In this document: one piece after another, positions 1 through 52,010 of the stretch
Numbering within the stretch: position 1 is the stretch's first letter
Layout: each line of letters starts with the position of its first letter
Origin: a virus
Lineage: Duplodnaviria; Caudoviricetes
IMG/VR virus record: IMGVR_UViG_3300021088_000016
Location: 1 to 52,010 of that record
DNA length: 52,010 nt
Direction: 5' to 3' (one strand)
Notes under the pieces: model-generated
What the model was told of the DNA's origin: nothing
Database searches by the model: none
What the model saw: only the letters and a program-made list of their open reading frames with translations
Translations under genes and position numbers: made by a program

Positions 1-114
1 ATTTCGGCCGATAAGGGGGTGCCATCCCCCTCTAGGGAGGGGCAACGATGTTTGATTGGTCAGGAAAAGCATGCTTCAATCAACAATCAAACACCAATCA
101 ACAACCAAACAAAC
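1..114. repeat. Direct terminal repeat, left copy (or assembly circular overlap)
   Basis: 1-114 is identical to 51897-52010. Confidence 0.95.
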
Positions 115-295
115 AACCGAGCACAATACAATCAAAGGACTGTTTGTTTGATGATTGATTGATCCCTCATTGATAACTTATTGTACCTAGAGTAAGAGCT
201 ACTCTACAACAACTAACTATCAATAGTTATTGATAACACTAGTAACACTAGTACTCTAGGGGGCGCAATAGCCCACTGAATATAACGCAGGACAA

Positions 296-331
296 TAAAA
301 AACCCGCCGAGCTGTGAAGCCCGACGGGTTT
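296..331 (-). terminator. Intrinsic terminator for the leftward block
   Basis: AAACCCG...CGGGTTT hairpin with an A6 run on + (U-tract on -), just downstream of ORF 349-660. Confidence 0.7.
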
Positions 332-348
332 GTTTGGTAGGTGTTAGA

Positions 349-660
349 TCAAAGGCGAGCCATTGGACACTCTAGACCGCGCTTGCCATCTGCCCGATGA
401 CGCAGACAACGTAACTCGTGAACCGGACAAGTCAGACATTGCTTGCCGCACCATGCGCAAGTGTCCAACGCGGGCACAGGGTAATTAGGTGGCGACACAC
501 CTAGTAGGTACACATGCTCGCTTCCATAGCATGTACGCTTATCGCTCTCACAGTGTCCTGAACCATAACGCCTGCACGTAATTGTAACATGCTCATTAGG
601 CCATGGACATGGCGTATGCCAACGTACCTTGCCATCCCAATTAGGCATTGTCATCTCCAC
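349..660 (-). CDS. Cys/His-rich hypothetical protein, possibly Zn-binding
   Basis: ORF with many Cys, including CAWC and CLTCPVH; likely start at the ATG after TGGAG. Confidence 0.6.
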   Translation of the reverse strand: MEMTMPNWDGKVRWHTPCPWPNEHVTITCRRYGSGHCESDKRTCYGSEHVYLLGVSPPNYPVPALDTCAWCGKQCLTCPVHELRCLRHRADGKRGLECPMARL

Positions 661-665
661 TGATT

Positions 666-691
666 AGAGAGCGGCATGATTGCCGCCCTCT
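666..691. terminator. Intergenic hairpin (terminator or processing site)
   Basis: AGAGAGCGGCA-TGAT-TGCCGCCCTCT between the two leftward ORFs. Confidence 0.5.
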
Positions 692-704
692 GTTGTTGTT
701 TAGA

Positions 705-2021
705 TCAAGCGGCCTTTTCCTTACGATTGGCGATCTTCTCTTTAGCCTTCATTTCCAGGTAGTCCGCTTTGTACGTTTCCCATATCGGGCCAAGGGCCGT
801 CATCATTGATCCAAGGTCATCCAAGGCGCTCTCTTTGGTCTCTTTGTCTTCCAACGCCTTGGTTATCAGTGTCGTGCCACCAGCGGGAATGAAGCGCGAG
901 ATGACATCAGCAGCCATAAAGAACTGTTTGGCTGTTACGACCTTGATTGATCCCTCTTTCTTGCGCTCTTTCTGCGGCATTGCCGCTTTGAACGCTGCGA
1001 ATGTGCCACCCTTCGATAAGGCGACATCAACAACATTCTCGCCTTTGGCATTGGTCTTTAGCATGGTCTTCATATTGGAGAGGGTAAAGCTCTCCGCTTT
1101 GCCAATGGCATCTTGTGGCCAGATACGCAGAGGGTAAGGTGTGCCGCGTTGCGGCGATCCATCTTCCTCTCGTTGTACCTGATATGTTACCTTGCCTTTG
1201 AAGCGCTCAAACTCTATGAGCGCCTTTGCTACGGTCACGCCATCGCTCAAGAACTTGGCAACGTTGTTGAGACGCTTGCGCAACATCTCCTTGTTCTTTT
1301 TGTCTTCGTCATTGGGGTCGGTCTTCGCATTAAGGATTTCCAACATATCCGAAATGCGGGAACCGACATCAGTAGCCAACGCAGCGTCCTTATAGAAAGA
1401 CGAATTTATTACCGTCTTTCCATCCTTGTACCGATAATGGTCCCACATATGACGATTGCTATTGTCAATGTTGGTTCCACTCGGCGCCTTGGTCCCAGGT
1501 ACGGGAAGTTTGACAATGTCTTCCTTTGACCATGCGCCACCCTTCCAATTGCGGTCCGTAGTTGTGTTCATGAATACGCGGCCCGCAACGTCATCCAAGC
1601 AAACTAGGCAAGCAAGTTTGACATCGTCGATAGCTTCTAGAAACACATTGACGTGTTCCGAGAATACCTTGGGAAGTTTTGCACCGTAGTTGGTTGCATC
1701 GGCCCTAACACGTTGCGCCGATATTGCATCCATTATTGGTGTGACGTCTTCCCCAACTTCGCCTTGCTTGCGAGCCTTGAGGGCATCAAGAACCATCTGT
1801 TCTTTGTCCTCATCGTCCATACCATCGAACTCAAGAGCATTGATGGTATCGACGATTTCATCGGTAGAGAGACCAAGTTCATCTTCCGCCCATTCCTTAT
1901 AAATCAGATTGAAATAGGCGACGATGATTGGCGTACGGGTTAGCTTGGCGCCTTCCTCGATATTGATTTCCGTGAATGGCGCTGTTGCTGTGAAGCCCAA
2001 TTCCATATTGGTCTTTGCCAT
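705..2021 (-). CDS. Hypothetical early protein, 438 aa
   Basis: Long ORF with GAAAGGA SD; no family recognised. Confidence 0.85.
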   Translation of the reverse strand: MAKTNMELGFTATAPFTEINIEEGAKLTRTPIIVAYFNLIYKEWAEDELGLSTDEIVDTINALEFDGMDDEDKEQMVLDALKARKQGEVGEDVTPIMDAISAQRVRADATNYGAKLPKVFSEHVNVFLEAIDDVKLACLVCLDDVAGRVFMNTTTDRNWKGGAWSKEDIVKLPVPGTKAPSGTNIDNSNRHMWDHYRYKDGKTVINSSFYKDAALATDVGSRISDMLEILNAKTDPNDEDKKNKEMLRKRLNNVAKFLSDGVTVAKALIEFERFKGKVTYQVQREEDGSPQRGTPYPLRIWPQDAIGKAESFTLSNMKTMLKTNAKGENVVDVALSKGGTFAAFKAAMPQKERKKEGSIKVVTAKQFFMAADVISRFIPAGGTTLITKALEDKETKESALDDLGSMMTALGPIWETYKADYLEMKAKEKIANRKEKAA

Positions 2022-2040
2022 AGTCTTTCGTCCTTTCTGT

Positions 2041-2269
2041 TTTCCGATAGTCCATCGCTAGGGCACGGTTAGAGAGCTAACGAAGTTTAGTTAACCCTTG
2101 CCACAATTCCGGCCGGTAACCCGTATCAAACAACGCTTCAAAAGCTATGATTGCGGTGTCGTGTTCATTGAACCACATTTCATGTATTCGGCCTCTATGA
2201 ACTAGCCTTATCATATATTTCACGGCGGTATCCTTTCCCATTTGTGCCCTAGGGAAGGACTATCGGAAA
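2041..2269. repeat. 26-bp inverted repeat (2041-2066 / 2244-2269) enclosing a small ORF
   Basis: TTTCCGATAGTCCATCGCTAGGGCAC versus GTGCCCTAGGGAAGGACTATCGGAAA: 24 of 26 positions complementary. Confidence 0.9.
2077..2223 (-). CDS. Small hypothetical protein, 48 aa (MKYMIRLVHRGRIHEMWFNEHDTAIIAFEALFDTGYRPELWQGLTKLR)
   Basis: Manual translation; GTG start preceded by GAAAGGA; fills the loop of the inverted repeat. Confidence 0.65.
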   Translation of the reverse strand: MKYMIRLVHRGRIHEMWFNEHDTAIIAFEALFDTGYRPELWQGLTKLR

Positions 2270-2418
2270 GATGTAGGTTTCGCGGCTGGTTGCCCCATGG
2301 CAACCGATGTCCGCTAACCGTTGTCAAAGAACTCTATGCATTGGCATAGCCGTTTCTTATTGTCCCTTACATAAGGATTGCTTTTGAACATTTCAAATCA
2401 CGACTTCGTGATAATCCA

Positions 2419-2446
2419 AGTATAAGCCCATACTCTAGTACCACAA
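2419..2446 (-). promoter_or_regulatory. Candidate leftward sigma70 promoter
   Basis: TTGTGG-16nt-TATACT on -; palindrome ATCACGA-CT-TCGTGAT at 2397-2412 just downstream. Confidence 0.4.
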
Positions 2447-2665
2447 GCGTGATATCCATGTTTATACGAAATTTATATCTTACAAATATAAAAATGGTGT
2501 AAACACGGCATAAATATCACGTAAATATTAGGTAATTGATGATGACCTTTTTCCCACTTAGCTACGCACAATCAAGGTAGCCGCAAATAAATAAAGAAAT
2601 ATATATGTTTCGCCACGTATGTAACACAATCAAAGGACCAAGCGTTAATAATAGGCAACTTGCGG

Positions 2666-2693
2666 TTGTCTCATGCGTGAATGAGTTTATAAT
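2666..2693 (+). promoter_or_regulatory. Candidate rightward sigma70 promoter
   Basis: TTGTCT-16nt-TATAAT upstream of the first + strand ORF. Confidence 0.55.
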
Positions 2694-2723
2694 GGAGTAG
2701 TAGGGAACTGTAACAAATAGGAG

Positions 2724-2921
2724 ATGGAAATGTACTTAGTAGAACGAGTTAGCGAAATCTTGAAGCCTTATGATTATTACTATCTTGTGGCTTCAGTTGG
2801 AATACCAGGCCCTGGTAATATCGTTGTTACCTTTGCCACGCAAGGAGATTTCTATACTGCCTGCATTAATGCCAGAGGCAAAGTCCTCTGGTGCCATACT
2901 TGCGGAGGCACAGGTGAGTGA
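2724..2921 (+). CDS. Hypothetical protein
   Basis: ORF with GGGAG SD; C-terminal CHTCGG. Confidence 0.6.
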   Translation: MEMYLVERVSEILKPYDYYYLVASVGIPGPGNIVVTFATQGDFYTACINARGKVLWCHTCGGTGE

Positions 2922-3150
2922 ACACAAGCCCAAACGCGGGGATAAGTTCTACGATCAAAGTAGGATGCCCGAGCAACCTAATGGATTTATCCTGATGGTT
3001 GATTGGAAGGAAAGAGAAGTCACTGTGCAGTTCCACAATGACGATAAGACGTGGAAACAATACTCCTTTGATGACATTGAAGATTACTATGACAGCTCGT
3101 TCATGGGAGGGGGCTACTACCTATACAATAGAATATCGAAGCTCTCCTAA
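2918..3150 (+). CDS. Hypothetical protein (C-terminal part of the 2770-3150 ORF; start approximate)
   Basis: GGAGG SD then a GTG overlapping the upstream stop; SEHKPKRGDKFYD... Confidence 0.55.
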
Positions 3151-3171
3151 GTAATAGTTGCGTATTCTCAG

Positions 3172-3200
3172 TTGGTGTAAAGAAATGTGCGTGGTACAAT
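3172..3200 (+). promoter_or_regulatory. Candidate sigma70 promoter
   Basis: TTGGTG-17nt-TACAAT with extended -10 TG. Confidence 0.45.
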
Positions 3201-3236
3201 AATGAATAGGGAAATGCAACTCAACGGGGATGAGAA

Positions 3237-3767
3237 ATGGGAAAGCGAATACGAAATAAGGGTGCGCGTAACGGTCATATGAAACGCTTTTCTTCGACGA
3301 TGGTTAATGCGGGGAAATCAGCTAATCGTCTGGTAATTGGAGAGTATGCAGCCCGGGCGAATACATTAGCTATTCCCCCCAAAGAAGCGAACTACTCCAA
3401 CAACGAAGAATATTATCGTGAGCGGAGGATACTAGAGCTTAAACCCATTGACGTGGTCCTCGGTAAACTCAAAGAGCTCTGGACCACTGATTTCTGGCAA
3501 GGGTACGATATCTTCAATCGTATATGCCATATTAATACGCCTAAACGTAAATTGTTTTTATTCTTTTCTGGACCTAGATGGTTCTGGGTTCAGGAAATCC
3601 AAGTAAGGGATGCGTGGGAGATTAAAAGGTCGATCATCTATCCCGATAGAGAGATCGCAATGAAGCGGTACTTCCACGCATCCATTTGCTGGATCGAGAA
3701 GAGACACATAGGCTCTCAGCTTTGTGAGCGAGAGCCTCCCCCCAAACTAGACTTAACAGTTATCTGA
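3237..3767 (+). CDS. Hypothetical protein, 176 aa
   Basis: ORF in operon orientation. Confidence 0.7.
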   Translation: MGKRIRNKGARNGHMKRFSSTMVNAGKSANRLVIGEYAARANTLAIPPKEANYSNNEEYYRERRILELKPIDVVLGKLKELWTTDFWQGYDIFNRICHINTPKRKLFLFFSGPRWFWVQEIQVRDAWEIKRSIIYPDREIAMKRYFHASICWIEKRHIGSQLCEREPPPKLDLTVI

Positions 3768-3975
3768 GGACAAGCCAGCGGTTAGGCCCTGAGTCCCACC
3801 AACCCCCGTGCCCGCTCAGGGTCGGCAGCCTCAGATGACGGTGGGGGTGGATGTACCGTCGTACCCTTCTGCCCCCACACGTATTTCCGACTAGGTAGTT
3901 CCCCGGTATCCCATCCCCAGCCTAGTCGGTTGTGAGAGAGCCAGGTGTCTCAGTCGAGATGCCTGGCTCTTTTCA
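3762..3975 (+). ncRNA. Candidate four-hairpin small RNA with C-rich loops, ending in a terminator-like hairpin
   Basis: Stems 3762-3769/3829-3836, 3787-3793/3815-3821, 3841-3851/3868-3878, 3887-3895/3921-3929, 3937-3951/3956-3970 followed by Ts. Confidence 0.55.
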
Positions 3976-3992
3976 TTCATAAAGGAGAGCAA

Positions 3993-4229
3993 ATGATTAT
4001 TGAATGTGCCTGTGGTCGTTTGGAGACTCGGCACGATACCTCAAGTCATCGTATTAAGGGATTGTGCCATCGCTGTAGAGCAGAGAAGTTGGCGCGAATT
4101 AAGTACCTTTCACGTATGTATCCGGCGGTATTTGCGCCGATCCTGCGGTATGCAGGTAAAGGCAAGCTAGCTACACGTGTGCCTGGCGGAATAGGTAGAC
4201 GCAAGGGACTTAAAATCCCTCGGCAGTAA
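3993..4229 (+). CDS. Small Cys-containing protein (CAC...CHRC) whose 3' end overlaps the tRNA
   Basis: AAGGAG SD, ATG at 3993, stop inside the tRNA. Confidence 0.55.
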   Translation: MIIECACGRLETRHDTSSHRIKGLCHRCRAEKLARIKYLSRMYPAVFAPILRYAGKGKLATRVPGGIGRRKGLKIPRQ

Positions 4230-4263
4230 TACCGTGCGGGTTCGAGTCCCGCGGCACACACCA
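4177..4263 (+). tRNA. tRNA-Leu(UAA)
   Basis: Acceptor GTGTGCC/GGCACAC, A discriminator and encoded CCA; anticodon arm AGGGA-CTTAAAA-TCCCT; long variable arm; T arm GCGGG-TTCGAGT-CCCGC. Confidence 0.97.
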
Positions 4264-4286
4264 AGTAAGGAGAGAGGAGAGGGAGA

Positions 4287-4832
4287 ATGTTTAGTACCTG
4301 GATCACAGAGAACCAACAAACAATGGCTCAAGATACTCTCTTAGCTTTGTTTATTGTGGCCATTTGTTTGATGCTATATCATTCGAATTGGCGTGCTGGT
4401 TACGCTTGGTTGCGAAATACATTCTACCCTTGGCTACGCCAGGTATGGGGAAAGTATATGTACCCCATACGCTGGCTAAAGAAATGGAAACGTCATCGAG
4501 ATAAAATACGCTCTGAGCGTAAGGCTGAGGTGCGTTTCTGGACTGACATACTATGCCAAGCAGGTGAGAATGCAGTTCATGCAGGCCAGTTCTCTCGTGA
4601 ACAGATTGATGGGTGGTATCAGACATTTGGGAAGAACGCCAGTTTAACTGGATTGCTTCCCAAGCACATATCCTTCACGCGCAAGGATCAACGGGACCTG
4701 AAAGACGCTATCTTGAAGCGCATCGGTCCCGAAGCCAGGCAAGCTTACAAAGAGAAGGTGAGCAAGCCAAAGACGTTGACTGCCAAGATGCTTCGCTACC
4801 AGTTCAAACGTGCGTTCCGTAATGCTGCCTAA
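4287..4832 (+). CDS. Hypothetical protein with N-terminal transmembrane segment
   Basis: Strong GAGGAG SD; hydrophobic LLALFIVAICLML. Confidence 0.75.
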   Translation: MFSTWITENQQTMAQDTLLALFIVAICLMLYHSNWRAGYAWLRNTFYPWLRQVWGKYMYPIRWLKKWKRHRDKIRSERKAEVRFWTDILCQAGENAVHAGQFSREQIDGWYQTFGKNASLTGLLPKHISFTRKDQRDLKDAILKRIGPEARQAYKEKVSKPKTLTAKMLRYQFKRAFRNAA

Positions 4833-4874
4833 TACCTAGTTCTACCCACCAGCGCAAGAAAAGGAGACATTCAT

Positions 4875-6440
4875 ATGTCTGCGCAATACACTGGGCTGAT
4901 CGCTGAACTCTCTGCCAACGCTACAATACCAGGGAAGCAACTGGAAGCGATCATGACTGCATACCCTACTTGTTGGGGTTATGCCGCACCTGTTACGGAC
5001 GCAAAGACAGGGGTGAAGAAGATGTTGATGGCTGCCACCAAGCTCCCTGAGGGCTGGTCAGCCAAGGACCTTCAAGATATGAAGGCTGAAATACGAGGAA
5101 CTCCTGAGATGATGGAGTACTTCGGCAAGATGCCCGACAATACGGAAGATGTCTGTATGCAACCGTTTCCTCTACTGGAGAACGACGGCGGCGGAGTTAC
5201 GCTGTGTCTCTTCATGGAGGGAGATTTCGAGCATTGGGCCAAAGAGGATGAACCTAATCATTCCCCGGAGTATATCTGCTACCGGGACAAGATTACTCCG
5301 TTGGTCAACAAGTTGAATAACTTGGTTGGTGGGAACATCACCAAGTTGGTCAAGGAGTTGGGTTCCTCTGAGTTCCAGGACATCCTGGAAGGGACATTCA
5401 ACGAGCGGGGTGTGATCTACTTCCTCGCTGACAATGGCGCCAGTCAGTTGATTGAGGGCGGTAACGATAAGCGTAAGGATGAAGACTGGGGTTCTACGTC
5501 CAATGAAGTCCCCGAAGTCGAAGCTCCTGTTGTGGAGGCTCCTGTCGAAGAGCCTGCGAAGGAGTTAACTCTGGCAGAGAAGCGTAAGCTTCGGCAGCAG
5601 GGTTCCAGCGCTGTGAAACCGAACCCTCCGGGTGTCCACACGGTTCCCACCAAGCCTGCGATTCAGCAGAAAGATACTTCGCTGTCCGAACAGCGGATTA
5701 AAGAGTCTTTGAATAGTTCTACGACTGCTTCGGCCTCCAAAGGGCCTTTTCTTTTCACTCTTCCGCAGACTATCAAGACCGAAGATGAAGCCAAGAACTA
5801 TTGGCGGACTAACTTCGGGACTTGCCCGGACAACTGGAAACACAAGGATGCCAATAGCAAGTGGGTTCCCAGTTACACCGCTGGGTTTCCATATGAGAAG
5901 TCAGCCAAGGGCTCCGTTATCCGTGACAAGTACAATGCGGATGGAAGTCTTAAGTCTGGCAGTAAGGGCTTCGCTGCACTGGACGATATTGCCAACGGGA
6001 AGACTGCCACAACCCCAACCACGAGTGCGGGAGACGGTGATACTCGACCCGCCTCGGCCCCGGCTAAGCTTCCTATAATGCCCGTGGCTGTGAGGGACAA
6101 GGTTATTGCGGAGATCACCAAGCTGGACTTGAAGTCTCGGAAGATCATGTCCAATGATGAGATCAAAGAGACGGAGAAGAAACACTCCACGCTCTTTGCC
6201 CAGTTGAATAATACTCCGCCTGAGGACCTCTGGCGTCTGTCGTACGCAGAGATCGACAGGCTCAATCGTACCTACCCAGATTTCGGAAGTGTTTGGTTAT
6301 TCTCCCTACGCAACTTCCAAATTCAGAATTGGAAGATCTTAGGAGATACCACTAAGAAAGAAGAACCCGAAGCAACGGGTCCCGAGCCGGAGCTCACTCT
6401 GGCTCAGAAGCGTGCCGCTCGAAAGGCGGCTGCCGCATAA
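4875..6440 (+). CDS. 521-aa protein: degenerate class II glutamine amidotransferase-like N-terminal domain plus low-complexity C-terminal region
   Basis: AAGGAG SD; WGYA, CMQPF and LFMEG resemble the GATase-II pattern (G.G, N.HPF, hHNG); no N-terminal Cys. Confidence 0.55.
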   Translation: MSAQYTGLIAELSANATIPGKQLEAIMTAYPTCWGYAAPVTDAKTGVKKMLMAATKLPEGWSAKDLQDMKAEIRGTPEMMEYFGKMPDNTEDVCMQPFPLLENDGGGVTLCLFMEGDFEHWAKEDEPNHSPEYICYRDKITPLVNKLNNLVGGNITKLVKELGSSEFQDILEGTFNERGVIYFLADNGASQLIEGGNDKRKDEDWGSTSNEVPEVEAPVVEAPVEEPAKELTLAEKRKLRQQGSSAVKPNPPGVHTVPTKPAIQQKDTSLSEQRIKESLNSSTTASASKGPFLFTLPQTIKTEDEAKNYWRTNFGTCPDNWKHKDANSKWVPSYTAGFPYEKSAKGSVIRDKYNADGSLKSGSKGFAALDDIANGKTATTPTTSAGDGDTRPASAPAKLPIMPVAVRDKVIAEITKLDLKSRKIMSNDEIKETEKKHSTLFAQLNNTPPEDLWRLSYAEIDRLNRTYPDFGSVWLFSLRNFQIQNWKILGDTTKKEEPEATGPEPELTLAQKRAARKAAAA

Positions 6441-6463
6441 CGGTAGTACTGTAGCGTTGAGTA

Positions 6464-6487
6464 AGGGGGGTCCTTCGGGACTCCCCT
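6464..6487 (+). terminator. UUCG-capped hairpin, probable terminator or stabiliser
   Basis: AGGGGGGTCC-TTCG-GGACTCCCCT. Confidence 0.65.
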
Positions 6488-6518
6488 GTCCTCTTAACCG
6501 TTATCGGAGCCACCATCC

Positions 6519-7217
6519 ATGTTCGGCATCAAGAAACCCGCCCTCGTAGTGCCTGATACGCACAACTACAACCTCCAAGAACTGGTTAAAACGGCGGCTG
6601 AACGTAATAAGTTCACGCCAGATATCTGGGAGTTGGAGCGGTCTGAATTCCAACGTGTGTTCATCTACGATGAGATGAAACATGGTCATAGGTCCAATGC
6701 CTTTCTCCCCGAAGAATTAGCTGAGAGAGATGCTACGTGCTACACGGAGAGTTACTTTGTGTTGCATAAGAAGCAACTCGGCCAAGCCAGTCAAGCCATA
6801 GCTACAGATGGCGATGTATGGCCTCATCCCTTTGGGGCTACTGCTGAAAGGGCTAGAATACAGGGAGAGATGTATGTGGTGTTTTCCAGCCACATCCCTG
6901 TCTTGGATACATACCACCAGAATACGATAGAGTTCGAACGTAGACGAGTTCGTATTCTACGCCCATGGAGGCATGTAGTCAAGGCCAAAGATGGTTTCCC
7001 TCTCAACGGAGAGATATTAGAGAGTTTTAAGGCCAGAGGCATCGTGCATTCCATGCGTGGTTGTGCTACCATGGACGCATGGATGTACGTGGGACGCCAG
7101 GAATACTGGGGTGAGCAGTTGGCCAGGCAGTTTACTCCAGTCAAGATGTTCACATCTCCTAATGAACCCTGGTTAAAGGAATACTACGCCTTCACCCAGA
7201 AGGAGTATGAGACGTGA
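6519..7217 (+). CDS. Gamma-glutamylcyclotransferase (GGCT/AIG2)-fold protein, divergent
   Basis: VFIYDEMKHGH, IQGEMYVV, LDTYH, FERRRVRI and AWMY align with GGCT motifs (FVYGTL, GEVY, LD..E, Y.R, AW.Y). Confidence 0.75.
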   Translation: MFGIKKPALVVPDTHNYNLQELVKTAAERNKFTPDIWELERSEFQRVFIYDEMKHGHRSNAFLPEELAERDATCYTESYFVLHKKQLGQASQAIATDGDVWPHPFGATAERARIQGEMYVVFSSHIPVLDTYHQNTIEFERRRVRILRPWRHVVKAKDGFPLNGEILESFKARGIVHSMRGCATMDAWMYVGRQEYWGEQLARQFTPVKMFTSPNEPWLKEYYAFTQKEYET

Positions 7218-7247
7218 GACAGTTGGAGAAAGATTCGTGGAGTATGA

Positions 7248-7451
7248 ATGATGGGTTGGAAACCTATAGCCACTGCACCTAAAGATGCTTCTTGGCATCT
7301 TGTAAGAAACGAAAAGAAGAAGGAATTCCTAGCACATTGGGCTTCTGATTTATCTGGTTCGGAACAACCTCCTTTCCAAGGATGGTTTGAAAGAGTAGGC
7401 GATCTATACTTTTCGCGTCTTGAACCCCAGCCTACAGAATGGTGGGACTAA
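7248..7451 (+). CDS. Small phage protein with WxPIxTAPKD motif (DUF551-like)
   Basis: GWKPIATAPKD...QPTEWWD. Confidence 0.75.
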   Translation: MMGWKPIATAPKDASWHLVRNEKKKEFLAHWASDLSGSEQPPFQGWFERVGDLYFSRLEPQPTEWWD

Positions 7452-7618
7452 TGCGTCATCCCGGTCTCTTTGTAGCTGAGCCAGGTTCTTTACTCGAAAG
7501 GACCTGGCGGAAGCTCGTAGGTCAGGTACGAATACAGGCGAGATACAAGGAAGGTAAGCTTGTATCTTGGTTCTCATATATCGACTATGCGGTCACTTCT
7601 CGGTGGTTTGGAGATTAG
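7451..7618 (+). CDS. Small hypothetical protein, 55 aa
   Basis: Manual translation MRHPGLFVAEPG...; TAATG coupling with the upstream gene. Confidence 0.5.
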   Translation: MRHPGLFVAEPGSLLERTWRKLVGQVRIQARYKEGKLVSWFSYIDYAVTSRWFGD

Positions 7619-7620
7619 AC

Positions 7621-7648
7621 TTGACAAATTAGAAAAAGTGTGTATAAT
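7621..7648 (+). promoter_or_regulatory. Consensus sigma70 promoter for the replication genes
   Basis: TTGACA-16nt-TATAAT. Confidence 0.85.
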
Positions 7649-7736
7649 GGCCGAACGGGCCATATATACTTAGTATATAGTTCTTAACCGCTTGGTTAAC
7701 CGGAAGGTAGGATAGCGGTAGGTATACGGAGCCCCG

Positions 7737-7907
7737 ATGAGTAAGATGCTTGAACGCCATGTTCCTTGTCCAATGTGCACCAGTTCCGATGCATATTGTG
7801 TATATGCAGATGGACATGGCTATTGTTTTGCTTGCAAAAGATCTAAAAGAGGGTATAATATAGAACCTATTATAATTAATAACAAGAACAAGGAGCCCAA
7901 GTGGTAG
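7737..7907 (+). CDS. Stand-alone T7-type primase zinc-binding domain, 56 aa
   Basis: MSKMLERHVPCPMCTSSDAYCVYADGHGYCFACK... matches the gp4 ZBD pattern; ends at TAG 7905-7907. Confidence 0.85.
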   Translation: MSKMLERHVPCPMCTSSDAYCVYADGHGYCFACKRSKRGYNIEPIIINNKNKEPKW

Positions 7908-9310
7908 ATGATGAACCAGAGTTCACTTATGAATTTTACGGACGACGAGGCATTACGTCAGAGTGTTTTAGACATTATGGCTGCCAGACTAAAATTAATA
8001 GAGAAGGAAAACCTATCTCCGTTGGGTATAAGTATCCAAACGGGTCGGTTAAAGTTAGAGATTTAGAACAAAAGAACTTCTATTGGTTTGGTTCACCTAC
8101 CCCGGGGTTGTACGGCACAGATATCTTCGCCTCTGGGTCCAATAAATACTGTGTCGTAACAGAAGGAGAAGAGGATGCTCACACCCTTTGGCAAGTTCTT
8201 AAGGTTCCAGCTTGTAGTGTTCAATCTAGCGCTACTGCTCGTCGTGACTGTGTGGCTAGCTTCGATTGGCTATCTGGGTTCGATCGGGTCTACCTATGCT
8301 TCGACAATGATGGACCAGGCCGGGAAGCTCTTGCAAGTGTCGCGAGACTGTTCGACTTCAATAAAGTCTACGTGGTTCGACTCGCAAGAAAGGACGCGAA
8401 CGAACATCTCCAGCACGGAGAAGTAAACGAACTCCAGAACGTCTGGGCTAACGCCAAGCGTTACGTACCGGACAATATCATCTCCACGTTTACGGAGTTC
8501 GAAGATGCTCTGTCCAAGGACACGAGTAAGGGGGTCCCTTATCCATGGCCCACCTTGACTGAGATGACCGGAGGAATAAGGCAATACGAAACAGTCCTTG
8601 TCACCGCTCCTGAAGGTGTAGGTAAGACGGAGTGGATGAAGGCTGTTGAGTACAAACTCTTGAAGGAGACAGATGACAATGTCGGCGCGATCTACATTGA
8701 AGAACCTAAAGAGTGGCACCTCCGAAGCCTTGTCGGTATTGAAAAAGGAGCACCCGTTCATCTTCCAGACCAAGCCCTTCCGGTGGGTGAGCAAGTTGAT
8801 ACCCTCCGAAGCCTACTCAAAAGAGATGAGCGTCTTTTTCTGTACTCTCACTTTGGGTCAGTTGATCCTGACTCTCTCTTGGACACTATTAGGTTTCTGG
8901 TGTCTGCCTGTCTTTGCCGGTATATCCTGTTGGATCATATCACCATGGCTGTTACGGGCCTGGCCGGGGAAGACGAACGACGAGCACTAGACTACCTCAT
9001 GTCCCGGCTCGAGATGATGGTCAAAGAGCTGGGCTTTGCCCTCATAGTAGTGAGCCATGTCAATGACTTTGGACAGACACGTGGCAGCCGGGCTCCTGGA
9101 AAGTTGGCTGATATCCGTATTGATCTTGCCCGTGATGTTCTCAACCCTGATCCACTTATACAGTCCACTATTACCCAGACAATTAGCAAACCTTGTCGCT
9201 TCACTGGTAGGTCTGGTTTTGCTGGATCTATTACTTTTGACTCTCATCGTCGTAAGTTTACCGAACTAGCCAATGACAATGCAGAATGGAAAGGGGTTGC
9301 AAATGGTTGA
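7901..9310 (+). CDS. Primase (TOPRIM)-DnaB-like helicase, T7 gp4-like, lacking the ZBD
   Basis: TEGEED, FDNDGPG, KDANE, Walker A APEGVGKT, LLDHIT, VSHVN, RGS. Confidence 0.95.
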   Translation: MVDDEPEFTYEFYGRRGITSECFRHYGCQTKINREGKPISVGYKYPNGSVKVRDLEQKNFYWFGSPTPGLYGTDIFASGSNKYCVVTEGEEDAHTLWQVLKVPACSVQSSATARRDCVASFDWLSGFDRVYLCFDNDGPGREALASVARLFDFNKVYVVRLARKDANEHLQHGEVNELQNVWANAKRYVPDNIISTFTEFEDALSKDTSKGVPYPWPTLTEMTGGIRQYETVLVTAPEGVGKTEWMKAVEYKLLKETDDNVGAIYIEEPKEWHLRSLVGIEKGAPVHLPDQALPVGEQVDTLRSLLKRDERLFLYSHFGSVDPDSLLDTIRFLVSACLCRYILLDHITMAVTGLAGEDERRALDYLMSRLEMMVKELGFALIVVSHVNDFGQTRGSRAPGKLADIRIDLARDVLNPDPLIQSTITQTISKPCRFTGRSGFAGSITFDSHRRKFTELANDNAEWKGVANG

Positions 9311-9503
9311 TGTAGTGTTCATGTCTAATAAGCACCGCACCTTAATCATCGCCAAGACTCCTTTGGCTAAGCTCAAGTTCACGGAGTACCAAGACGTCTA
9401 TAAGAACTCCGCAGGTGACTCCTTCATCATGCGGAGTAACGAGACTGCCCGGGAACTCAAACAAGACTTTATAACCTTGGGTTATATCATTGAGGATAAG
9501 TGA
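9303..9503 (+). CDS. Hypothetical protein
   Basis: ATG overlapping the helicase end. Confidence 0.55.
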   Translation: MVDVVFMSNKHRTLIIAKTPLAKLKFTEYQDVYKNSAGDSFIMRSNETARELKQDFITLGYIIEDK

Positions 9504-10162
9504 TGTGTCTCTCCGAGTGGAAACTCAAGTTCTTTGATACGGGAGAGTGGCAAGTATTAGAGGAGAGACTCCGTGACCGCTTGGAACAAGGTATTGTGGA
9601 TAATCCTGACCGCGGAAATCTATTTGCTGCGCTTGATGCTATATCTCCTGAGAGTGTTAAAGTTGTTATCCTGGGGCAGGACCCGTATCCCACGCATCTA
9701 TTGGCGACTGGGATTGCATTTAGCATCCCGGTTGGGGAAACAAAGATGCCACCGACATTACTTAACATCTTTAAAGAATACTCCAACGACTTAGGGCTTC
9801 CGTTCCCCTCCTCCGGGAGCCTTCTACCGTGGTGTAAGCAGGGAGTTCTTCTCTGGAATGTAATACCTACATGCCAAGAGGGACTACCTGCTTCCCATAG
9901 GGATTGGTGGGAATGGTACTTCTTAACCCAGGAGATACTGGAGAAGGTCGATGCACAAGGAGCTGTTGTGGTTAGCCTTGGTAGCTTTGCTCGTACTTTT
10001 AGTGATGGCATTGAACCATCCCGAGTCCTCTCCCTCTCTCATCCTTCACCCTTGGCAGCACTCAAAGGTAATAGGCCGTTTCTAGGGTCACGGATGTTCT
10101 CCACTATCAATGTCATGCTCGTTAAGCAAGGCATGAAACCTATTGATTGGAGGCTCGAATGA
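9500..10162 (+). CDS. ung: Uracil-DNA glycosylase, family 1
   Basis: VVILGQDPY, GIAFS, PPTLLNIFKE, QGVLLWN and HPSPL motifs. Confidence 0.95.
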   Translation: MMCLSEWKLKFFDTGEWQVLEERLRDRLEQGIVDNPDRGNLFAALDAISPESVKVVILGQDPYPTHLLATGIAFSIPVGETKMPPTLLNIFKEYSNDLGLPFPSSGSLLPWCKQGVLLWNVIPTCQEGLPASHRDWWEWYFLTQEILEKVDAQGAVVVSLGSFARTFSDGIEPSRVLSLSHPSPLAALKGNRPFLGSRMFSTINVMLVKQGMKPIDWRLE

Positions 10163-10322
10163 ACCTCTTATCCAATCATTGGCTGAAGATGGAGATGGAA
10201 CGTGCATGGAGAGAAACTTCATGTTTATGTCCTAATCATTTAGTTCGTTGGAATCAAGAGGGATTAGGCTGGAGGTTTTCAAATTGGTTATTTTATATGC
10301 GCGGTACACGGAGGGTTTGGAA

Positions 10323-10604
10323 ATGAGTGAACCGAGATTAGCAGTTAATAACGACTTAGGGCCTGGTCCTCCTCATCGGACTAAGGATTGGGTAACTCCT
10401 TTATCCGTAGGAACTAGATTCCTGTGTATGGACAAAGTAACCAAAGGAATATTAGCCCTAGAGATATTAGCTCGTAGTCCGAAAGGGTATGTCTGTTTGA
10501 TTGATACTGGAGATGACAGCATCGTATGGCACGATCCAACTATGTTCTGTCATCAGAAGGACTTTTTAGATCTACTTGGAGAATACCATGGGAACTGTGA
10601 TTGA
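10323..10604 (+). CDS. Hypothetical protein
   Basis: Likely ATG start at 10323 within ORF 10248-10604; GGAGG upstream. Confidence 0.55.
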   Translation: MSEPRLAVNNDLGPGPPHRTKDWVTPLSVGTRFLCMDKVTKGILALEILARSPKGYVCLIDTGDDSIVWHDPTMFCHQKDFLDLLGEYHGNCD

Positions 10605-10896
10605 TTTTAATACCTTTAACACTTTGTCTCTACTGAGAAATTCTGTTAAATGGTTTAAGGAACACAATAAAGAGGGTATCTTTGACCCGGCTATTAAGGT
10701 TGAAGAAGGCGCTTACCAAGAGTATTTGAGAGCCGCCAGACAATGAGTATTCTCGCTCAAGAATTAAACGATAAAGTCATGGATTTAGTCCGGGATGGGC
10801 TGAGAGGGTTCTGCGACAACGAAATTCTACTAAGCTGTATGACTATCGCCGTAATTCGTAACATCAACGAAGCTGGGTACAAAATAGGAGTTAGTC

Positions 10897-11136
10897 ATGT
10901 TTAAAGATGTTAAGGTTGGGGACGTAGTCTGTAGAGAGTTCTGCGGCAGACAACTCATGAAGGTTACTGCCGTGGATGATGAACTCATTACCGCAGGGAT
11001 GGGTTGGCAGTTCAATCGTGAAGACGGTCACGAGTGGGACCCAGATGTTCCCTCCATTGGAAGTATGTCTCGCTTAGTTAAACTTACTGAAGAAGAGCAG
11101 AAGAAGGCCGACAAATGGTTAGCTGCATCCAAATAA
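10897..11136 (+). CDS. Hypothetical protein
   Basis: AGGAG SD; FKDVKVGDVV small beta-barrel-like start. Confidence 0.7.
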   Translation: MFKDVKVGDVVCREFCGRQLMKVTAVDDELITAGMGWQFNREDGHEWDPDVPSIGSMSRLVKLTEEEQKKADKWLAASK

Positions 11137-11142
11137 AGGAGG

Positions 11143-11814
11143 TTGGCTATGCTCCGGGGAATATGGGTAAGCATACTTCTTCTTGCAACAATCGGGGGGA
11201 CAGATGCACACACAAGATACAGCACTGATGTACATAGTAGCCCTAATAGCTGGGCTGACTGGGTTAGGGCTCCTGCAAAGCAGGCAACCGTTGAGCACCA
11301 CGGAGAGCGAAGCAGTCATCGAGTGCATAGGGGACGCACACGATCTGGACACACAACCGTTCCAGTACTTCCCTCAGGCTCGGGAGACTTGGTTACTGTC
11401 CCCACAGCCGCTGGCATTGCAATCACCGTTCAAAGAAAATTAGTACCCAACTTCCAAGGATTTGTTGACGACTTAGTGAAAATAGGGTATACGCCCAAAC
11501 ACATAGGGTGTTGGGCACCCGTTGGTACACACGTACGAAACTCTAATCACTACCATGGAGGTGCCTGTGACTTCGACCAAACAGGGTGGGGCCGAACTGC
11601 TCCTCAAATGTACCATATCGCTAGTTTGGCGAGCAAGTGGGGGCTTCGAGATGGTTGTTCATTCAGACGATCAGACTGTGGGCATGTCGATGATGGAACA
11701 AATATTGGTTGGAAGCATCCGAATAATCTTATTGCCCGATATGTTGATTATCAAACCACCCCCGTCCCCGTCGTCAGACGATACCCTGCAATAATTGATA
11801 ATTTTGAGGAATGA
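11143..11814 (+). CDS. Secreted M15-like (LAS family) metallopeptidase
   Basis: N-terminal signal-like IWVSILLLATIG; SNHYHGGACDF (SxHxxGxAxD) and DCGHVD zinc ligands; AGGAGG SD. Confidence 0.75.
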   Translation: MAMLRGIWVSILLLATIGGTDAHTRYSTDVHSSPNSWADWVRAPAKQATVEHHGERSSHRVHRGRTRSGHTTVPVLPSGSGDLVTVPTAAGIAITVQRKLVPNFQGFVDDLVKIGYTPKHIGCWAPVGTHVRNSNHYHGGACDFDQTGWGRTAPQMYHIASLASKWGLRDGCSFRRSDCGHVDDGTNIGWKHPNNLIARYVDYQTTPVPVVRRYPAIIDNFEE

Positions 11815-11891
11815 ATGATTATCTCCTGGCGGGACGCATGTGCCCGTAAAGCAATGATCTGTCTCGCTGGTCGCGCGGGAGACAGGGAGTT

Positions 11892-12143
11892 TTGAAGAGC
11901 CGCTTGCTTTGCATCGGCCCGTTGTCTAGAGATGTAAAGAAATATAAGTATCGGCTACCCAGGAGATATTCATTGTCGTATAAAACATTAAAGCGTAGAT
12001 TGCAAAGAAAGAAAAGAGCCGCCAATTTAAAGTGGTGGGCAGACTACCGCAGAGAAGAAGCGGATCGAGCATTTAAGGATTGGAAGTTAGTTAATGAACA
12101 TTTATTAGAGATTAATCGACTTGAAATGCGTAGTGGACATTGA
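11892..12143 (+). CDS. Basic hypothetical protein (start uncertain)
   Basis: ORF overlapping the DNA polymerase start. Confidence 0.45.
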   Translation: MKSRLLCIGPLSRDVKKYKYRLPRRYSLSYKTLKRRLQRKKRAANLKWWADYRREEADRAFKDWKLVNEHLLEINRLEMRSGH

Positions 12144-14076
12144 GACTGACAAACTATATGACCCGGAGCATATCTGGGTCATAGTCTGTAAAGATATTGA
12201 CACTAATGAACATCATATATTTAGAGAGGTAACAAAGAATAAACATGAAGCAGACAGATTTAAAGAGTTTACAAAGGACGTTGAACTTTGGATCGGCCAC
12301 AATTTTCTTGAGTTCGATCATCCTTGCATCGAGCATCTTCTTTCCATTAGCCTACTTAGCCCAACATGTGACAATGTTATTGACACACTGATTGTATCTA
12401 GATTAGTTAATTACAATCGGGAATGGGGCCACTCTCTAGCTCAGTTCGGTACAGAGTTAGGAGTTGAAAAGATATACTTCAGTGACTTCTCCGCCTACTC
12501 GAAAGAGATGGAGGTGTACTGTGTCCGAGACGTCGACCTCACCCACTTGGTATATAATAGCTTCGCTAGCGTTATCAACGATGTGGCTTGGCGTCCAAGT
12601 ATTAATCTCGAACAGCAATTTCAACTCATTCTTAATGGGGTACATGAACGGGGTTTTGCTTTTAATTCTTCTGCTGCTAATAAGCTTCTGCTTGAAGTAA
12701 AGGGAGAGTTGGATGCATTGGATGCAGAAATTAAGGAAGTATTTCTCCCCAAGGCCAAACCACTACGAGAGGTACATCCAAGACTTACCAAATACGGTAC
12801 TCTTAATCGAAGTGATTTCCGGTTCGTGTCACATGGTGATCTATCGGAATACAACGGCGGTCCTTTTACCCGCATCGTTTACGAACCGTTTAATGCTGCG
12901 TCTCATAAGCAAGTTGTTGATGTCCTCTGTAGCGCAGGCTGGGCTCCCACAGAGAAAACAGACACGCACATCAAAGTCCTCCGAGAACTGGCCCAGTGTA
13001 AACGATCTAGAAGTCCGGAGAAAGAACTTGACATAGAGAAACTTTCTGTTAAACTAGGTACATTGAGTAAGTACGGATTTAAGGTCAACGAGAATAACTT
13101 AGCTACTTTACCCTCCTCTGCTCCTCCTCCTGCCCTCCTCCTTCATAAGAGGATCCTTCGTGAGTCCAGGCGTCGAACTCTTACCGAATGGCTTTCTCTC
13201 CTTTCCCCAGACGGTAGAGTCCATGGTGAATTCCAAGGTATCGGCGCTTGGACCCACAGGATGGCTCATCAGAAGCCTAACCTCGCAAACATCCCTAATG
13301 AGTTTGTAAACTCTACGGGGGCTGTGAAGTATCTAGGTAAGGAATTACGGTCTCTATGGACACATGGCGAGGGTCGTATCCTCTGGGGAGTAGACGCAGA
13401 CAGCATACAATTCCGTGTTGCTGCACATTACATCAACGACAAGAATTTAATTGAAAGAATTGTCAATGGACGAAAATCAGATAAGACCGACACACATTCC
13501 TTTAATAAGATCCTCCTTGGCCCCGTCTGTAAGTCCAGACAAGCTGCTAAGCAATTCCTCTTCTCTACATTCCTTGGCGCAGGAATTGGTAAATTTGCTT
13601 CAATTCTGGATGCCTCTGAAAGGCAAGCGGCAGAGGCTCTCGCTATCTTGCTTAGGGAATATCCTGGGATTGATTACATTAAGCGAAAAGTCGCTCCAAG
13701 TGACGCTAAGCAAGGATATTTTATCGGTCTCGACGGACGCAGAGTTCCAATTCCAGGAGATACCGTGGACGAGCGAAAACACCTCGCTCCCTCCGGGTAC
13801 CTCCAGTGTGGCGAAGCGGTCATTATCAAACTCGCAGCTACGCATTTCCGCCCACAACTCTCGGCCTTAGACAGTTTCTTAGTCGATATAGTTCATGATG
13901 AATACCAGGGTGAGTCTCCCAATAAAGAGATTGCTTTAGAGGTTTGTGAGATAGTCTCCCAATCAATCAAATGGGCGGGAGAAGAGCTTAAACTAAACTG
14001 TCCTATGGCAGGGAGTTACTATGATGAAGACCATCAACGTCATACAATTGGTGAGAACTGGTATCAGACGCATTAG
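12121..14076 (+). CDS. Family A DNA polymerase with 3'-5' exonuclease (T7 gp5-like)
   Basis: VDIETD, GHNFLEFD, YCVRDV exonuclease motifs; THRMAHQKPNLAN; motif A GVDADSIQFR; motif B RQAAK; motif C VHDE. Confidence 0.97.
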   Translation: MKCVVDIETDKLYDPEHIWVIVCKDIDTNEHHIFREVTKNKHEADRFKEFTKDVELWIGHNFLEFDHPCIEHLLSISLLSPTCDNVIDTLIVSRLVNYNREWGHSLAQFGTELGVEKIYFSDFSAYSKEMEVYCVRDVDLTHLVYNSFASVINDVAWRPSINLEQQFQLILNGVHERGFAFNSSAANKLLLEVKGELDALDAEIKEVFLPKAKPLREVHPRLTKYGTLNRSDFRFVSHGDLSEYNGGPFTRIVYEPFNAASHKQVVDVLCSAGWAPTEKTDTHIKVLRELAQCKRSRSPEKELDIEKLSVKLGTLSKYGFKVNENNLATLPSSAPPPALLLHKRILRESRRRTLTEWLSLLSPDGRVHGEFQGIGAWTHRMAHQKPNLANIPNEFVNSTGAVKYLGKELRSLWTHGEGRILWGVDADSIQFRVAAHYINDKNLIERIVNGRKSDKTDTHSFNKILLGPVCKSRQAAKQFLFSTFLGAGIGKFASILDASERQAAEALAILLREYPGIDYIKRKVAPSDAKQGYFIGLDGRRVPIPGDTVDERKHLAPSGYLQCGEAVIIKLAATHFRPQLSALDSFLVDIVHDEYQGESPNKEIALEVCEIVSQSIKWAGEELKLNCPMAGSYYDEDHQRHTIGENWYQTH

Positions 14077-14347
14077 GGTTTGTTTTAGAGACCGTCACCC
14101 TACATATGCATCGGCAAACATGCTTGCGAACGATCTGTGGTTGAAGACCGGTAAAGTATATATCATCACGGAATGCCCTTATTGCGAGGGGTTCCACATT
14201 AGCAGAAGGAAGAATAAATGAGGATTGCAGACCAGTTGAGTGAGGACCTGTACATTTACGGGAATGCTTTCTATACGAAGATTGATGAACCTGATCTATT
14301 CATGATCGAACGTATTCCACCCATGGTAATTCTAGGAGGTTACTATT

Positions 14348-14515
14348 ATGGCTAAGTATGAAGTTGAGTTGAGTGGTTCTGTGGTGGTTGATGCACCCTC
14401 GGAGGTGGATGCGGAAGACCTCGCAATGAACCTAATCCATGGTGATATTTCCACCTGGGCAGAGACCAATGCCGATATTGAATTTAATGTGGATGACGTG
14501 AAGGAGATTGATTAA
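14348..14515 (+). CDS. Small acidic hypothetical protein, 55 aa
   Basis: Manual translation MAKYEVELSGSVVVDAPSEVDAE...; AGGAGG SD. Confidence 0.65.
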   Translation: MAKYEVELSGSVVVDAPSEVDAEDLAMNLIHGDISTWAETNADIEFNVDDVKEID

Positions 14516-14518
14516 TTT

Positions 14519-14995
14519 ATGCCGAGTGAGAAGATGACTTTTAAGGGGAAGGTCAAATGGTGTCGACCTGATCAGACGAACGAGTGGGGGAAATACTCCA
14601 CTCGTTTCTACCCCGATGCAGCTAGTTTAGAACCAATGAAAGCTCTTCCAATCAAGAATGAATGGAAGAAAGATGAAGATGGAGAATACACCAACATATC
14701 CTGCCCAGAGTCTCGTGAGTATCGTGGAAGAAAGATTATCAACAGGATCGTCATCACTGATAAAGACGATAAAGACTATTTCTCGGATGTAAATGGCTTT
14801 ATCGGAGATGGTTCCGATGTTGAGATCGGGGTTGATTTTTATGATCATCCCATCAAAGGTAGTGCACGGAGAGGCCATGCCATTAAGTGGACCTCGATGA
14901 AGGTATTAAATTTAGCTCCGGCTTATACTGCTTCTCAACCAGGTCTTCCTTTGCCTGATTGGGGTGAGAAGCCTTTGCCTGTTACTTACGCTTAA
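14519..14995 (+). CDS. Single-stranded DNA-binding protein (T7 gp2.5-like)
   Basis: GKVKWC, GKYS, IGDGSDVEI motifs; position after DNA polymerase. Confidence 0.7.
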   Translation: MPSEKMTFKGKVKWCRPDQTNEWGKYSTRFYPDAASLEPMKALPIKNEWKKDEDGEYTNISCPESREYRGRKIINRIVITDKDDKDYFSDVNGFIGDGSDVEIGVDFYDHPIKGSARRGHAIKWTSMKVLNLAPAYTASQPGLPLPDWGEKPLPVTYA

Positions 14996-15003
14996 TTTAA
15001 TTA

Positions 15004-15066
15004 GGCCCTTTGCTCAGTGTAGGAAAGCTGAAACGGCCTCCGAACGTTTGATTTGGGTAAAGGGCC
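15004..15066 (+). promoter_or_regulatory. Structured intergenic hairpin
   Basis: GGCCCTTTGCTCAG pairs with TTGGGTAAAGGGCC (with G-U pairs). Confidence 0.55.
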
Positions 15067-15096
15067 ACCTTACTTTAACCAAGAGGGACTGTCAGC

Positions 15097-15441
15097 ATGA
15101 TGAAAAAGCAGAAGTCCCATACAGGAGAGTTTATTATGGGCAGGAAGAATAGGTTCTCAAACACACTGGTAGCAGGTGCTGACGAGACTTTCTTCGTCAT
15201 CACCATGGACAATGGTAAGTCCAGTCCTGCCTTGAATGCCAAACAGGAGATCGTTGATTGGCTCGACGAACATTTCGTTAATACTGAGACCAATGTGTCT
15301 CAGATCACAGTCAAGAGAAAGAAGAGGAAGTCCGCTCTCCTGCGTGAGGCCGAGAGAAACTCGGAGATCGCAATCTTGGAGAAGCGTTTGGAGTTCCTCA
15401 AGGAACAGCCTTCTGTCGTCGATGGCAAGGGGGCTCTCTAA
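15097..15441 (+). CDS. Hypothetical protein
   Basis: ORF with AGGAG SD before MGRKNR. Confidence 0.7.
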   Translation: MMKKQKSHTGEFIMGRKNRFSNTLVAGADETFFVITMDNGKSSPALNAKQEIVDWLDEHFVNTETNVSQITVKRKKRKSALLREAERNSEIAILEKRLEFLKEQPSVVDGKGAL

Positions 15442-16479
15442 TCCGGCCGAGTACCTGCCTGGCTGTCTACCAGGCGTGAGGGAAAGCTGACTGCACTGGC
15501 CTGCTTGTGCGGAGAAAGTAAGGTGCACAACCAAAGCGGGATAGAAGGGACTATCGGAAATCTTGGCGACGCAACCGGCTTCTACAATGGAAAGTCCCAG
15601 CTGAGGGTGGCCGTCTCCTTAAGTGGTACTTACGGCGTATCAGCTATTGCTGGTCCAAACAGCGATCCAGGTAGAGCAGAGATGGAAGATTTGTCCGCCT
15701 CATTGACGATGCGCAATTCGATGAGGAAATAGCAAACAGCCCGTATGACGTCCGGTTCGACTCCGGTAACCCTTAAGTGGGTGGGTGTATCTCATACGAC
15801 GAGCCTTACAGACGGTATAGATTAAGGGCCTGGTGCCACGATACTGTCCATGTCTGGGGCTAATACCTCGATGACGAGGACAACGTATAACCTAAGTAGT
15901 GTCCCACTAAACAACCGGCGTACGGGTCCCCTGAGTGACCCTTGTGGGCACGTAAGTTCCGAAAGTACGGGTGCACAGTGGGTTCGACTCCCTACTCCGT
16001 GAGACGGAGACCGGCGGTGCATAGAAGGTAGTCAAGTGCGAGGCGCTATCCTTTGGGTAGCGGGCTTGGCATTACTAGTAGGAACGTGGGTTGACTGGCC
16101 AGTGTGAAAAGCTGGCATTGTGCGTCCATTCGCACTACGCCTAGATCTATCGTCTAGAGAAAGAAGAGGTGTTAAGTTGACTCTGTCAGCCACTGACATC
16201 CCGAGTGATAAAGAAGCCTACACAGGCGGCCTATAAGTCCGATGCTAATCCTTGAAGGGACAAGGAGCATACGTGGTCGGCACGGATCCTCGAAGATACA
16301 ATACGTTAACTCTGGTCCGTCTCGTTGAAGATGTTCAAGAGAATGGATTATCAGGGACGAAGCGCGTAACCCACACAAGAGGTGAACAACCATGTGCAGG
16401 AAACAACGCATCATTCGCCCCATCAGACCTCCTTAATGGAACCCCGGGGATGGGACCCCTCGTCACGCTACCAGATAAC
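15441..16479 (+). ncRNA. Candidate giant structured non-coding RNA (domain 1 15441-16287; domain 2 16305-16479)
   Basis: About 1 kb with no credible ORF in an otherwise tightly packed arm; closing helix ATCCGGCCGA/TCGGC(A)CGGAT; many nested helices; two GGTTCGACTCC T-loops. Confidence 0.7.
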
Positions 16480-16493
16480 AATGGAGAGAAACC

Positions 16494-16790
16494 ATGAATT
16501 GGTGGCAGACTCCGTATAATCCGCCACCCTACGGGTGGCCTCCGCAGCAGATACCTTGTCCTCCTGGCGTTGATCCAATTAAAGTGATGGAGTTTATGGA
16601 TCGAGTTCAGAGGAGGGCTCAGAAAGCAAAGGAAAAAGATAAGGACCCTAAGAAAGATGAGAAGAAGCCCAGTCCTTGGAAAGATGCCTTGTGGTACTTC
16701 CAGGCTGCATGTATATTGTACTTCTTGTCTCCCCCTCTTGCTGCTTTGCAGCATATAATTTCCACCATCGTAACACAGGTCATGAAGTAA
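16494..16790 (+). CDS. Pro-rich hypothetical membrane protein
   Basis: GGAGAG SD; C-terminal hydrophobic stretch. Confidence 0.7.
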   Translation: MNWWQTPYNPPPYGWPPQQIPCPPGVDPIKVMEFMDRVQRRAQKAKEKDKDPKKDEKKPSPWKDALWYFQAACILYFLSPPLAALQHIISTIVTQVMK

Positions 16791-16791
16791 T

Positions 16792-17655
16792 TTGCCTACC
16801 ATCGACACACTCATTCGCGACGTTTACAAGGTTTTGGAGGTACGGGATGGAACCTTCTGTGGAGAGACTGTTGATGTTTTATCCACGAATATCACTAGCC
16901 GCTTATTACATCAACTGGGTGAGGGACCCGCGGGACGAAGACCTACACTCCGATTGTCAGGAATGGGTCCTAAATGTCCTCGCGCTCTCTGGTACTCAAT
17001 TAACAAGCCAGAACTTGCGGAGCATTTACCTCCGTGGGTCCACGCTAAATTCGCGTTTGGGCATATCTTGGAAGCGTTCGGAATAGCGTTATGTAAAGCA
17101 GCAGGACACACAGTCACAGGAGAACAGGATGAACTCTGCGTGGACGGTGTGGTCGGCCATAGAGACGCTGTGGTGGATGGCTGTGTTGTGGATTTCAAGT
17201 CTTGTAGCAGTCGTTCTTTTGAGAAGTTCAAGAACAAATCTCTTGCTCATGATGATCCTTTTGGGTATCTGGATCAGATGGATGGATACTTGGTGGGATC
17301 ATTTAATGACCCTCTGGTCACAGTAAAGGACAGGGGGTACCTATTCGCCATTGATAAAACATTAGGACATATGTGCTTATATGAACACAAAGTCAGAGAA
17401 GACCACATTAGAGAAAGAGTTAAACAGTCTAAAGAAATCGTTAACCTCCCTGAACCTCCACGTTGTAGATGTGGAACACAACCTGTCGGAGAGTCTGGAA
17501 ACGTTAAGCTCGATATCAAAGCTAGTTACAGCGACTTCAAACACTGTTGCTTCCCTGGCCTACGAACATTCATCTACGCTGGTGGCCCAGTCTACCTCAC
17601 AGAAGTGAAAAGGGTACCCGATGTCCCAGAACTCCACAGACACCCTGTCCATTAA
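16792..17655 (+). CDS. PD-(D/E)XK exonuclease (Cas4-like, SIO1-type)
   Basis: LRLSGMG.C.R.LWY, FGHILE, GHRDAVVDG, VDFKS; TTG start. Confidence 0.85.
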   Translation: MPTIDTLIRDVYKVLEVRDGTFCGETVDVLSTNITSRLLHQLGEGPAGRRPTLRLSGMGPKCPRALWYSINKPELAEHLPPWVHAKFAFGHILEAFGIALCKAAGHTVTGEQDELCVDGVVGHRDAVVDGCVVDFKSCSSRSFEKFKNKSLAHDDPFGYLDQMDGYLVGSFNDPLVTVKDRGYLFAIDKTLGHMCLYEHKVREDHIRERVKQSKEIVNLPEPPRCRCGTQPVGESGNVKLDIKASYSDFKHCCFPGLRTFIYAGGPVYLTEVKRVPDVPELHRHPVH

Positions 17656-17818
17656 CTTTACTGGTTCAATGCGTACCAACAATGAACTGTTAATCATTAA
17701 GTTCATTGACGATGTGAAAGAATTATTTGCTGAGTGGCAGGAGACAGTACAGATTACCAGTTTGAATATTGCAGTACACGATAATAGGAATTATGAAGTT
17801 AAAGAAGACCCGAAATAA
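17621..17818 (+). CDS. Hypothetical protein
   Basis: Overlapping small ORF in the operon. Confidence 0.5.
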   Translation: MSQNSTDTLSINFTGSMRTNNELLIIKFIDDVKELFAEWQETVQITSLNIAVHDNRNYEVKEDPK

Positions 17819-18143
17819 GTTTGAGGCGAAGATCGAGAAACAACTCAAGAGAGCTAGAGTTGTATTCAGCTACGAAGCCAAGAAGATACCCTACCTCTTA
17901 TCAGGGCATTACATCCCTGACTTCTGCATACAGACCCCTACTGGTGTTCTATACGTAGAGACCAAAGGGTATTTCAGACCTGAAGCCAAAAGGAAGATGG
18001 TCGCAGTTAAGAAATTAAATCCCCATCTGGATATACGAATAGTTTTCTATGCCCTCAAGAAAAAAGATATAGCTTGGGCAATTAGAAACGGATTCAAATA
18101 TTCGGTGGGGACAATACCGAAGGAGTGGTTAGATGGACTTTAA
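17793..18143 (+). CDS. Endonuclease I (T7 gp3-like Holliday junction resolvase)
   Basis: RNKFE, YIPDF, VETKG, DIRIVF and IPKEW motifs. Confidence 0.9.
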   Translation: MKLKKTRNKFEAKIEKQLKRARVVFSYEAKKIPYLLSGHYIPDFCIQTPTGVLYVETKGYFRPEAKRKMVAVKKLNPHLDIRIVFYALKKKDIAWAIRNGFKYSVGTIPKEWLDGL

Positions 18144-18280
18144 TATATCGCATGTAGCCTATTTCTTTGCAGGAATGATTGTTATGTTCTTATTCCTGCT
18201 TGCAGTAGGATCTATTCTAGGTGTCTAAATGGTTAAACATCCCAATTCCCGCGCAGAGCGCATCAGATTGAAGTTGATAT

Positions 18281-18568
18281 ATGAAAAGAAAGAACCGACA
18301 GGTAAACGACGCCGCAGCACACCTCCAAGGGAGCGCGACCCAGATGAAACCGATCCGAAAGGTCTCGAAGGTTAAGGAAGAGTATCCCACATTCGTTACA
18401 CCAGAGACTGTGGAAGATGCATTGTTTGTCCATTGGAACGCAATGAAGGTCATCGGTGACACTGATGAAATCTTCGTAGATCTTCCTAAGATCATCCAGG
18501 TAACCATAAAGAAGAAAGGAAAAGATAGCCGGGCTAGGTATCGAATACTAAATGGTGAGAGCAGCTAG
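18281..18568 (+). CDS. Hypothetical protein
   Basis: ORF in the operon. Confidence 0.5.
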   Translation: MKRKNRQVNDAAAHLQGSATQMKPIRKVSKVKEEYPTFVTPETVEDALFVHWNAMKVIGDTDEIFVDLPKIIQVTIKKKGKDSRARYRILNGESS

Positions 18569-18797
18569 AGATTACCGAAAGGAGTACGATGAGTACCATA
18601 AAAAGCCAGAACAAAAGCTTAGGCGTGCTCAGCGTAACGCGGCGAGAAATAAAGCTATACGTGCTGGGAAAGTACGTAAGGGTGACGGAAAAGAGATTGA
18701 CCATACCGGTAGCCACAGAAGAGGCTCACTGGCACATGTGCCGACTAGGATTACTAGTAGGTCAGCAAATAGGCGTAGACAACCTAAACGTTCTTAA
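18552..18797 (+). CDS. Small HNH endonuclease-like protein
   Basis: RDYRKEY...RAQRNAAR...GDGKEIDH...SANR, a pattern typical of small podophage HNH proteins. Confidence 0.7.
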   Translation: MVRAARDYRKEYDEYHKKPEQKLRRAQRNAARNKAIRAGKVRKGDGKEIDHTGSHRRGSLAHVPTRITSRSANRRRQPKRS

Positions 18798-18860
18798 TCT
18801 GTTTCATATTCACCTTCTTAGGTGAATGTTTTGTTACATTGAAACTGGAGGAGGACGACA

Positions 18861-19268
18861 ATGACTGAGGTTTCCAAGAAGGTGATGGAGCAACTCCTTG
18901 ATCTCTCTGCTGGTTCAGAGGATGTCGAGGCAGGTCTGAGTGATCTCTTGGTCAAGGAGGACTTGAACAAGAAGGTCACTGCTTTAGCTTCTTGTTATAA
19001 GAAGTGGCTCAAGCTCCGAGGCGAGATTAAGAAGGCGGAACGTCCTGACCAAGTACAAGTGGATAAGGACGGGAAGCCGGTTTCCTCTGCTTTCTCTAAG
19101 AAGGCATTCGAAGCTCTCAAGGTCCTCCGCGAGAAGGCGGGTAAGATTGAACGGGCAGTTGAGAAGGCTCTCAAGGAGGAAGATTATGGAGACGTCTACA
19201 ATATTGCCCAATCTAAGGACGACGGTGGAAGCAAGAGTGAGGAAGCTTCTGATACCGACGCTTCTTAA
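18861..19268 (+). CDS. Hypothetical helical protein
   Basis: GGAGGAGG SD. Confidence 0.8.
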   Translation: MTEVSKKVMEQLLDLSAGSEDVEAGLSDLLVKEDLNKKVTALASCYKKWLKLRGEIKKAERPDQVQVDKDGKPVSSAFSKKAFEALKVLREKAGKIERAVEKALKEEDYGDVYNIAQSKDDGGSKSEEASDTDAS

Positions 19269-19518
19269 GCGTATGATCGCCTACCACACAAGCCGCGGCA
19301 TCAACTATGATTGTGACTGCGAGTTCTGTGTGGCGAAGAAGCAGATCACCTACCAGATCGGGAATGCTCATTACTTGATGCGTACCTCCAAGACTCAACC
19401 ACAATCTCTTCGTCCTTACTGTCTGGACTCTGATGCCATCGGTAACTGGATATGGCAGTTACGTAGGACAGCCAGACGTGAGGCAAGAGAAGAACTTAAC
19501 CAACTTAAGGAGCGTTAA
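19237..19518 (+). CDS. Hypothetical protein with CDCEFC motif (start approximate)
   Basis: C-terminal part of ORF 19147-19518. Confidence 0.6.
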   Translation: MRKLLIPTLLKRMIAYHTSRGINYDCDCEFCVAKKQITYQIGNAHYLMRTSKTQPQSLRPYCLDSDAIGNWIWQLRRTARREAREELNQLKER

Positions 19519-19671
19519 ATGGATACAAAGATTACAGATGCTGAACTGGAAATCCCTGCTTCGTTGAAGAGGGCGCCTTCAGCTACTGAGATCATCCCGG
19601 ATATTCCGGTGGAGGTCGAACGTCAGTTCGTCACCATCGAGGAAGAAGGGGGCATCGAAGTTACGGAGTAA
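19519..19671 (+). CDS. Small acidic protein, 50 aa, containing LEIPASLKR
   Basis: Manual translation; AAGGAG SD. Confidence 0.65.
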   Translation: MDTKITDAELEIPASLKRAPSATEIIPDIPVEVERQFVTIEEEGGIEVTE

Positions 19672-19674
19672 CGG

Positions 19675-20334
19675 ATGAACGCGTATGAACAGGATTGCTG
19701 GGATCGGTTCGAGGAGTGGTGTGATCTGATCCCGGGTTACGTCGGTGCGGATAAGAACAAGAAGAAAAGACTGAAGAAGGAATATAAGATGGCCAATTTA
19801 GGATTCGCTCAAAGTTGTCTTGCTAAATGTATTGTGTTAGACGATCGCATCAAGCAGTCGCCCATGCCGTGCACCGCTAAAGCGAATGCACCAAGAAAAG
19901 GAAACGACAACATGTACGTCGAACAGAACATGACTGTGAAGGAGAAGACCACCGAGGACGTCCGTCGGGAGCACTTCCTTGTTCAGCTGGACGCCATCTA
20001 TTGTAAGAAGGATGCGGAGCTTCGTGAGAAGTTCGGCATCTCGGTCAAGAAGGCTCCCAAGACTCCGAAAGAGTTGGTGGAGTGGATCAAGTCCGGCGAG
20101 TATACGTTTACCAAGGGTTACGATCCGGAAGATGAGGATACCTGGGATACCTGGGAGATCCCCTACTATGGCATCCGTTGGACCAAGGTCAAGGAAGACC
20201 GCAAGGGCTACGATGAGGCTTACAAGGCTCTGCATCTGGAACTGAACGAATTCCGGAATGAGTGCTGGGCCGAGGTTGAGCCTGCGAACTTCCTCAAGAT
20301 CCTGGAGAAGTTCAAGAAGTCCAAGCTCCACTAA
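19675..20334 (+). CDS. Hypothetical protein (internal start possible at MYVEQN)
   Basis: Long ORF with C/G-ending codons. Confidence 0.75.
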   Translation: MNAYEQDCWDRFEEWCDLIPGYVGADKNKKKRLKKEYKMANLGFAQSCLAKCIVLDDRIKQSPMPCTAKANAPRKGNDNMYVEQNMTVKEKTTEDVRREHFLVQLDAIYCKKDAELREKFGISVKKAPKTPKELVEWIKSGEYTFTKGYDPEDEDTWDTWEIPYYGIRWTKVKEDRKGYDEAYKALHLELNEFRNECWAEVEPANFLKILEKFKKSKLH

Positions 20335-20385
20335 TAACCCTGCCCCCTAATGCCTCCCAGGTGAGGTAGGGAATAGGGCAAACTT

Positions 20386-20435
20386 AAGGCCCCTAGAGGA
20401 TTCCGAGTTGTACTCGGGCCTCTGGGGCCTTTTTT
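20386..20435. terminator. Terminator at the convergence of the two genome arms
   Basis: AAGGCCCCTAGAGG...CCTCTGGGGCCTTTTTT; a second hairpin at 20341-20380. Confidence 0.85.
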
Positions 20436-20457
20436 ATTGTCTAAATGCTTTTTAATC

Positions 20458-21861
20458 TTATCTAGGCGAGTTTAACTGCTTACTCCTAGGCACGTCCTCA
20501 GTTAGTTCTGGTTCGAATATCTTGGCTGCATAAGGATGTTTATGCCTGAACTGTACGTTCCTGGCTTCAACCTCTCCGGCTACATTCTGGTATGCGGTGT
20601 GTCGCGCCTCCAGGAATTCTTGTTTAGTGGGAATTAAACTAGCGTTAGGATTTTCACGATTAGCTCTTATAAGCGCCTCTACCATATACGGGTGCATTCT
20701 TTCTGGAGAAGATCCACCGGTAAAACCTTCTCTATCTTGAATCAAATGTTGTATTTCATGAAGTAGCGTAGAGTGCATGGATTCCGCTGTCATGGGGGAC
20801 AGCGCTATTGTCTGCCCGACTTTATCTGTCAAACCTTTTATTCCTTTTTTTAAATCTGCATCTTCAACAGGTTCAATCTTAACATCTCTTAATCCAGGGT
20901 AAGACTTATATAGTTCAGGATGATGAAAGATATCTTCAAGCTTTACACTCTTGTTCTCTGGAACAGCGAATTGATCATCACTTGCACTCTTGCCTAATAC
21001 TGTGTCTAATTTTCCAGTCTTTAGCTTAGAACCTTCATCAGATATCTCTTGTCTCCATTTACCCTCTGCACCTCGAAACCAAGGTCTCTCTGCAGAAGCG
21101 TGTGCGCCTGGGTTAGTATAGCCAGGTTGCATGGGATTTAACGGTTGAAAGGTGGCGTCGGTAGCATTGATACCAGCACCTCTCAAGCCACGGAATAGGG
21201 CTTCTCGTATAGGAGGGAATTGTTTCCCGGTTTCAGATTCATCTAAGCCATGCTTAGTAGTATGGGCATCTGGATGTCTAGGTCTATCGGTAGGCTCACT
21301 GGCAATACTTGCAGCATCTCTCCAGTGTTGTTTATAGTCTTCTAGACCCTTCTCTCCGAACTCTGCAGTCACTGCAGCAGACTCTCGTGCAGTAGACCAG
21401 TCATGAGCCTTATGATATGCGTCTTGAGAACTCATCCCGTTCTTCACGAGATCGTTCATATAATCATTCTCATAGGCTTCATGGTTCCAGAGGTGTTTCT
21501 CATACTCTGGGTTAGGCGATATACGATGGTCAATGGCCATCCCGTACATCTGCCCCTTGTCATCTGTTAAAGCAGAGGCAACTAGAGGAACGTGGTGATC
21601 TCTGTCTATAGATTCAGATTCTGGTTTAGGAAAAGGAACTACTTGACCCCCTCCACTTTTTAAATTCTCAAACTCTTTCATAAGTTGATCAAATATTAAA
21701 CCGTCTCTATTCGTTCCAGGTTTATTGTCATTAGCAGGCTTAGGTGGAGTAGCCATTGCTGATTTAGACGCACCCGCGGCCTTCTCTGGGTCTTCTACGG
21801 GCCTTCCAATGGCCAACCCTAGGCCAGTCTCATACTGCTTACCGTCTGAGGAACCAATCAT
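20458..21861 (-). CDS. Probable virion/ejected protein with LPD23-like domain and zincin metallopeptidase
   Basis: WFRGAEGKWRQEISD...HPELYKSYP (LPD23-like); STLLHEIQHLIQ (HExxH) and GEVEARNVQ. Confidence 0.75.
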   Translation of the reverse strand: MIGSSDGKQYETGLGLAIGRPVEDPEKAAGASKSAMATPPKPANDNKPGTNRDGLIFDQLMKEFENLKSGGGQVVPFPKPESESIDRDHHVPLVASALTDDKGQMYGMAIDHRISPNPEYEKHLWNHEAYENDYMNDLVKNGMSSQDAYHKAHDWSTARESAAVTAEFGEKGLEDYKQHWRDAASIASEPTDRPRHPDAHTTKHGLDESETGKQFPPIREALFRGLRGAGINATDATFQPLNPMQPGYTNPGAHASAERPWFRGAEGKWRQEISDEGSKLKTGKLDTVLGKSASDDQFAVPENKSVKLEDIFHHPELYKSYPGLRDVKIEPVEDADLKKGIKGLTDKVGQTIALSPMTAESMHSTLLHEIQHLIQDREGFTGGSSPERMHPYMVEALIRANRENPNASLIPTKQEFLEARHTAYQNVAGEVEARNVQFRHKHPYAAKIFEPELTEDVPRSKQLNSPR

Positions 21862-23924
21862 TGATGTGTTGCAACCATTGCTTTAATCATCTGATCTACT
21901 AAGCTTCCCTCTGGAGCGTTCATACTTCTGAGGATTTGGTACACTGCGACAGTAGGATCTTCGTCGTGATTAGGATCCTTCTGAGCTACATCAGCGGCTC
22001 TCTTTAAGTTGCTAGAGAGTGCTCTAAGGTCAGGTCTATTGACCATTCCACGGTCTGATAGGAAGCTAAATGTGGAAGTATCAGGGTTGTAAGCAGCCCT
22101 CAATTTACCGAATGGAGTGACGTCTCCCTGCTTCCTTAACGCTTGTTGAACAGTACTGACACGCCCTGTATCCTCAGGAGGTACATCTGTAAGCGTAGAG
22201 TGATCGGCTAATAGATATCTGATGTTAGATCCCACCCAGTTACGGTAGTGTTCATATAATTCAGGGTTCTCTTTAGCTCTCTTGGCAACACGGTCTGCCA
22301 TACCTTCGGAAGTGAAAGTGTCATAGACGTACTGCTGACCTAGCCCCTTACCCCCGGTGCCTGTACCAGTCTTGGCGAAGTACTTTAGGACGTCTGCACT
22401 CTGAGGCCCGAAGGCTGAATTGATTAGGGCATCTGCACTCTCATCAGAGATTGCTTGAGGTCCCTTAGTGGCGATGGTGGAGTATAGCTCAACCAGTGAC
22501 TTCCAGTTCTTCCCGTCCTTGTTGTTCTTAACTTGCATCTCCTGAGCTATCTGCCCGAAAGACTTACCGCCTTTAGAAGGAGATGTTGCTGCAGCAGCAG
22601 CATTATTCATCAATTCCCCAGCTTGTTCAGCAGAAGCTTGCTGACCTGCTTGTATCGCTATTTGAGGACCTAAAGGGTCTTTAACCTCAGCTAGCCCAGT
22701 AAGAACAGCATGCGTATGCGCGTACTTATCTTTGTCAAAGTAGGGAGTAGCCGCTTCAATAGATTTAGCCTTGATTAAATTCTTCTGTTGCTCTGCTAAA
22801 GAAAAGTCTCCCTTACCTAAAGCATCCATATAAGGATCGTAGAATAACTTGAGCTCATCAGCTACAGTCTTCTGAATCTCCTCTGTCTTCATATTAGGGA
22901 AGGCATGAGACAGGTCAGCAGCTCGTTCCGCGGATAACGCACCACGCTGCTGTTCCATGAAGGTTCTTAACTGCACGGACTCCTGCGGGGTTACGTCTCG
23001 GGCAAATTCACCCCGACGCATCTTATTCATGATGTCCTGCATACGGTCGTTAGTCTTAGGATCAATGTCTAAGTGTGTAGCAATAGTGTCTAACTTGCTA
23101 GAATAGTAATGAGCCCCAGACTCAGTAACCCCCTTATTCTGAATATCTGTTTCCTTCTCTCTGTTGAGAGTATTAGAAGCCTTCTCGAAGTCAATTAGCT
23201 TAGTAGCCATCTCTAAGGAGTGGTCCTTGGCCTCCATGGAGTTAAGCCAAGACAGAGCCTGGGGGCCGTACTTCTCTGGGTCTTGTTGTACCTTCTGGTA
23301 CCACATATTCCCTTCCTTGTACTTGAACCCGGACTCCAGTATTCTATTCGCTAACTTATCTTGTCCACTTCTACGTGCAGCAGTGAAGGAGTCTACGTCC
23401 TGGATTACAGAACGGATGTACTGATTAGCTGAGTCACGGCCTGTAACCCGCTTGAATGTTTCATCTACATATTCACGATAACCAGGGTACTTACCCCGCA
23501 CCTCTTTAGCCAAGGCGTTTAGACGTGCATCATAGTCTGTCTGGGACAGTTTACCATTAGCCCGTGCACTATCTAGTTTACCTAGGGTATCAGGAAGTCC
23601 CTTAACATCTCTAGGAGCATCTCGCCCTAAGGGATCGGGGGTATCACGTCCTTGTAGAGATTGATCTGCAGAATGCAGACGTTCCATATACTGATCACGA
23701 AGAGGATCTACTGCGGCATAGACGGTATTCTGAATGCCCTTCTCATACGCAGCCGTAATGCCTTGAGCCCCTTCCTTTATCGCTGAGCCCCCTGCATCTA
23801 GAGCCTGCCCAATAGCCTTACCTCGGATCTCTCCTGAAGTATCTGGCTTAGGTTCAGAAGTAGGTCTGGCCCAGAAGTATGGCTGACTCGGTTGCCCTTG
23901 AACTGGAGATGCGAAGTCGACCAT
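21858..23924 (-). CDS. Internal virion (ejection) protein
   Basis: 688-aa helical protein after the large core protein; position. Confidence 0.6.
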   Translation of the reverse strand: MVDFASPVQGQPSQPYFWARPTSEPKPDTSGEIRGKAIGQALDAGGSAIKEGAQGITAAYEKGIQNTVYAAVDPLRDQYMERLHSADQSLQGRDTPDPLGRDAPRDVKGLPDTLGKLDSARANGKLSQTDYDARLNALAKEVRGKYPGYREYVDETFKRVTGRDSANQYIRSVIQDVDSFTAARRSGQDKLANRILESGFKYKEGNMWYQKVQQDPEKYGPQALSWLNSMEAKDHSLEMATKLIDFEKASNTLNREKETDIQNKGVTESGAHYYSSKLDTIATHLDIDPKTNDRMQDIMNKMRRGEFARDVTPQESVQLRTFMEQQRGALSAERAADLSHAFPNMKTEEIQKTVADELKLFYDPYMDALGKGDFSLAEQQKNLIKAKSIEAATPYFDKDKYAHTHAVLTGLAEVKDPLGPQIAIQAGQQASAEQAGELMNNAAAAATSPSKGGKSFGQIAQEMQVKNNKDGKNWKSLVELYSTIATKGPQAISDESADALINSAFGPQSADVLKYFAKTGTGTGGKGLGQQYVYDTFTSEGMADRVAKRAKENPELYEHYRNWVGSNIRYLLADHSTLTDVPPEDTGRVSTVQQALRKQGDVTPFGKLRAAYNPDTSTFSFLSDRGMVNRPDLRALSSNLKRAADVAQKDPNHDEDPTVAVYQILRSMNAPEGSLVDQMIKAMVATHQ

Positions 23925-26900
23925 TACTGAGTATTCCTTTGTTTCATTTCTTGTACCTTATTGTAGATGTTCTGGGTACGTTGTTTATCTGCGTCTGGGA
24001 CACTCCGATCGTAAGTGAAGGACCAGTTAATGCGGTCTACTAATGATTGGTTATCCTTAGCTGCCTGAGCTATAGCCCTAGCTTTCTCAGTCGCAGGGAT
24101 AGCATTGAGAAGCCATGCAGCCCTCTTGCCATACTGTGTAGCTTGGGTAGGATTATTATCGTTCAGGGCCTGGAAGTATCTCTGCATCTCTTTATTGTAC
24201 TGTTTAAACGTCTCTGCTTCCCCAGCTCTACGTTCTCTGATTGTAAGAGTCTTCTGGTAGATATCTGGTACCGATTGGTCAGATAGACCTGTGATACCTG
24301 TGAAGACTGCATTCTCCGGAGAAGTAGGTAATAGGTACGCACCATTACGAGACATCCACTTACCTGTCTCTACCCCCATGTATGTACGCCATGCGTAGTT
24401 GAAGGTGGATATCTCTTTAAACATATCTACGAAGTCATTGGCAGTTAAGGTGTATTGTCCATCGCCTCTGAGCATGGAGACCATTGCATTCCGAAAGCCT
24501 GAGCTATTAGCCCACGTATTCGCGAGTGATGAATAAGCGGCTCCGCCGAAGACCTCCCAGATAGATCTGTCTCCGTTAAGTGCTGAGTCAACGAGGTCGA
24601 GGTCCTTGGCTCCATAAGACTCTCCAAAGTCATAGACGTGCCCTGTAAGTTCATTAACTACAACTGGAAGTAAACCTTCCATTACTGCTGTTGAGGCAAA
24701 GTCGTATCCGGGTACGTATTCTTGTAATCCAGGGACATTGCCTTTATCTACCTGACTGCGAAGTACAGTGCTGAGACCAACAATACCGCCAGCAGTAGGT
24801 ACTCCAAAGATACCCGCATAGCCGAAGAATAGCCTGGCCTTCTCGGGTCCTGTAAGTCTCTTGCCAATTAACAACTCCGCTAATCTGAGGTTATAGGAAG
24901 AGAACATAGCCCCGAAGGTCATTAGTCCTTTCTGAACCGCAGACGTAGAAGCTCTGCTCATGTTATGAGATAAGTCATTAGCCCTTAAGAGGATTGCATC
25001 ATAGTCTTTATCCTTAAGAGGACCCGTAGGGTGTAGGTCTCTGTATTCTTTAAAGGCTGTATACCAAGAGGCTGTCTTCAAGGACTTAACACCAGCACGG
25101 AAAGGAGACATACCAGCGTCTAGGAACTGGTGTGTCTTATTCTGGATGATGTTATTAGCCATTGGATTATCTTTTAAGGCTAATTGATTAAGGTCTACGT
25201 GGTTAAAACCAGAACGTATTAAAGCCTCATTAGCCTCAATCCACTCTCCAGGCTTCCATCCAGATTGTCCAGGAAACCTGAACTTGGATGCCTTCTCATC
25301 TAAAGCTCTGAGGATGTTTGCATCCCTGCTTAAGGAACTCCAGCCATGGAGCATTGCTCCAAAAGCACCGGACCCTGCGTACTTAGGCGCTATTAGCGCA
25401 CCGTTGATGAAGGTAAAGGCGTGGATAAAGAATTGTCTGGGGGAGAAGAAACCCATCTTGCTGTTGAAGATTATACTACGTAAGAACGTAGGCGCATGAG
25501 ATAAAGTAGATATCTTCCAAAGAGGTTCTAGCCGAAGAGCTTTAGGTCCGAACTTCCCGTAGATGGAGTCAGACATCTTCTGCTCCATACTATTCAAGAA
25601 TGTATCGAACTTAGAAGGAATACCGATGAATGCTTTGATCTTCATCATGTCTGCTTCTAATGCAGACTTAACAGCTAATGGAGTTCCTGTTTTAAACTTA
25701 GGGTTGTTGAAGAAGTGGAATGGACTTTGTGCAATCTCTTCTCTGGTCGCTTCTAAGTATTCAGCAGCACCTACCAGCTTAGAGGCATCTTGGAAAGAAG
25801 GAACAGAAGCACCAAACAACCAGTGATTAACAGCAGATGTTTTGTAGTCATCCATAAACAGACTATTAATAATACGCCCTAAGCCCCTATTCATCATAGG
25901 GATCGCGTCTATGTAGTCATCCTTATTTAGATTAAATACGGGATTGTACTTGGTACCCACGTCTCTGGCACCCCAGAAATCGTAGCTATCTCGTTCCCCT
26001 GTATACTGGATTGCGTTAGATCTCGCGGGGTTACCGTGACGAGTTCCATCTATAATACCTCCTAAGTCCTTATAACGATCTTCTAGAGCAGACTTACCTA
26101 AGTCCATTATCATCTTATCTTTAGGACGATACTGAATAGGCTCTCGCATATTCAGACGCGGAGGTACAGTCTCCCCTTTAACATCCTTAGAAGGATCGAA
26201 TGCTTCCCAAAGGTCCTTGAACCCAGATGGAAAGCCTTCTCTCTGAAAGTGAGCTTGAGCCCCGGCTTCATCGTTGTTAAGCTTGAACTCTCGGATCTGA
26301 TCTGCGATCTTAGCTAACTTACGTCCTTCTTCTGCAGTGTGAATACCGAATAGGTTAGTATCCCCTCGATACACAAAGCTCTTGAAGTACTTACTCACCT
26401 TAGCCTGGGAGAGATACCCGTTATACTCACGTTCTAAATGGCCGCCTTCTGTCCTGCCCAGTTGCTTGCCCCAGGACAATGGGCGGTCTTTTGCATTATA
26501 AGCTAAGACATATTCAACTCGATGGCTTTCATCAATACTGCCAAAGCCTTTCAATTGGTTAAGATCAGTATCCCAAATCTGGAGAAGCTTGGCTTTGCCA
26601 GTCTTCATATCTTCTTCAATCTCTCCAATACGCTTGTCAGAGAAGTCGTGGGCCTGCCATACTTTAGTAGCATTACCGTTAGTCTCTTGACTGTCAATAA
26701 CAGCGATAGAAGTATCTCGTCCACGAGGAAACTTATCTGTTACTCGACGAGCATTGATCCAAGGGGATTGCTTGAGTGATCCATCCTCAGCCTTAACCTG
26801 AGCCTGCCATTCCTGTGCGCCCCACCTGGCTTGGTTACGGATGATGGAAGCTTCACGATACCAATAATCTGACTCTAGATTTCCTCTGAATTCAAAGTAA

Positions 26901-29017
26901 GCAGCAACTTCATCGTCTGTAGGAATACGTCCTATGTTCCTTTGGAACTCATCGTCGTACTCTCCAATGCTCTTGAAGAAATACCCAGGCTTCTGGAGTT
27001 CTTCGTTGAACTTCTCTTGCCCAGCCTTCAACATCCTATTAAGATCGTCTGCCTGAGACTTAGACAGCTTCTTCATATTCTCCACACTGTCTTTAGCTAA
27101 CTGGTAGAATGCAGAAGGTCCTTCAGTAGCAATCTGTCTATTAACCCGTTGGTCTGCAGACATAGATGCTTCTGGTGTGGATAACCATGAGGTAAACGCG
27201 CGTATAGGTCCCCAGGGTGCTTGAGATTCTTTAGTCGATCCGTAGAACTGGCGGATAATTGGGTGGGTCTCATTAATAGGTACATCCTTAATAATATGGA
27301 AACCACCCCCTTGCTGTTCGATATACGCTCCCCCCCACTCAGTCTTAGGGAAACGTTTACCAAAAGCAGGAACCCATCTAGCCAAACCCTTAGGAGTCTT
27401 GGTCATAGCCAAGCCCTCGTAGCCTGGTTTATTCAGGGAGACGTTAGCGTATTCCGCCCAGGCTTTTGCTTCTGCTACAGATTGGAATTGAGTGGCATCG
27501 CTTCTACCTAAGACCATTTGCGCATACCAGTTATTAGACGTAAGATCTCTTAGGAAACCTCTTGTATCTAAGATATGATCAGATAGTTCCGGGTATAGTC
27601 TTGTAGTAACTTCTTTCGCTGCACGAACAGCGTCTTCATTCTGAGAGATGTCGGATATACGATCAATACGTCTTTGGTTACGAAGCAGATCCATCTGTCG
27701 GGCATACTTCGTATAAAGCATTTCATTAATACGATTCTTTAACTCTTGAGCATGTAACCCAGAGTCTTGCTGCTGTAGCTTCCTAAAGGCAGAAGCCATA
27801 GGCTCTACAGCACGCTTCGTGGGGTTATTCTTTACAGTGCCGGTCTCTACTTTAAGATCATTAGCTACCCCTTTGACCGCAGCTTCACCTAAGTCACCTT
27901 GAGCAGCTGCTTGCACTTCATCAGAAGGTTTACCAGTAGCTCCACCTTCAGCTTCCCAACGAGCCTCCGCATCAGGTTCAGTATTTACATCAGGGAGATG
28001 TCCTACTTCCTTAGCTGTAGTTGCGAGATCTTTAGCCTGGGTCGTAATCTCTTGCTTCAGGGCTATACGGGCATCTGCAACAACACCAGCAGCTTCTCCT
28101 GCAATTTTACCATACTTCAGTGCTGAACTAGCACCACCAGCCAACATTGCCCCAGTCCAGAAGTTATCCCATGCGGGACCTTCCTCTTGGGAGATGTACT
28201 GAATGAAGTGTGCTTGTAGAGTAGGGTTACCTTCCAGGCTCTTTAAGACAGCGTCTAGCTTAGGTTTGAAACCATCTAAGGTAGGTTCAGCTAGAAGTGC
28301 ATCTGCTTGGGCCTTGAGGTTGTTCCCTAATAATCCCCCAGCAAATGCAGAAACACCGTCTACATTGCCACGGAGTTTATATTCATTGTAAGGCTGGAAT
28401 GCTTCTTTAAGTTGGTCCCATCCCCAGCCAATCCAAGACTGGTTCTCTACTTTATCGTGTACTTCTTCTAGCTTCTGACGAATATACTGATCTTTCCCCA
28501 TAACCTCTTTAGTGAAGTAATGGAGGTTGTCTACATCCTGCGGTATCTCTTTCTTAGCTTGCCCTAAGGATGAGTACTTAATCCAGGCAGAGTTATTATC
28601 TCCGAAGGAAGGTGCTGCGAAAGCATTAGCAAAGGACTTCTCGAAGACTGTAGATGGGTCTGTAGGCTTAGGCTGCTGAAGCATCTCGTTGGGGAGTTCT
28701 TTCCCCTGGCGGATAGTATCCGCTATGCCTTGAACTCTTAAATTCTGGTTATACGCATCTAGCCGAAAGGCTGACTCTTGGCGAAGGTCATTCTCCTTTC
28801 CCTTCTCGATAGTATCTTTAATCTCCCCTTGTGTCTTGCCTATGATTGCGGATACACCCACAGAAGCTCTAGTAGCCCTGCTGTCGGCTGTATTCGGTAG
28901 CACACTGCCTTGCCCATCCGTGGGCATAGTAATAGGTTCCGGGGTACTAGGGTTCCCGTAGAATTGATCAGCCATTTGAATAGGATCAGGCGCCACCAAC
29001 GGATCCTCCTGATGCAT
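23924..29017 (-). CDS. Large internal virion (ejection) protein, 1697 aa
   Basis: Size and position downstream of the tail tube genes, as in podoviruses. Confidence 0.65.
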   Translation of the reverse strand: MHQEDPLVAPDPIQMADQFYGNPSTPEPITMPTDGQGSVLPNTADSRATRASVGVSAIIGKTQGEIKDTIEKGKENDLRQESAFRLDAYNQNLRVQGIADTIRQGKELPNEMLQQPKPTDPSTVFEKSFANAFAAPSFGDNNSAWIKYSSLGQAKKEIPQDVDNLHYFTKEVMGKDQYIRQKLEEVHDKVENQSWIGWGWDQLKEAFQPYNEYKLRGNVDGVSAFAGGLLGNNLKAQADALLAEPTLDGFKPKLDAVLKSLEGNPTLQAHFIQYISQEEGPAWDNFWTGAMLAGGASSALKYGKIAGEAAGVVADARIALKQEITTQAKDLATTAKEVGHLPDVNTEPDAEARWEAEGGATGKPSDEVQAAAQGDLGEAAVKGVANDLKVETGTVKNNPTKRAVEPMASAFRKLQQQDSGLHAQELKNRINEMLYTKYARQMDLLRNQRRIDRISDISQNEDAVRAAKEVTTRLYPELSDHILDTRGFLRDLTSNNWYAQMVLGRSDATQFQSVAEAKAWAEYANVSLNKPGYEGLAMTKTPKGLARWVPAFGKRFPKTEWGGAYIEQQGGGFHIIKDVPINETHPIIRQFYGSTKESQAPWGPIRAFTSWLSTPEASMSADQRVNRQIATEGPSAFYQLAKDSVENMKKLSKSQADDLNRMLKAGQEKFNEELQKPGYFFKSIGEYDDEFQRNIGRIPTDDEVAAYFEFRGNLESDYWYREASIIRNQARWGAQEWQAQVKAEDGSLKQSPWINARRVTDKFPRGRDTSIAVIDSQETNGNATKVWQAHDFSDKRIGEIEEDMKTGKAKLLQIWDTDLNQLKGFGSIDESHRVEYVLAYNAKDRPLSWGKQLGRTEGGHLEREYNGYLSQAKVSKYFKSFVYRGDTNLFGIHTAEEGRKLAKIADQIREFKLNNDEAGAQAHFQREGFPSGFKDLWEAFDPSKDVKGETVPPRLNMREPIQYRPKDKMIMDLGKSALEDRYKDLGGIIDGTRHGNPARSNAIQYTGERDSYDFWGARDVGTKYNPVFNLNKDDYIDAIPMMNRGLGRIINSLFMDDYKTSAVNHWLFGASVPSFQDASKLVGAAEYLEATREEIAQSPFHFFNNPKFKTGTPLAVKSALEADMMKIKAFIGIPSKFDTFLNSMEQKMSDSIYGKFGPKALRLEPLWKISTLSHAPTFLRSIIFNSKMGFFSPRQFFIHAFTFINGALIAPKYAGSGAFGAMLHGWSSLSRDANILRALDEKASKFRFPGQSGWKPGEWIEANEALIRSGFNHVDLNQLALKDNPMANNIIQNKTHQFLDAGMSPFRAGVKSLKTASWYTAFKEYRDLHPTGPLKDKDYDAILLRANDLSHNMSRASTSAVQKGLMTFGAMFSSYNLRLAELLIGKRLTGPEKARLFFGYAGIFGVPTAGGIVGLSTVLRSQVDKGNVPGLQEYVPGYDFASTAVMEGLLPVVVNELTGHVYDFGESYGAKDLDLVDSALNGDRSIWEVFGGAAYSSLANTWANSSGFRNAMVSMLRGDGQYTLTANDFVDMFKEISTFNYAWRTYMGVETGKWMSRNGAYLLPTSPENAVFTGITGLSDQSVPDIYQKTLTIRERRAGEAETFKQYNKEMQRYFQALNDNNPTQATQYGKRAAWLLNAIPATEKARAIAQAAKDNQSLVDRINWSFTYDRSVPDADKQRTQNIYNKVQEMKQRNTQ

Positions 29018-29609
29018 TCATTGTGTTGCTAATTGGGTTAGACGCAGAAGGATCATTCTTGTTTCCGAAGAAGTTCCCTAGAATGTTTCCTAAGGGTCCT
29101 GCAGAGTTAGCTAAAGAACCGCCTAGTGATCCAATACCTCCGAAGATTGATGCTTGCCCCTGCAGAGTATTCATCTGTCCTTGTAGACCAGCCATCTGGA
29201 TTTGGTTCTGACTCTGTTGACCTTGTAGCCCAAACAGTGTATTTCCAATCTGTAAGTTCTGGTTAATGCCTTGTAGGTTATAAGCCCCACCAGATGTAGC
29301 GCCTTGCTGTCCTGCGGTAACCCCAGATGAAGATGTTCCTCCTGTCTGACTTACTCCAGCAGCTAGATTTCTAGCAGCTGTCATTTGTGCGTTACGGGTA
29401 TCTTGTGTCGCTTGTCTACGCGAAGATATCTGCATAGCTAGTTGACGCTGAGCATTCTCTTGTATTTGCAGTTGAGTATTCTGCTGAGATAAAGCAGTCT
29501 CTTGACTTGAAAGACCTGCTTCTGAGTATGTAGTATCTAGTGTACCGACACTCCCAAATAACTTCAGACCTAGTCCAGCAACACCAATTGCAGCAGTAAT
29601 AGGATCCAT
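28986..29609 (-). CDS. Internal virion protein (T7 gp14-like), Gly/Gln/Ser-rich
   Basis: MDPITAAIGVAGLGL N-terminus, typical of this class. Confidence 0.7.
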   Translation of the reverse strand: MDPITAAIGVAGLGLKLFGSVGTLDTTYSEAGLSSQETALSQQNTQLQIQENAQRQLAMQISSRRQATQDTRNAQMTAARNLAAGVSQTGGTSSSGVTAGQQGATSGGAYNLQGINQNLQIGNTLFGLQGQQSQNQIQMAGLQGQMNTLQGQASIFGGIGSLGGSLANSAGPLGNILGNFFGNKNDPSASNPISNTMNASGGSVGGA

Positions 29610-32005
29610 TAAGAAATTCCTAACGTATTGACAACAGACCAACCAGAGATATTAAACGGCTGTCCTGTCTGAGAGCCTACTTTAAACTGGAGGACATACC
29701 CATTGCCTCTTACTCTAAGTTTACGTATTGTTTTGTTATACAAAGGTTGAAACGTAGTTACGACTTGAACTGAGGATGTTCTATTAGATAAAGGACTGTT
29801 GTTAAAGTCCCATAGACCTTGAAAAGTGTATGCAGTCGTAGGGATTTCCGAGTACATCCAAATGTACTGCGGCTGAAACTTCTTCTGGCCCTTACCTGCA
29901 AGATTATAAGCAGTTACGAAATAACTGGTATAGTCACTTAATGTACCTGTTGAGTTCCAATCTTGCCAATTGACGTTGTCCCTCTCTTCAGAGAATGTAA
30001 AGGTATTTAGATTTGTAAATGTAAAGTATTTAAACGTAGGCGTAGGGTATAAGGCCGGAGTAGCTCCTGTGAACTCAATATAGTTCACGCCCAGAAGATT
30101 AGCGGTAGGCGATATAGTCCAGTTGTAGAAAGCTTCTGTATACGTTAAGAAATTCAATACTGAGTCAAAAGTATAACGCGAAGTAATGTCTGTCTCTTGA
30201 GTACTTTTATATAACCATTGAACAACCCCGGTGATATGGTTATAGCTTCCCCTTGCATAGAGTTTACTAGCTAAGGGAATGCTTTGGTAAAACTGTTTAA
30301 TGGAGGGTAGAGTAAGATTCTTTACTTCTAATGATCTCTGTCCTGAAGTATAGGATTGCCCGGGCACTACTGCGTATATAGCTTCATTGTTCCAGAACAT
30401 AGGGTAGCCTGCAACATCTACGAAAGATGTACCTGATATACAATGTTCTCCTGAAATTTTAGTTACCGTATAATCGTTGGCAGTAAAACCTAGTCCAGCA
30501 TTTCCTGTAATAAACCAAATACCGTTTGCAGCAAATACAAGAAGACCATTGGAGACAGAGAACAATTTATAGATGGCCCCTGATCCTTGGATGGTTATTA
30601 CTCCGCCATCAGTAGGTAAGAGATCAAACAAAGTCTCGCTAGTGGGATCGTTAGCTTGGTAACACATCCCAAATTGATTAGGTGTTTGAATGATCTGCGA
30701 GAAGTAGATATCTTCTGTCCACGTAGTGAACGTACCATTACCGTCTACATACGAAGCATTAACACCTGAGTACCACACCCTGCCTTGAAACCAAGATCCC
30801 GTGGAAGCTCGGTTTAAAGTAAAGGCTCTATCCGCATTAGTTAACCCAGATACAGCGTTTCTGTTTCTATCAAAAGTAGAGAAGATGTAGAAACCTTTAG
30901 GTGCTGGACCTGAACTTAAGGTAATATTAGAGACAGTTACAGCAGGATTAAAAGCTCCTGTAGAATCTTTGAAAGTCCACCATACGTCTGCATTAGAAGG
31001 GAAGGCACTTGCTGCAGCACCGAAAGTGGCGATTTGTCCACCCGGAACATTTGGAACTATATTCCAGGTAATATTTGTTGGCGTCTGTCCAGTGAAAGAT
31101 GACGGATTTATGGAGGTTACATTAATAGTTATGTTAGTTCCTGCGTATGCAGAAACAGATCCTCCTAAAGTTACGTTTGAATATCGTTGCCCAAATTGTC
31201 CATACCCAGTAGCAGTTATTGCAGTGCCTGTAGTAATTGAAAGACCAGATTGAGCTACAAAAACTTGTAACCCTAGATTAAGAGTAAAAGCAGATGTGGA
31301 CGTTGCGTTCCACGCAGAGGATCTCGTCCATCCTTGGTTCATTAGATTATATAAATGAGTACCCGTATCTGCAATAGGGCGTAAGTCAACCGGTACTCCA
31401 GGTTCTTGGTTACCTACAAAATCTCTGATTAAAACAGAGATGACACTCGCAGTAATAGTACTTGGAGGGCCCGGTGTATACGTGCAATAGATTGGGTCTA
31501 TGTTTGTATTAAAGACAAACAAATATCCATTACCTGCTGCAAATTGACATTCTGTAGTACTGGGAGAACCACCCCCGGTAGGCATAAATTGCGTTAAAGA
31601 TACAGTGGTGGCAACCCTATTAGATGATAAAGAGTTGCTTGTAGTTGTCCCACTTATATTATAGAAAGCTAACAAGGATCCTACTTGCGCTACTAGAATT
31701 TGAGAGTTTCCATCCCCTCCGGCATTTGTCCATACGAAAGTGCTTATTGCTAGGTTGGTTCTAGGACCAAGATTAGCAGTAACAAAATTCAATTCGTAGT
31801 CGATGCCCTGACGGCGGGTAACGTTGCCAACACGCGTGAACGTGCAGTTCTGTGTATCCGTAGCTGCGTTCTCAGGGAAATTAAGGCCGGTGAACTCAGT
31901 TTTAAGCCCTCCCACGAAGCTATTCATTAAGGAGGGCACAGAAGGCTGAGGCTGACCTTGAGGTAGTGAAAACTGGCTGGTCCTACGACCAGAAGGCTTA
32001 GCCAT
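29609..32005 (-). CDS. Tail tubular protein B / nozzle
   Basis: NSFVGGLKTE...FPENA, FQGRVWYSG, D..LLPTDGG.I.I; 798 aa, beta-rich. Confidence 0.8.
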   Translation of the reverse strand: MAKPSGRRTSQFSLPQGQPQPSVPSLMNSFVGGLKTEFTGLNFPENAATDTQNCTFTRVGNVTRRQGIDYELNFVTANLGPRTNLAISTFVWTNAGGDGNSQILVAQVGSLLAFYNISGTTTSNSLSSNRVATTVSLTQFMPTGGGSPSTTECQFAAGNGYLFVFNTNIDPIYCTYTPGPPSTITASVISVLIRDFVGNQEPGVPVDLRPIADTGTHLYNLMNQGWTRSSAWNATSTSAFTLNLGLQVFVAQSGLSITTGTAITATGYGQFGQRYSNVTLGGSVSAYAGTNITINVTSINPSSFTGQTPTNITWNIVPNVPGGQIATFGAAASAFPSNADVWWTFKDSTGAFNPAVTVSNITLSSGPAPKGFYIFSTFDRNRNAVSGLTNADRAFTLNRASTGSWFQGRVWYSGVNASYVDGNGTFTTWTEDIYFSQIIQTPNQFGMCYQANDPTSETLFDLLPTDGGVITIQGSGAIYKLFSVSNGLLVFAANGIWFITGNAGLGFTANDYTVTKISGEHCISGTSFVDVAGYPMFWNNEAIYAVVPGQSYTSGQRSLEVKNLTLPSIKQFYQSIPLASKLYARGSYNHITGVVQWLYKSTQETDITSRYTFDSVLNFLTYTEAFYNWTISPTANLLGVNYIEFTGATPALYPTPTFKYFTFTNLNTFTFSEERDNVNWQDWNSTGTLSDYTSYFVTAYNLAGKGQKKFQPQYIWMYSEIPTTAYTFQGLWDFNNSPLSNRTSSVQVVTTFQPLYNKTIRKLRVRGNGYVLQFKVGSQTGQPFNISGWSVVNTLGIS

Positions 32006-32007
32006 GC

Positions 32008-32343
32008 TTAATCAATTACTTCTCTAATCTGAATGTTACGGGTATTGAAGTACTTTGTTAAGAACTTCTCAGCTTGATCAAATTTAGTGAACTTTACATC
32101 CTTAAGAGCACCAGGTAGATCTCCCTTATCGTACTTGAAGTACCAAAGGTTGAAGGACCCTTCGTCCCTTAAAGCATGGATTTTATTCTCTCCACTAAAC
32201 AGTCTTTTATCGACTAATCCTGTGCTACTGATTGGAGCCTTATCATCAATCAATTCTAAAGCGAATGCACGGTCATTCCCCCGCATCTTGGTATTCTTAT
32301 TAGGGTCAAGGAATGATTCTCTGTAATAGCCTAGGGCCACCAT
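32008..32343 (-). CDS. Hypothetical protein in the tail module
   Basis: ORF between the tail tubular genes. Confidence 0.7.
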   Translation of the reverse strand: MVALGYYRESFLDPNKNTKMRGNDRAFALELIDDKAPISSTGLVDKRLFSGENKIHALRDEGSFNLWYFKYDKGDLPGALKDVKFTKFDQAEKFLTKYFNTRNIQIREVID

Positions 32344-33206
32344 TTACGTCTCCCAAAGTTAGGTAGTTGGTCGAACCAACTTGGTTTATTTACGACAGCT
32401 TTAGTCTTCTGTAGAGCTACCCATTGTCTGTCAATCTCACGTTCTGCGTGTGGGTGTATGGTCTGTTTAAGCTCATAGAAGGCAGCTGCTTTAGCTTCGT
32501 TCAATAATAGAGGGACAGCCCAATCATCCAGGTCAGGGATAAAACTATCCACCATCTGCCACGAAGGAGTGATGAAACCAGAGCATAAAGTCTTACTGGT
32601 CTGTAATGTGGAGTCCTGTGTATTATCGTACGAATCAAATATGAAGTAGTAATTCTGTATTACGGTGCAATACTGAGGTTGCTTATCATTCCTATAATTA
32701 ATCTGGAATGAATCTAATAGTTCAGTGTTAGGGTATAATTGATCATTAAAAGTAAACGTCCCTACGTTAGACGCTGTAGTGTCTAAGCTATTAACCATAG
32801 CCAAGAATTGATCACTGGGAAGGATCTGGACAGCAGAGAAAGAAGGAGGCGATGTAGATCCTAATCCTAACTGAGCAGCTAAGTCTAAGTTCAAATCGTG
32901 GTCTGTTTGGTTCTCTCCAGTCTGAGACCCCAACACATTAGTGTTAAAGTATTGGATATAGTTTAACTTGGCTACGCCCTCGTTAGGCCTGAACATCAAT
33001 GTAGGCTTAGTAGGATCTCCCGAAGACGTAAGCTGGAATAGCTTCTCATGCTCGGGTAACTCGGCTCTACCTAGGATGTTATAATAAGTAGTCCTAAGTA
33101 TTTCAGCAACCTGAAGAGACTCAGGGGTATCTCCGATAGAGTTTACCTGGTCTGAGTTAAGAGAGCTTAAGATACTTTGGGTATAGTCAAGGAGAGTCCT
33201 TTTCAT
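32331..33206 (-). CDS. Tail tubular protein A / adaptor (gp11-like)
   Basis: TLLDYTQSILSSLNSDQVNSIGDTPESLQVA N-terminus; FIPDLD; C-terminal PNFGR. Confidence 0.8.
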   Translation of the reverse strand: MKRTLLDYTQSILSSLNSDQVNSIGDTPESLQVAEILRTTYYNILGRAELPEHEKLFQLTSSGDPTKPTLMFRPNEGVAKLNYIQYFNTNVLGSQTGENQTDHDLNLDLAAQLGLGSTSPPSFSAVQILPSDQFLAMVNSLDTTASNVGTFTFNDQLYPNTELLDSFQINYRNDKQPQYCTVIQNYYFIFDSYDNTQDSTLQTSKTLCSGFITPSWQMVDSFIPDLDDWAVPLLLNEAKAAAFYELKQTIHPHAEREIDRQWVALQKTKAVVNKPSWFDQLPNFGRRKWWP

Positions 33207-33577
33207 TTAAACATACTCGCTACAGAGTGTAAGAAGTAGAAACCCACCACAACCATAATAACATTCCATAAAGAGCTATCGTTAGGTATGGTTGTTGTTC
33301 CAAATCCAGTCTCATCGTAGAAGAAGATCTTACAGAGGATAAAAGCTGGACCCGCAGCGATTAGAGTTTGTATGTAAATGGGTAACTTAGATACACTAGT
33401 CTCTGTGATTAAAGCATCTCGTTGAGCTTGTAGCGTAGCTACGCGTTCCTGGGAAGCGATCTGTGCTTGTTGTGTAGTAGCAGTAAGCGCAGCAATCTTC
33501 TCATTAGCAATGGCATTGGTAATGCCGTTGATAGTAGAGAAGGCCCCGGGGATAAGTCCTAATAAGAAGGATAACAT
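33203..33577 (-). CDS. Holin-like membrane protein
   Basis: Multiple TM segments, VVVGFYF; in the lysis cluster. Confidence 0.6.
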   Translation of the reverse strand: MLSFLLGLIPGAFSTINGITNAIANEKIAALTATTQQAQIASQERVATLQAQRDALITETSVSKLPIYIQTLIAAGPAFILCKIFFYDETGFGTTTIPNDSSLWNVIMVVVGFYFLHSVASMFK

Positions 33578-33861
33578 TATGCTTGTAATCCAGCTTTAGT
33601 GGTTAAGCTGCTGACTGTTTGATTATCAGCTAGAGGTTGGACAGTAACTCGCCGTAGCCACTCAAATGTAACCCCTGTCCCTATTACTAACAAAGGCCAT
33701 ACCCAAGAAGGTAACTTCTGGGAAATAGGAGTGATGTCTGTAGTTGATACATACGGTGCAGCCACATCGTGAATAGCAACTGCAGACCCACCTATGGCGT
33801 ATACCCGGGCTACTAAGATAGTTTTAGAGTGTGCGAATAAAGATTTAAGTTTAGACCACAT
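33577..33861 (-). CDS. Membrane protein (holin or lysis accessory)
   Basis: Two hydrophobic segments ending in WLRRVT. Confidence 0.55.
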   Translation of the reverse strand: MWSKLKSLFAHSKTILVARVYAIGGSAVAIHDVAAPYVSTTDITPISQKLPSWVWPLLVIGTGVTFEWLRRVTVQPLADNQTVSSLTTKAGLQA

Positions 33862-34048
33862 GAACCGGAGGAACCTGAGATACAGGGGCTACAGTAGGCA
33901 CTACGTGAGACTTAATGGTTGAGATATCTGCCTTGACCGTAGCCAAGTCAGCCTCAAGTCCGGCTAAGCCCACGCGACCTGCATAGAAGCCGAAGCCTCC
34001 TGAAGCCAGCATCAGACCTAGTGTAATATAGAAAGGAGTGAGATCCAT
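33851..34048 (-). CDS. Small membrane protein (start MDLTPF)
   Basis: N-terminal TM followed by a short coiled coil. Confidence 0.55.
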   Translation of the reverse strand: MDLTPFYITLGLMLASGGFGFYAGRVGLAGLEADLATVKADISTIKSHVVPTVAPVSQVPPVHVV

Positions 34049-34150
34049 TTTAATTTCTTTCTCGTGTTGCAATTAAAACTAAGACAATGATGAATAGCGC
34101 TACACCTGCGGCACCAATCATCAATTCATGCTCTGTTAAAAAGATAAACA

Positions 34151-34804
34151 TTATTTCACCGGTGGGGTTGGAGTATTTGAATATTCGTAAACCAGAAGAC
34201 CGATGACTACAGCTGCTAAAACAAAGAGACCCATAATCATCCAGAAGTATTCCGGAGAAGATCCAGACGCTGCGGCAGCACCTGCAACAACCACTGCACC
34301 CGCAGCAGCAGGACCAGATGTCTTGTTGACTGGAGCAGGAGAAAGGAACAGAGCCTTTTCTGCAGCACGTCTACGAACTAAGCCTTGGAGAACATGTCCG
34401 CCTGCCATATTGTATAGTGCAAGGTGGTCTGCAGCTTCTGCGTAGTGACCTTCATTAAGCAATGGCAGTGCAGAACTATGACCTAGCGCACCAGTGTTGT
34501 ACTGGAAGCTAACCAAAGCATCGTACTGATTCTGGTTCAAAGGAACCTTCACTAGAGTATTTACTTGATTCTCAACTACAGCCAGATCATTAGATAAGTA
34601 CTGGTCTGCTTGAGCTTGGGTAATCTTGTCTCCTACATGAACTGAAGGAGGACCTGCAGACGTAGTATGCCCATAACCAATAGTAAGAACACCGATAGGA
34701 CTTTGCCCAGGCTCTACAACCTTATCGTTATGGTCATCATAAGCTTGAAGGATAAGTCCTTCGAAGCCCTCAATAAACTTTCTTCCATTAGCACTAGTTT
34801 TCAT
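34151..34804 (-). CDS. Endolysin, GH24 lysozyme with C-terminal TM segment
   Basis: FEGL..AY.D, TIGYGHT, NQNQYDALVSF.YN.G, GLVRRRAAE. Confidence 0.93.
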   Translation of the reverse strand: MKTSANGRKFIEGFEGLILQAYDDHNDKVVEPGQSPIGVLTIGYGHTTSAGPPSVHVGDKITQAQADQYLSNDLAVVENQVNTLVKVPLNQNQYDALVSFQYNTGALGHSSALPLLNEGHYAEAADHLALYNMAGGHVLQGLVRRRAAEKALFLSPAPVNKTSGPAAAGAVVVAGAAAASGSSPEYFWMIMGLFVLAAVVIGLLVYEYSNTPTPPVK

Positions 34805-34813
34805 TTTAGTCCT

Positions 34814-35746
34814 TTAAATTTCAAATGCGCTGCAAGTCAATGCGCCTATAGTTGAAGTTCCTCCAACTTGAACTGAAAGAGTTAAATCAAACCAGATTGG
34901 AGTTCCGATTGTTAACCCAGTAATTACTGCACAAAGATTAAACGGCCAGGTAACATTTGCGTTGGAGCCTCCCCCTACACCTATAGTAGTCCCATAGACA
35001 GTTCCGGTAGCCGCGGCACCATTTGCGGGTGCAGATCCTGTACCTTGTCTTAAACCAATAGTTGAAGCATCGCTGGTAGTGTTATTACTTACCTGTCCTT
35101 GGATAGTCACAAATACTCTAGTACTTGTAGCCGGAGTAATATGACAAACACCCCCAATCCCCATCATTACTGGAGAAGTACTTGTAGTTCCTGTAGGGTT
35201 TGATGGGCCAACTAATAATGTCTGCCCAGTCGCATAAGGATTGGTAGTCCAGGTCATTGCTGAACTAGAACCACCTTGAGATGTTAAATATTGTCCTGCG
35301 GAGCCTGCGGTGGTAGGGAGGTTGAAGTTATATGTTCCTGCAGCTGCCTGGGGAAGAACAGAAACAACTCCGCTGGAACTTCCAGATATTGGTAAACTTC
35401 CTACGTGAACTGTACTGTTAAAAGTATTAGTGCCAGACCAGGTATTATTCCCATCTAAGAAAGGAACAAAGTGTCCTGAAGTGCCTGTCCCTGGAACAAC
35501 AATAGTCGGGTTAGAAACCACATCAATAAGTCTAGCCGGAGAGTTAACAGAACTTGGAGCCGGAAGATTAAGTATTTGATAACTATTCATATCCAAGTTA
35601 GACTGCATTTGATTAGGAGTGCTTCCGTCTAACGATAAGGTATTGTTCAACGCAGTAGTAATACTTGCGCTATTAGCGTTGAGTAATGTCTGCGATGTAG
35701 TGGTGTCTTGAAGATTAGAAATATTGGATAGAGGATTTATTTTCAT
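34814..35746 (-). CDS. Tail fibre/spike protein 2
   Basis: SNLDMN..QILNLPAP anchor; YNFNLPTTAGSAGQYLTSQG fibre motif. Confidence 0.75.
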   Translation of the reverse strand: MKINPLSNISNLQDTTTSQTLLNANSASITTALNNTLSLDGSTPNQMQSNLDMNSYQILNLPAPSSVNSPARLIDVVSNPTIVVPGTGTSGHFVPFLDGNNTWSGTNTFNSTVHVGSLPISGSSSGVVSVLPQAAAGTYNFNLPTTAGSAGQYLTSQGGSSSAMTWTTNPYATGQTLLVGPSNPTGTTSTSPVMMGIGGVCHITPATSTRVFVTIQGQVSNNTTSDASTIGLRQGTGSAPANGAAATGTVYGTTIGVGGGSNANVTWPFNLCAVITGLTIGTPIWFDLTLSVQVGGTSTIGALTCSAFEI

Positions 35747-37185
35747 TATGCTATCGCCAACTGAGTATCAGTCGTAGGACCTCTGTAATGTAAAGCTCCT
35801 GCTGAAGTTACATACAATATACCTGATCCAGCTAAAGCTAATGGAGCAGAACCAGCCTGTAGCTTCATTGTGATCGTACCTTGTCCTCCCGTAAAAGAAT
35901 TACCAGAAGCAGGGTAATTGCCTACGGCAAGAGTACCTGGCCAATAGAAACCACCTACGCCTGTTTCAGGGGAAGTAGCGGCAATTGGAATTCGGAAGAC
36001 AATGTTACTCGGTGCAGTGTATGTCCCGTCGTTCGTTGTCCCAGTAAAAGCTTGATCTGCATAACCGTTAATAGACCAGGTTTCAGTCTGGGTAAACTTG
36101 CCGTCAGGAGTAACCCCTTGTCCGGCAATTTCACCTAATCTTGAACCGGCCTGAGTAGCTGTAAGGGTTCCATTCCAAGCGCTGGTCCCTGTTCCGTTAA
36201 AGAAGGTGATTAGATTCTGAGTACCCCCTATAGAGTCTGTCCCCCAGATTTCAAGAATGGCACTATTATAAGCTCCGGTAGAAGCTCCGCCAGTATTTAT
36301 AATACTTACGTTACAAGCAGCAGACCCGGATACCCCGTTAGTAATAAGACCTATCCCTGACTGATTCCCACCGTTTAAAACAGGGACTCCAAGTACATTA
36401 GTATCTGCAATTATAATCTGAGGATTATTGCCTGTTCCGCCAGGCTTCTGCGCCATCAACTGCAGTCGGCCTGTAGTATATAGCTGCATAGTCTGGACAG
36501 ATGAAGTTGTTTGGGTGGGAACGTATGATATTTGAAACCTAGGTCCAGTCAGGCTTAGGTTACTAGTTACAAAATTAGAATTACTTCCTACGGATACAAG
36601 CGTAGTCGGATTATTCCCGTCTGTATAAGTACCTGTTCCTGTCCAAGTTTCATTAACAGAAGTAATACCTGAAGTAAAAGTTACTGTGTTATTAAAGGTA
36701 TTGGTGCCAGAATAAGTATTAGTTCCGGTGGAAACTATGGCAGCTAAGTTAGTAGTATTAGAAAAGGTGTTGACACCGCTCCAACTATTTGTAGCGCTGT
36801 TGGTTTGGTTAGAGCTGTTAGTAATAGAAGATCCGCTGAAAGTAACAGCACCAGTGAAGGTGCTGGTACCTGAGTATGTATTGTTACCATTCAAGAACCC
36901 TACCGTACCTCCTGAAGTACCTGTAGGTGGAACAGAGATAGTAGGATTGCTTGCAACATCTACTAATCTAACTGGAGAGTTAAGAGTAGCAGGTGCAGGA
37001 AGATTGAGAATCTGATTACCATTCATGTCCAGATTGGATTTCATCTGATTAGGACTAACTCCACTCAGAGACATGACATCTAAGAACGCAGCCGTAATGG
37101 CCGCATTATTATTGTTAATCGTAGTTACCGCTGTCGTCTGATTAGACAGATTAACTAGATTGGATAGTATCGGTGCTTCCGCCAT
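35746..37185 (-). CDS. Tail fibre/spike protein 1
   Basis: Same N-terminal anchor; NT(Y/W/F)SG repeats; Thr/Gly-rich. Confidence 0.75.
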   Translation of the reverse strand: MAEAPILSNLVNLSNQTTAVTTINNNNAAITAAFLDVMSLSGVSPNQMKSNLDMNGNQILNLPAPATLNSPVRLVDVASNPTISVPPTGTSGGTVGFLNGNNTYSGTSTFTGAVTFSGSSITNSSNQTNSATNSWSGVNTFSNTTNLAAIVSTGTNTYSGTNTFNNTVTFTSGITSVNETWTGTGTYTDGNNPTTLVSVGSNSNFVTSNLSLTGPRFQISYVPTQTTSSVQTMQLYTTGRLQLMAQKPGGTGNNPQIIIADTNVLGVPVLNGGNQSGIGLITNGVSGSAACNVSIINTGGASTGAYNSAILEIWGTDSIGGTQNLITFFNGTGTSAWNGTLTATQAGSRLGEIAGQGVTPDGKFTQTETWSINGYADQAFTGTTNDGTYTAPSNIVFRIPIAATSPETGVGGFYWPGTLAVGNYPASGNSFTGGQGTITMKLQAGSAPLALAGSGILYVTSAGALHYRGPTTDTQLAIA

Positions 37186-37317
37186 CAGTCTCTCCTGTCT
37201 GCTTCAACCAGTAGTTAGCTTCTTGCAGAGCCCCTTCATACGCAATCAGATTAGCCCTAGTCTGATCTCGTTCTTTTTCCAATAACTTAATTCGCTCTTG
37301 AATGGTGTCTTTCTGCA

Positions 37318-37839
37318 TTACATATAAATCACATAAGCTTCTGAACCAGAAGTGACATTAGTCAAGCGGAGTAAGATCCATTTAATATTGCTACTCACGG
37401 CAAGAGTCTTTGCAGCAGTATTAATATTCGCATCGAATGTTCCCCCAGAGCCTGCGGCTACTGTGATCGTATTAGCTGCAGATCCATTACCCATTGCAAA
37501 CTGGATAACATCTCCAACCTGAGCACCGGCAGAGATCTTATTAACCCCTGATACGATATTAGCGGCAGTGTCTAAAGTAGATGTATTTCCGGCTGAAGGA
37601 GCCTGGATGACAATACCCGTTAAGATCTGTCCAACATCAATAGTAGAAGAGGCCCCTGGAACTGTAGAAATAGGAGTACCTGTTCCTGCGATCCAGTTAG
37701 TCCCCAGAGGATTAACCGGGAACGTCACTGTCCCGACTGTCTGAGGGTAGAGTGATGCCCGCATACGTGAACTGGTTACGACCTGGTCGCTTCCTGCTTC
37801 GTTATCGATACGGGCGTAGTCAATACCACCGTAAGGCAT
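37318..37839 (-). CDS. Putative structural/decoration protein
   Basis: Beta-rich; located after the capsid genes; AAGGA SD. Confidence 0.6.
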   Translation of the reverse strand: MPYGGIDYARIDNEAGSDQVVTSSRMRASLYPQTVGTVTFPVNPLGTNWIAGTGTPISTVPGASSTIDVGQILTGIVIQAPSAGNTSTLDTAANIVSGVNKISAGAQVGDVIQFAMGNGSAANTITVAAGSGGTFDANINTAAKTLAVSSNIKWILLRLTNVTSGSEAYVIYM

Positions 37840-37858
37840 ATTTAATTCCTTTTATAAG

Positions 37859-37884
37859 GAGGAGCCCCCTTACGGGGGCACCTC
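37859..37884 (-). terminator. Hairpin after the capsid/decoration genes
   Basis: On -, GAGGTGCCCCC-GTAA-GGGGGCTCCTC followed by CTT. Confidence 0.6.
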
Positions 37885-37896
37885 GATTAGATACCC

Positions 37897-38616
37897 TTAA
37901 TAAGGGATGTTACCGTACATCGTATAACGCATACGAAGCTTAATGAGACCGTTGGTAAACGTACCGGTCTGGATCGTAGACAAATACGCACTTGTAGGAA
38001 GTGGCGTAATTGCATTAGTCACCAGAGGCATGTTAACACCAACCCACGTACCACCACCAGCGACTGGCGTAGCGCCTACGCTCCACACCAGACCCGTAGT
38101 ACCGGGCTGAGTGAAGGACACGCGCTGTCCTGCCACCATGTTTGCGGCTAACAGACCATTAACGATCTGCACACCAGCATTAGGTGCAACCTGGGCGAAG
38201 CTCGAGTTAGGAGTACCCGGAGAGGCTGTTACCAACCCTACTGAAATACTCGTGCCACCCGCTGAAGTAATCAAACCTTCAATAGTCACCTCTTCGATAA
38301 AGATCTGAGGGTTATTGAAGATGAGCGTACCACTAGTCGTGGTGATCATCGGAGCTGTCTGTTGAAGAGGGATAAGAGTCGTCAACGACTGAATACCCGC
38401 AGCAGCAGCAGTACCCGTTCCGGAGAACGTGGTCTGTGCGGGAGCCGGAACCGGCTGACCGCTAGCTGTGAGCTGCATAGGCACCAGAGGAATGAGTTGC
38501 TCAATCTCTCGTGTTTCGCCGTAGACGAGGTAGTCGCCTCCGACTTCGGGGACGGCCTTCTGCGTACCATACTGCAGATAAAGACCATCCGGATTAAACC
38601 ATTGTCCTGAAACCAT
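37897..38616 (-). CDS. Minor capsid/decoration protein
   Basis: WFNPDGLYLQYG N-terminus; directly after the MCP. Confidence 0.65.
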   Translation of the reverse strand: MVSGQWFNPDGLYLQYGTQKAVPEVGGDYLVYGETREIEQLIPLVPMQLTASGQPVPAPAQTTFSGTGTAAAAGIQSLTTLIPLQQTAPMITTTSGTLIFNNPQIFIEEVTIEGLITSAGGTSISVGLVTASPGTPNSSFAQVAPNAGVQIVNGLLAANMVAGQRVSFTQPGTTGLVWSVGATPVAGGGTWVGVNMPLVTNAITPLPTSAYLSTIQTGTFTNGLIKLRMRYTMYGNIPY

Positions 38617-38634
38617 GTTTCTATTCTCCCATTA

Positions 38635-39594
38635 TTAGGTCGGAACGACCGACGTGTTAGTGAGAATGGAGATGAAGTTTTCAGGCCGGTATAGCTTGAA
38701 GCCCCATTCGGCAATCGTCAGGTATTCCTCTTGCTGGAGATCTTTATTGAACTCCGAGTAGACAGTAGGCATCTGACGGAAAGCACCCACGAAAGGCATT
38801 GTATCGCCGGGAGCCGCCGAGAAGAAGTAATTGGCCACGCCGTTAGTAACGGTGTTTCCAGAGATAGTTTCCGAAGCAATACTAGGCAAGTAGTTCGACA
38901 CATACACGTCGAAGCCATAGATATTGAACCGGAACTTAAATCCAGTCACAGCACCATCATGAACCACTGACTGCCACATGCGGTCAGGAGTAAGCAATGA
39001 TACGATGTTGGCCTGAGTCTGAAGCGTATATGCAACAGACGGGTCAACAATTGCCACCAGGTTCGTCAGTGGCACGTTAGCGCGGGTTAGCGCGTAATGT
39101 GCACGTGCGAAGTCTTGGTAGGCGATACCGCTATTAAGACCTGAGCCAACCCATCGGTGGTCAGCCGTATTAATTGCGTTAACGTTGCCAGCAGTTTGAC
39201 CTGCATTACCCTTAGCCAAGATGTTACTCTCGACCGACTCCATCAGGGCACGGTGTTGGCGAGGCACGAAGGCCGCGATAACATCAGCACTGTAGAAGGA
39301 GTCACGCTTGAACTTCTCGGAGATTGCGTTGGCAGAATACTTGTAGTTATCGAAGGAGAAGGTAAAGTTACCTGTATCCATCGTGTTGTACTTGATGGCT
39401 TGACCTTCGGTAAAGTCACCAGTTTCTGCTTCACCAATCGACGGGATGTTTAACGTAACACCATCTGGGAAGTCTGAGATAATACGGACAAACTTCATGG
39501 CGTTTAATTCGTCCAGCAATAGCTCCTTGATCTGCCGGGACCAAATATTAGTCCTTAACAGATTCTGAGTATTGCCAGTCATAAAACCAGCCAT
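38635..39594 (-). CDS. Major capsid protein
   Basis: LRTNIWSRQIKELL, DFPDGVTLNIPSIG, IYGFDVYVSN, GFKLYRPEN; follows the scaffold gene. Confidence 0.9.
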   Translation of the reverse strand: MAGFMTGNTQNLLRTNIWSRQIKELLLDELNAMKFVRIISDFPDGVTLNIPSIGEAETGDFTEGQAIKYNTMDTGNFTFSFDNYKYSANAISEKFKRDSFYSADVIAAFVPRQHRALMESVESNILAKGNAGQTAGNVNAINTADHRWVGSGLNSGIAYQDFARAHYALTRANVPLTNLVAIVDPSVAYTLQTQANIVSLLTPDRMWQSVVHDGAVTGFKFRFNIYGFDVYVSNYLPSIASETISGNTVTNGVANYFFSAAPGDTMPFVGAFRQMPTVYSEFNKDLQQEEYLTIAEWGFKLYRPENFISILTNTSVVPT

Positions 39595-39607
39595 TTAAGT
39601 TGTCTCC

Positions 39608-40369
39608 TTAGAAGGCAGATTGCTGCCCATAGGCTAGGAAGTTACCATCCTCGAACTTTGATCCGAGGCGTGTGTAATCCTTTAGCATCTGCTCTTGAAT
39701 TTTAGGGGACCGGAAAGTGTCTGGCTTTTCTTTCTGAAGCTTCTCGTAGTAGGCCCAAGTATGCTCGGGTTCTACAGTAGGGGAGAAATGAACACTTCTT
39801 CGCGGAGGTGTTTCAAAGGTCTCCGGTGCCCTAGCCTGATCTAAACCTAAAGTCTTGAAGAAGGCTCTAGGTGCAGTCTCTGCTAAGTACGTGACAGCTT
39901 CTTTAGTCAAACCTAACTCTTCGGTCTGTTTCTGAAGAACTTCTGAGAATGAATTCCCATAACGTTCCCGTAATGCGTCCGTAACAGCTCTAACATTCTG
40001 CTCCTTGGTCTTCGAAGCTTCATATTCCTTTATTCGTTTATCAAACATAGGTTCGAGTTGTCGTGGATCAAATGGCTGGGCATCACTAGGCTTTGGGTTG
40101 GTGCCGTCTGATGTTGGATGAGAACTTGCTGAAGCACTCTTAGTAAGTTGGTCTACATACTCTTCCAGTTTAGCCTTGGTCATATTATCTTCACGAAGTG
40201 CAAGATTTGAAGCACGGAGCTCCGCATTCTCACGCTCTACGTTGCTAATATGACGGTCCTTCTCGTATGCTCCTTTGGCTAATTCATCTAAGCTTTTATA
40301 CTTGGATGCTTCACCTGGGATATACGCAGCGATCTTTGACTGGTCGTCGTTAGTGAATAAATCTGTCAA
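39608..40369 (-). CDS. Capsid scaffolding protein
   Basis: KYKSLDELAKG.. coiled coil; between portal and MCP; TTG start. Confidence 0.8.
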   Translation of the reverse strand: MTDLFTNDDQSKIAAYIPGEASKYKSLDELAKGAYEKDRHISNVERENAELRASNLALREDNMTKAKLEEYVDQLTKSASASSHPTSDGTNPKPSDAQPFDPRQLEPMFDKRIKEYEASKTKEQNVRAVTDALRERYGNSFSEVLQKQTEELGLTKEAVTYLAETAPRAFFKTLGLDQARAPETFETPPRRSVHFSPTVEPEHTWAYYEKLQKEKPDTFRSPKIQEQMLKDYTRLGSKFEDGNFLAYGQQSAF

Positions 40370-40370
40370 T

Positions 40371-42251
40371 TTATTGAGTCCCTAATAAACCCCCAGGAGT
40401 TGCTCCTTCGGGCGGCTGTCGCCTTAAGTTAAATGGTTCTTGTTTGCCACCAGGACTAGGCTTCTGAGGATGAGGTCCTTCCATGTCGAAGTCTTCGCCC
40501 ATACCTGTGGCAGTCTGTGTCTGTTGTGCTAGTTGCTCTTGGAGAGCTTGGACTAGCTTCTGGCCTTCTGCTTGCTCAGCTAAAGCTACGAAGGGGGTCA
40601 CCAATTCATAGTCCTTTAGATCGAATATATCTTCGATGATCTTAGCCATCTTTTTGCCAGAAAAATGAGCCTGCACGGATTGCCAGAGTCCTGAGCCAGT
40701 TAAGTTAGTTAAGTTCTGGATGATCTCAGCTTGCTCTGCGAAATGCCGTGCTGCTATTGGCTTAATACGTCCAATCCCTGTAATGTCTTCGACAGTAAGG
40801 TCTTGGAACGATGCAACCTTAAAGTCGTCATCGAATACGCGAATGGCGGTAGTCCCCACCATATTGCGCCGAGCTAACTCCAACATTGCATTTAGAAGAG
40901 GTTCAATTATTTGCTCTTCAAATTGATTGATCTTATTTTGATAAATGCGAGACGCAGCATTTTCCAATCGTTGTACTTCATACTTGGTCTTCTCTCCAGG
41001 AGATCTAAAACCCATGGCTTCCTTAGGTGCGCCTGCCATGGCCTCCATAGTATCTTCGAGACGTTGCATCTCCATATTTAACTGTAGAGGTTGTACTTCA
41101 GGGGTAACGAGTTCTACGTCACCTTCATCTGAAGTAAAGATCTTCTCACCTGGTTGCCAGATGAATTCCTCTACGAAGCCTTTGATCTTCTGAACGGGAT
41201 ATGTGCAGAGGTCTACAATGTCCGCCTTCATATTCTCCATATGATCTAGACGATACTGCATTCCTATGAGATTGTCGAGCGGGCCCATACCCCAGAGGTT
41301 ATCTTGTTTCTTCCGCCAAGGGGCGTGGAAGATGGGAGGGTATCCGAAGAAAGAAGGATTCGACTTATTTGAAATAAGCTTGTGGCGGTCAACCACCATA
41401 ATAACGCGATTCTTTTCAAACGTGTCATTAATGTAATCGAACCAATCTCCGTAAAAGGTAAGAACTTCAACGAAATCGGAAAGTAGATAAGCCCTGAAGG
41501 AGGTAAAGCCGTCCATGTCGTATAGACGGTCTCGTTGTGTCCAATCACCTTCGAAAGTTCTGGCGTGAAAGCGGATGTTCTTAAGGTACTCGTAGAGCTG
41601 TTCATAGGACTCTCTGTTCTCGTCCGTAGACATACGTTGGAGTAATTCCTTAAGCTCGCCCATGGAAATCACGGAGCGTATCAGCTTAGGGGATTGTAAG
41701 AAGTTCTCGGCTGTAGGATTACAGACTAAGTCTAAAGGATTTATTCTTCGAACGGTGGGGCCGACAAACCCGGATTGTGTTCTTCCGTCTTCACGTTGCA
41801 CCCGTTGATCAGTCCACTCGACAGTAGCAAAACAATTGCCAAAATCGATATAGTCCAGGATAATTTTATCAATCTCATGCTTAAAACTTGGTTGGTCGAT
41901 ACACCAGGCCATGTAGTTGATGATCGCATCTCTCTTCTGTACAGAATTCGAGTCACGTTCATTAGCTTCCCATTCTAGCCACTTACGTTTCGGGAATAAC
42001 GTTGCGGTGTAATTGGAATATAGGTTATCCCTAATTTGGCACAGCTTTGGGATAGTTGTTTTATTTTTCCAAGGTAACTGAGCATTCGTGGTGTATGTAG
42101 TGTCTGTTGCGTATACATACCTTCTAATCTCTTCCCAATCTGTTTTCTTGTTTCGACGTAATGTTTCCCACTCTGTCCAGCGTTCCGTGAGCCTTGTTGC
42201 GAGTAAATCAGGAGATATTACGTTAAGTAGTTCTAGTGCGCGACCGGTCAA
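40371..42251 (-). CDS. Portal protein
   Basis: LPWKNKTTIPKLCQIRDNL, DNLWGMGPLDNL, GFRSPGEKT; follows terL. Confidence 0.9.
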   Translation of the reverse strand: MTGRALELLNVISPDLLATRLTERWTEWETLRRNKKTDWEEIRRYVYATDTTYTTNAQLPWKNKTTIPKLCQIRDNLYSNYTATLFPKRKWLEWEANERDSNSVQKRDAIINYMAWCIDQPSFKHEIDKIILDYIDFGNCFATVEWTDQRVQREDGRTQSGFVGPTVRRINPLDLVCNPTAENFLQSPKLIRSVISMGELKELLQRMSTDENRESYEQLYEYLKNIRFHARTFEGDWTQRDRLYDMDGFTSFRAYLLSDFVEVLTFYGDWFDYINDTFEKNRVIMVVDRHKLISNKSNPSFFGYPPIFHAPWRKKQDNLWGMGPLDNLIGMQYRLDHMENMKADIVDLCTYPVQKIKGFVEEFIWQPGEKIFTSDEGDVELVTPEVQPLQLNMEMQRLEDTMEAMAGAPKEAMGFRSPGEKTKYEVQRLENAASRIYQNKINQFEEQIIEPLLNAMLELARRNMVGTTAIRVFDDDFKVASFQDLTVEDITGIGRIKPIAARHFAEQAEIIQNLTNLTGSGLWQSVQAHFSGKKMAKIIEDIFDLKDYELVTPFVALAEQAEGQKLVQALQEQLAQQTQTATGMGEDFDMEGPHPQKPSPGGKQEPFNLRRQPPEGATPGGLLGTQ

Positions 42252-43816
42252 TTAACACCGCCCCAGCGTTCGTTATATGTAATTGGATTCACTCTTTGTC
42301 TCATTATTGAAAAGGTGGGTGCCTGTGCAAAGTCTATGCAAGAAGCGAGTGCGTCTTTGACGTCATCGTGTGGAGGGTTGTAATAAATCAACTCCTCTTC
42401 TAATAACTGGCAGTTGCCTGAGGCATAGTGCCATATTTGTCCATTGGCATACTTAGGCTCTAAGACCGCCATGATGCGTTCACTCTTAGAACCTTGCCAT
42501 CTAGAAGGTCTGAACTCTTCAACCGACAGGGCTAGGCCATAAGGTTTGATGTAGCTTTCTTTTAAGTCTTTGACTATTACTTGCTGAGCTACCGAAACCT
42601 CGGCTCTAATCCTTCTAAACCCCCACTTTTGGTGAAGACGTAAGATATGGTTGAAGTATTCAGATATTTTATCTGTTTTAAACCTGTCGATATCTAAGAC
42701 GTAGTAGTTGCCTGATCCATCGACACCGACGACGACGATTGACGTCGAGTCCGCTTTCGCGGCTTGGGAGTAGGCGAAGTCAACTGCGGCGAAGACATTA
42801 AGGGCGTTGTGTTGGTAGAACCATCTGGTTTCTCGTTTAAAGAGATTACCTGGTTCGTAATATTGGAATAGTTCTCTTTTGATGGGCGACGACTCGACGT
42901 CGTGCGGATCGTTATAATATTGGGCCCTGAAGTGTAGCTGGTTAATATAACCCGACCTCTTTTCTGCGAGGCTCTGCTTATCGAACCCAAACCACTTACC
43001 ATCTGTGCGGCGTTGACGTGGCCAAAGAAATTCCCCAGAACCGTCTCCAATTGATTCAACCTGTCTCTCAAAAACTTCGAATAGAGGTTTTGATTTTGTA
43101 ACATTCCCCAGTTCATCAAATTCTTTAATCTCCAATTGTATTAGGTCTGAATAAAGATCCAGAGGGTGGTACCGAGTACCTACAACCCATTCCTTAGCGC
43201 CTACCCCCTCGATGGATGATAGGAAGCTGTACTGATCTTTTGCTTTTTCACGACCTTCTTCTGTATATGCATTACTCTGAGTTACTACGTCATCTAGCAC
43301 TGCAATATCGCAGTGAAGACCCACAATGTTAGAAGTAAGACCTGCAGTAAAGATAGAAGGATCGCGAATATGTTCTTCTTTACGCAAGGGGTGGTCTAAG
43401 GATATTTCCCGTTCAGTCCACTTCTCACGTCTAGCTTCTTCCTTTTCTACCATTTCTGGCCAGAACATACGATACCTGTCGCAGGTAAGGATGTCCTTCA
43501 TAAGCTTTAACTGCTTAGTAGCTAAATTGGATGTAGAAGAGATATATAGAATTCGCAGGGTAGGGTTACGGGTTAGTTCCCATACAACCCTAAAGGCTGC
43601 ATATGTAGATTTACAATGATCCCTAGGAAGAAGGACTAATTGTCTGTTGTTAGCTTCTGGCTTTGTCCACCACGAGATTAATTCTCGGTGGACATTTCCG
43701 ATTAACTGTTTAGGGACAATCAGTTCGATAAAATATGTTAGATCTTGTTCAGCTCTATCCCGATGAGCCTTACGCTCATCAGACATTTCTACTTTAGTGC
43801 GTCTAACTCTAGGCAT
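42248..43816 (-). CDS. terL: Terminase large subunit
   Basis: LLPRDHCKST (Walker A variant), GLHCDIAVLDD (Walker B), VGTRYH, AVDFA, HDDVKDAL nuclease motifs. Confidence 0.95.
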   Translation of the reverse strand: MPRVRRTKVEMSDERKAHRDRAEQDLTYFIELIVPKQLIGNVHRELISWWTKPEANNRQLVLLPRDHCKSTYAAFRVVWELTRNPTLRILYISSTSNLATKQLKLMKDILTCDRYRMFWPEMVEKEEARREKWTEREISLDHPLRKEEHIRDPSIFTAGLTSNIVGLHCDIAVLDDVVTQSNAYTEEGREKAKDQYSFLSSIEGVGAKEWVVGTRYHPLDLYSDLIQLEIKEFDELGNVTKSKPLFEVFERQVESIGDGSGEFLWPRQRRTDGKWFGFDKQSLAEKRSGYINQLHFRAQYYNDPHDVESSPIKRELFQYYEPGNLFKRETRWFYQHNALNVFAAVDFAYSQAAKADSTSIVVVGVDGSGNYYVLDIDRFKTDKISEYFNHILRLHQKWGFRRIRAEVSVAQQVIVKDLKESYIKPYGLALSVEEFRPSRWQGSKSERIMAVLEPKYANGQIWHYASGNCQLLEEELIYYNPPHDDVKDALASCIDFAQAPTFSIMRQRVNPITYNERWGGVN

Positions 43817-43880
43817 TCTTAGCTAATTGTGCTTTCTTCATATTACCTAGTTTACCTAGGATTTTACCGTATTCGCTTAA

Positions 43881-43956
43881 TGCTTGCCGCGTCTTCTTTG
43901 ACTTGGTCTTTATGCTTGCCGCGTTCGTCATTTCTTCCATCTTGTGCTTGCCGCGT
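43881..43956. repeat. Three copies of TGCTTGCCGCGT with exact 32-nt period
   Basis: Copies at 43881-43892, 43913-43924 and 43945-43956, separated by unique 20-nt spacers. Confidence 0.9.
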
Positions 43957-45265
43957 GAGCTGCAATGCTAGATCTTTGAGATGAGCTTAAACTCTTTGCT
44001 CTTGCTTCTCCACCTCGCTTAGCTAATGCTGCAGCAGCTTCATTAATACTTAAAGGTTTACCTTGCCTAAACTTCAGGGCAAATTCCATCGCCCTGGCAT
44101 AAGCTTGCGTTAGCTCATCTACATCTTCTTCAGTATATTGCCCACCGATAGTGGCTGGAGGTATTGGAGCTGGTACTGCAAATTGTGAAGTGTATGTCCA
44201 GCTAGGATTAATAGCTAACGGGGGGTAGGGTACTGTCCAATCATATTGTCGAATAGGTGGATTAGCTGGGGTAGTGAATAAGGTAGTCTGTAATAGGTTT
44301 ACCTGGTAATTTTGGTACCACTGTACTGGATACGGGGTAGGCCAATGTTGCTGTCTGTTAGGCAGACTGTCTTGGCCGTATAAATTATAGGTCTTTGCCC
44401 AAGTCTGCTCTATACGAGAGGGTTGAGCAGGGTTAGCCCAATCAGATTGAAAGAAAGGTTTAGTAGGCGGTATCGCTAAAGTAGTCTGTAGAAGATCTAC
44501 TCTTTGATCTTGGTACCAATTTATATATGTTGGTACATCCCAGTTGGTAACTACCGAAGGAATAAACACCGGCATGTTTAATGCTAGTGCGTTATTCCAG
44601 TCCTGGTACCAATTAACTGGTTTAGGATTAGGCCAATCTGATTGGGAGAATGGACTGCCTATAAACCCTAAGGCATTGCCAGACTCTACCCAACTCTGAT
44701 CTAGTCTATAAGGTTGACTAGAAAGGGGCCAGTCTTGTTGACTAAATGGTGCACTTAAAAAACCAGGAGTAGGGAAACCTTCGCACCAGGACTGATCTAT
44801 CCTACTTAATGTTGGGGGGTTAGGCCAGTTAGTTTGACTAAACGGACTACCTGCGGTAGCCTGTATCCCTGGCTGAGTCCAACTTTGATACCACTGAACC
44901 GGTTGTGGATTAGGAAAGTCGTACTGCCTCGTAGGTAATTTGTCTTTACCTATTTTATCTACTTGACGCCAAAGCCAAGTTTGCTCAATTCGATAAGGCT
45001 GAACAGGGTTTGGCCAATCAAAATCTGGGCCATACCCAGAAGGGCCGTAAAACTTGTCCTTACCTAAGAAAGGGGTATGGTCTACTACCCAAGTTCGAAG
45101 ACTCGTATCAAAGTACGGTCCTGGGTCAGGAAGACGATTAATATAATCGTAATCCAAACCACCGTAAATCTTATCTTGACCTAGTAAATTGACATGACTG
45201 AAGGTCCAGGTCTCGCCTGATCGCAGCGGATCGTTTCGCTGTTGATTTACGCCGCGAATAGTCAT
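43928..45265 (-). CDS. Trp/Pro/Gln repeat protein with basic C-terminal GGxARA..LS...R..IA..AA..RW motif
   Basis: About 9-10 repeats like PFSQxDWPNP...(R/W)xxQxW. Confidence 0.85.
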   Translation of the reverse strand: MTIRGVNQQRNDPLRSGETWTFSHVNLLGQDKIYGGLDYDYINRLPDPGPYFDTSLRTWVVDHTPFLGKDKFYGPSGYGPDFDWPNPVQPYRIEQTWLWRQVDKIGKDKLPTRQYDFPNPQPVQWYQSWTQPGIQATAGSPFSQTNWPNPPTLSRIDQSWCEGFPTPGFLSAPFSQQDWPLSSQPYRLDQSWVESGNALGFIGSPFSQSDWPNPKPVNWYQDWNNALALNMPVFIPSVVTNWDVPTYINWYQDQRVDLLQTTLAIPPTKPFFQSDWANPAQPSRIEQTWAKTYNLYGQDSLPNRQQHWPTPYPVQWYQNYQVNLLQTTLFTTPANPPIRQYDWTVPYPPLAINPSWTYTSQFAVPAPIPPATIGGQYTEEDVDELTQAYARAMEFALKFRQGKPLSINEAAAALAKRGGEARAKSLSSSQRSSIAAHAASTRWKK

Positions 45266-45268
45266 GAA

Positions 45269-45538
45269 TTATAGAGCTGTTAAAGAGGAACTAGCCGTAG
45301 TCAATTTACCATTTAAAATGGTTGAGATAGTATTTAAGATAGTCGCAGAATCTGTTGAACTCTGCGTAACTATTATTAGAGGGATAGTGTTGCCTGTGGA
45401 AGGATCTTGAAGAGTAAGATTACCTCCAGACACAATAAAGTTACCAGAGATAGCCGCGTTTATAGCGGCTATTTCTGTGTTCAATGCTTGTATTGCTGTA
45501 GCTAAAGAAGCTGCAGACTGCGCCGTTGTCAGAAGCAT
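45269..45538 (-). CDS. Hypothetical protein
   Basis: Coupled ORF. Confidence 0.65.
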   Translation of the reverse strand: MLLTTAQSAASLATAIQALNTEIAAINAAISGNFIVSGGNLTLQDPSTGNTIPLIIVTQSSTDSATILNTISTILNGKLTTASSSLTAL

Positions 45539-46059
45539 TAGTATGCTTCGTAGATGATATGCGCTGCCGCAGTTGTAGACTGTCCACCCGGACCTGAGTT
45601 ATTCCAGAGAACTGATTGACCGGCTACGCCCGAACCTGCCACTGCGCTACCTACTTGTGTCCATTGCTGGGTAGGCGCTGCATTCCATCGGATAATTCCA
45701 CCGAAGGCATTAAGCCCCAAGTTCAATGCAGACAGTGTGGCTGCCGCAGAGGGGAATGGTCCCGTAGTAGCTGCGAATCCTACAACTGCTGGAGCCGAGA
45801 GAGCCGAACCCGAAGCGTTCATAAAGCCGTCCGTTGCAGGAGCAGCGATAGCTGTAGGTGTGGCAGCTAGAGTAGACGCATAACGTACGCCCGTAGCAAG
45901 AATAGCTGAAGCAGCCGCCGTCCCGGAGATCAAGACCTCTAACCAGTCAATGACCATGGTGGTGCTGCCACCTGTAATTGACATCCAGTTAGTAGCCGCA
46001 GCACCAGTAGCTGTAGGTGCCCACGTCTGACCCGGATGGTTGAATACTCGTTTTGCCAT
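45538..46059 (-). CDS. Ala/Thr-rich putative structural protein
   Basis: AAGGA SD; beta-sandwich-like composition. Confidence 0.7.
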   Translation of the reverse strand: MAKRVFNHPGQTWAPTATGAAATNWMSITGGSTTMVIDWLEVLISGTAAASAILATGVRYASTLAATPTAIAAPATDGFMNASGSALSAPAVVGFAATTGPFPSAAATLSALNLGLNAFGGIIRWNAAPTQQWTQVGSAVAGSGVAGQSVLWNNSGPGGQSTTAAAHIIYEAY

Positions 46060-46062
46060 AGT

Positions 46063-46402
46063 TTAATAAATTCCTTTTCTTAGCGCTAAGTTTGCTGTTT
46101 CGATTATGTTTTGACGATGTGTTCTATGTTCATACCCGGGTAATTTTCGCTCGAGCGCACAATTATCACATATGTACATATCGCATTGAGAACACCATTC
46201 ACGATCCCGCTTTCTATTTGGGTTCATTACAACTACGGTTCCACAATGATTGCAGCCCATCGTCGGGGCTTCAAATACTTTACCTTCCGCTAATACGCCT
46301 GGGGCATATCCTAATCTAATCGCTTGTTCGTCTGTTAGACCTGGGGAAGCCCTGTGGTCTACGCATAATTCACCTTCGTGTGATCTTTTTGTCAAAACCA
46401 TT
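46063..46402 (-). CDS. Zinc-finger protein (start approximate at MVLTK)
   Basis: CNHC, CSQC and CDNC motifs. Confidence 0.65.
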
Positions 46403-47359
46403 TTATAACCATATTTGAGAGGATAAAACATCCCCGCCACCTGCAGGGGTATACGTTATTACAATAATTCCTTGAGCTCCAGAACCAAACGTAGTTGAAG
46501 ATGATCCGCCTGACCCGGCGCCACCACCTCCGTACAATCCGCCATTGCCTGGTTGATTGCCTGCTCCACTACCACTGCCACCTCCACCACCTCCAGCGCC
46601 AGCAGTTCCACCTGCCGTCGCAGTCCAATCTGCACCAGCACCGCCAGTCCCGCCAGTGCCTGTGGATGTTATTCCTGCGCCGCCACCTCCGCCGCCTAAA
46701 GTACCGTTAGTCCCTGACGCAGCGGTAGTTCCACCGCCGGCTCCTGATCCGGCCCCCGCAGCATTATTGCCGCCAGCACCACCTGTAGTTACAACCCCCC
46801 CAGTCCCTGCGCCACCATTTGTGCCGCTACCGCCACCTCCTGAGCCTCCACCTCCTGATCCGCCATCAGTCACGGCATTAGCGCCTCCCCCAATTCCGCC
46901 ATTTCCTTGGGGTCCTGCAGCTCCACCTCCGCCGTTACCTCCTGCAGGCGCGTCAGCTGTGTATGTCCCTCCTGCACCTCCCGTATGTAGAGTAGAACCG
47001 TTAACGCCTGCCCCCCCCGTTCCTCCAGTACCTGCGGTAGGAGAACCTCCGCCACCGTGTGCTGAAACAGAAGCGCCGCCTACTGTAGTTCCATTAAACC
47101 AAGTATCTCCGCCTGCTGTTTCTTTAGTTGTAGCTCCAACACCTACGGTATAGCTAACCGGAAAAGTAACTGTTAAAGCCGTTGTTTTGGCATAGCCGCC
47201 GCCGCCACCTCCGCCGCCTTGCCCCGGAGTATCTGCGGAAGGACTTCCCGAGCCTCCTCCGCCAATGACTTCAACAGAGTCTAGAAGACCGCCGTTAGTA
47301 TTGCCAGGATCAGGCCAGGTATGTGCCCCTGTAGTTGTTAAAAAGACAACAGTAGCCAT
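46403..47359 (-). CDS. Glycine-rich fibre-like protein
   Basis: VEVIGGGGSG...GGGGGGGY...GAQGIIVITY, the pattern of phage glycine-rich domains. Confidence 0.85.
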   Translation of the reverse strand: MATVVFLTTTGAHTWPDPGNTNGGLLDSVEVIGGGGSGSPSADTPGQGGGGGGGGYAKTTALTVTFPVSYTVGVGATTKETAGGDTWFNGTTVGGASVSAHGGGGSPTAGTGGTGGAGVNGSTLHTGGAGGTYTADAPAGGNGGGGAAGPQGNGGIGGGANAVTDGGSGGGGSGGGGSGTNGGAGTGGVVTTGGAGGNNAAGAGSGAGGGTTAASGTNGTLGGGGGGAGITSTGTGGTGGAGADWTATAGGTAGAGGGGGGSGSGAGNQPGNGGLYGGGGAGSGGSSSTTFGSGAQGIIVITYTPAGGGDVLSSQIWL

Positions 47360-47360
47360 A

Positions 47361-48602
47361 TTAAGAAGAACCTAAATGTACATTGCCGTTAGCTTGAGTA
47401 AGTAAAGCTCCGGTATTTAAGCAAGTATTCCCCGCTGGCATCGCATTACTGCTGAAAAGATTAGTTGGGGGGAAAACATTATTAATTGTTCCACTTTGTA
47501 CTCCTTGACTTGGCGAACCACTGCCAAAATCACTACCGAGCCAGAAAGCTCCGCCGCTGAAGTTACCACCTACTGTATACAACGTATTATCGAAATAGTT
47601 ATTTTGAACCAACATATTCCCGGATAAATTCTTTGGAACTATAATTTGTTGCTGGTTAACAAATGGACCCCCCGTATTGCTTGGAGTCACTCCTGTACCA
47701 ATCATTACATTGTTAGATACAGAACCATTCTGCAGTAACCCTGCGTTTCCGGCAGCAGACCACAAAGATAATCCTTGGGTACGCGGACCTGTGGTATTGC
47801 TAGTTACTTGGACAAATTGAAAAAATACATTGAAATCCATATTCATGCTTGTAGTAGAACCAGAAGTTCCATTATACGTTTGAATCCAATCTCCATGAAG
47901 ACTGGAATCAAAACCCATACCTGAATTACCCATTACATTGTATTTTACGACCCAGACATCTCCGGAAGCATTATTGGTAGTACTTATAACTGCACATTCG
48001 CCAGGAGCTTGTAATACATAATTATAAGTTATTGTTGTAGTCCCCCGGGCATTCATAGAAAGAGTGCCGTTTTGCGCACCTGCGCCATTAGCGTAGGTCA
48101 CAGAGCCCCCATCGACAATACATTTTGTAATAGTAACCGTCGTGCCTCCGCCAGGAGGACACCAAATAGGTGTTTGAAGATTCGCCCCTACGGCAAAGTT
48201 ACAGTTACTGATGGTAAGGTTAGTCCCACTGGAAAACTCAACCATCCAACCGTTATTTAACGAAAAATCATACCCGTCCAATACTACATTGCTGCCCGTT
48301 ACAGTAACTATGTGAGTAGAATTATTCCCGGATGCGCCAGAGGTAGTGCTTAAAATCGTATTAGGGTCTTTTAAACTTGCATTTGTAGGATAAAGACTAC
48401 GATCTATTCCTACCGCATAGTCTACCCCCGCTACTCTCCAAGGAGGTCTAGCCGCAATAGTTTGCCCGTTTAATTGATTAGACGGATTATTAACCAGAAG
48501 AAGTGTCGGAAATGGGTATGCAGGTCCTGCAGGAGCATTAGCAAATCCATCAAAGTTCAGAAATGGATTTACGCTTATCTGTTTCGGGCCTTGCGTAAAC
48601 AT
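47361..48602 (-). CDS. Putative right-handed beta-helix protein (spike/depolymerase-like)
   Basis: PPWRVAGVDYAVG N-terminus; Asn-ladder repeats such as TISNCNF, VSNNV and VQNNYFD; HGDWIQ. Confidence 0.65.
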   Translation of the reverse strand: MFTQGPKQISVNPFLNFDGFANAPAGPAYPFPTLLLVNNPSNQLNGQTIAARPPWRVAGVDYAVGIDRSLYPTNASLKDPNTILSTTSGASGNNSTHIVTVTGSNVVLDGYDFSLNNGWMVEFSSGTNLTISNCNFAVGANLQTPIWCPPGGGTTVTITKCIVDGGSVTYANGAGAQNGTLSMNARGTTTITYNYVLQAPGECAVISTTNNASGDVWVVKYNVMGNSGMGFDSSLHGDWIQTYNGTSGSTTSMNMDFNVFFQFVQVTSNTTGPRTQGLSLWSAAGNAGLLQNGSVSNNVMIGTGVTPSNTGGPFVNQQQIIVPKNLSGNMLVQNNYFDNTLYTVGGNFSGGAFWLGSDFGSGSPSQGVQSGTINNVFPPTNLFSSNAMPAGNTCLNTGALLTQANGNVHLGSS

Positions 48603-48908
48603 TTATTGATAAAGAATAGTTACGTCTGCTGTAGTTGCTGTTGCTGCTGTATAGCTTAACCCATTGATAAACCCAACATCAAGTTCATAAGTTTGTGGGA
48701 CTGAACTAGCTGCTGGGGCTATAATTGTTATGGGGTTAGTGGTATTAGGCACAACGTTATCTGCGAGAGTAATAGTCCCTGGTGTAGCCCCTGTCGTGCC
48801 AAAACAGACACCGCGAAGAACTCCGGGGCCTGTTTTAATCTGAGTGCTGGCTACTGAACCAGCCTGGTGCGAGTATTTGAATATAGGCCGTGTAAAACCG
48901 TCAGCCAT
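48603..48908 (-). CDS. Small putative structural protein
   Basis: IKTGPGVLRGV...F.NGL...ADVTILY pattern. Confidence 0.65.
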   Translation of the reverse strand: MADGFTRPIFKYSHQAGSVASTQIKTGPGVLRGVCFGTTGATPGTITLADNVVPNTTNPITIIAPAASSVPQTYELDVGFINGLSYTAATATTADVTILYQ

Positions 48909-49183
48909 TAAGGATTAACTCCATTTGATTGTTTAGGGATGTGCCTCCCATCCAAGGACGCATTACGCACGCGAATCTCCCAAATGTCTTTAGACAAAGA
49001 ATTGAAACGTTCGTCATCGTGTTTCTCGTGATAATCAAGTTTATCTAAGACTTGATCCTTAATTTCGTAGCAGAGTTTACGAACTCCTGCAAACTGGGTG
49101 GATAACCACCAAACTAAACTCCCTAGAAAGACAATAAACCCGGCAGTGAAGCTAACTAAAGTTAGCACCGTATTAACATCCAT
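48908..49183 (-). CDS. Membrane protein with coiled coil
   Basis: N-terminal TM; HEKHDDERF. Confidence 0.7.
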   Translation of the reverse strand: MDVNTVLTLVSFTAGFIVFLGSLVWWLSTQFAGVRKLCYEIKDQVLDKLDYHEKHDDERFNSLSKDIWEIRVRNASLDGRHIPKQSNGVNP

Positions 49184-49419
49184 TAATAAAAGTCTTCTCC
49201 CGATGGATTGTTGCCCATGGCTTGCCCAATACGTTCAGGAGACATCGGGTGTCCAGCTTGACCGGGGTTAATTAATGGAGACGAACCCTGACCCATAGGG
49301 GTTACTGGAAGCTGTTGATCATGTCCTAATTGTTCTCCGCCGATGCCCTTGAAGACATCAGACTTAGAACCATGAAGTTCAGAGAAAGACTTGAACTTCT
49401 TACTAGGTCTTTTAGCCAT
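49183..49419 (-). CDS. Hypothetical protein
   Basis: Coupled ORF. Confidence 0.6.
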   Translation of the reverse strand: MAKRPSKKFKSFSELHGSKSDVFKGIGGEQLGHDQQLPVTPMGQGSSPLINPGQAGHPMSPERIGQAMGNNPSGEDFY

Positions 49420-49643
49420 TAGAACCTACGTCTCATCTCACCCGCGGCGTACGAATGGGATTTATTCATCCCTCCGCCCTTACGGGTCTCTGTAGTCCCT
49501 TCCATAGAGATTTCATTGCTCATAGCCTCACTAAGTGAGTGGGTCTGATACCCTTGGAAGTTCCTCCGCTCCGTATCCGTGTCTGTAGCGGAAAGTTTAA
49601 AAGACGAGATGTTGGAGCTTTGCTCACCAGTGATTTCACGCAT
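49419..49643 (-). CDS. Hypothetical protein
   Basis: Coupled ORF. Confidence 0.55.
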   Translation of the reverse strand: MREITGEQSSNISSFKLSATDTDTERRNFQGYQTHSLSEAMSNEISMEGTTETRKGGGMNKSHSYAAGEMRRRF

Positions 49644-49901
49644 TAAAACCCACCGCCGCCGGGATTGTGTCCAGGCATAGAACCACGCGTGTGATTAGCT
49701 GTGACGTGTTTATCTCCGCCCTTAGCCTGCATATGTCCATAGGACTCTCCAGACTTAGGATGGATATGATTGTAGTCTTGTGCCGAAGCCATATTATTTC
49801 TTTCCCTTCTTGAGTTTCTTCTCGGTCTTGCCGCCGGGGTCCCTTACGGGAGCCCCAGCTTTAGAACCGCCTTTAGGAGTTTTGGATTTTCCCTTAGGCA
49901 T

Positions 49902-50231
49902 TTAAGCAACAGTTGTAGCTGTGGCCGGTACTGGAGTAGCCGTCACCGAAGCGGTGGCAGCAGCAGTAGCTGCAGCAGGCGTAATCACAGGCGTAGTAGG
50001 CGTAATCACCGGGGGAACTGCCGTTCCGGAGACAATAGCGGCTGCCAAAGCGGCCTTCTTGGTAGAAATATCAGAGACCAAAGCAGTAATCTTAGCTGAA
50101 GTCGCTGGGTCCGTGGTTGGCGTAGGCAGCGCTGCTACCTGTACCTGCAAGCCATTGAGCGCCACAACTGCGGAGTCAACGACGGTGTCTTCTGCGGCAA
50201 CCGCAGTTACGAGATCGTCAATAGTAGCCAT
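49902..50231 (-). CDS. Ala/Thr/Pro-rich hypothetical protein
   Basis: AAGGA SD; N-terminal helix then PVITP repeats. Confidence 0.75.
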   Translation of the reverse strand: MATIDDLVTAVAAEDTVVDSAVVALNGLQVQVAALPTPTTDPATSAKITALVSDISTKKAALAAAIVSGTAVPPVITPTTPVITPAAATAAATASVTATPVPATATTVA

Positions 50232-50464
50232 TATTTTGTATTCCTTTTATCGATGAATTTAGGGTGAAATGCGTCTGCGACTACAGCGATAGGCACATGT
50301 GCCGAGAGCTGCTCTGTGTGTCCAGGCTTAATATCCTTAGCCTTGACTCTGTCGGTAGACGTCTCCCCATTCTTTGGGTTAGTGATGTGAATTACGGCGT
50401 AATCATTATCGTCATGCGGGAGTTCCTGCAAGACGATTACGTCTTTTCCTTTGTATTGAGGCAT
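50231..50464 (-). CDS. Hypothetical protein (start MPQYKGK)
   Basis: GAGGAGAGG SD before the ATG at 50464. Confidence 0.65.
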   Translation of the reverse strand: MPQYKGKDVIVLQELPHDDNDYAVIHITNPKNGETSTDRVKAKDIKPGHTEQLSAHVPIAVVADAFHPKFIDKRNTK

Positions 50465-50475
50465 ATCCTCTCCTC

Positions 50476-50646
50476 TTAGTGGATGATGGGACCAAAGACT
50501 CTCCAACCTAAGAGAGCGAATAGTATCCATTGTAATACGTTATTGAAGCCTAAGAGCATGGGGTTATCCCTCCATGCCGTATAGCCCCCTATGATTCCGA
50601 TCCCACAAAGGATCATCAAGAACCAAAATAGTAAACCTACGTCCAT
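50476..50646 (-). CDS. Small two-TM membrane protein, 56 aa
   Basis: Manual translation MDVGLLFWFLMILCGIGIIGG...WILFALLGWRVFGPIIH; AGGAG SD. Confidence 0.7.
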   Translation of the reverse strand: MDVGLLFWFLMILCGIGIIGGYTAWRDNPMLLGFNNVLQWILFALLGWRVFGPIIH

Positions 50647-50656
50647 GCCATCTCCT

Positions 50657-51061
50657 TTATTTAATAATTGCTACAGCTAGAACAGCAATTGAGACTACAA
50701 TTGCGATACCACCTGTTAGTATTCCCCAGATATCCGACCTACCTGCTGATCTTTCTTTGAGTTCACCTATAGATCTTTCGACTAAATTCATCCTTACAGT
50801 CACGTCATCCATCTTTTCGCTTAGAGCTTGATGTTGAAGATTGTATTCGTTTCTGGTCAAGAAAGAAGCTGTCTGATCACTTAAGGTCTTACGGAATTCA
50901 TTTACTGATTCAAAGCGCTTTTCAGCGGCTACTTCAGCCTTAGTTACTGCTTTTTCAGCGGCTGCTAGTGCAGCCTGTACTGCCTTCTCTTGTGCATCGA
51001 AACGTTGTCCATTACGCTTTTCAGCTTCTTCTATCTTTACGTAGAGGACTTCGTCTTGCAC
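50657..51061 (-). CDS. Coiled-coil protein with C-terminal TM
   Basis: AVQAALAAAEKAVTKAE...NEFR..LSDQ; C-terminal hydrophobic helix. Confidence 0.75.
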   Translation of the reverse strand: MQDEVLYVKIEEAEKRNGQRFDAQEKAVQAALAAAEKAVTKAEVAAEKRFESVNEFRKTLSDQTASFLTRNEYNLQHQALSEKMDDVTVRMNLVERSIGELKERSAGRSDIWGILTGGIAIVVSIAVLAVAIIK

Positions 51062-51437
51062 TGGTATATTTTACATCTTGGGCAGGTTTCTTGGGAAGTT
51101 GGAGACCATGCCCCGCATCTGGGGCATTTCCAATAATTGCCTGAAAACTCTGTCATTCCTTAGATTATTCCGTTGACTTCCATACCATAGCATGTTATTG
51201 TTTAATTCTTCCACACTTAGTGCACTTGGAGGTATTATTCCATTTCTTACAATACGTACAATACCATGTATCTTTAAGCTTCGTCACGTTCACGTTTAGT
51301 TATTTTATCATCTCTTGATTCATATTGTTTTTCATAGTCTTCTCTTTCTTGGGAAGAGAGGTTATCCCACTTATTCCAGTGGTATTGGTTAAATCTTTGA
51401 GATAAGGGAAATCCTTGTTTTCTAGACATTGCCGCCG

Positions 51438-51466
51438 AGTATAACACAAATAAAAGGACTTGTCAA
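51438..51466 (-). promoter_or_regulatory. Sigma70 promoter for the morphogenesis arm
   Basis: TTGACA-17nt-TATACT on the - strand. Confidence 0.8.
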
Positions 51467-51471
51467 GTAAA

Positions 51472-51723
51472 ATGTTAAATACTGCCAATTTTTCTTGGAA
51501 AGACAATAAATTGTACTTAGGGCCTAAAGATACTAAGTATTCTTTACAACCTTGTCTAGTTGAAGGTACTTTAGTTAGTTTCTATAAAGTTAAATACCCT
51601 GATGGAGAATTGTCTGAAGGTTACTATAATCTGTCCTGGGCTAAGGAACATTGCATTGCCGAGGCTACTAAGTCTATTAACAACGGAGTTTTACCCCCTG
51701 GCGTGGCTCAGGGATGCGTTTAA
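51472..51723 (+). CDS. Hypothetical protein divergent from the late arm
   Basis: ORF; YKVKYPDGELS..YNLSWAKE. Confidence 0.65.
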   Translation: MLNTANFSWKDNKLYLGPKDTKYSLQPCLVEGTLVSFYKVKYPDGELSEGYYNLSWAKEHCIAEATKSINNGVLPPGVAQGCV

Positions 51724-51896
51724 TTAACTTCTGGCTACTAGGGTAGCCAAACGCCTATTTTTGATAAACTGGAGGTACCTGTGTGGTATTGCTTAAAATG
51801 TTATAAATGGGGATTTAAGAAACCTGTAGTTCCGAATACGTTTTATTGCAAGGAGTGCCAATAAATTTTCTGTCCGATATTTTTGAGGTGTAATTC

Positions 51897-52010
51897 ATTT
51901 CGGCCGATAAGGGGGTGCCATCCCCCTCTAGGGAGGGGCAACGATGTTTGATTGGTCAGGAAAAGCATGCTTCAATCAACAATCAAACACCAATCAACAA
52001 CCAAACAAAC
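51897..52010. repeat. Direct terminal repeat, right copy
   Basis: Identical to 1-114. Confidence 0.95.

What the first reader, a model, noticed from the sequence alone, without database searches (positions are those of the whole stretch)
15441..16287. Candidate giant (~850 nt) end-closed structured ncRNA in the replication arm
Seen: no credible ORF in a genome otherwise packed with coupled genes. The 5' end (15441-15450) pairs with 16277-16287. Nested helices include 15457-62/15470-75, 15505-10/15525-30, 15547-52/15593-98, 15599-604/15640-45 enclosing 15610-14/15632-36, 15742-48/15792-98, 15995-16000/16004-09, and 16030-35/16091-96 enclosing 16044-51/16055-62, with many G-U pairs on the + strand. 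Known: large phage-associated RNAs of unknown function exist (GOLLD, ROOL). I cannot match this one to them, nor to a group I/II intron, RNase P or tmRNA. Inference: a possibly new class of large phage RNA (scaffold, ribozyme, decoy or guide carrier). This is the best candidate for an undescribed system here.
Basis: partly seen in the sequence, partly recalled or inferred. Interest (0 to 1): 0.88.

Follow-up and report, generated by a model that had tools for sequence, protein, structure and literature searches.

The report
Large phage RNA with tRNA-like modules
A gene-free stretch of about 0.9 kb in a soil phage genome most likely encodes a large folded RNA with two tRNA-like elbows that matches no catalogued RNA family; its function, and whether it is a single molecule, are untested.

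Summary
The window is a complete 52-kb phage record. Positions 15442-16380 are non-coding. Substitutions against two relatives show no codon periodicity there (p=0.45), whereas the four flanking ORFs give p<=1e-5. No frame opens under TAG or TGA recoding.

The stretch is GC-enriched and conserved in two distinct relatives at 72-76% identity. It shows more compensatory base-pair changes than the coding flanks: 51 of 253 predicted pairs against 29 of 210 and 15 of 234. A sister cluster of 5-6 phages gives a stronger signal: 91 of 293 against 11 of 236.

The stretch holds two tRNA T-arm hairpins (15752-15766 and 15980-15992). Each sits inside a closing helix next to an acceptor-like stem-loop. 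This is the layout of the tRNA-like domain of bacterial YrlA Y RNAs.

The T-loop motif occurs 63 times on the + strand and 0 times on the - strand of 81 related loci (1.2 expected per strand).

Rfam and ARAGORN match nothing. The claimed end-closing helix is not robust, and folding energy is no better than shuffled sequence.

The last ~100 nt of the gap is a conserved 14-codon leader ORF ending in Pro-Pro-stop, not ncRNA.

Verdict: a real, probably new structured RNA region of unknown function.

The parts
15442..16380 (+). Conserved ORF-free, GC-enriched block; candidate large structured RNA, or a chain of about 11 structured domains
   Evidence: No codon periodicity. Aligned end to end with L002 and L003 at 72-76% identity. 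238 consensus pairs, 54 of them with both-side changes.
15444..15512 (+). 5' hairpin domain (15444-15489) plus hairpin 15491-15512
   Evidence: Helices 1-4: 18 pairs, 100% of cells paired, 4 pairs with both-side changes. Not found outside L002/L003.
15581..15675 (+). Three-way-junction domain with an invariant 17-nt block (15610-15626) and GGAAAGTCC (15589-15597)
   Evidence: Helices 8-12: 27 pairs, 7 with both-side changes, 1 unpaired cell.
15698..15726 (+). 10-bp hairpin
   Evidence: Helix 15: 4 of 10 pairs with both-side changes.
15742..15798 (+). tRNA-like module T1. Closing helix 15742-48/15792-98. T-arm stem 15752-55/15763-66 with loop TTCGACT. Small acceptor-like hairpin 15769-72/15779-82, which is absent in L002 and L003.
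   Evidence: Fold. Helices 16-17. A 19-nt block including the T-arm is invariant in the 3 relatives.
15802..15861 (+). Long irregular hairpin
   Evidence: Helices 18-19: 22 pairs, 4 with both-side changes.
15867..16159 (+). Multi-branch domain of about 290 nt, closed by long-range helices 15867-15894 / 16087-16159
   Evidence: Helices 20-22: 24 pairs, 6 with both-side changes, 3 unpaired cells. Predicted identically with either 3' boundary.
15971..16022 (+). tRNA-like module T2. Closing helix 15971-76/16017-22. T-arm 15980-82/15990-92 with loop TTCGACT. Acceptor-like hairpin 15995-99/16005-09. Linker ACCGGCG 16010-16016.
   Evidence: Model R1 hits 10 distinct sequences. 97.9% of cells are paired and 6 of 10 pairs have both-side changes. 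L093 and L018 were not in the training set.
16098..16135 (+). Two hairpins: 16098-16116 (loop GTGAAAA) and 16120-16135
   Evidence: Helices 30 and 31: 6 of 11 pairs with both-side changes. A further compensated variant of the second hairpin is seen in soil-run contigs (loose end at 16120).
16168..16359 (+). 3' domains 16168-16200, 16202-16292 and 16304-16359
   Evidence: Helices 32-41: 55 pairs, 12 with both-side changes.
16392..16436 (+). Leader ORF of 14 codons (MCRKQRIIRPIRPP-stop) with ribosome-binding site 16381-16387. Not part of the ncRNA; it marks the ncRNA's 3' limit.
   Evidence: The CCT CCT to CCA CCC change in L003 is synonymous. A short ORF ending in Pro-Pro-stop is found in 39 of 50 sources.

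Best explanation
Positions 15442 to about 16380 encode, on the + strand, a large and rapidly evolving structured non-coding RNA. It has no promoter or terminator of its own, so it would be transcribed within the replication-module operon.

The RNA is a chain of about 11 helical domains. Its conserved core consists of two tRNA-elbow mimics. Each has a T-arm with the canonical T-loop, stacked next to an acceptor-like stem-loop and enclosed by a helix that takes the place of the anticodon stem. This is the same circularly permuted order as in the tRNA-like domain of bacterial YrlA Y RNAs.

Inferred mechanism, not shown: the elbows are read by host factors that recognise the tRNA elbow or T-arm (T-arm modification enzymes, RNase P, CCA-adding enzyme, ribosome or Ro-type RNPs). 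The RNA would then be processed and stabilised like a tRNA and act as a decoy or scaffold for such a factor during infection. The variable domains would serve as scaffolding.

Shown: non-coding nature, conservation, excess compensatory change, the T-arm modules with their strand and their spread in the clade, and no match to known families. Inferred: transcription, one molecule rather than several, and every functional step.
For: Non-coding: substitutions 152/174/169 by codon phase (p=0.45) against p<=1e-5 in the 4 flanking ORFs; no recoded ORF.

Conservation: full-length alignment with 2 distinct relatives.

Structure:
- Pairs taken from the window's own MFE keep pairing through double changes 42 times against 146 breaks. 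In the coding flanks the figures are 31 against 317 (odds ratio 2.9, p=3e-5).
- Consensus fold: 56 of 254 pairs have both-side changes, against 21.0 +/- 3.6 in shuffles (0 of 500 reach it) and 3-8 when partners are slid.
- The same pipeline on the coding flanks gives 29 of 210 and 15 of 234, against 51 of 253 in the gap.
- The sister cluster gives 91 of 293 against 11 of 236.

tRNA-like modules:
- The motif GGTTCRAN[TC]CC occurs 63 times on the + strand and 0 times on the - strand in 542 kb of 81 loci (1.2 expected per strand). 46 of the 63 lie in the ORF-free gaps (0.11 expected).
- The order variable arm, T-arm, acceptor-like stem-loop, D-arm within a closing helix is seen in relatives such as L026 and L010. 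It equals the YrlA layout (passages of PMC4201824).

Clade feature: 36 of 42 loci whose exonuclease is >=51% identical have an ORF-free run of >=500 nt upstream, against 0 of 28 more distant loci.
Against: - Only three distinct sequences of this exact RNA exist in the collections searched. With three sequences the excess of compensatory pairs over coding controls is only 1.5- to 3-fold.
- The consensus structure tested was derived from the same alignment.
- The MFE is no better than shuffles (z=-1.28).
- The - strand also gives many compensatory pairs (39 of 226), so the strand rests mainly on the T-loop orientation and the direction of the neighbouring genes.
- No promoter or terminator lies in the gap, and there is no expression evidence.
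- Outside the T2 module, neither blastn, nhmmer nor model R2 links the window's RNA to any other cluster. The variable parts may therefore be weakly constrained.
- The long-range end closure is unstable, which leaves several smaller RNAs as a possibility.
- The T-arm stems of the window are short (3-4 bp), and neither module has a D-stem.
Confidence: 0.6

Rival explanations
1. The region is not one giant RNA but an island of several separate small tRNA-like RNAs and hairpins. These would derive from a former tRNA gene cluster at this position and would be cut out individually, with the tRNA-like modules acting as processing signals. They might also simply punctuate the polycistronic transcript.
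For: Distant relatives carry real tRNA genes immediately upstream of the exonuclease: L056 has tRNA-Trp and tRNA-Thr, and L065 has tRNA-Asn. The number and spacing of T-arms vary from 1 to 3 per gap, 51-227 nt apart. The end-closing helix is not robust. M. smegmatis YrlA is cut by RNase P in its acceptor-like loop (passage of PMC4201824).
Against: T2 lies inside a domain of about 290 nt closed by long-range helices with 6 covarying pairs. The stretches between the modules are as conserved and as compensated as the modules themselves. The acceptor-like stems are only 4-6 bp. The YrlA paper reports RNase P cleavage only for the YrlA that has a 7-bp stem.
Confidence: 0.2
2. The block is a long structured 5' leader that acts in cis. 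Together with the Pro-Pro-stop leader ORF, it would control the stability, processing or translation of the downstream genes (98-aa protein, Cas4-like exonuclease, endonuclease I).
For: It lies directly upstream of a conserved leader ORF and of the 98-aa gene. It has no promoter or terminator of its own. The gap and the leader ORF occur together in the same clade.
Against: A leader of 0.9-2 kb would be extreme for a phage. T-arm mimics have no known role in such leaders. The leader ORF has its own ribosome-binding site and a short spacer, which would suffice for attenuation.
Confidence: 0.1
3. The region is a weakly constrained spacer made of decayed tRNA genes, or a DNA-level element such as a replication origin. 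The apparent structure would be what RNAalifold finds in any three-sequence alignment.
For: Coding controls also yield 15-29 'compensatory' pairs. The MFE is like that of shuffles. The sequence diverges rapidly between clusters. The region sits in the replication module.
Against: T-loop motifs are kept intact and are strictly strand-specific, 63 against 0. The 19-23-nt blocks are invariant. Double changes that keep pairing are about 3 times more frequent than in the flanks and about 8 times more frequent in the sister cluster. GC is raised rather than lowered, unlike AT-rich origins.
Confidence: 0.08

Closest known systems
tRNA-like domain of bacterial YrlA Y RNAs (Chen et al. 2014, PMC4201824; passages read)
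   Same: A T-arm with tRNA-type T-loop is followed by an acceptor-like stem-loop and then a D-arm or D-loop analogue. All of this is enclosed by a helix in the place of the anticodon stem, optionally with a variable-arm hairpin before the T-arm. YrlA RNAs also occur in phages.
   Different: The phage has no Ro60/TROVE gene. There is no convincing Ro-binding GNCGAA(N)G helix. The window's modules lack a D-stem. Two modules are embedded in about 0.9 kb of further structure, rather than one in a small Y RNA. The phage has no Rfam match beyond its tRNA-Leu gene.
GOLLD and ROOL large phage RNAs (Rfam models; bioRxiv 10.1101/2024.12.08.627333, passages read)
   Same: They are large (600-800+ nt), ornate, phage-encoded and of unknown function. 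They are linked to tRNA islands, and tRNAs sometimes sit inside GOLLD's linker.
   Different: Neither model matches the window at gathering score or at E<=10, nor 37 related loci. Multimer or cage formation is unknown here.
tRNA genes and tmRNA
   Same: The T-arm consensus GGTTCGANTCC. A real tRNA-Leu lies elsewhere in the same phage (4177-4263).
   Different: There is no cloverleaf, no anticodon arm and no 7-bp acceptor stem with free ends. ARAGORN finds no tRNA or tmRNA in the gap. Rfam's tRNA model gives no hit there at E<=10.
Viral tRNA-like structures (Rfam Tymo_tRNA-like)
   Same: The only Rfam alignment touching the region covers the T2 module (15953-16012).
   Different: 16 bits against a gathering score of 40, with E=1.8: a chance-level match. 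Those elements sit at the 3' ends of RNA-virus genomes.
manA RNA motif (Rfam RF01745; Weinberg et al. 2010, PMC2864571, passages read)
   Same: A phage-associated structured RNA. One relative's gap (L038 1128-1285) matches it below threshold, at 33.4 bits and E=2e-6.
   Different: There is no manA match in the window. The L038 score is below the gathering score of 55.2.

Membership tests
GOLLD / ROOL (Rfam) | Match to the family covariance model | tested here: not met
   cmscan of the whole window at gathering score and of 15300-16600 at E<=10 found no hit. None was found in 37 related loci either.
tRNA | T-arm with T-loop consensus | tested here: met
   GGTTCGACTCC at 15754 and 15981 on the + strand; hairpins folded.
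tRNA | Complete cloverleaf with 7-bp acceptor stem, D-arm and anticodon arm | tested here: not met
   ARAGORN finds only tRNA-Leu at 4177-4263. Rfam's tRNA model gives no hit in the gap at E<=10.
tmRNA | tRNA-like domain plus tag reading frame, standard or permuted | tested here: not met
   ARAGORN reports no tmRNA; there is no Rfam tmRNA hit.
YrlA / bacterial Y RNA | Order T-arm, acceptor-like stem-loop, D-arm within a closing helix | tested here: inconclusive
   The window's T1 and T2 have a closing helix, a T-arm and an acceptor-like hairpin but no D-stem. The full order with a D-arm is seen in relatives L026, L010, L022, L028, L030 and L008.
YrlA / bacterial Y RNA | Encoded next to a Ro60 (TROVE) gene | tested here: not met
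   PF05731 has no match in the 52-kb record; the control genomes were positive.
YrlA / bacterial Y RNA | Ro-binding helix with the GNCGAA(N)G motif | tested here: inconclusive
   One + strand GACGAAG lies at 16356-16362. It is not at the base of either tRNA-like module, and the motif occurs about 20 times by chance in the window.
RNase P RNA | Match to the Rfam RNase P models (P4 core) | tested here: not met
   No hit at E<=10. The resemblance of GGAAAGTCC (15589-15597) to the P4 strand is recalled from memory only.
Group I / II introns | Match to the Rfam intron models | tested here: not met
   No hit. The region also does not interrupt a gene.
manA RNA motif | Match to RF01745 at gathering score | tested here: not met
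   No hit in the window. There is only a sub-threshold hit in L038.

The most novel reading that the evidence does not exclude
A previously undescribed class of giant (0.9-2 kb) phage RNAs, specific to a large clade of soil T7-like phages. These RNAs would be built around one to three circularly permuted tRNA elbows. They would hijack host machinery that reads the tRNA elbow, for processing, modification or sequestration of a tRNA-binding factor. Alternatively, they would assemble through their T-loops into higher-order particles, as GOLLD and ROOL do.
Probability: 0.25. Interest if true: 0.85.

Novelty: new variant of a known kind. Interest (0 to 1): 0.62.

Why it matters
Large structured RNAs of phages, such as GOLLD and ROOL, are few, and their functions are unknown. 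tRNA mimicry by Y RNAs is known, but what it is for is also unknown.

A clade-wide phage RNA of about a kilobase that carries YrlA-type tRNA elbows without a Ro gene would link these two puzzles. It would point to the tRNA elbow as the handle by which such RNAs engage the host. It would also offer a new, very divergent family for structural and functional study, because at least 36 related loci hold such gaps.

Even on the conservative reading, the finding shows that about 2% of this phage genome is kept as non-coding, structured sequence.

Tried and rejected
Searches that found nothing or nothing new:
- blastn of 15300-16600 against 50,697 phage records: no match.
- A scan of IMG/VR and of JGI metagenomes with a 19-nt invariant block gave only contigs identical to L002 or L003 in the region. 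No new homologues came from it.
- A genome-contig scan with the T2 pattern gave 3 matches in GC-rich coding DNA without a T-arm. R1 scored them 22-27 bits, and I judged them chance matches.
- nhmmer with a profile of the 3 sequences, and CM R2 (16041-16140), found nothing beyond the training sequences. Collinear short motifs shared with the sister cluster therefore remain an impression, not a demonstrated homology.

Ideas tested and dropped:
- The GAAAGTCC motif is seen in only 4 other loci and is not a family core.
- The 5' hairpin domain is not conserved outside L002 and L003.
- I first read CCNCCTTAA as a hairpin. Only 5 of 30 loci have the exact partner. The motif is instead Pro-Pro-stop of a leader ORF.
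- RNase P-like reading: rejected, with no Rfam support.
- A protein-coding reading under recoding: rejected.
- No sigma-70-like promoter or intrinsic terminator lies in the gap, and there is no repeated phage-promoter-like motif.

Expression: no RNA holder is listed among the sequencing runs. The contigs of four soil runs laid on the region show that several relatives exist there, but the variants could not be phased into sequences. No part without cover is interpreted.

Prior description: none was found in five full-text searches.

For that reason the Logan and ENA contigs behind proteins P0002-P0008 (71-83% identical exonucleases), which probably hold further homologues, could not be fetched.
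Full report
Context. The window is a complete IMG/VR virus record of 52,010 bp with direct terminal repeats. From about 2.7 to 20.3 kb the genes run on the + strand. They include a primase-helicase (7901-9310), a family A DNA polymerase (12121-14076), a Cas4-domain exonuclease (16792-17655) and an endonuclease I (17769-18143). Between the stop of a 114-aa ORF (15441) and the start of a 98-aa ORF (16494) lie 1,052 bases without a credible gene.

Is it non-coding? Yes, up to about 16380.
- No long frame opens with TAG or TGA read through.
- The stop-free pieces of 45 codons or more differ in frame among the three relatives.
- Substitutions against the two relatives fall 152/174/169 on the three codon phases (p=0.45), and no 90-nt sub-window reaches p<0.01. 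The four neighbouring ORFs give p between 1e-5 and 3e-16.
- GC rises to 0.51-0.55 from 0.42-0.49 in the flanks.

All 10 are complementary in the window.
- Five are in the three-genome consensus fold, and four of those five carry compensatory changes (15610-14/15632-36 is invariant).
- One (15505-10/15525-30) is displaced by a covarying rival.
- Two are lost in L002.
- One is conserved but uninformative.
- The end-closing helix is seen only in the single-sequence MFE. In the consensus, 16284-92 pairs with 16202-09. The predicted long-range closure also changes when the 3' boundary changes.
- Thermodynamic stability is not above chance (z=-1.28 and -0.49).

Relatives.
- The exonuclease family is very large: 1,755 proteins at E<=0.001 among 2,252 candidates.
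- I fetched 81 IMG/VR loci (the second scan kept the best 80 of 576 confirmed relatives, and more exist).
- Only L002 and L003 align with the gap, at 74% and 71% over its full length.
- Further scans with an invariant 19-mer returned only copies of these two.
- The phage database has nothing similar.
- Four soil runs of one study hold contigs of several further relatives, but these could not be retrieved as sequences.

Structure tests. I ran two tests on the three-sequence alignment.
- In the first, pairs were taken from the MFE of the window sequence alone, so they are independent of the relatives. In the relatives these pairs survive a change on both sides 42 times and break 146 times in the gap. 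In the coding flanks the figures are 31 and 317 (odds ratio 2.9, p=3e-5).
- The second used the consensus fold of the three sequences. It has 254 pairs, 95.8% of cells paired, and 56 pairs with changes on both sides. Column shuffles give 21.0 +/- 3.6 (0 of 500 reach the observed value), and slid partners give 3-8.
- That structure was derived from the same alignment, so I ran the identical pipeline on the flanks. It gave 29 of 210 and 15 of 234 pairs, against 51 of 253 in the gap, and 39 of 226 on the gap's minus strand.
- The excess is therefore real but modest with three sequences.

The sister cluster gives a stronger replicate. It consists of L016, L034, L035, L040, L041/L092 and L093, with gaps of 1.2-1.5 kb. 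It has 91 of 293 pairs with both-side changes, against 11 of 236 in its coding control with the same five genomes.

The tRNA-like modules. The gap holds two exact tRNA T-arm motifs on the + strand, at 15754 and 15981.
- T1 is a 7-bp closing helix around a 4-bp T-arm and a small hairpin.
- T2 is a 6-bp closing helix around a T-arm, a 5-bp hairpin and the linker ACCGGCG.
- A covariance model of the T2 core (R1) finds it in 10 distinct sequences of two clusters. These include L093 and L018, which were not used to build the model. 97.9% of cells are paired and 6 of 10 pairs change on both sides.
- That alignment is fitted to the model, which favours the structure.
- Across 81 loci (542 kb) the motif GGTTCRAN[TC]CC occurs 63 times on the + strand and never on the - strand (1.2 expected per strand). 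46 of the 63 lie in the ORF-free gaps, where 0.11 are expected.
- ARAGORN calls tRNAs in only 2 of the 60 loci scanned, and both are distant relatives.

In several relatives the module is complete: a closing helix, an optional variable-arm hairpin, the T-arm, an acceptor-like stem-loop and a D-arm with a GG loop (L026, L010, L022, L028, L030, L008). This is the order described for the tRNA-like domain of YrlA Y RNAs, where the stem-loop between 'T' and 'D' takes the place of the acceptor stem (PMC4201824, passages read).

Spread in the clade. Among loci with at least 1.5 kb upstream of the exonuclease, 36 of 42 whose exonuclease is >=51% identical have an ORF-free run of >=500 nt, and 31 of 42 have a T-loop motif. 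Among the 28 more distant loci, none has such a run. Two of the distant ones carry real tRNA genes directly upstream of the exonuclease. The gaps fall into many clusters that cannot be aligned with each other. Apart from the T2 core, neither nhmmer nor model R2 connects the window's RNA to other clusters.

The 3' boundary. The motif CCNCCTTAA, which recurs near the 3' end of the gaps, is the end of a small ORF, not a helix.
- In the window, 16392-16436 encodes MCRKQRIIRPIRPP-stop behind a ribosome-binding site.
- L003 differs there by synonymous Pro codons.
- 39 of 50 sources examined have a 12-29-codon ORF ending in Pro-Pro-stop, 16-198 nt before the next gene.
- The ncRNA candidate therefore ends at about 16360-16380.
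- The long-range helices that RNAalifold drew into 16420-16461 are probably spurious.

Known families.
- Rfam 15 gives only the tRNA-Leu at 4177-4260 for the whole window.
- At E<=10 in 15300-16600 it gives only chance-level hits. The best is a viral tRNA-like element over T2, at 16 bits against a gathering score of 40.
- 37 related loci give no family at gathering score or at E<=1. The exception is a sub-threshold manA match in L038.
- The record has no TROVE/Ro60 gene.
- The region is therefore not a member of GOLLD, ROOL, tRNA, tmRNA, RNase P, the intron families or YrlA as defined. It resembles YrlA in module topology. It resembles GOLLD and ROOL in size, phage origin and link to tRNAs (passages of bioRxiv 10.1101/2024.12.08.627333).

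Mechanism. The most economical reading is a structured RNA whose conserved, selected parts are tRNA-elbow mimics. The elbow is the surface read by the ribosome and by RNase P and T-box RNAs (abstract of PMC4810234 and start of the PMC4919913 abstract, both seen in the listing). The T-arm is the substrate of TruB-type enzymes, as shown for YrlA in PMC4201824. I therefore propose that the RNA is processed, modified and stabilised like a tRNA and binds or sequesters a tRNA-elbow reader. This proposal is inference only. The rivals are listed with their odds: an island of separate small tRNA-like RNAs, a giant cis-acting leader coupled to the Pro-Pro-stop ORF, or a weakly constrained remnant of a tRNA cluster.

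Limits.
- There are only three sequences of the exact RNA.
- There are no transcript data, and the host is unknown.
- Supplementary tables of a 2023 catalogue of viral structured RNAs (PMC10690425) could not be read.

Noticed in passing
window 16381-16436; also 38 related loci (e.g. L035 3108-3149, L007 3080-3118): A conserved leader ORF of 12-29 codons with its own ribosome-binding site, always ending in Pro-Pro-stop and mostly in Arg/Gln-Pro-Pro-stop. It lies 16-198 nt upstream of the 96-98-aa gene. The peptides are otherwise unrelated. It looks like a termination-stalling or attenuator peptide. The analogy to known Pro-stop arrest peptides is recalled from memory, not tested.
   Followed up: partly
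window 16494-16790: The 98-aa protein behind the leader ORF has a proline-rich N-terminus (NPPPYGWPPQQIPCPPG) and a hydrophobic C-terminus. It has no Pfam or PHROG match.
   Followed up: no
window 4177-4263: A bona fide tRNA-Leu (anticodon TAA), found by ARAGORN and by Rfam at 57 bits. It is the only canonical tRNA in the phage.
   Followed up: no
L056 3327-3484; L065 3411-3487: Distant relatives (exonuclease 42-44% identical) lack the long gap. They carry real tRNA genes (Trp and Thr; Asn) directly upstream of the exonuclease. This hints that the gap RNAs and a tRNA island share a genomic slot or an origin.
   Followed up: partly
L038 1128-1285: A sub-threshold match to the Rfam manA RNA motif (33.4 bits, gathering score 55.2, E=2e-6) inside the ORF-free gap of one relative.
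   Followed up: partly
L016, L034, L035, L040, L041/L092, L093 (e.g. L035 1955-3213): The sister cluster's gap is 1.2-1.5 kb and holds three T-arm-like hairpins, one of them with the loop variant GGTTCGATGCC. It gives a much stronger compensatory-change signal than the window's cluster: 91 of 293 pairs against 11 of 236 in the coding control.
   Followed up: partly
window 15441-15487 and 15958-16051: In contigs of four soil metagenome runs laid at >=80% likeness, summed depth peaks over the 5' hairpin and the T2 module. This suggests that these are the blocks shared by many uncollected relatives.
   Followed up: no
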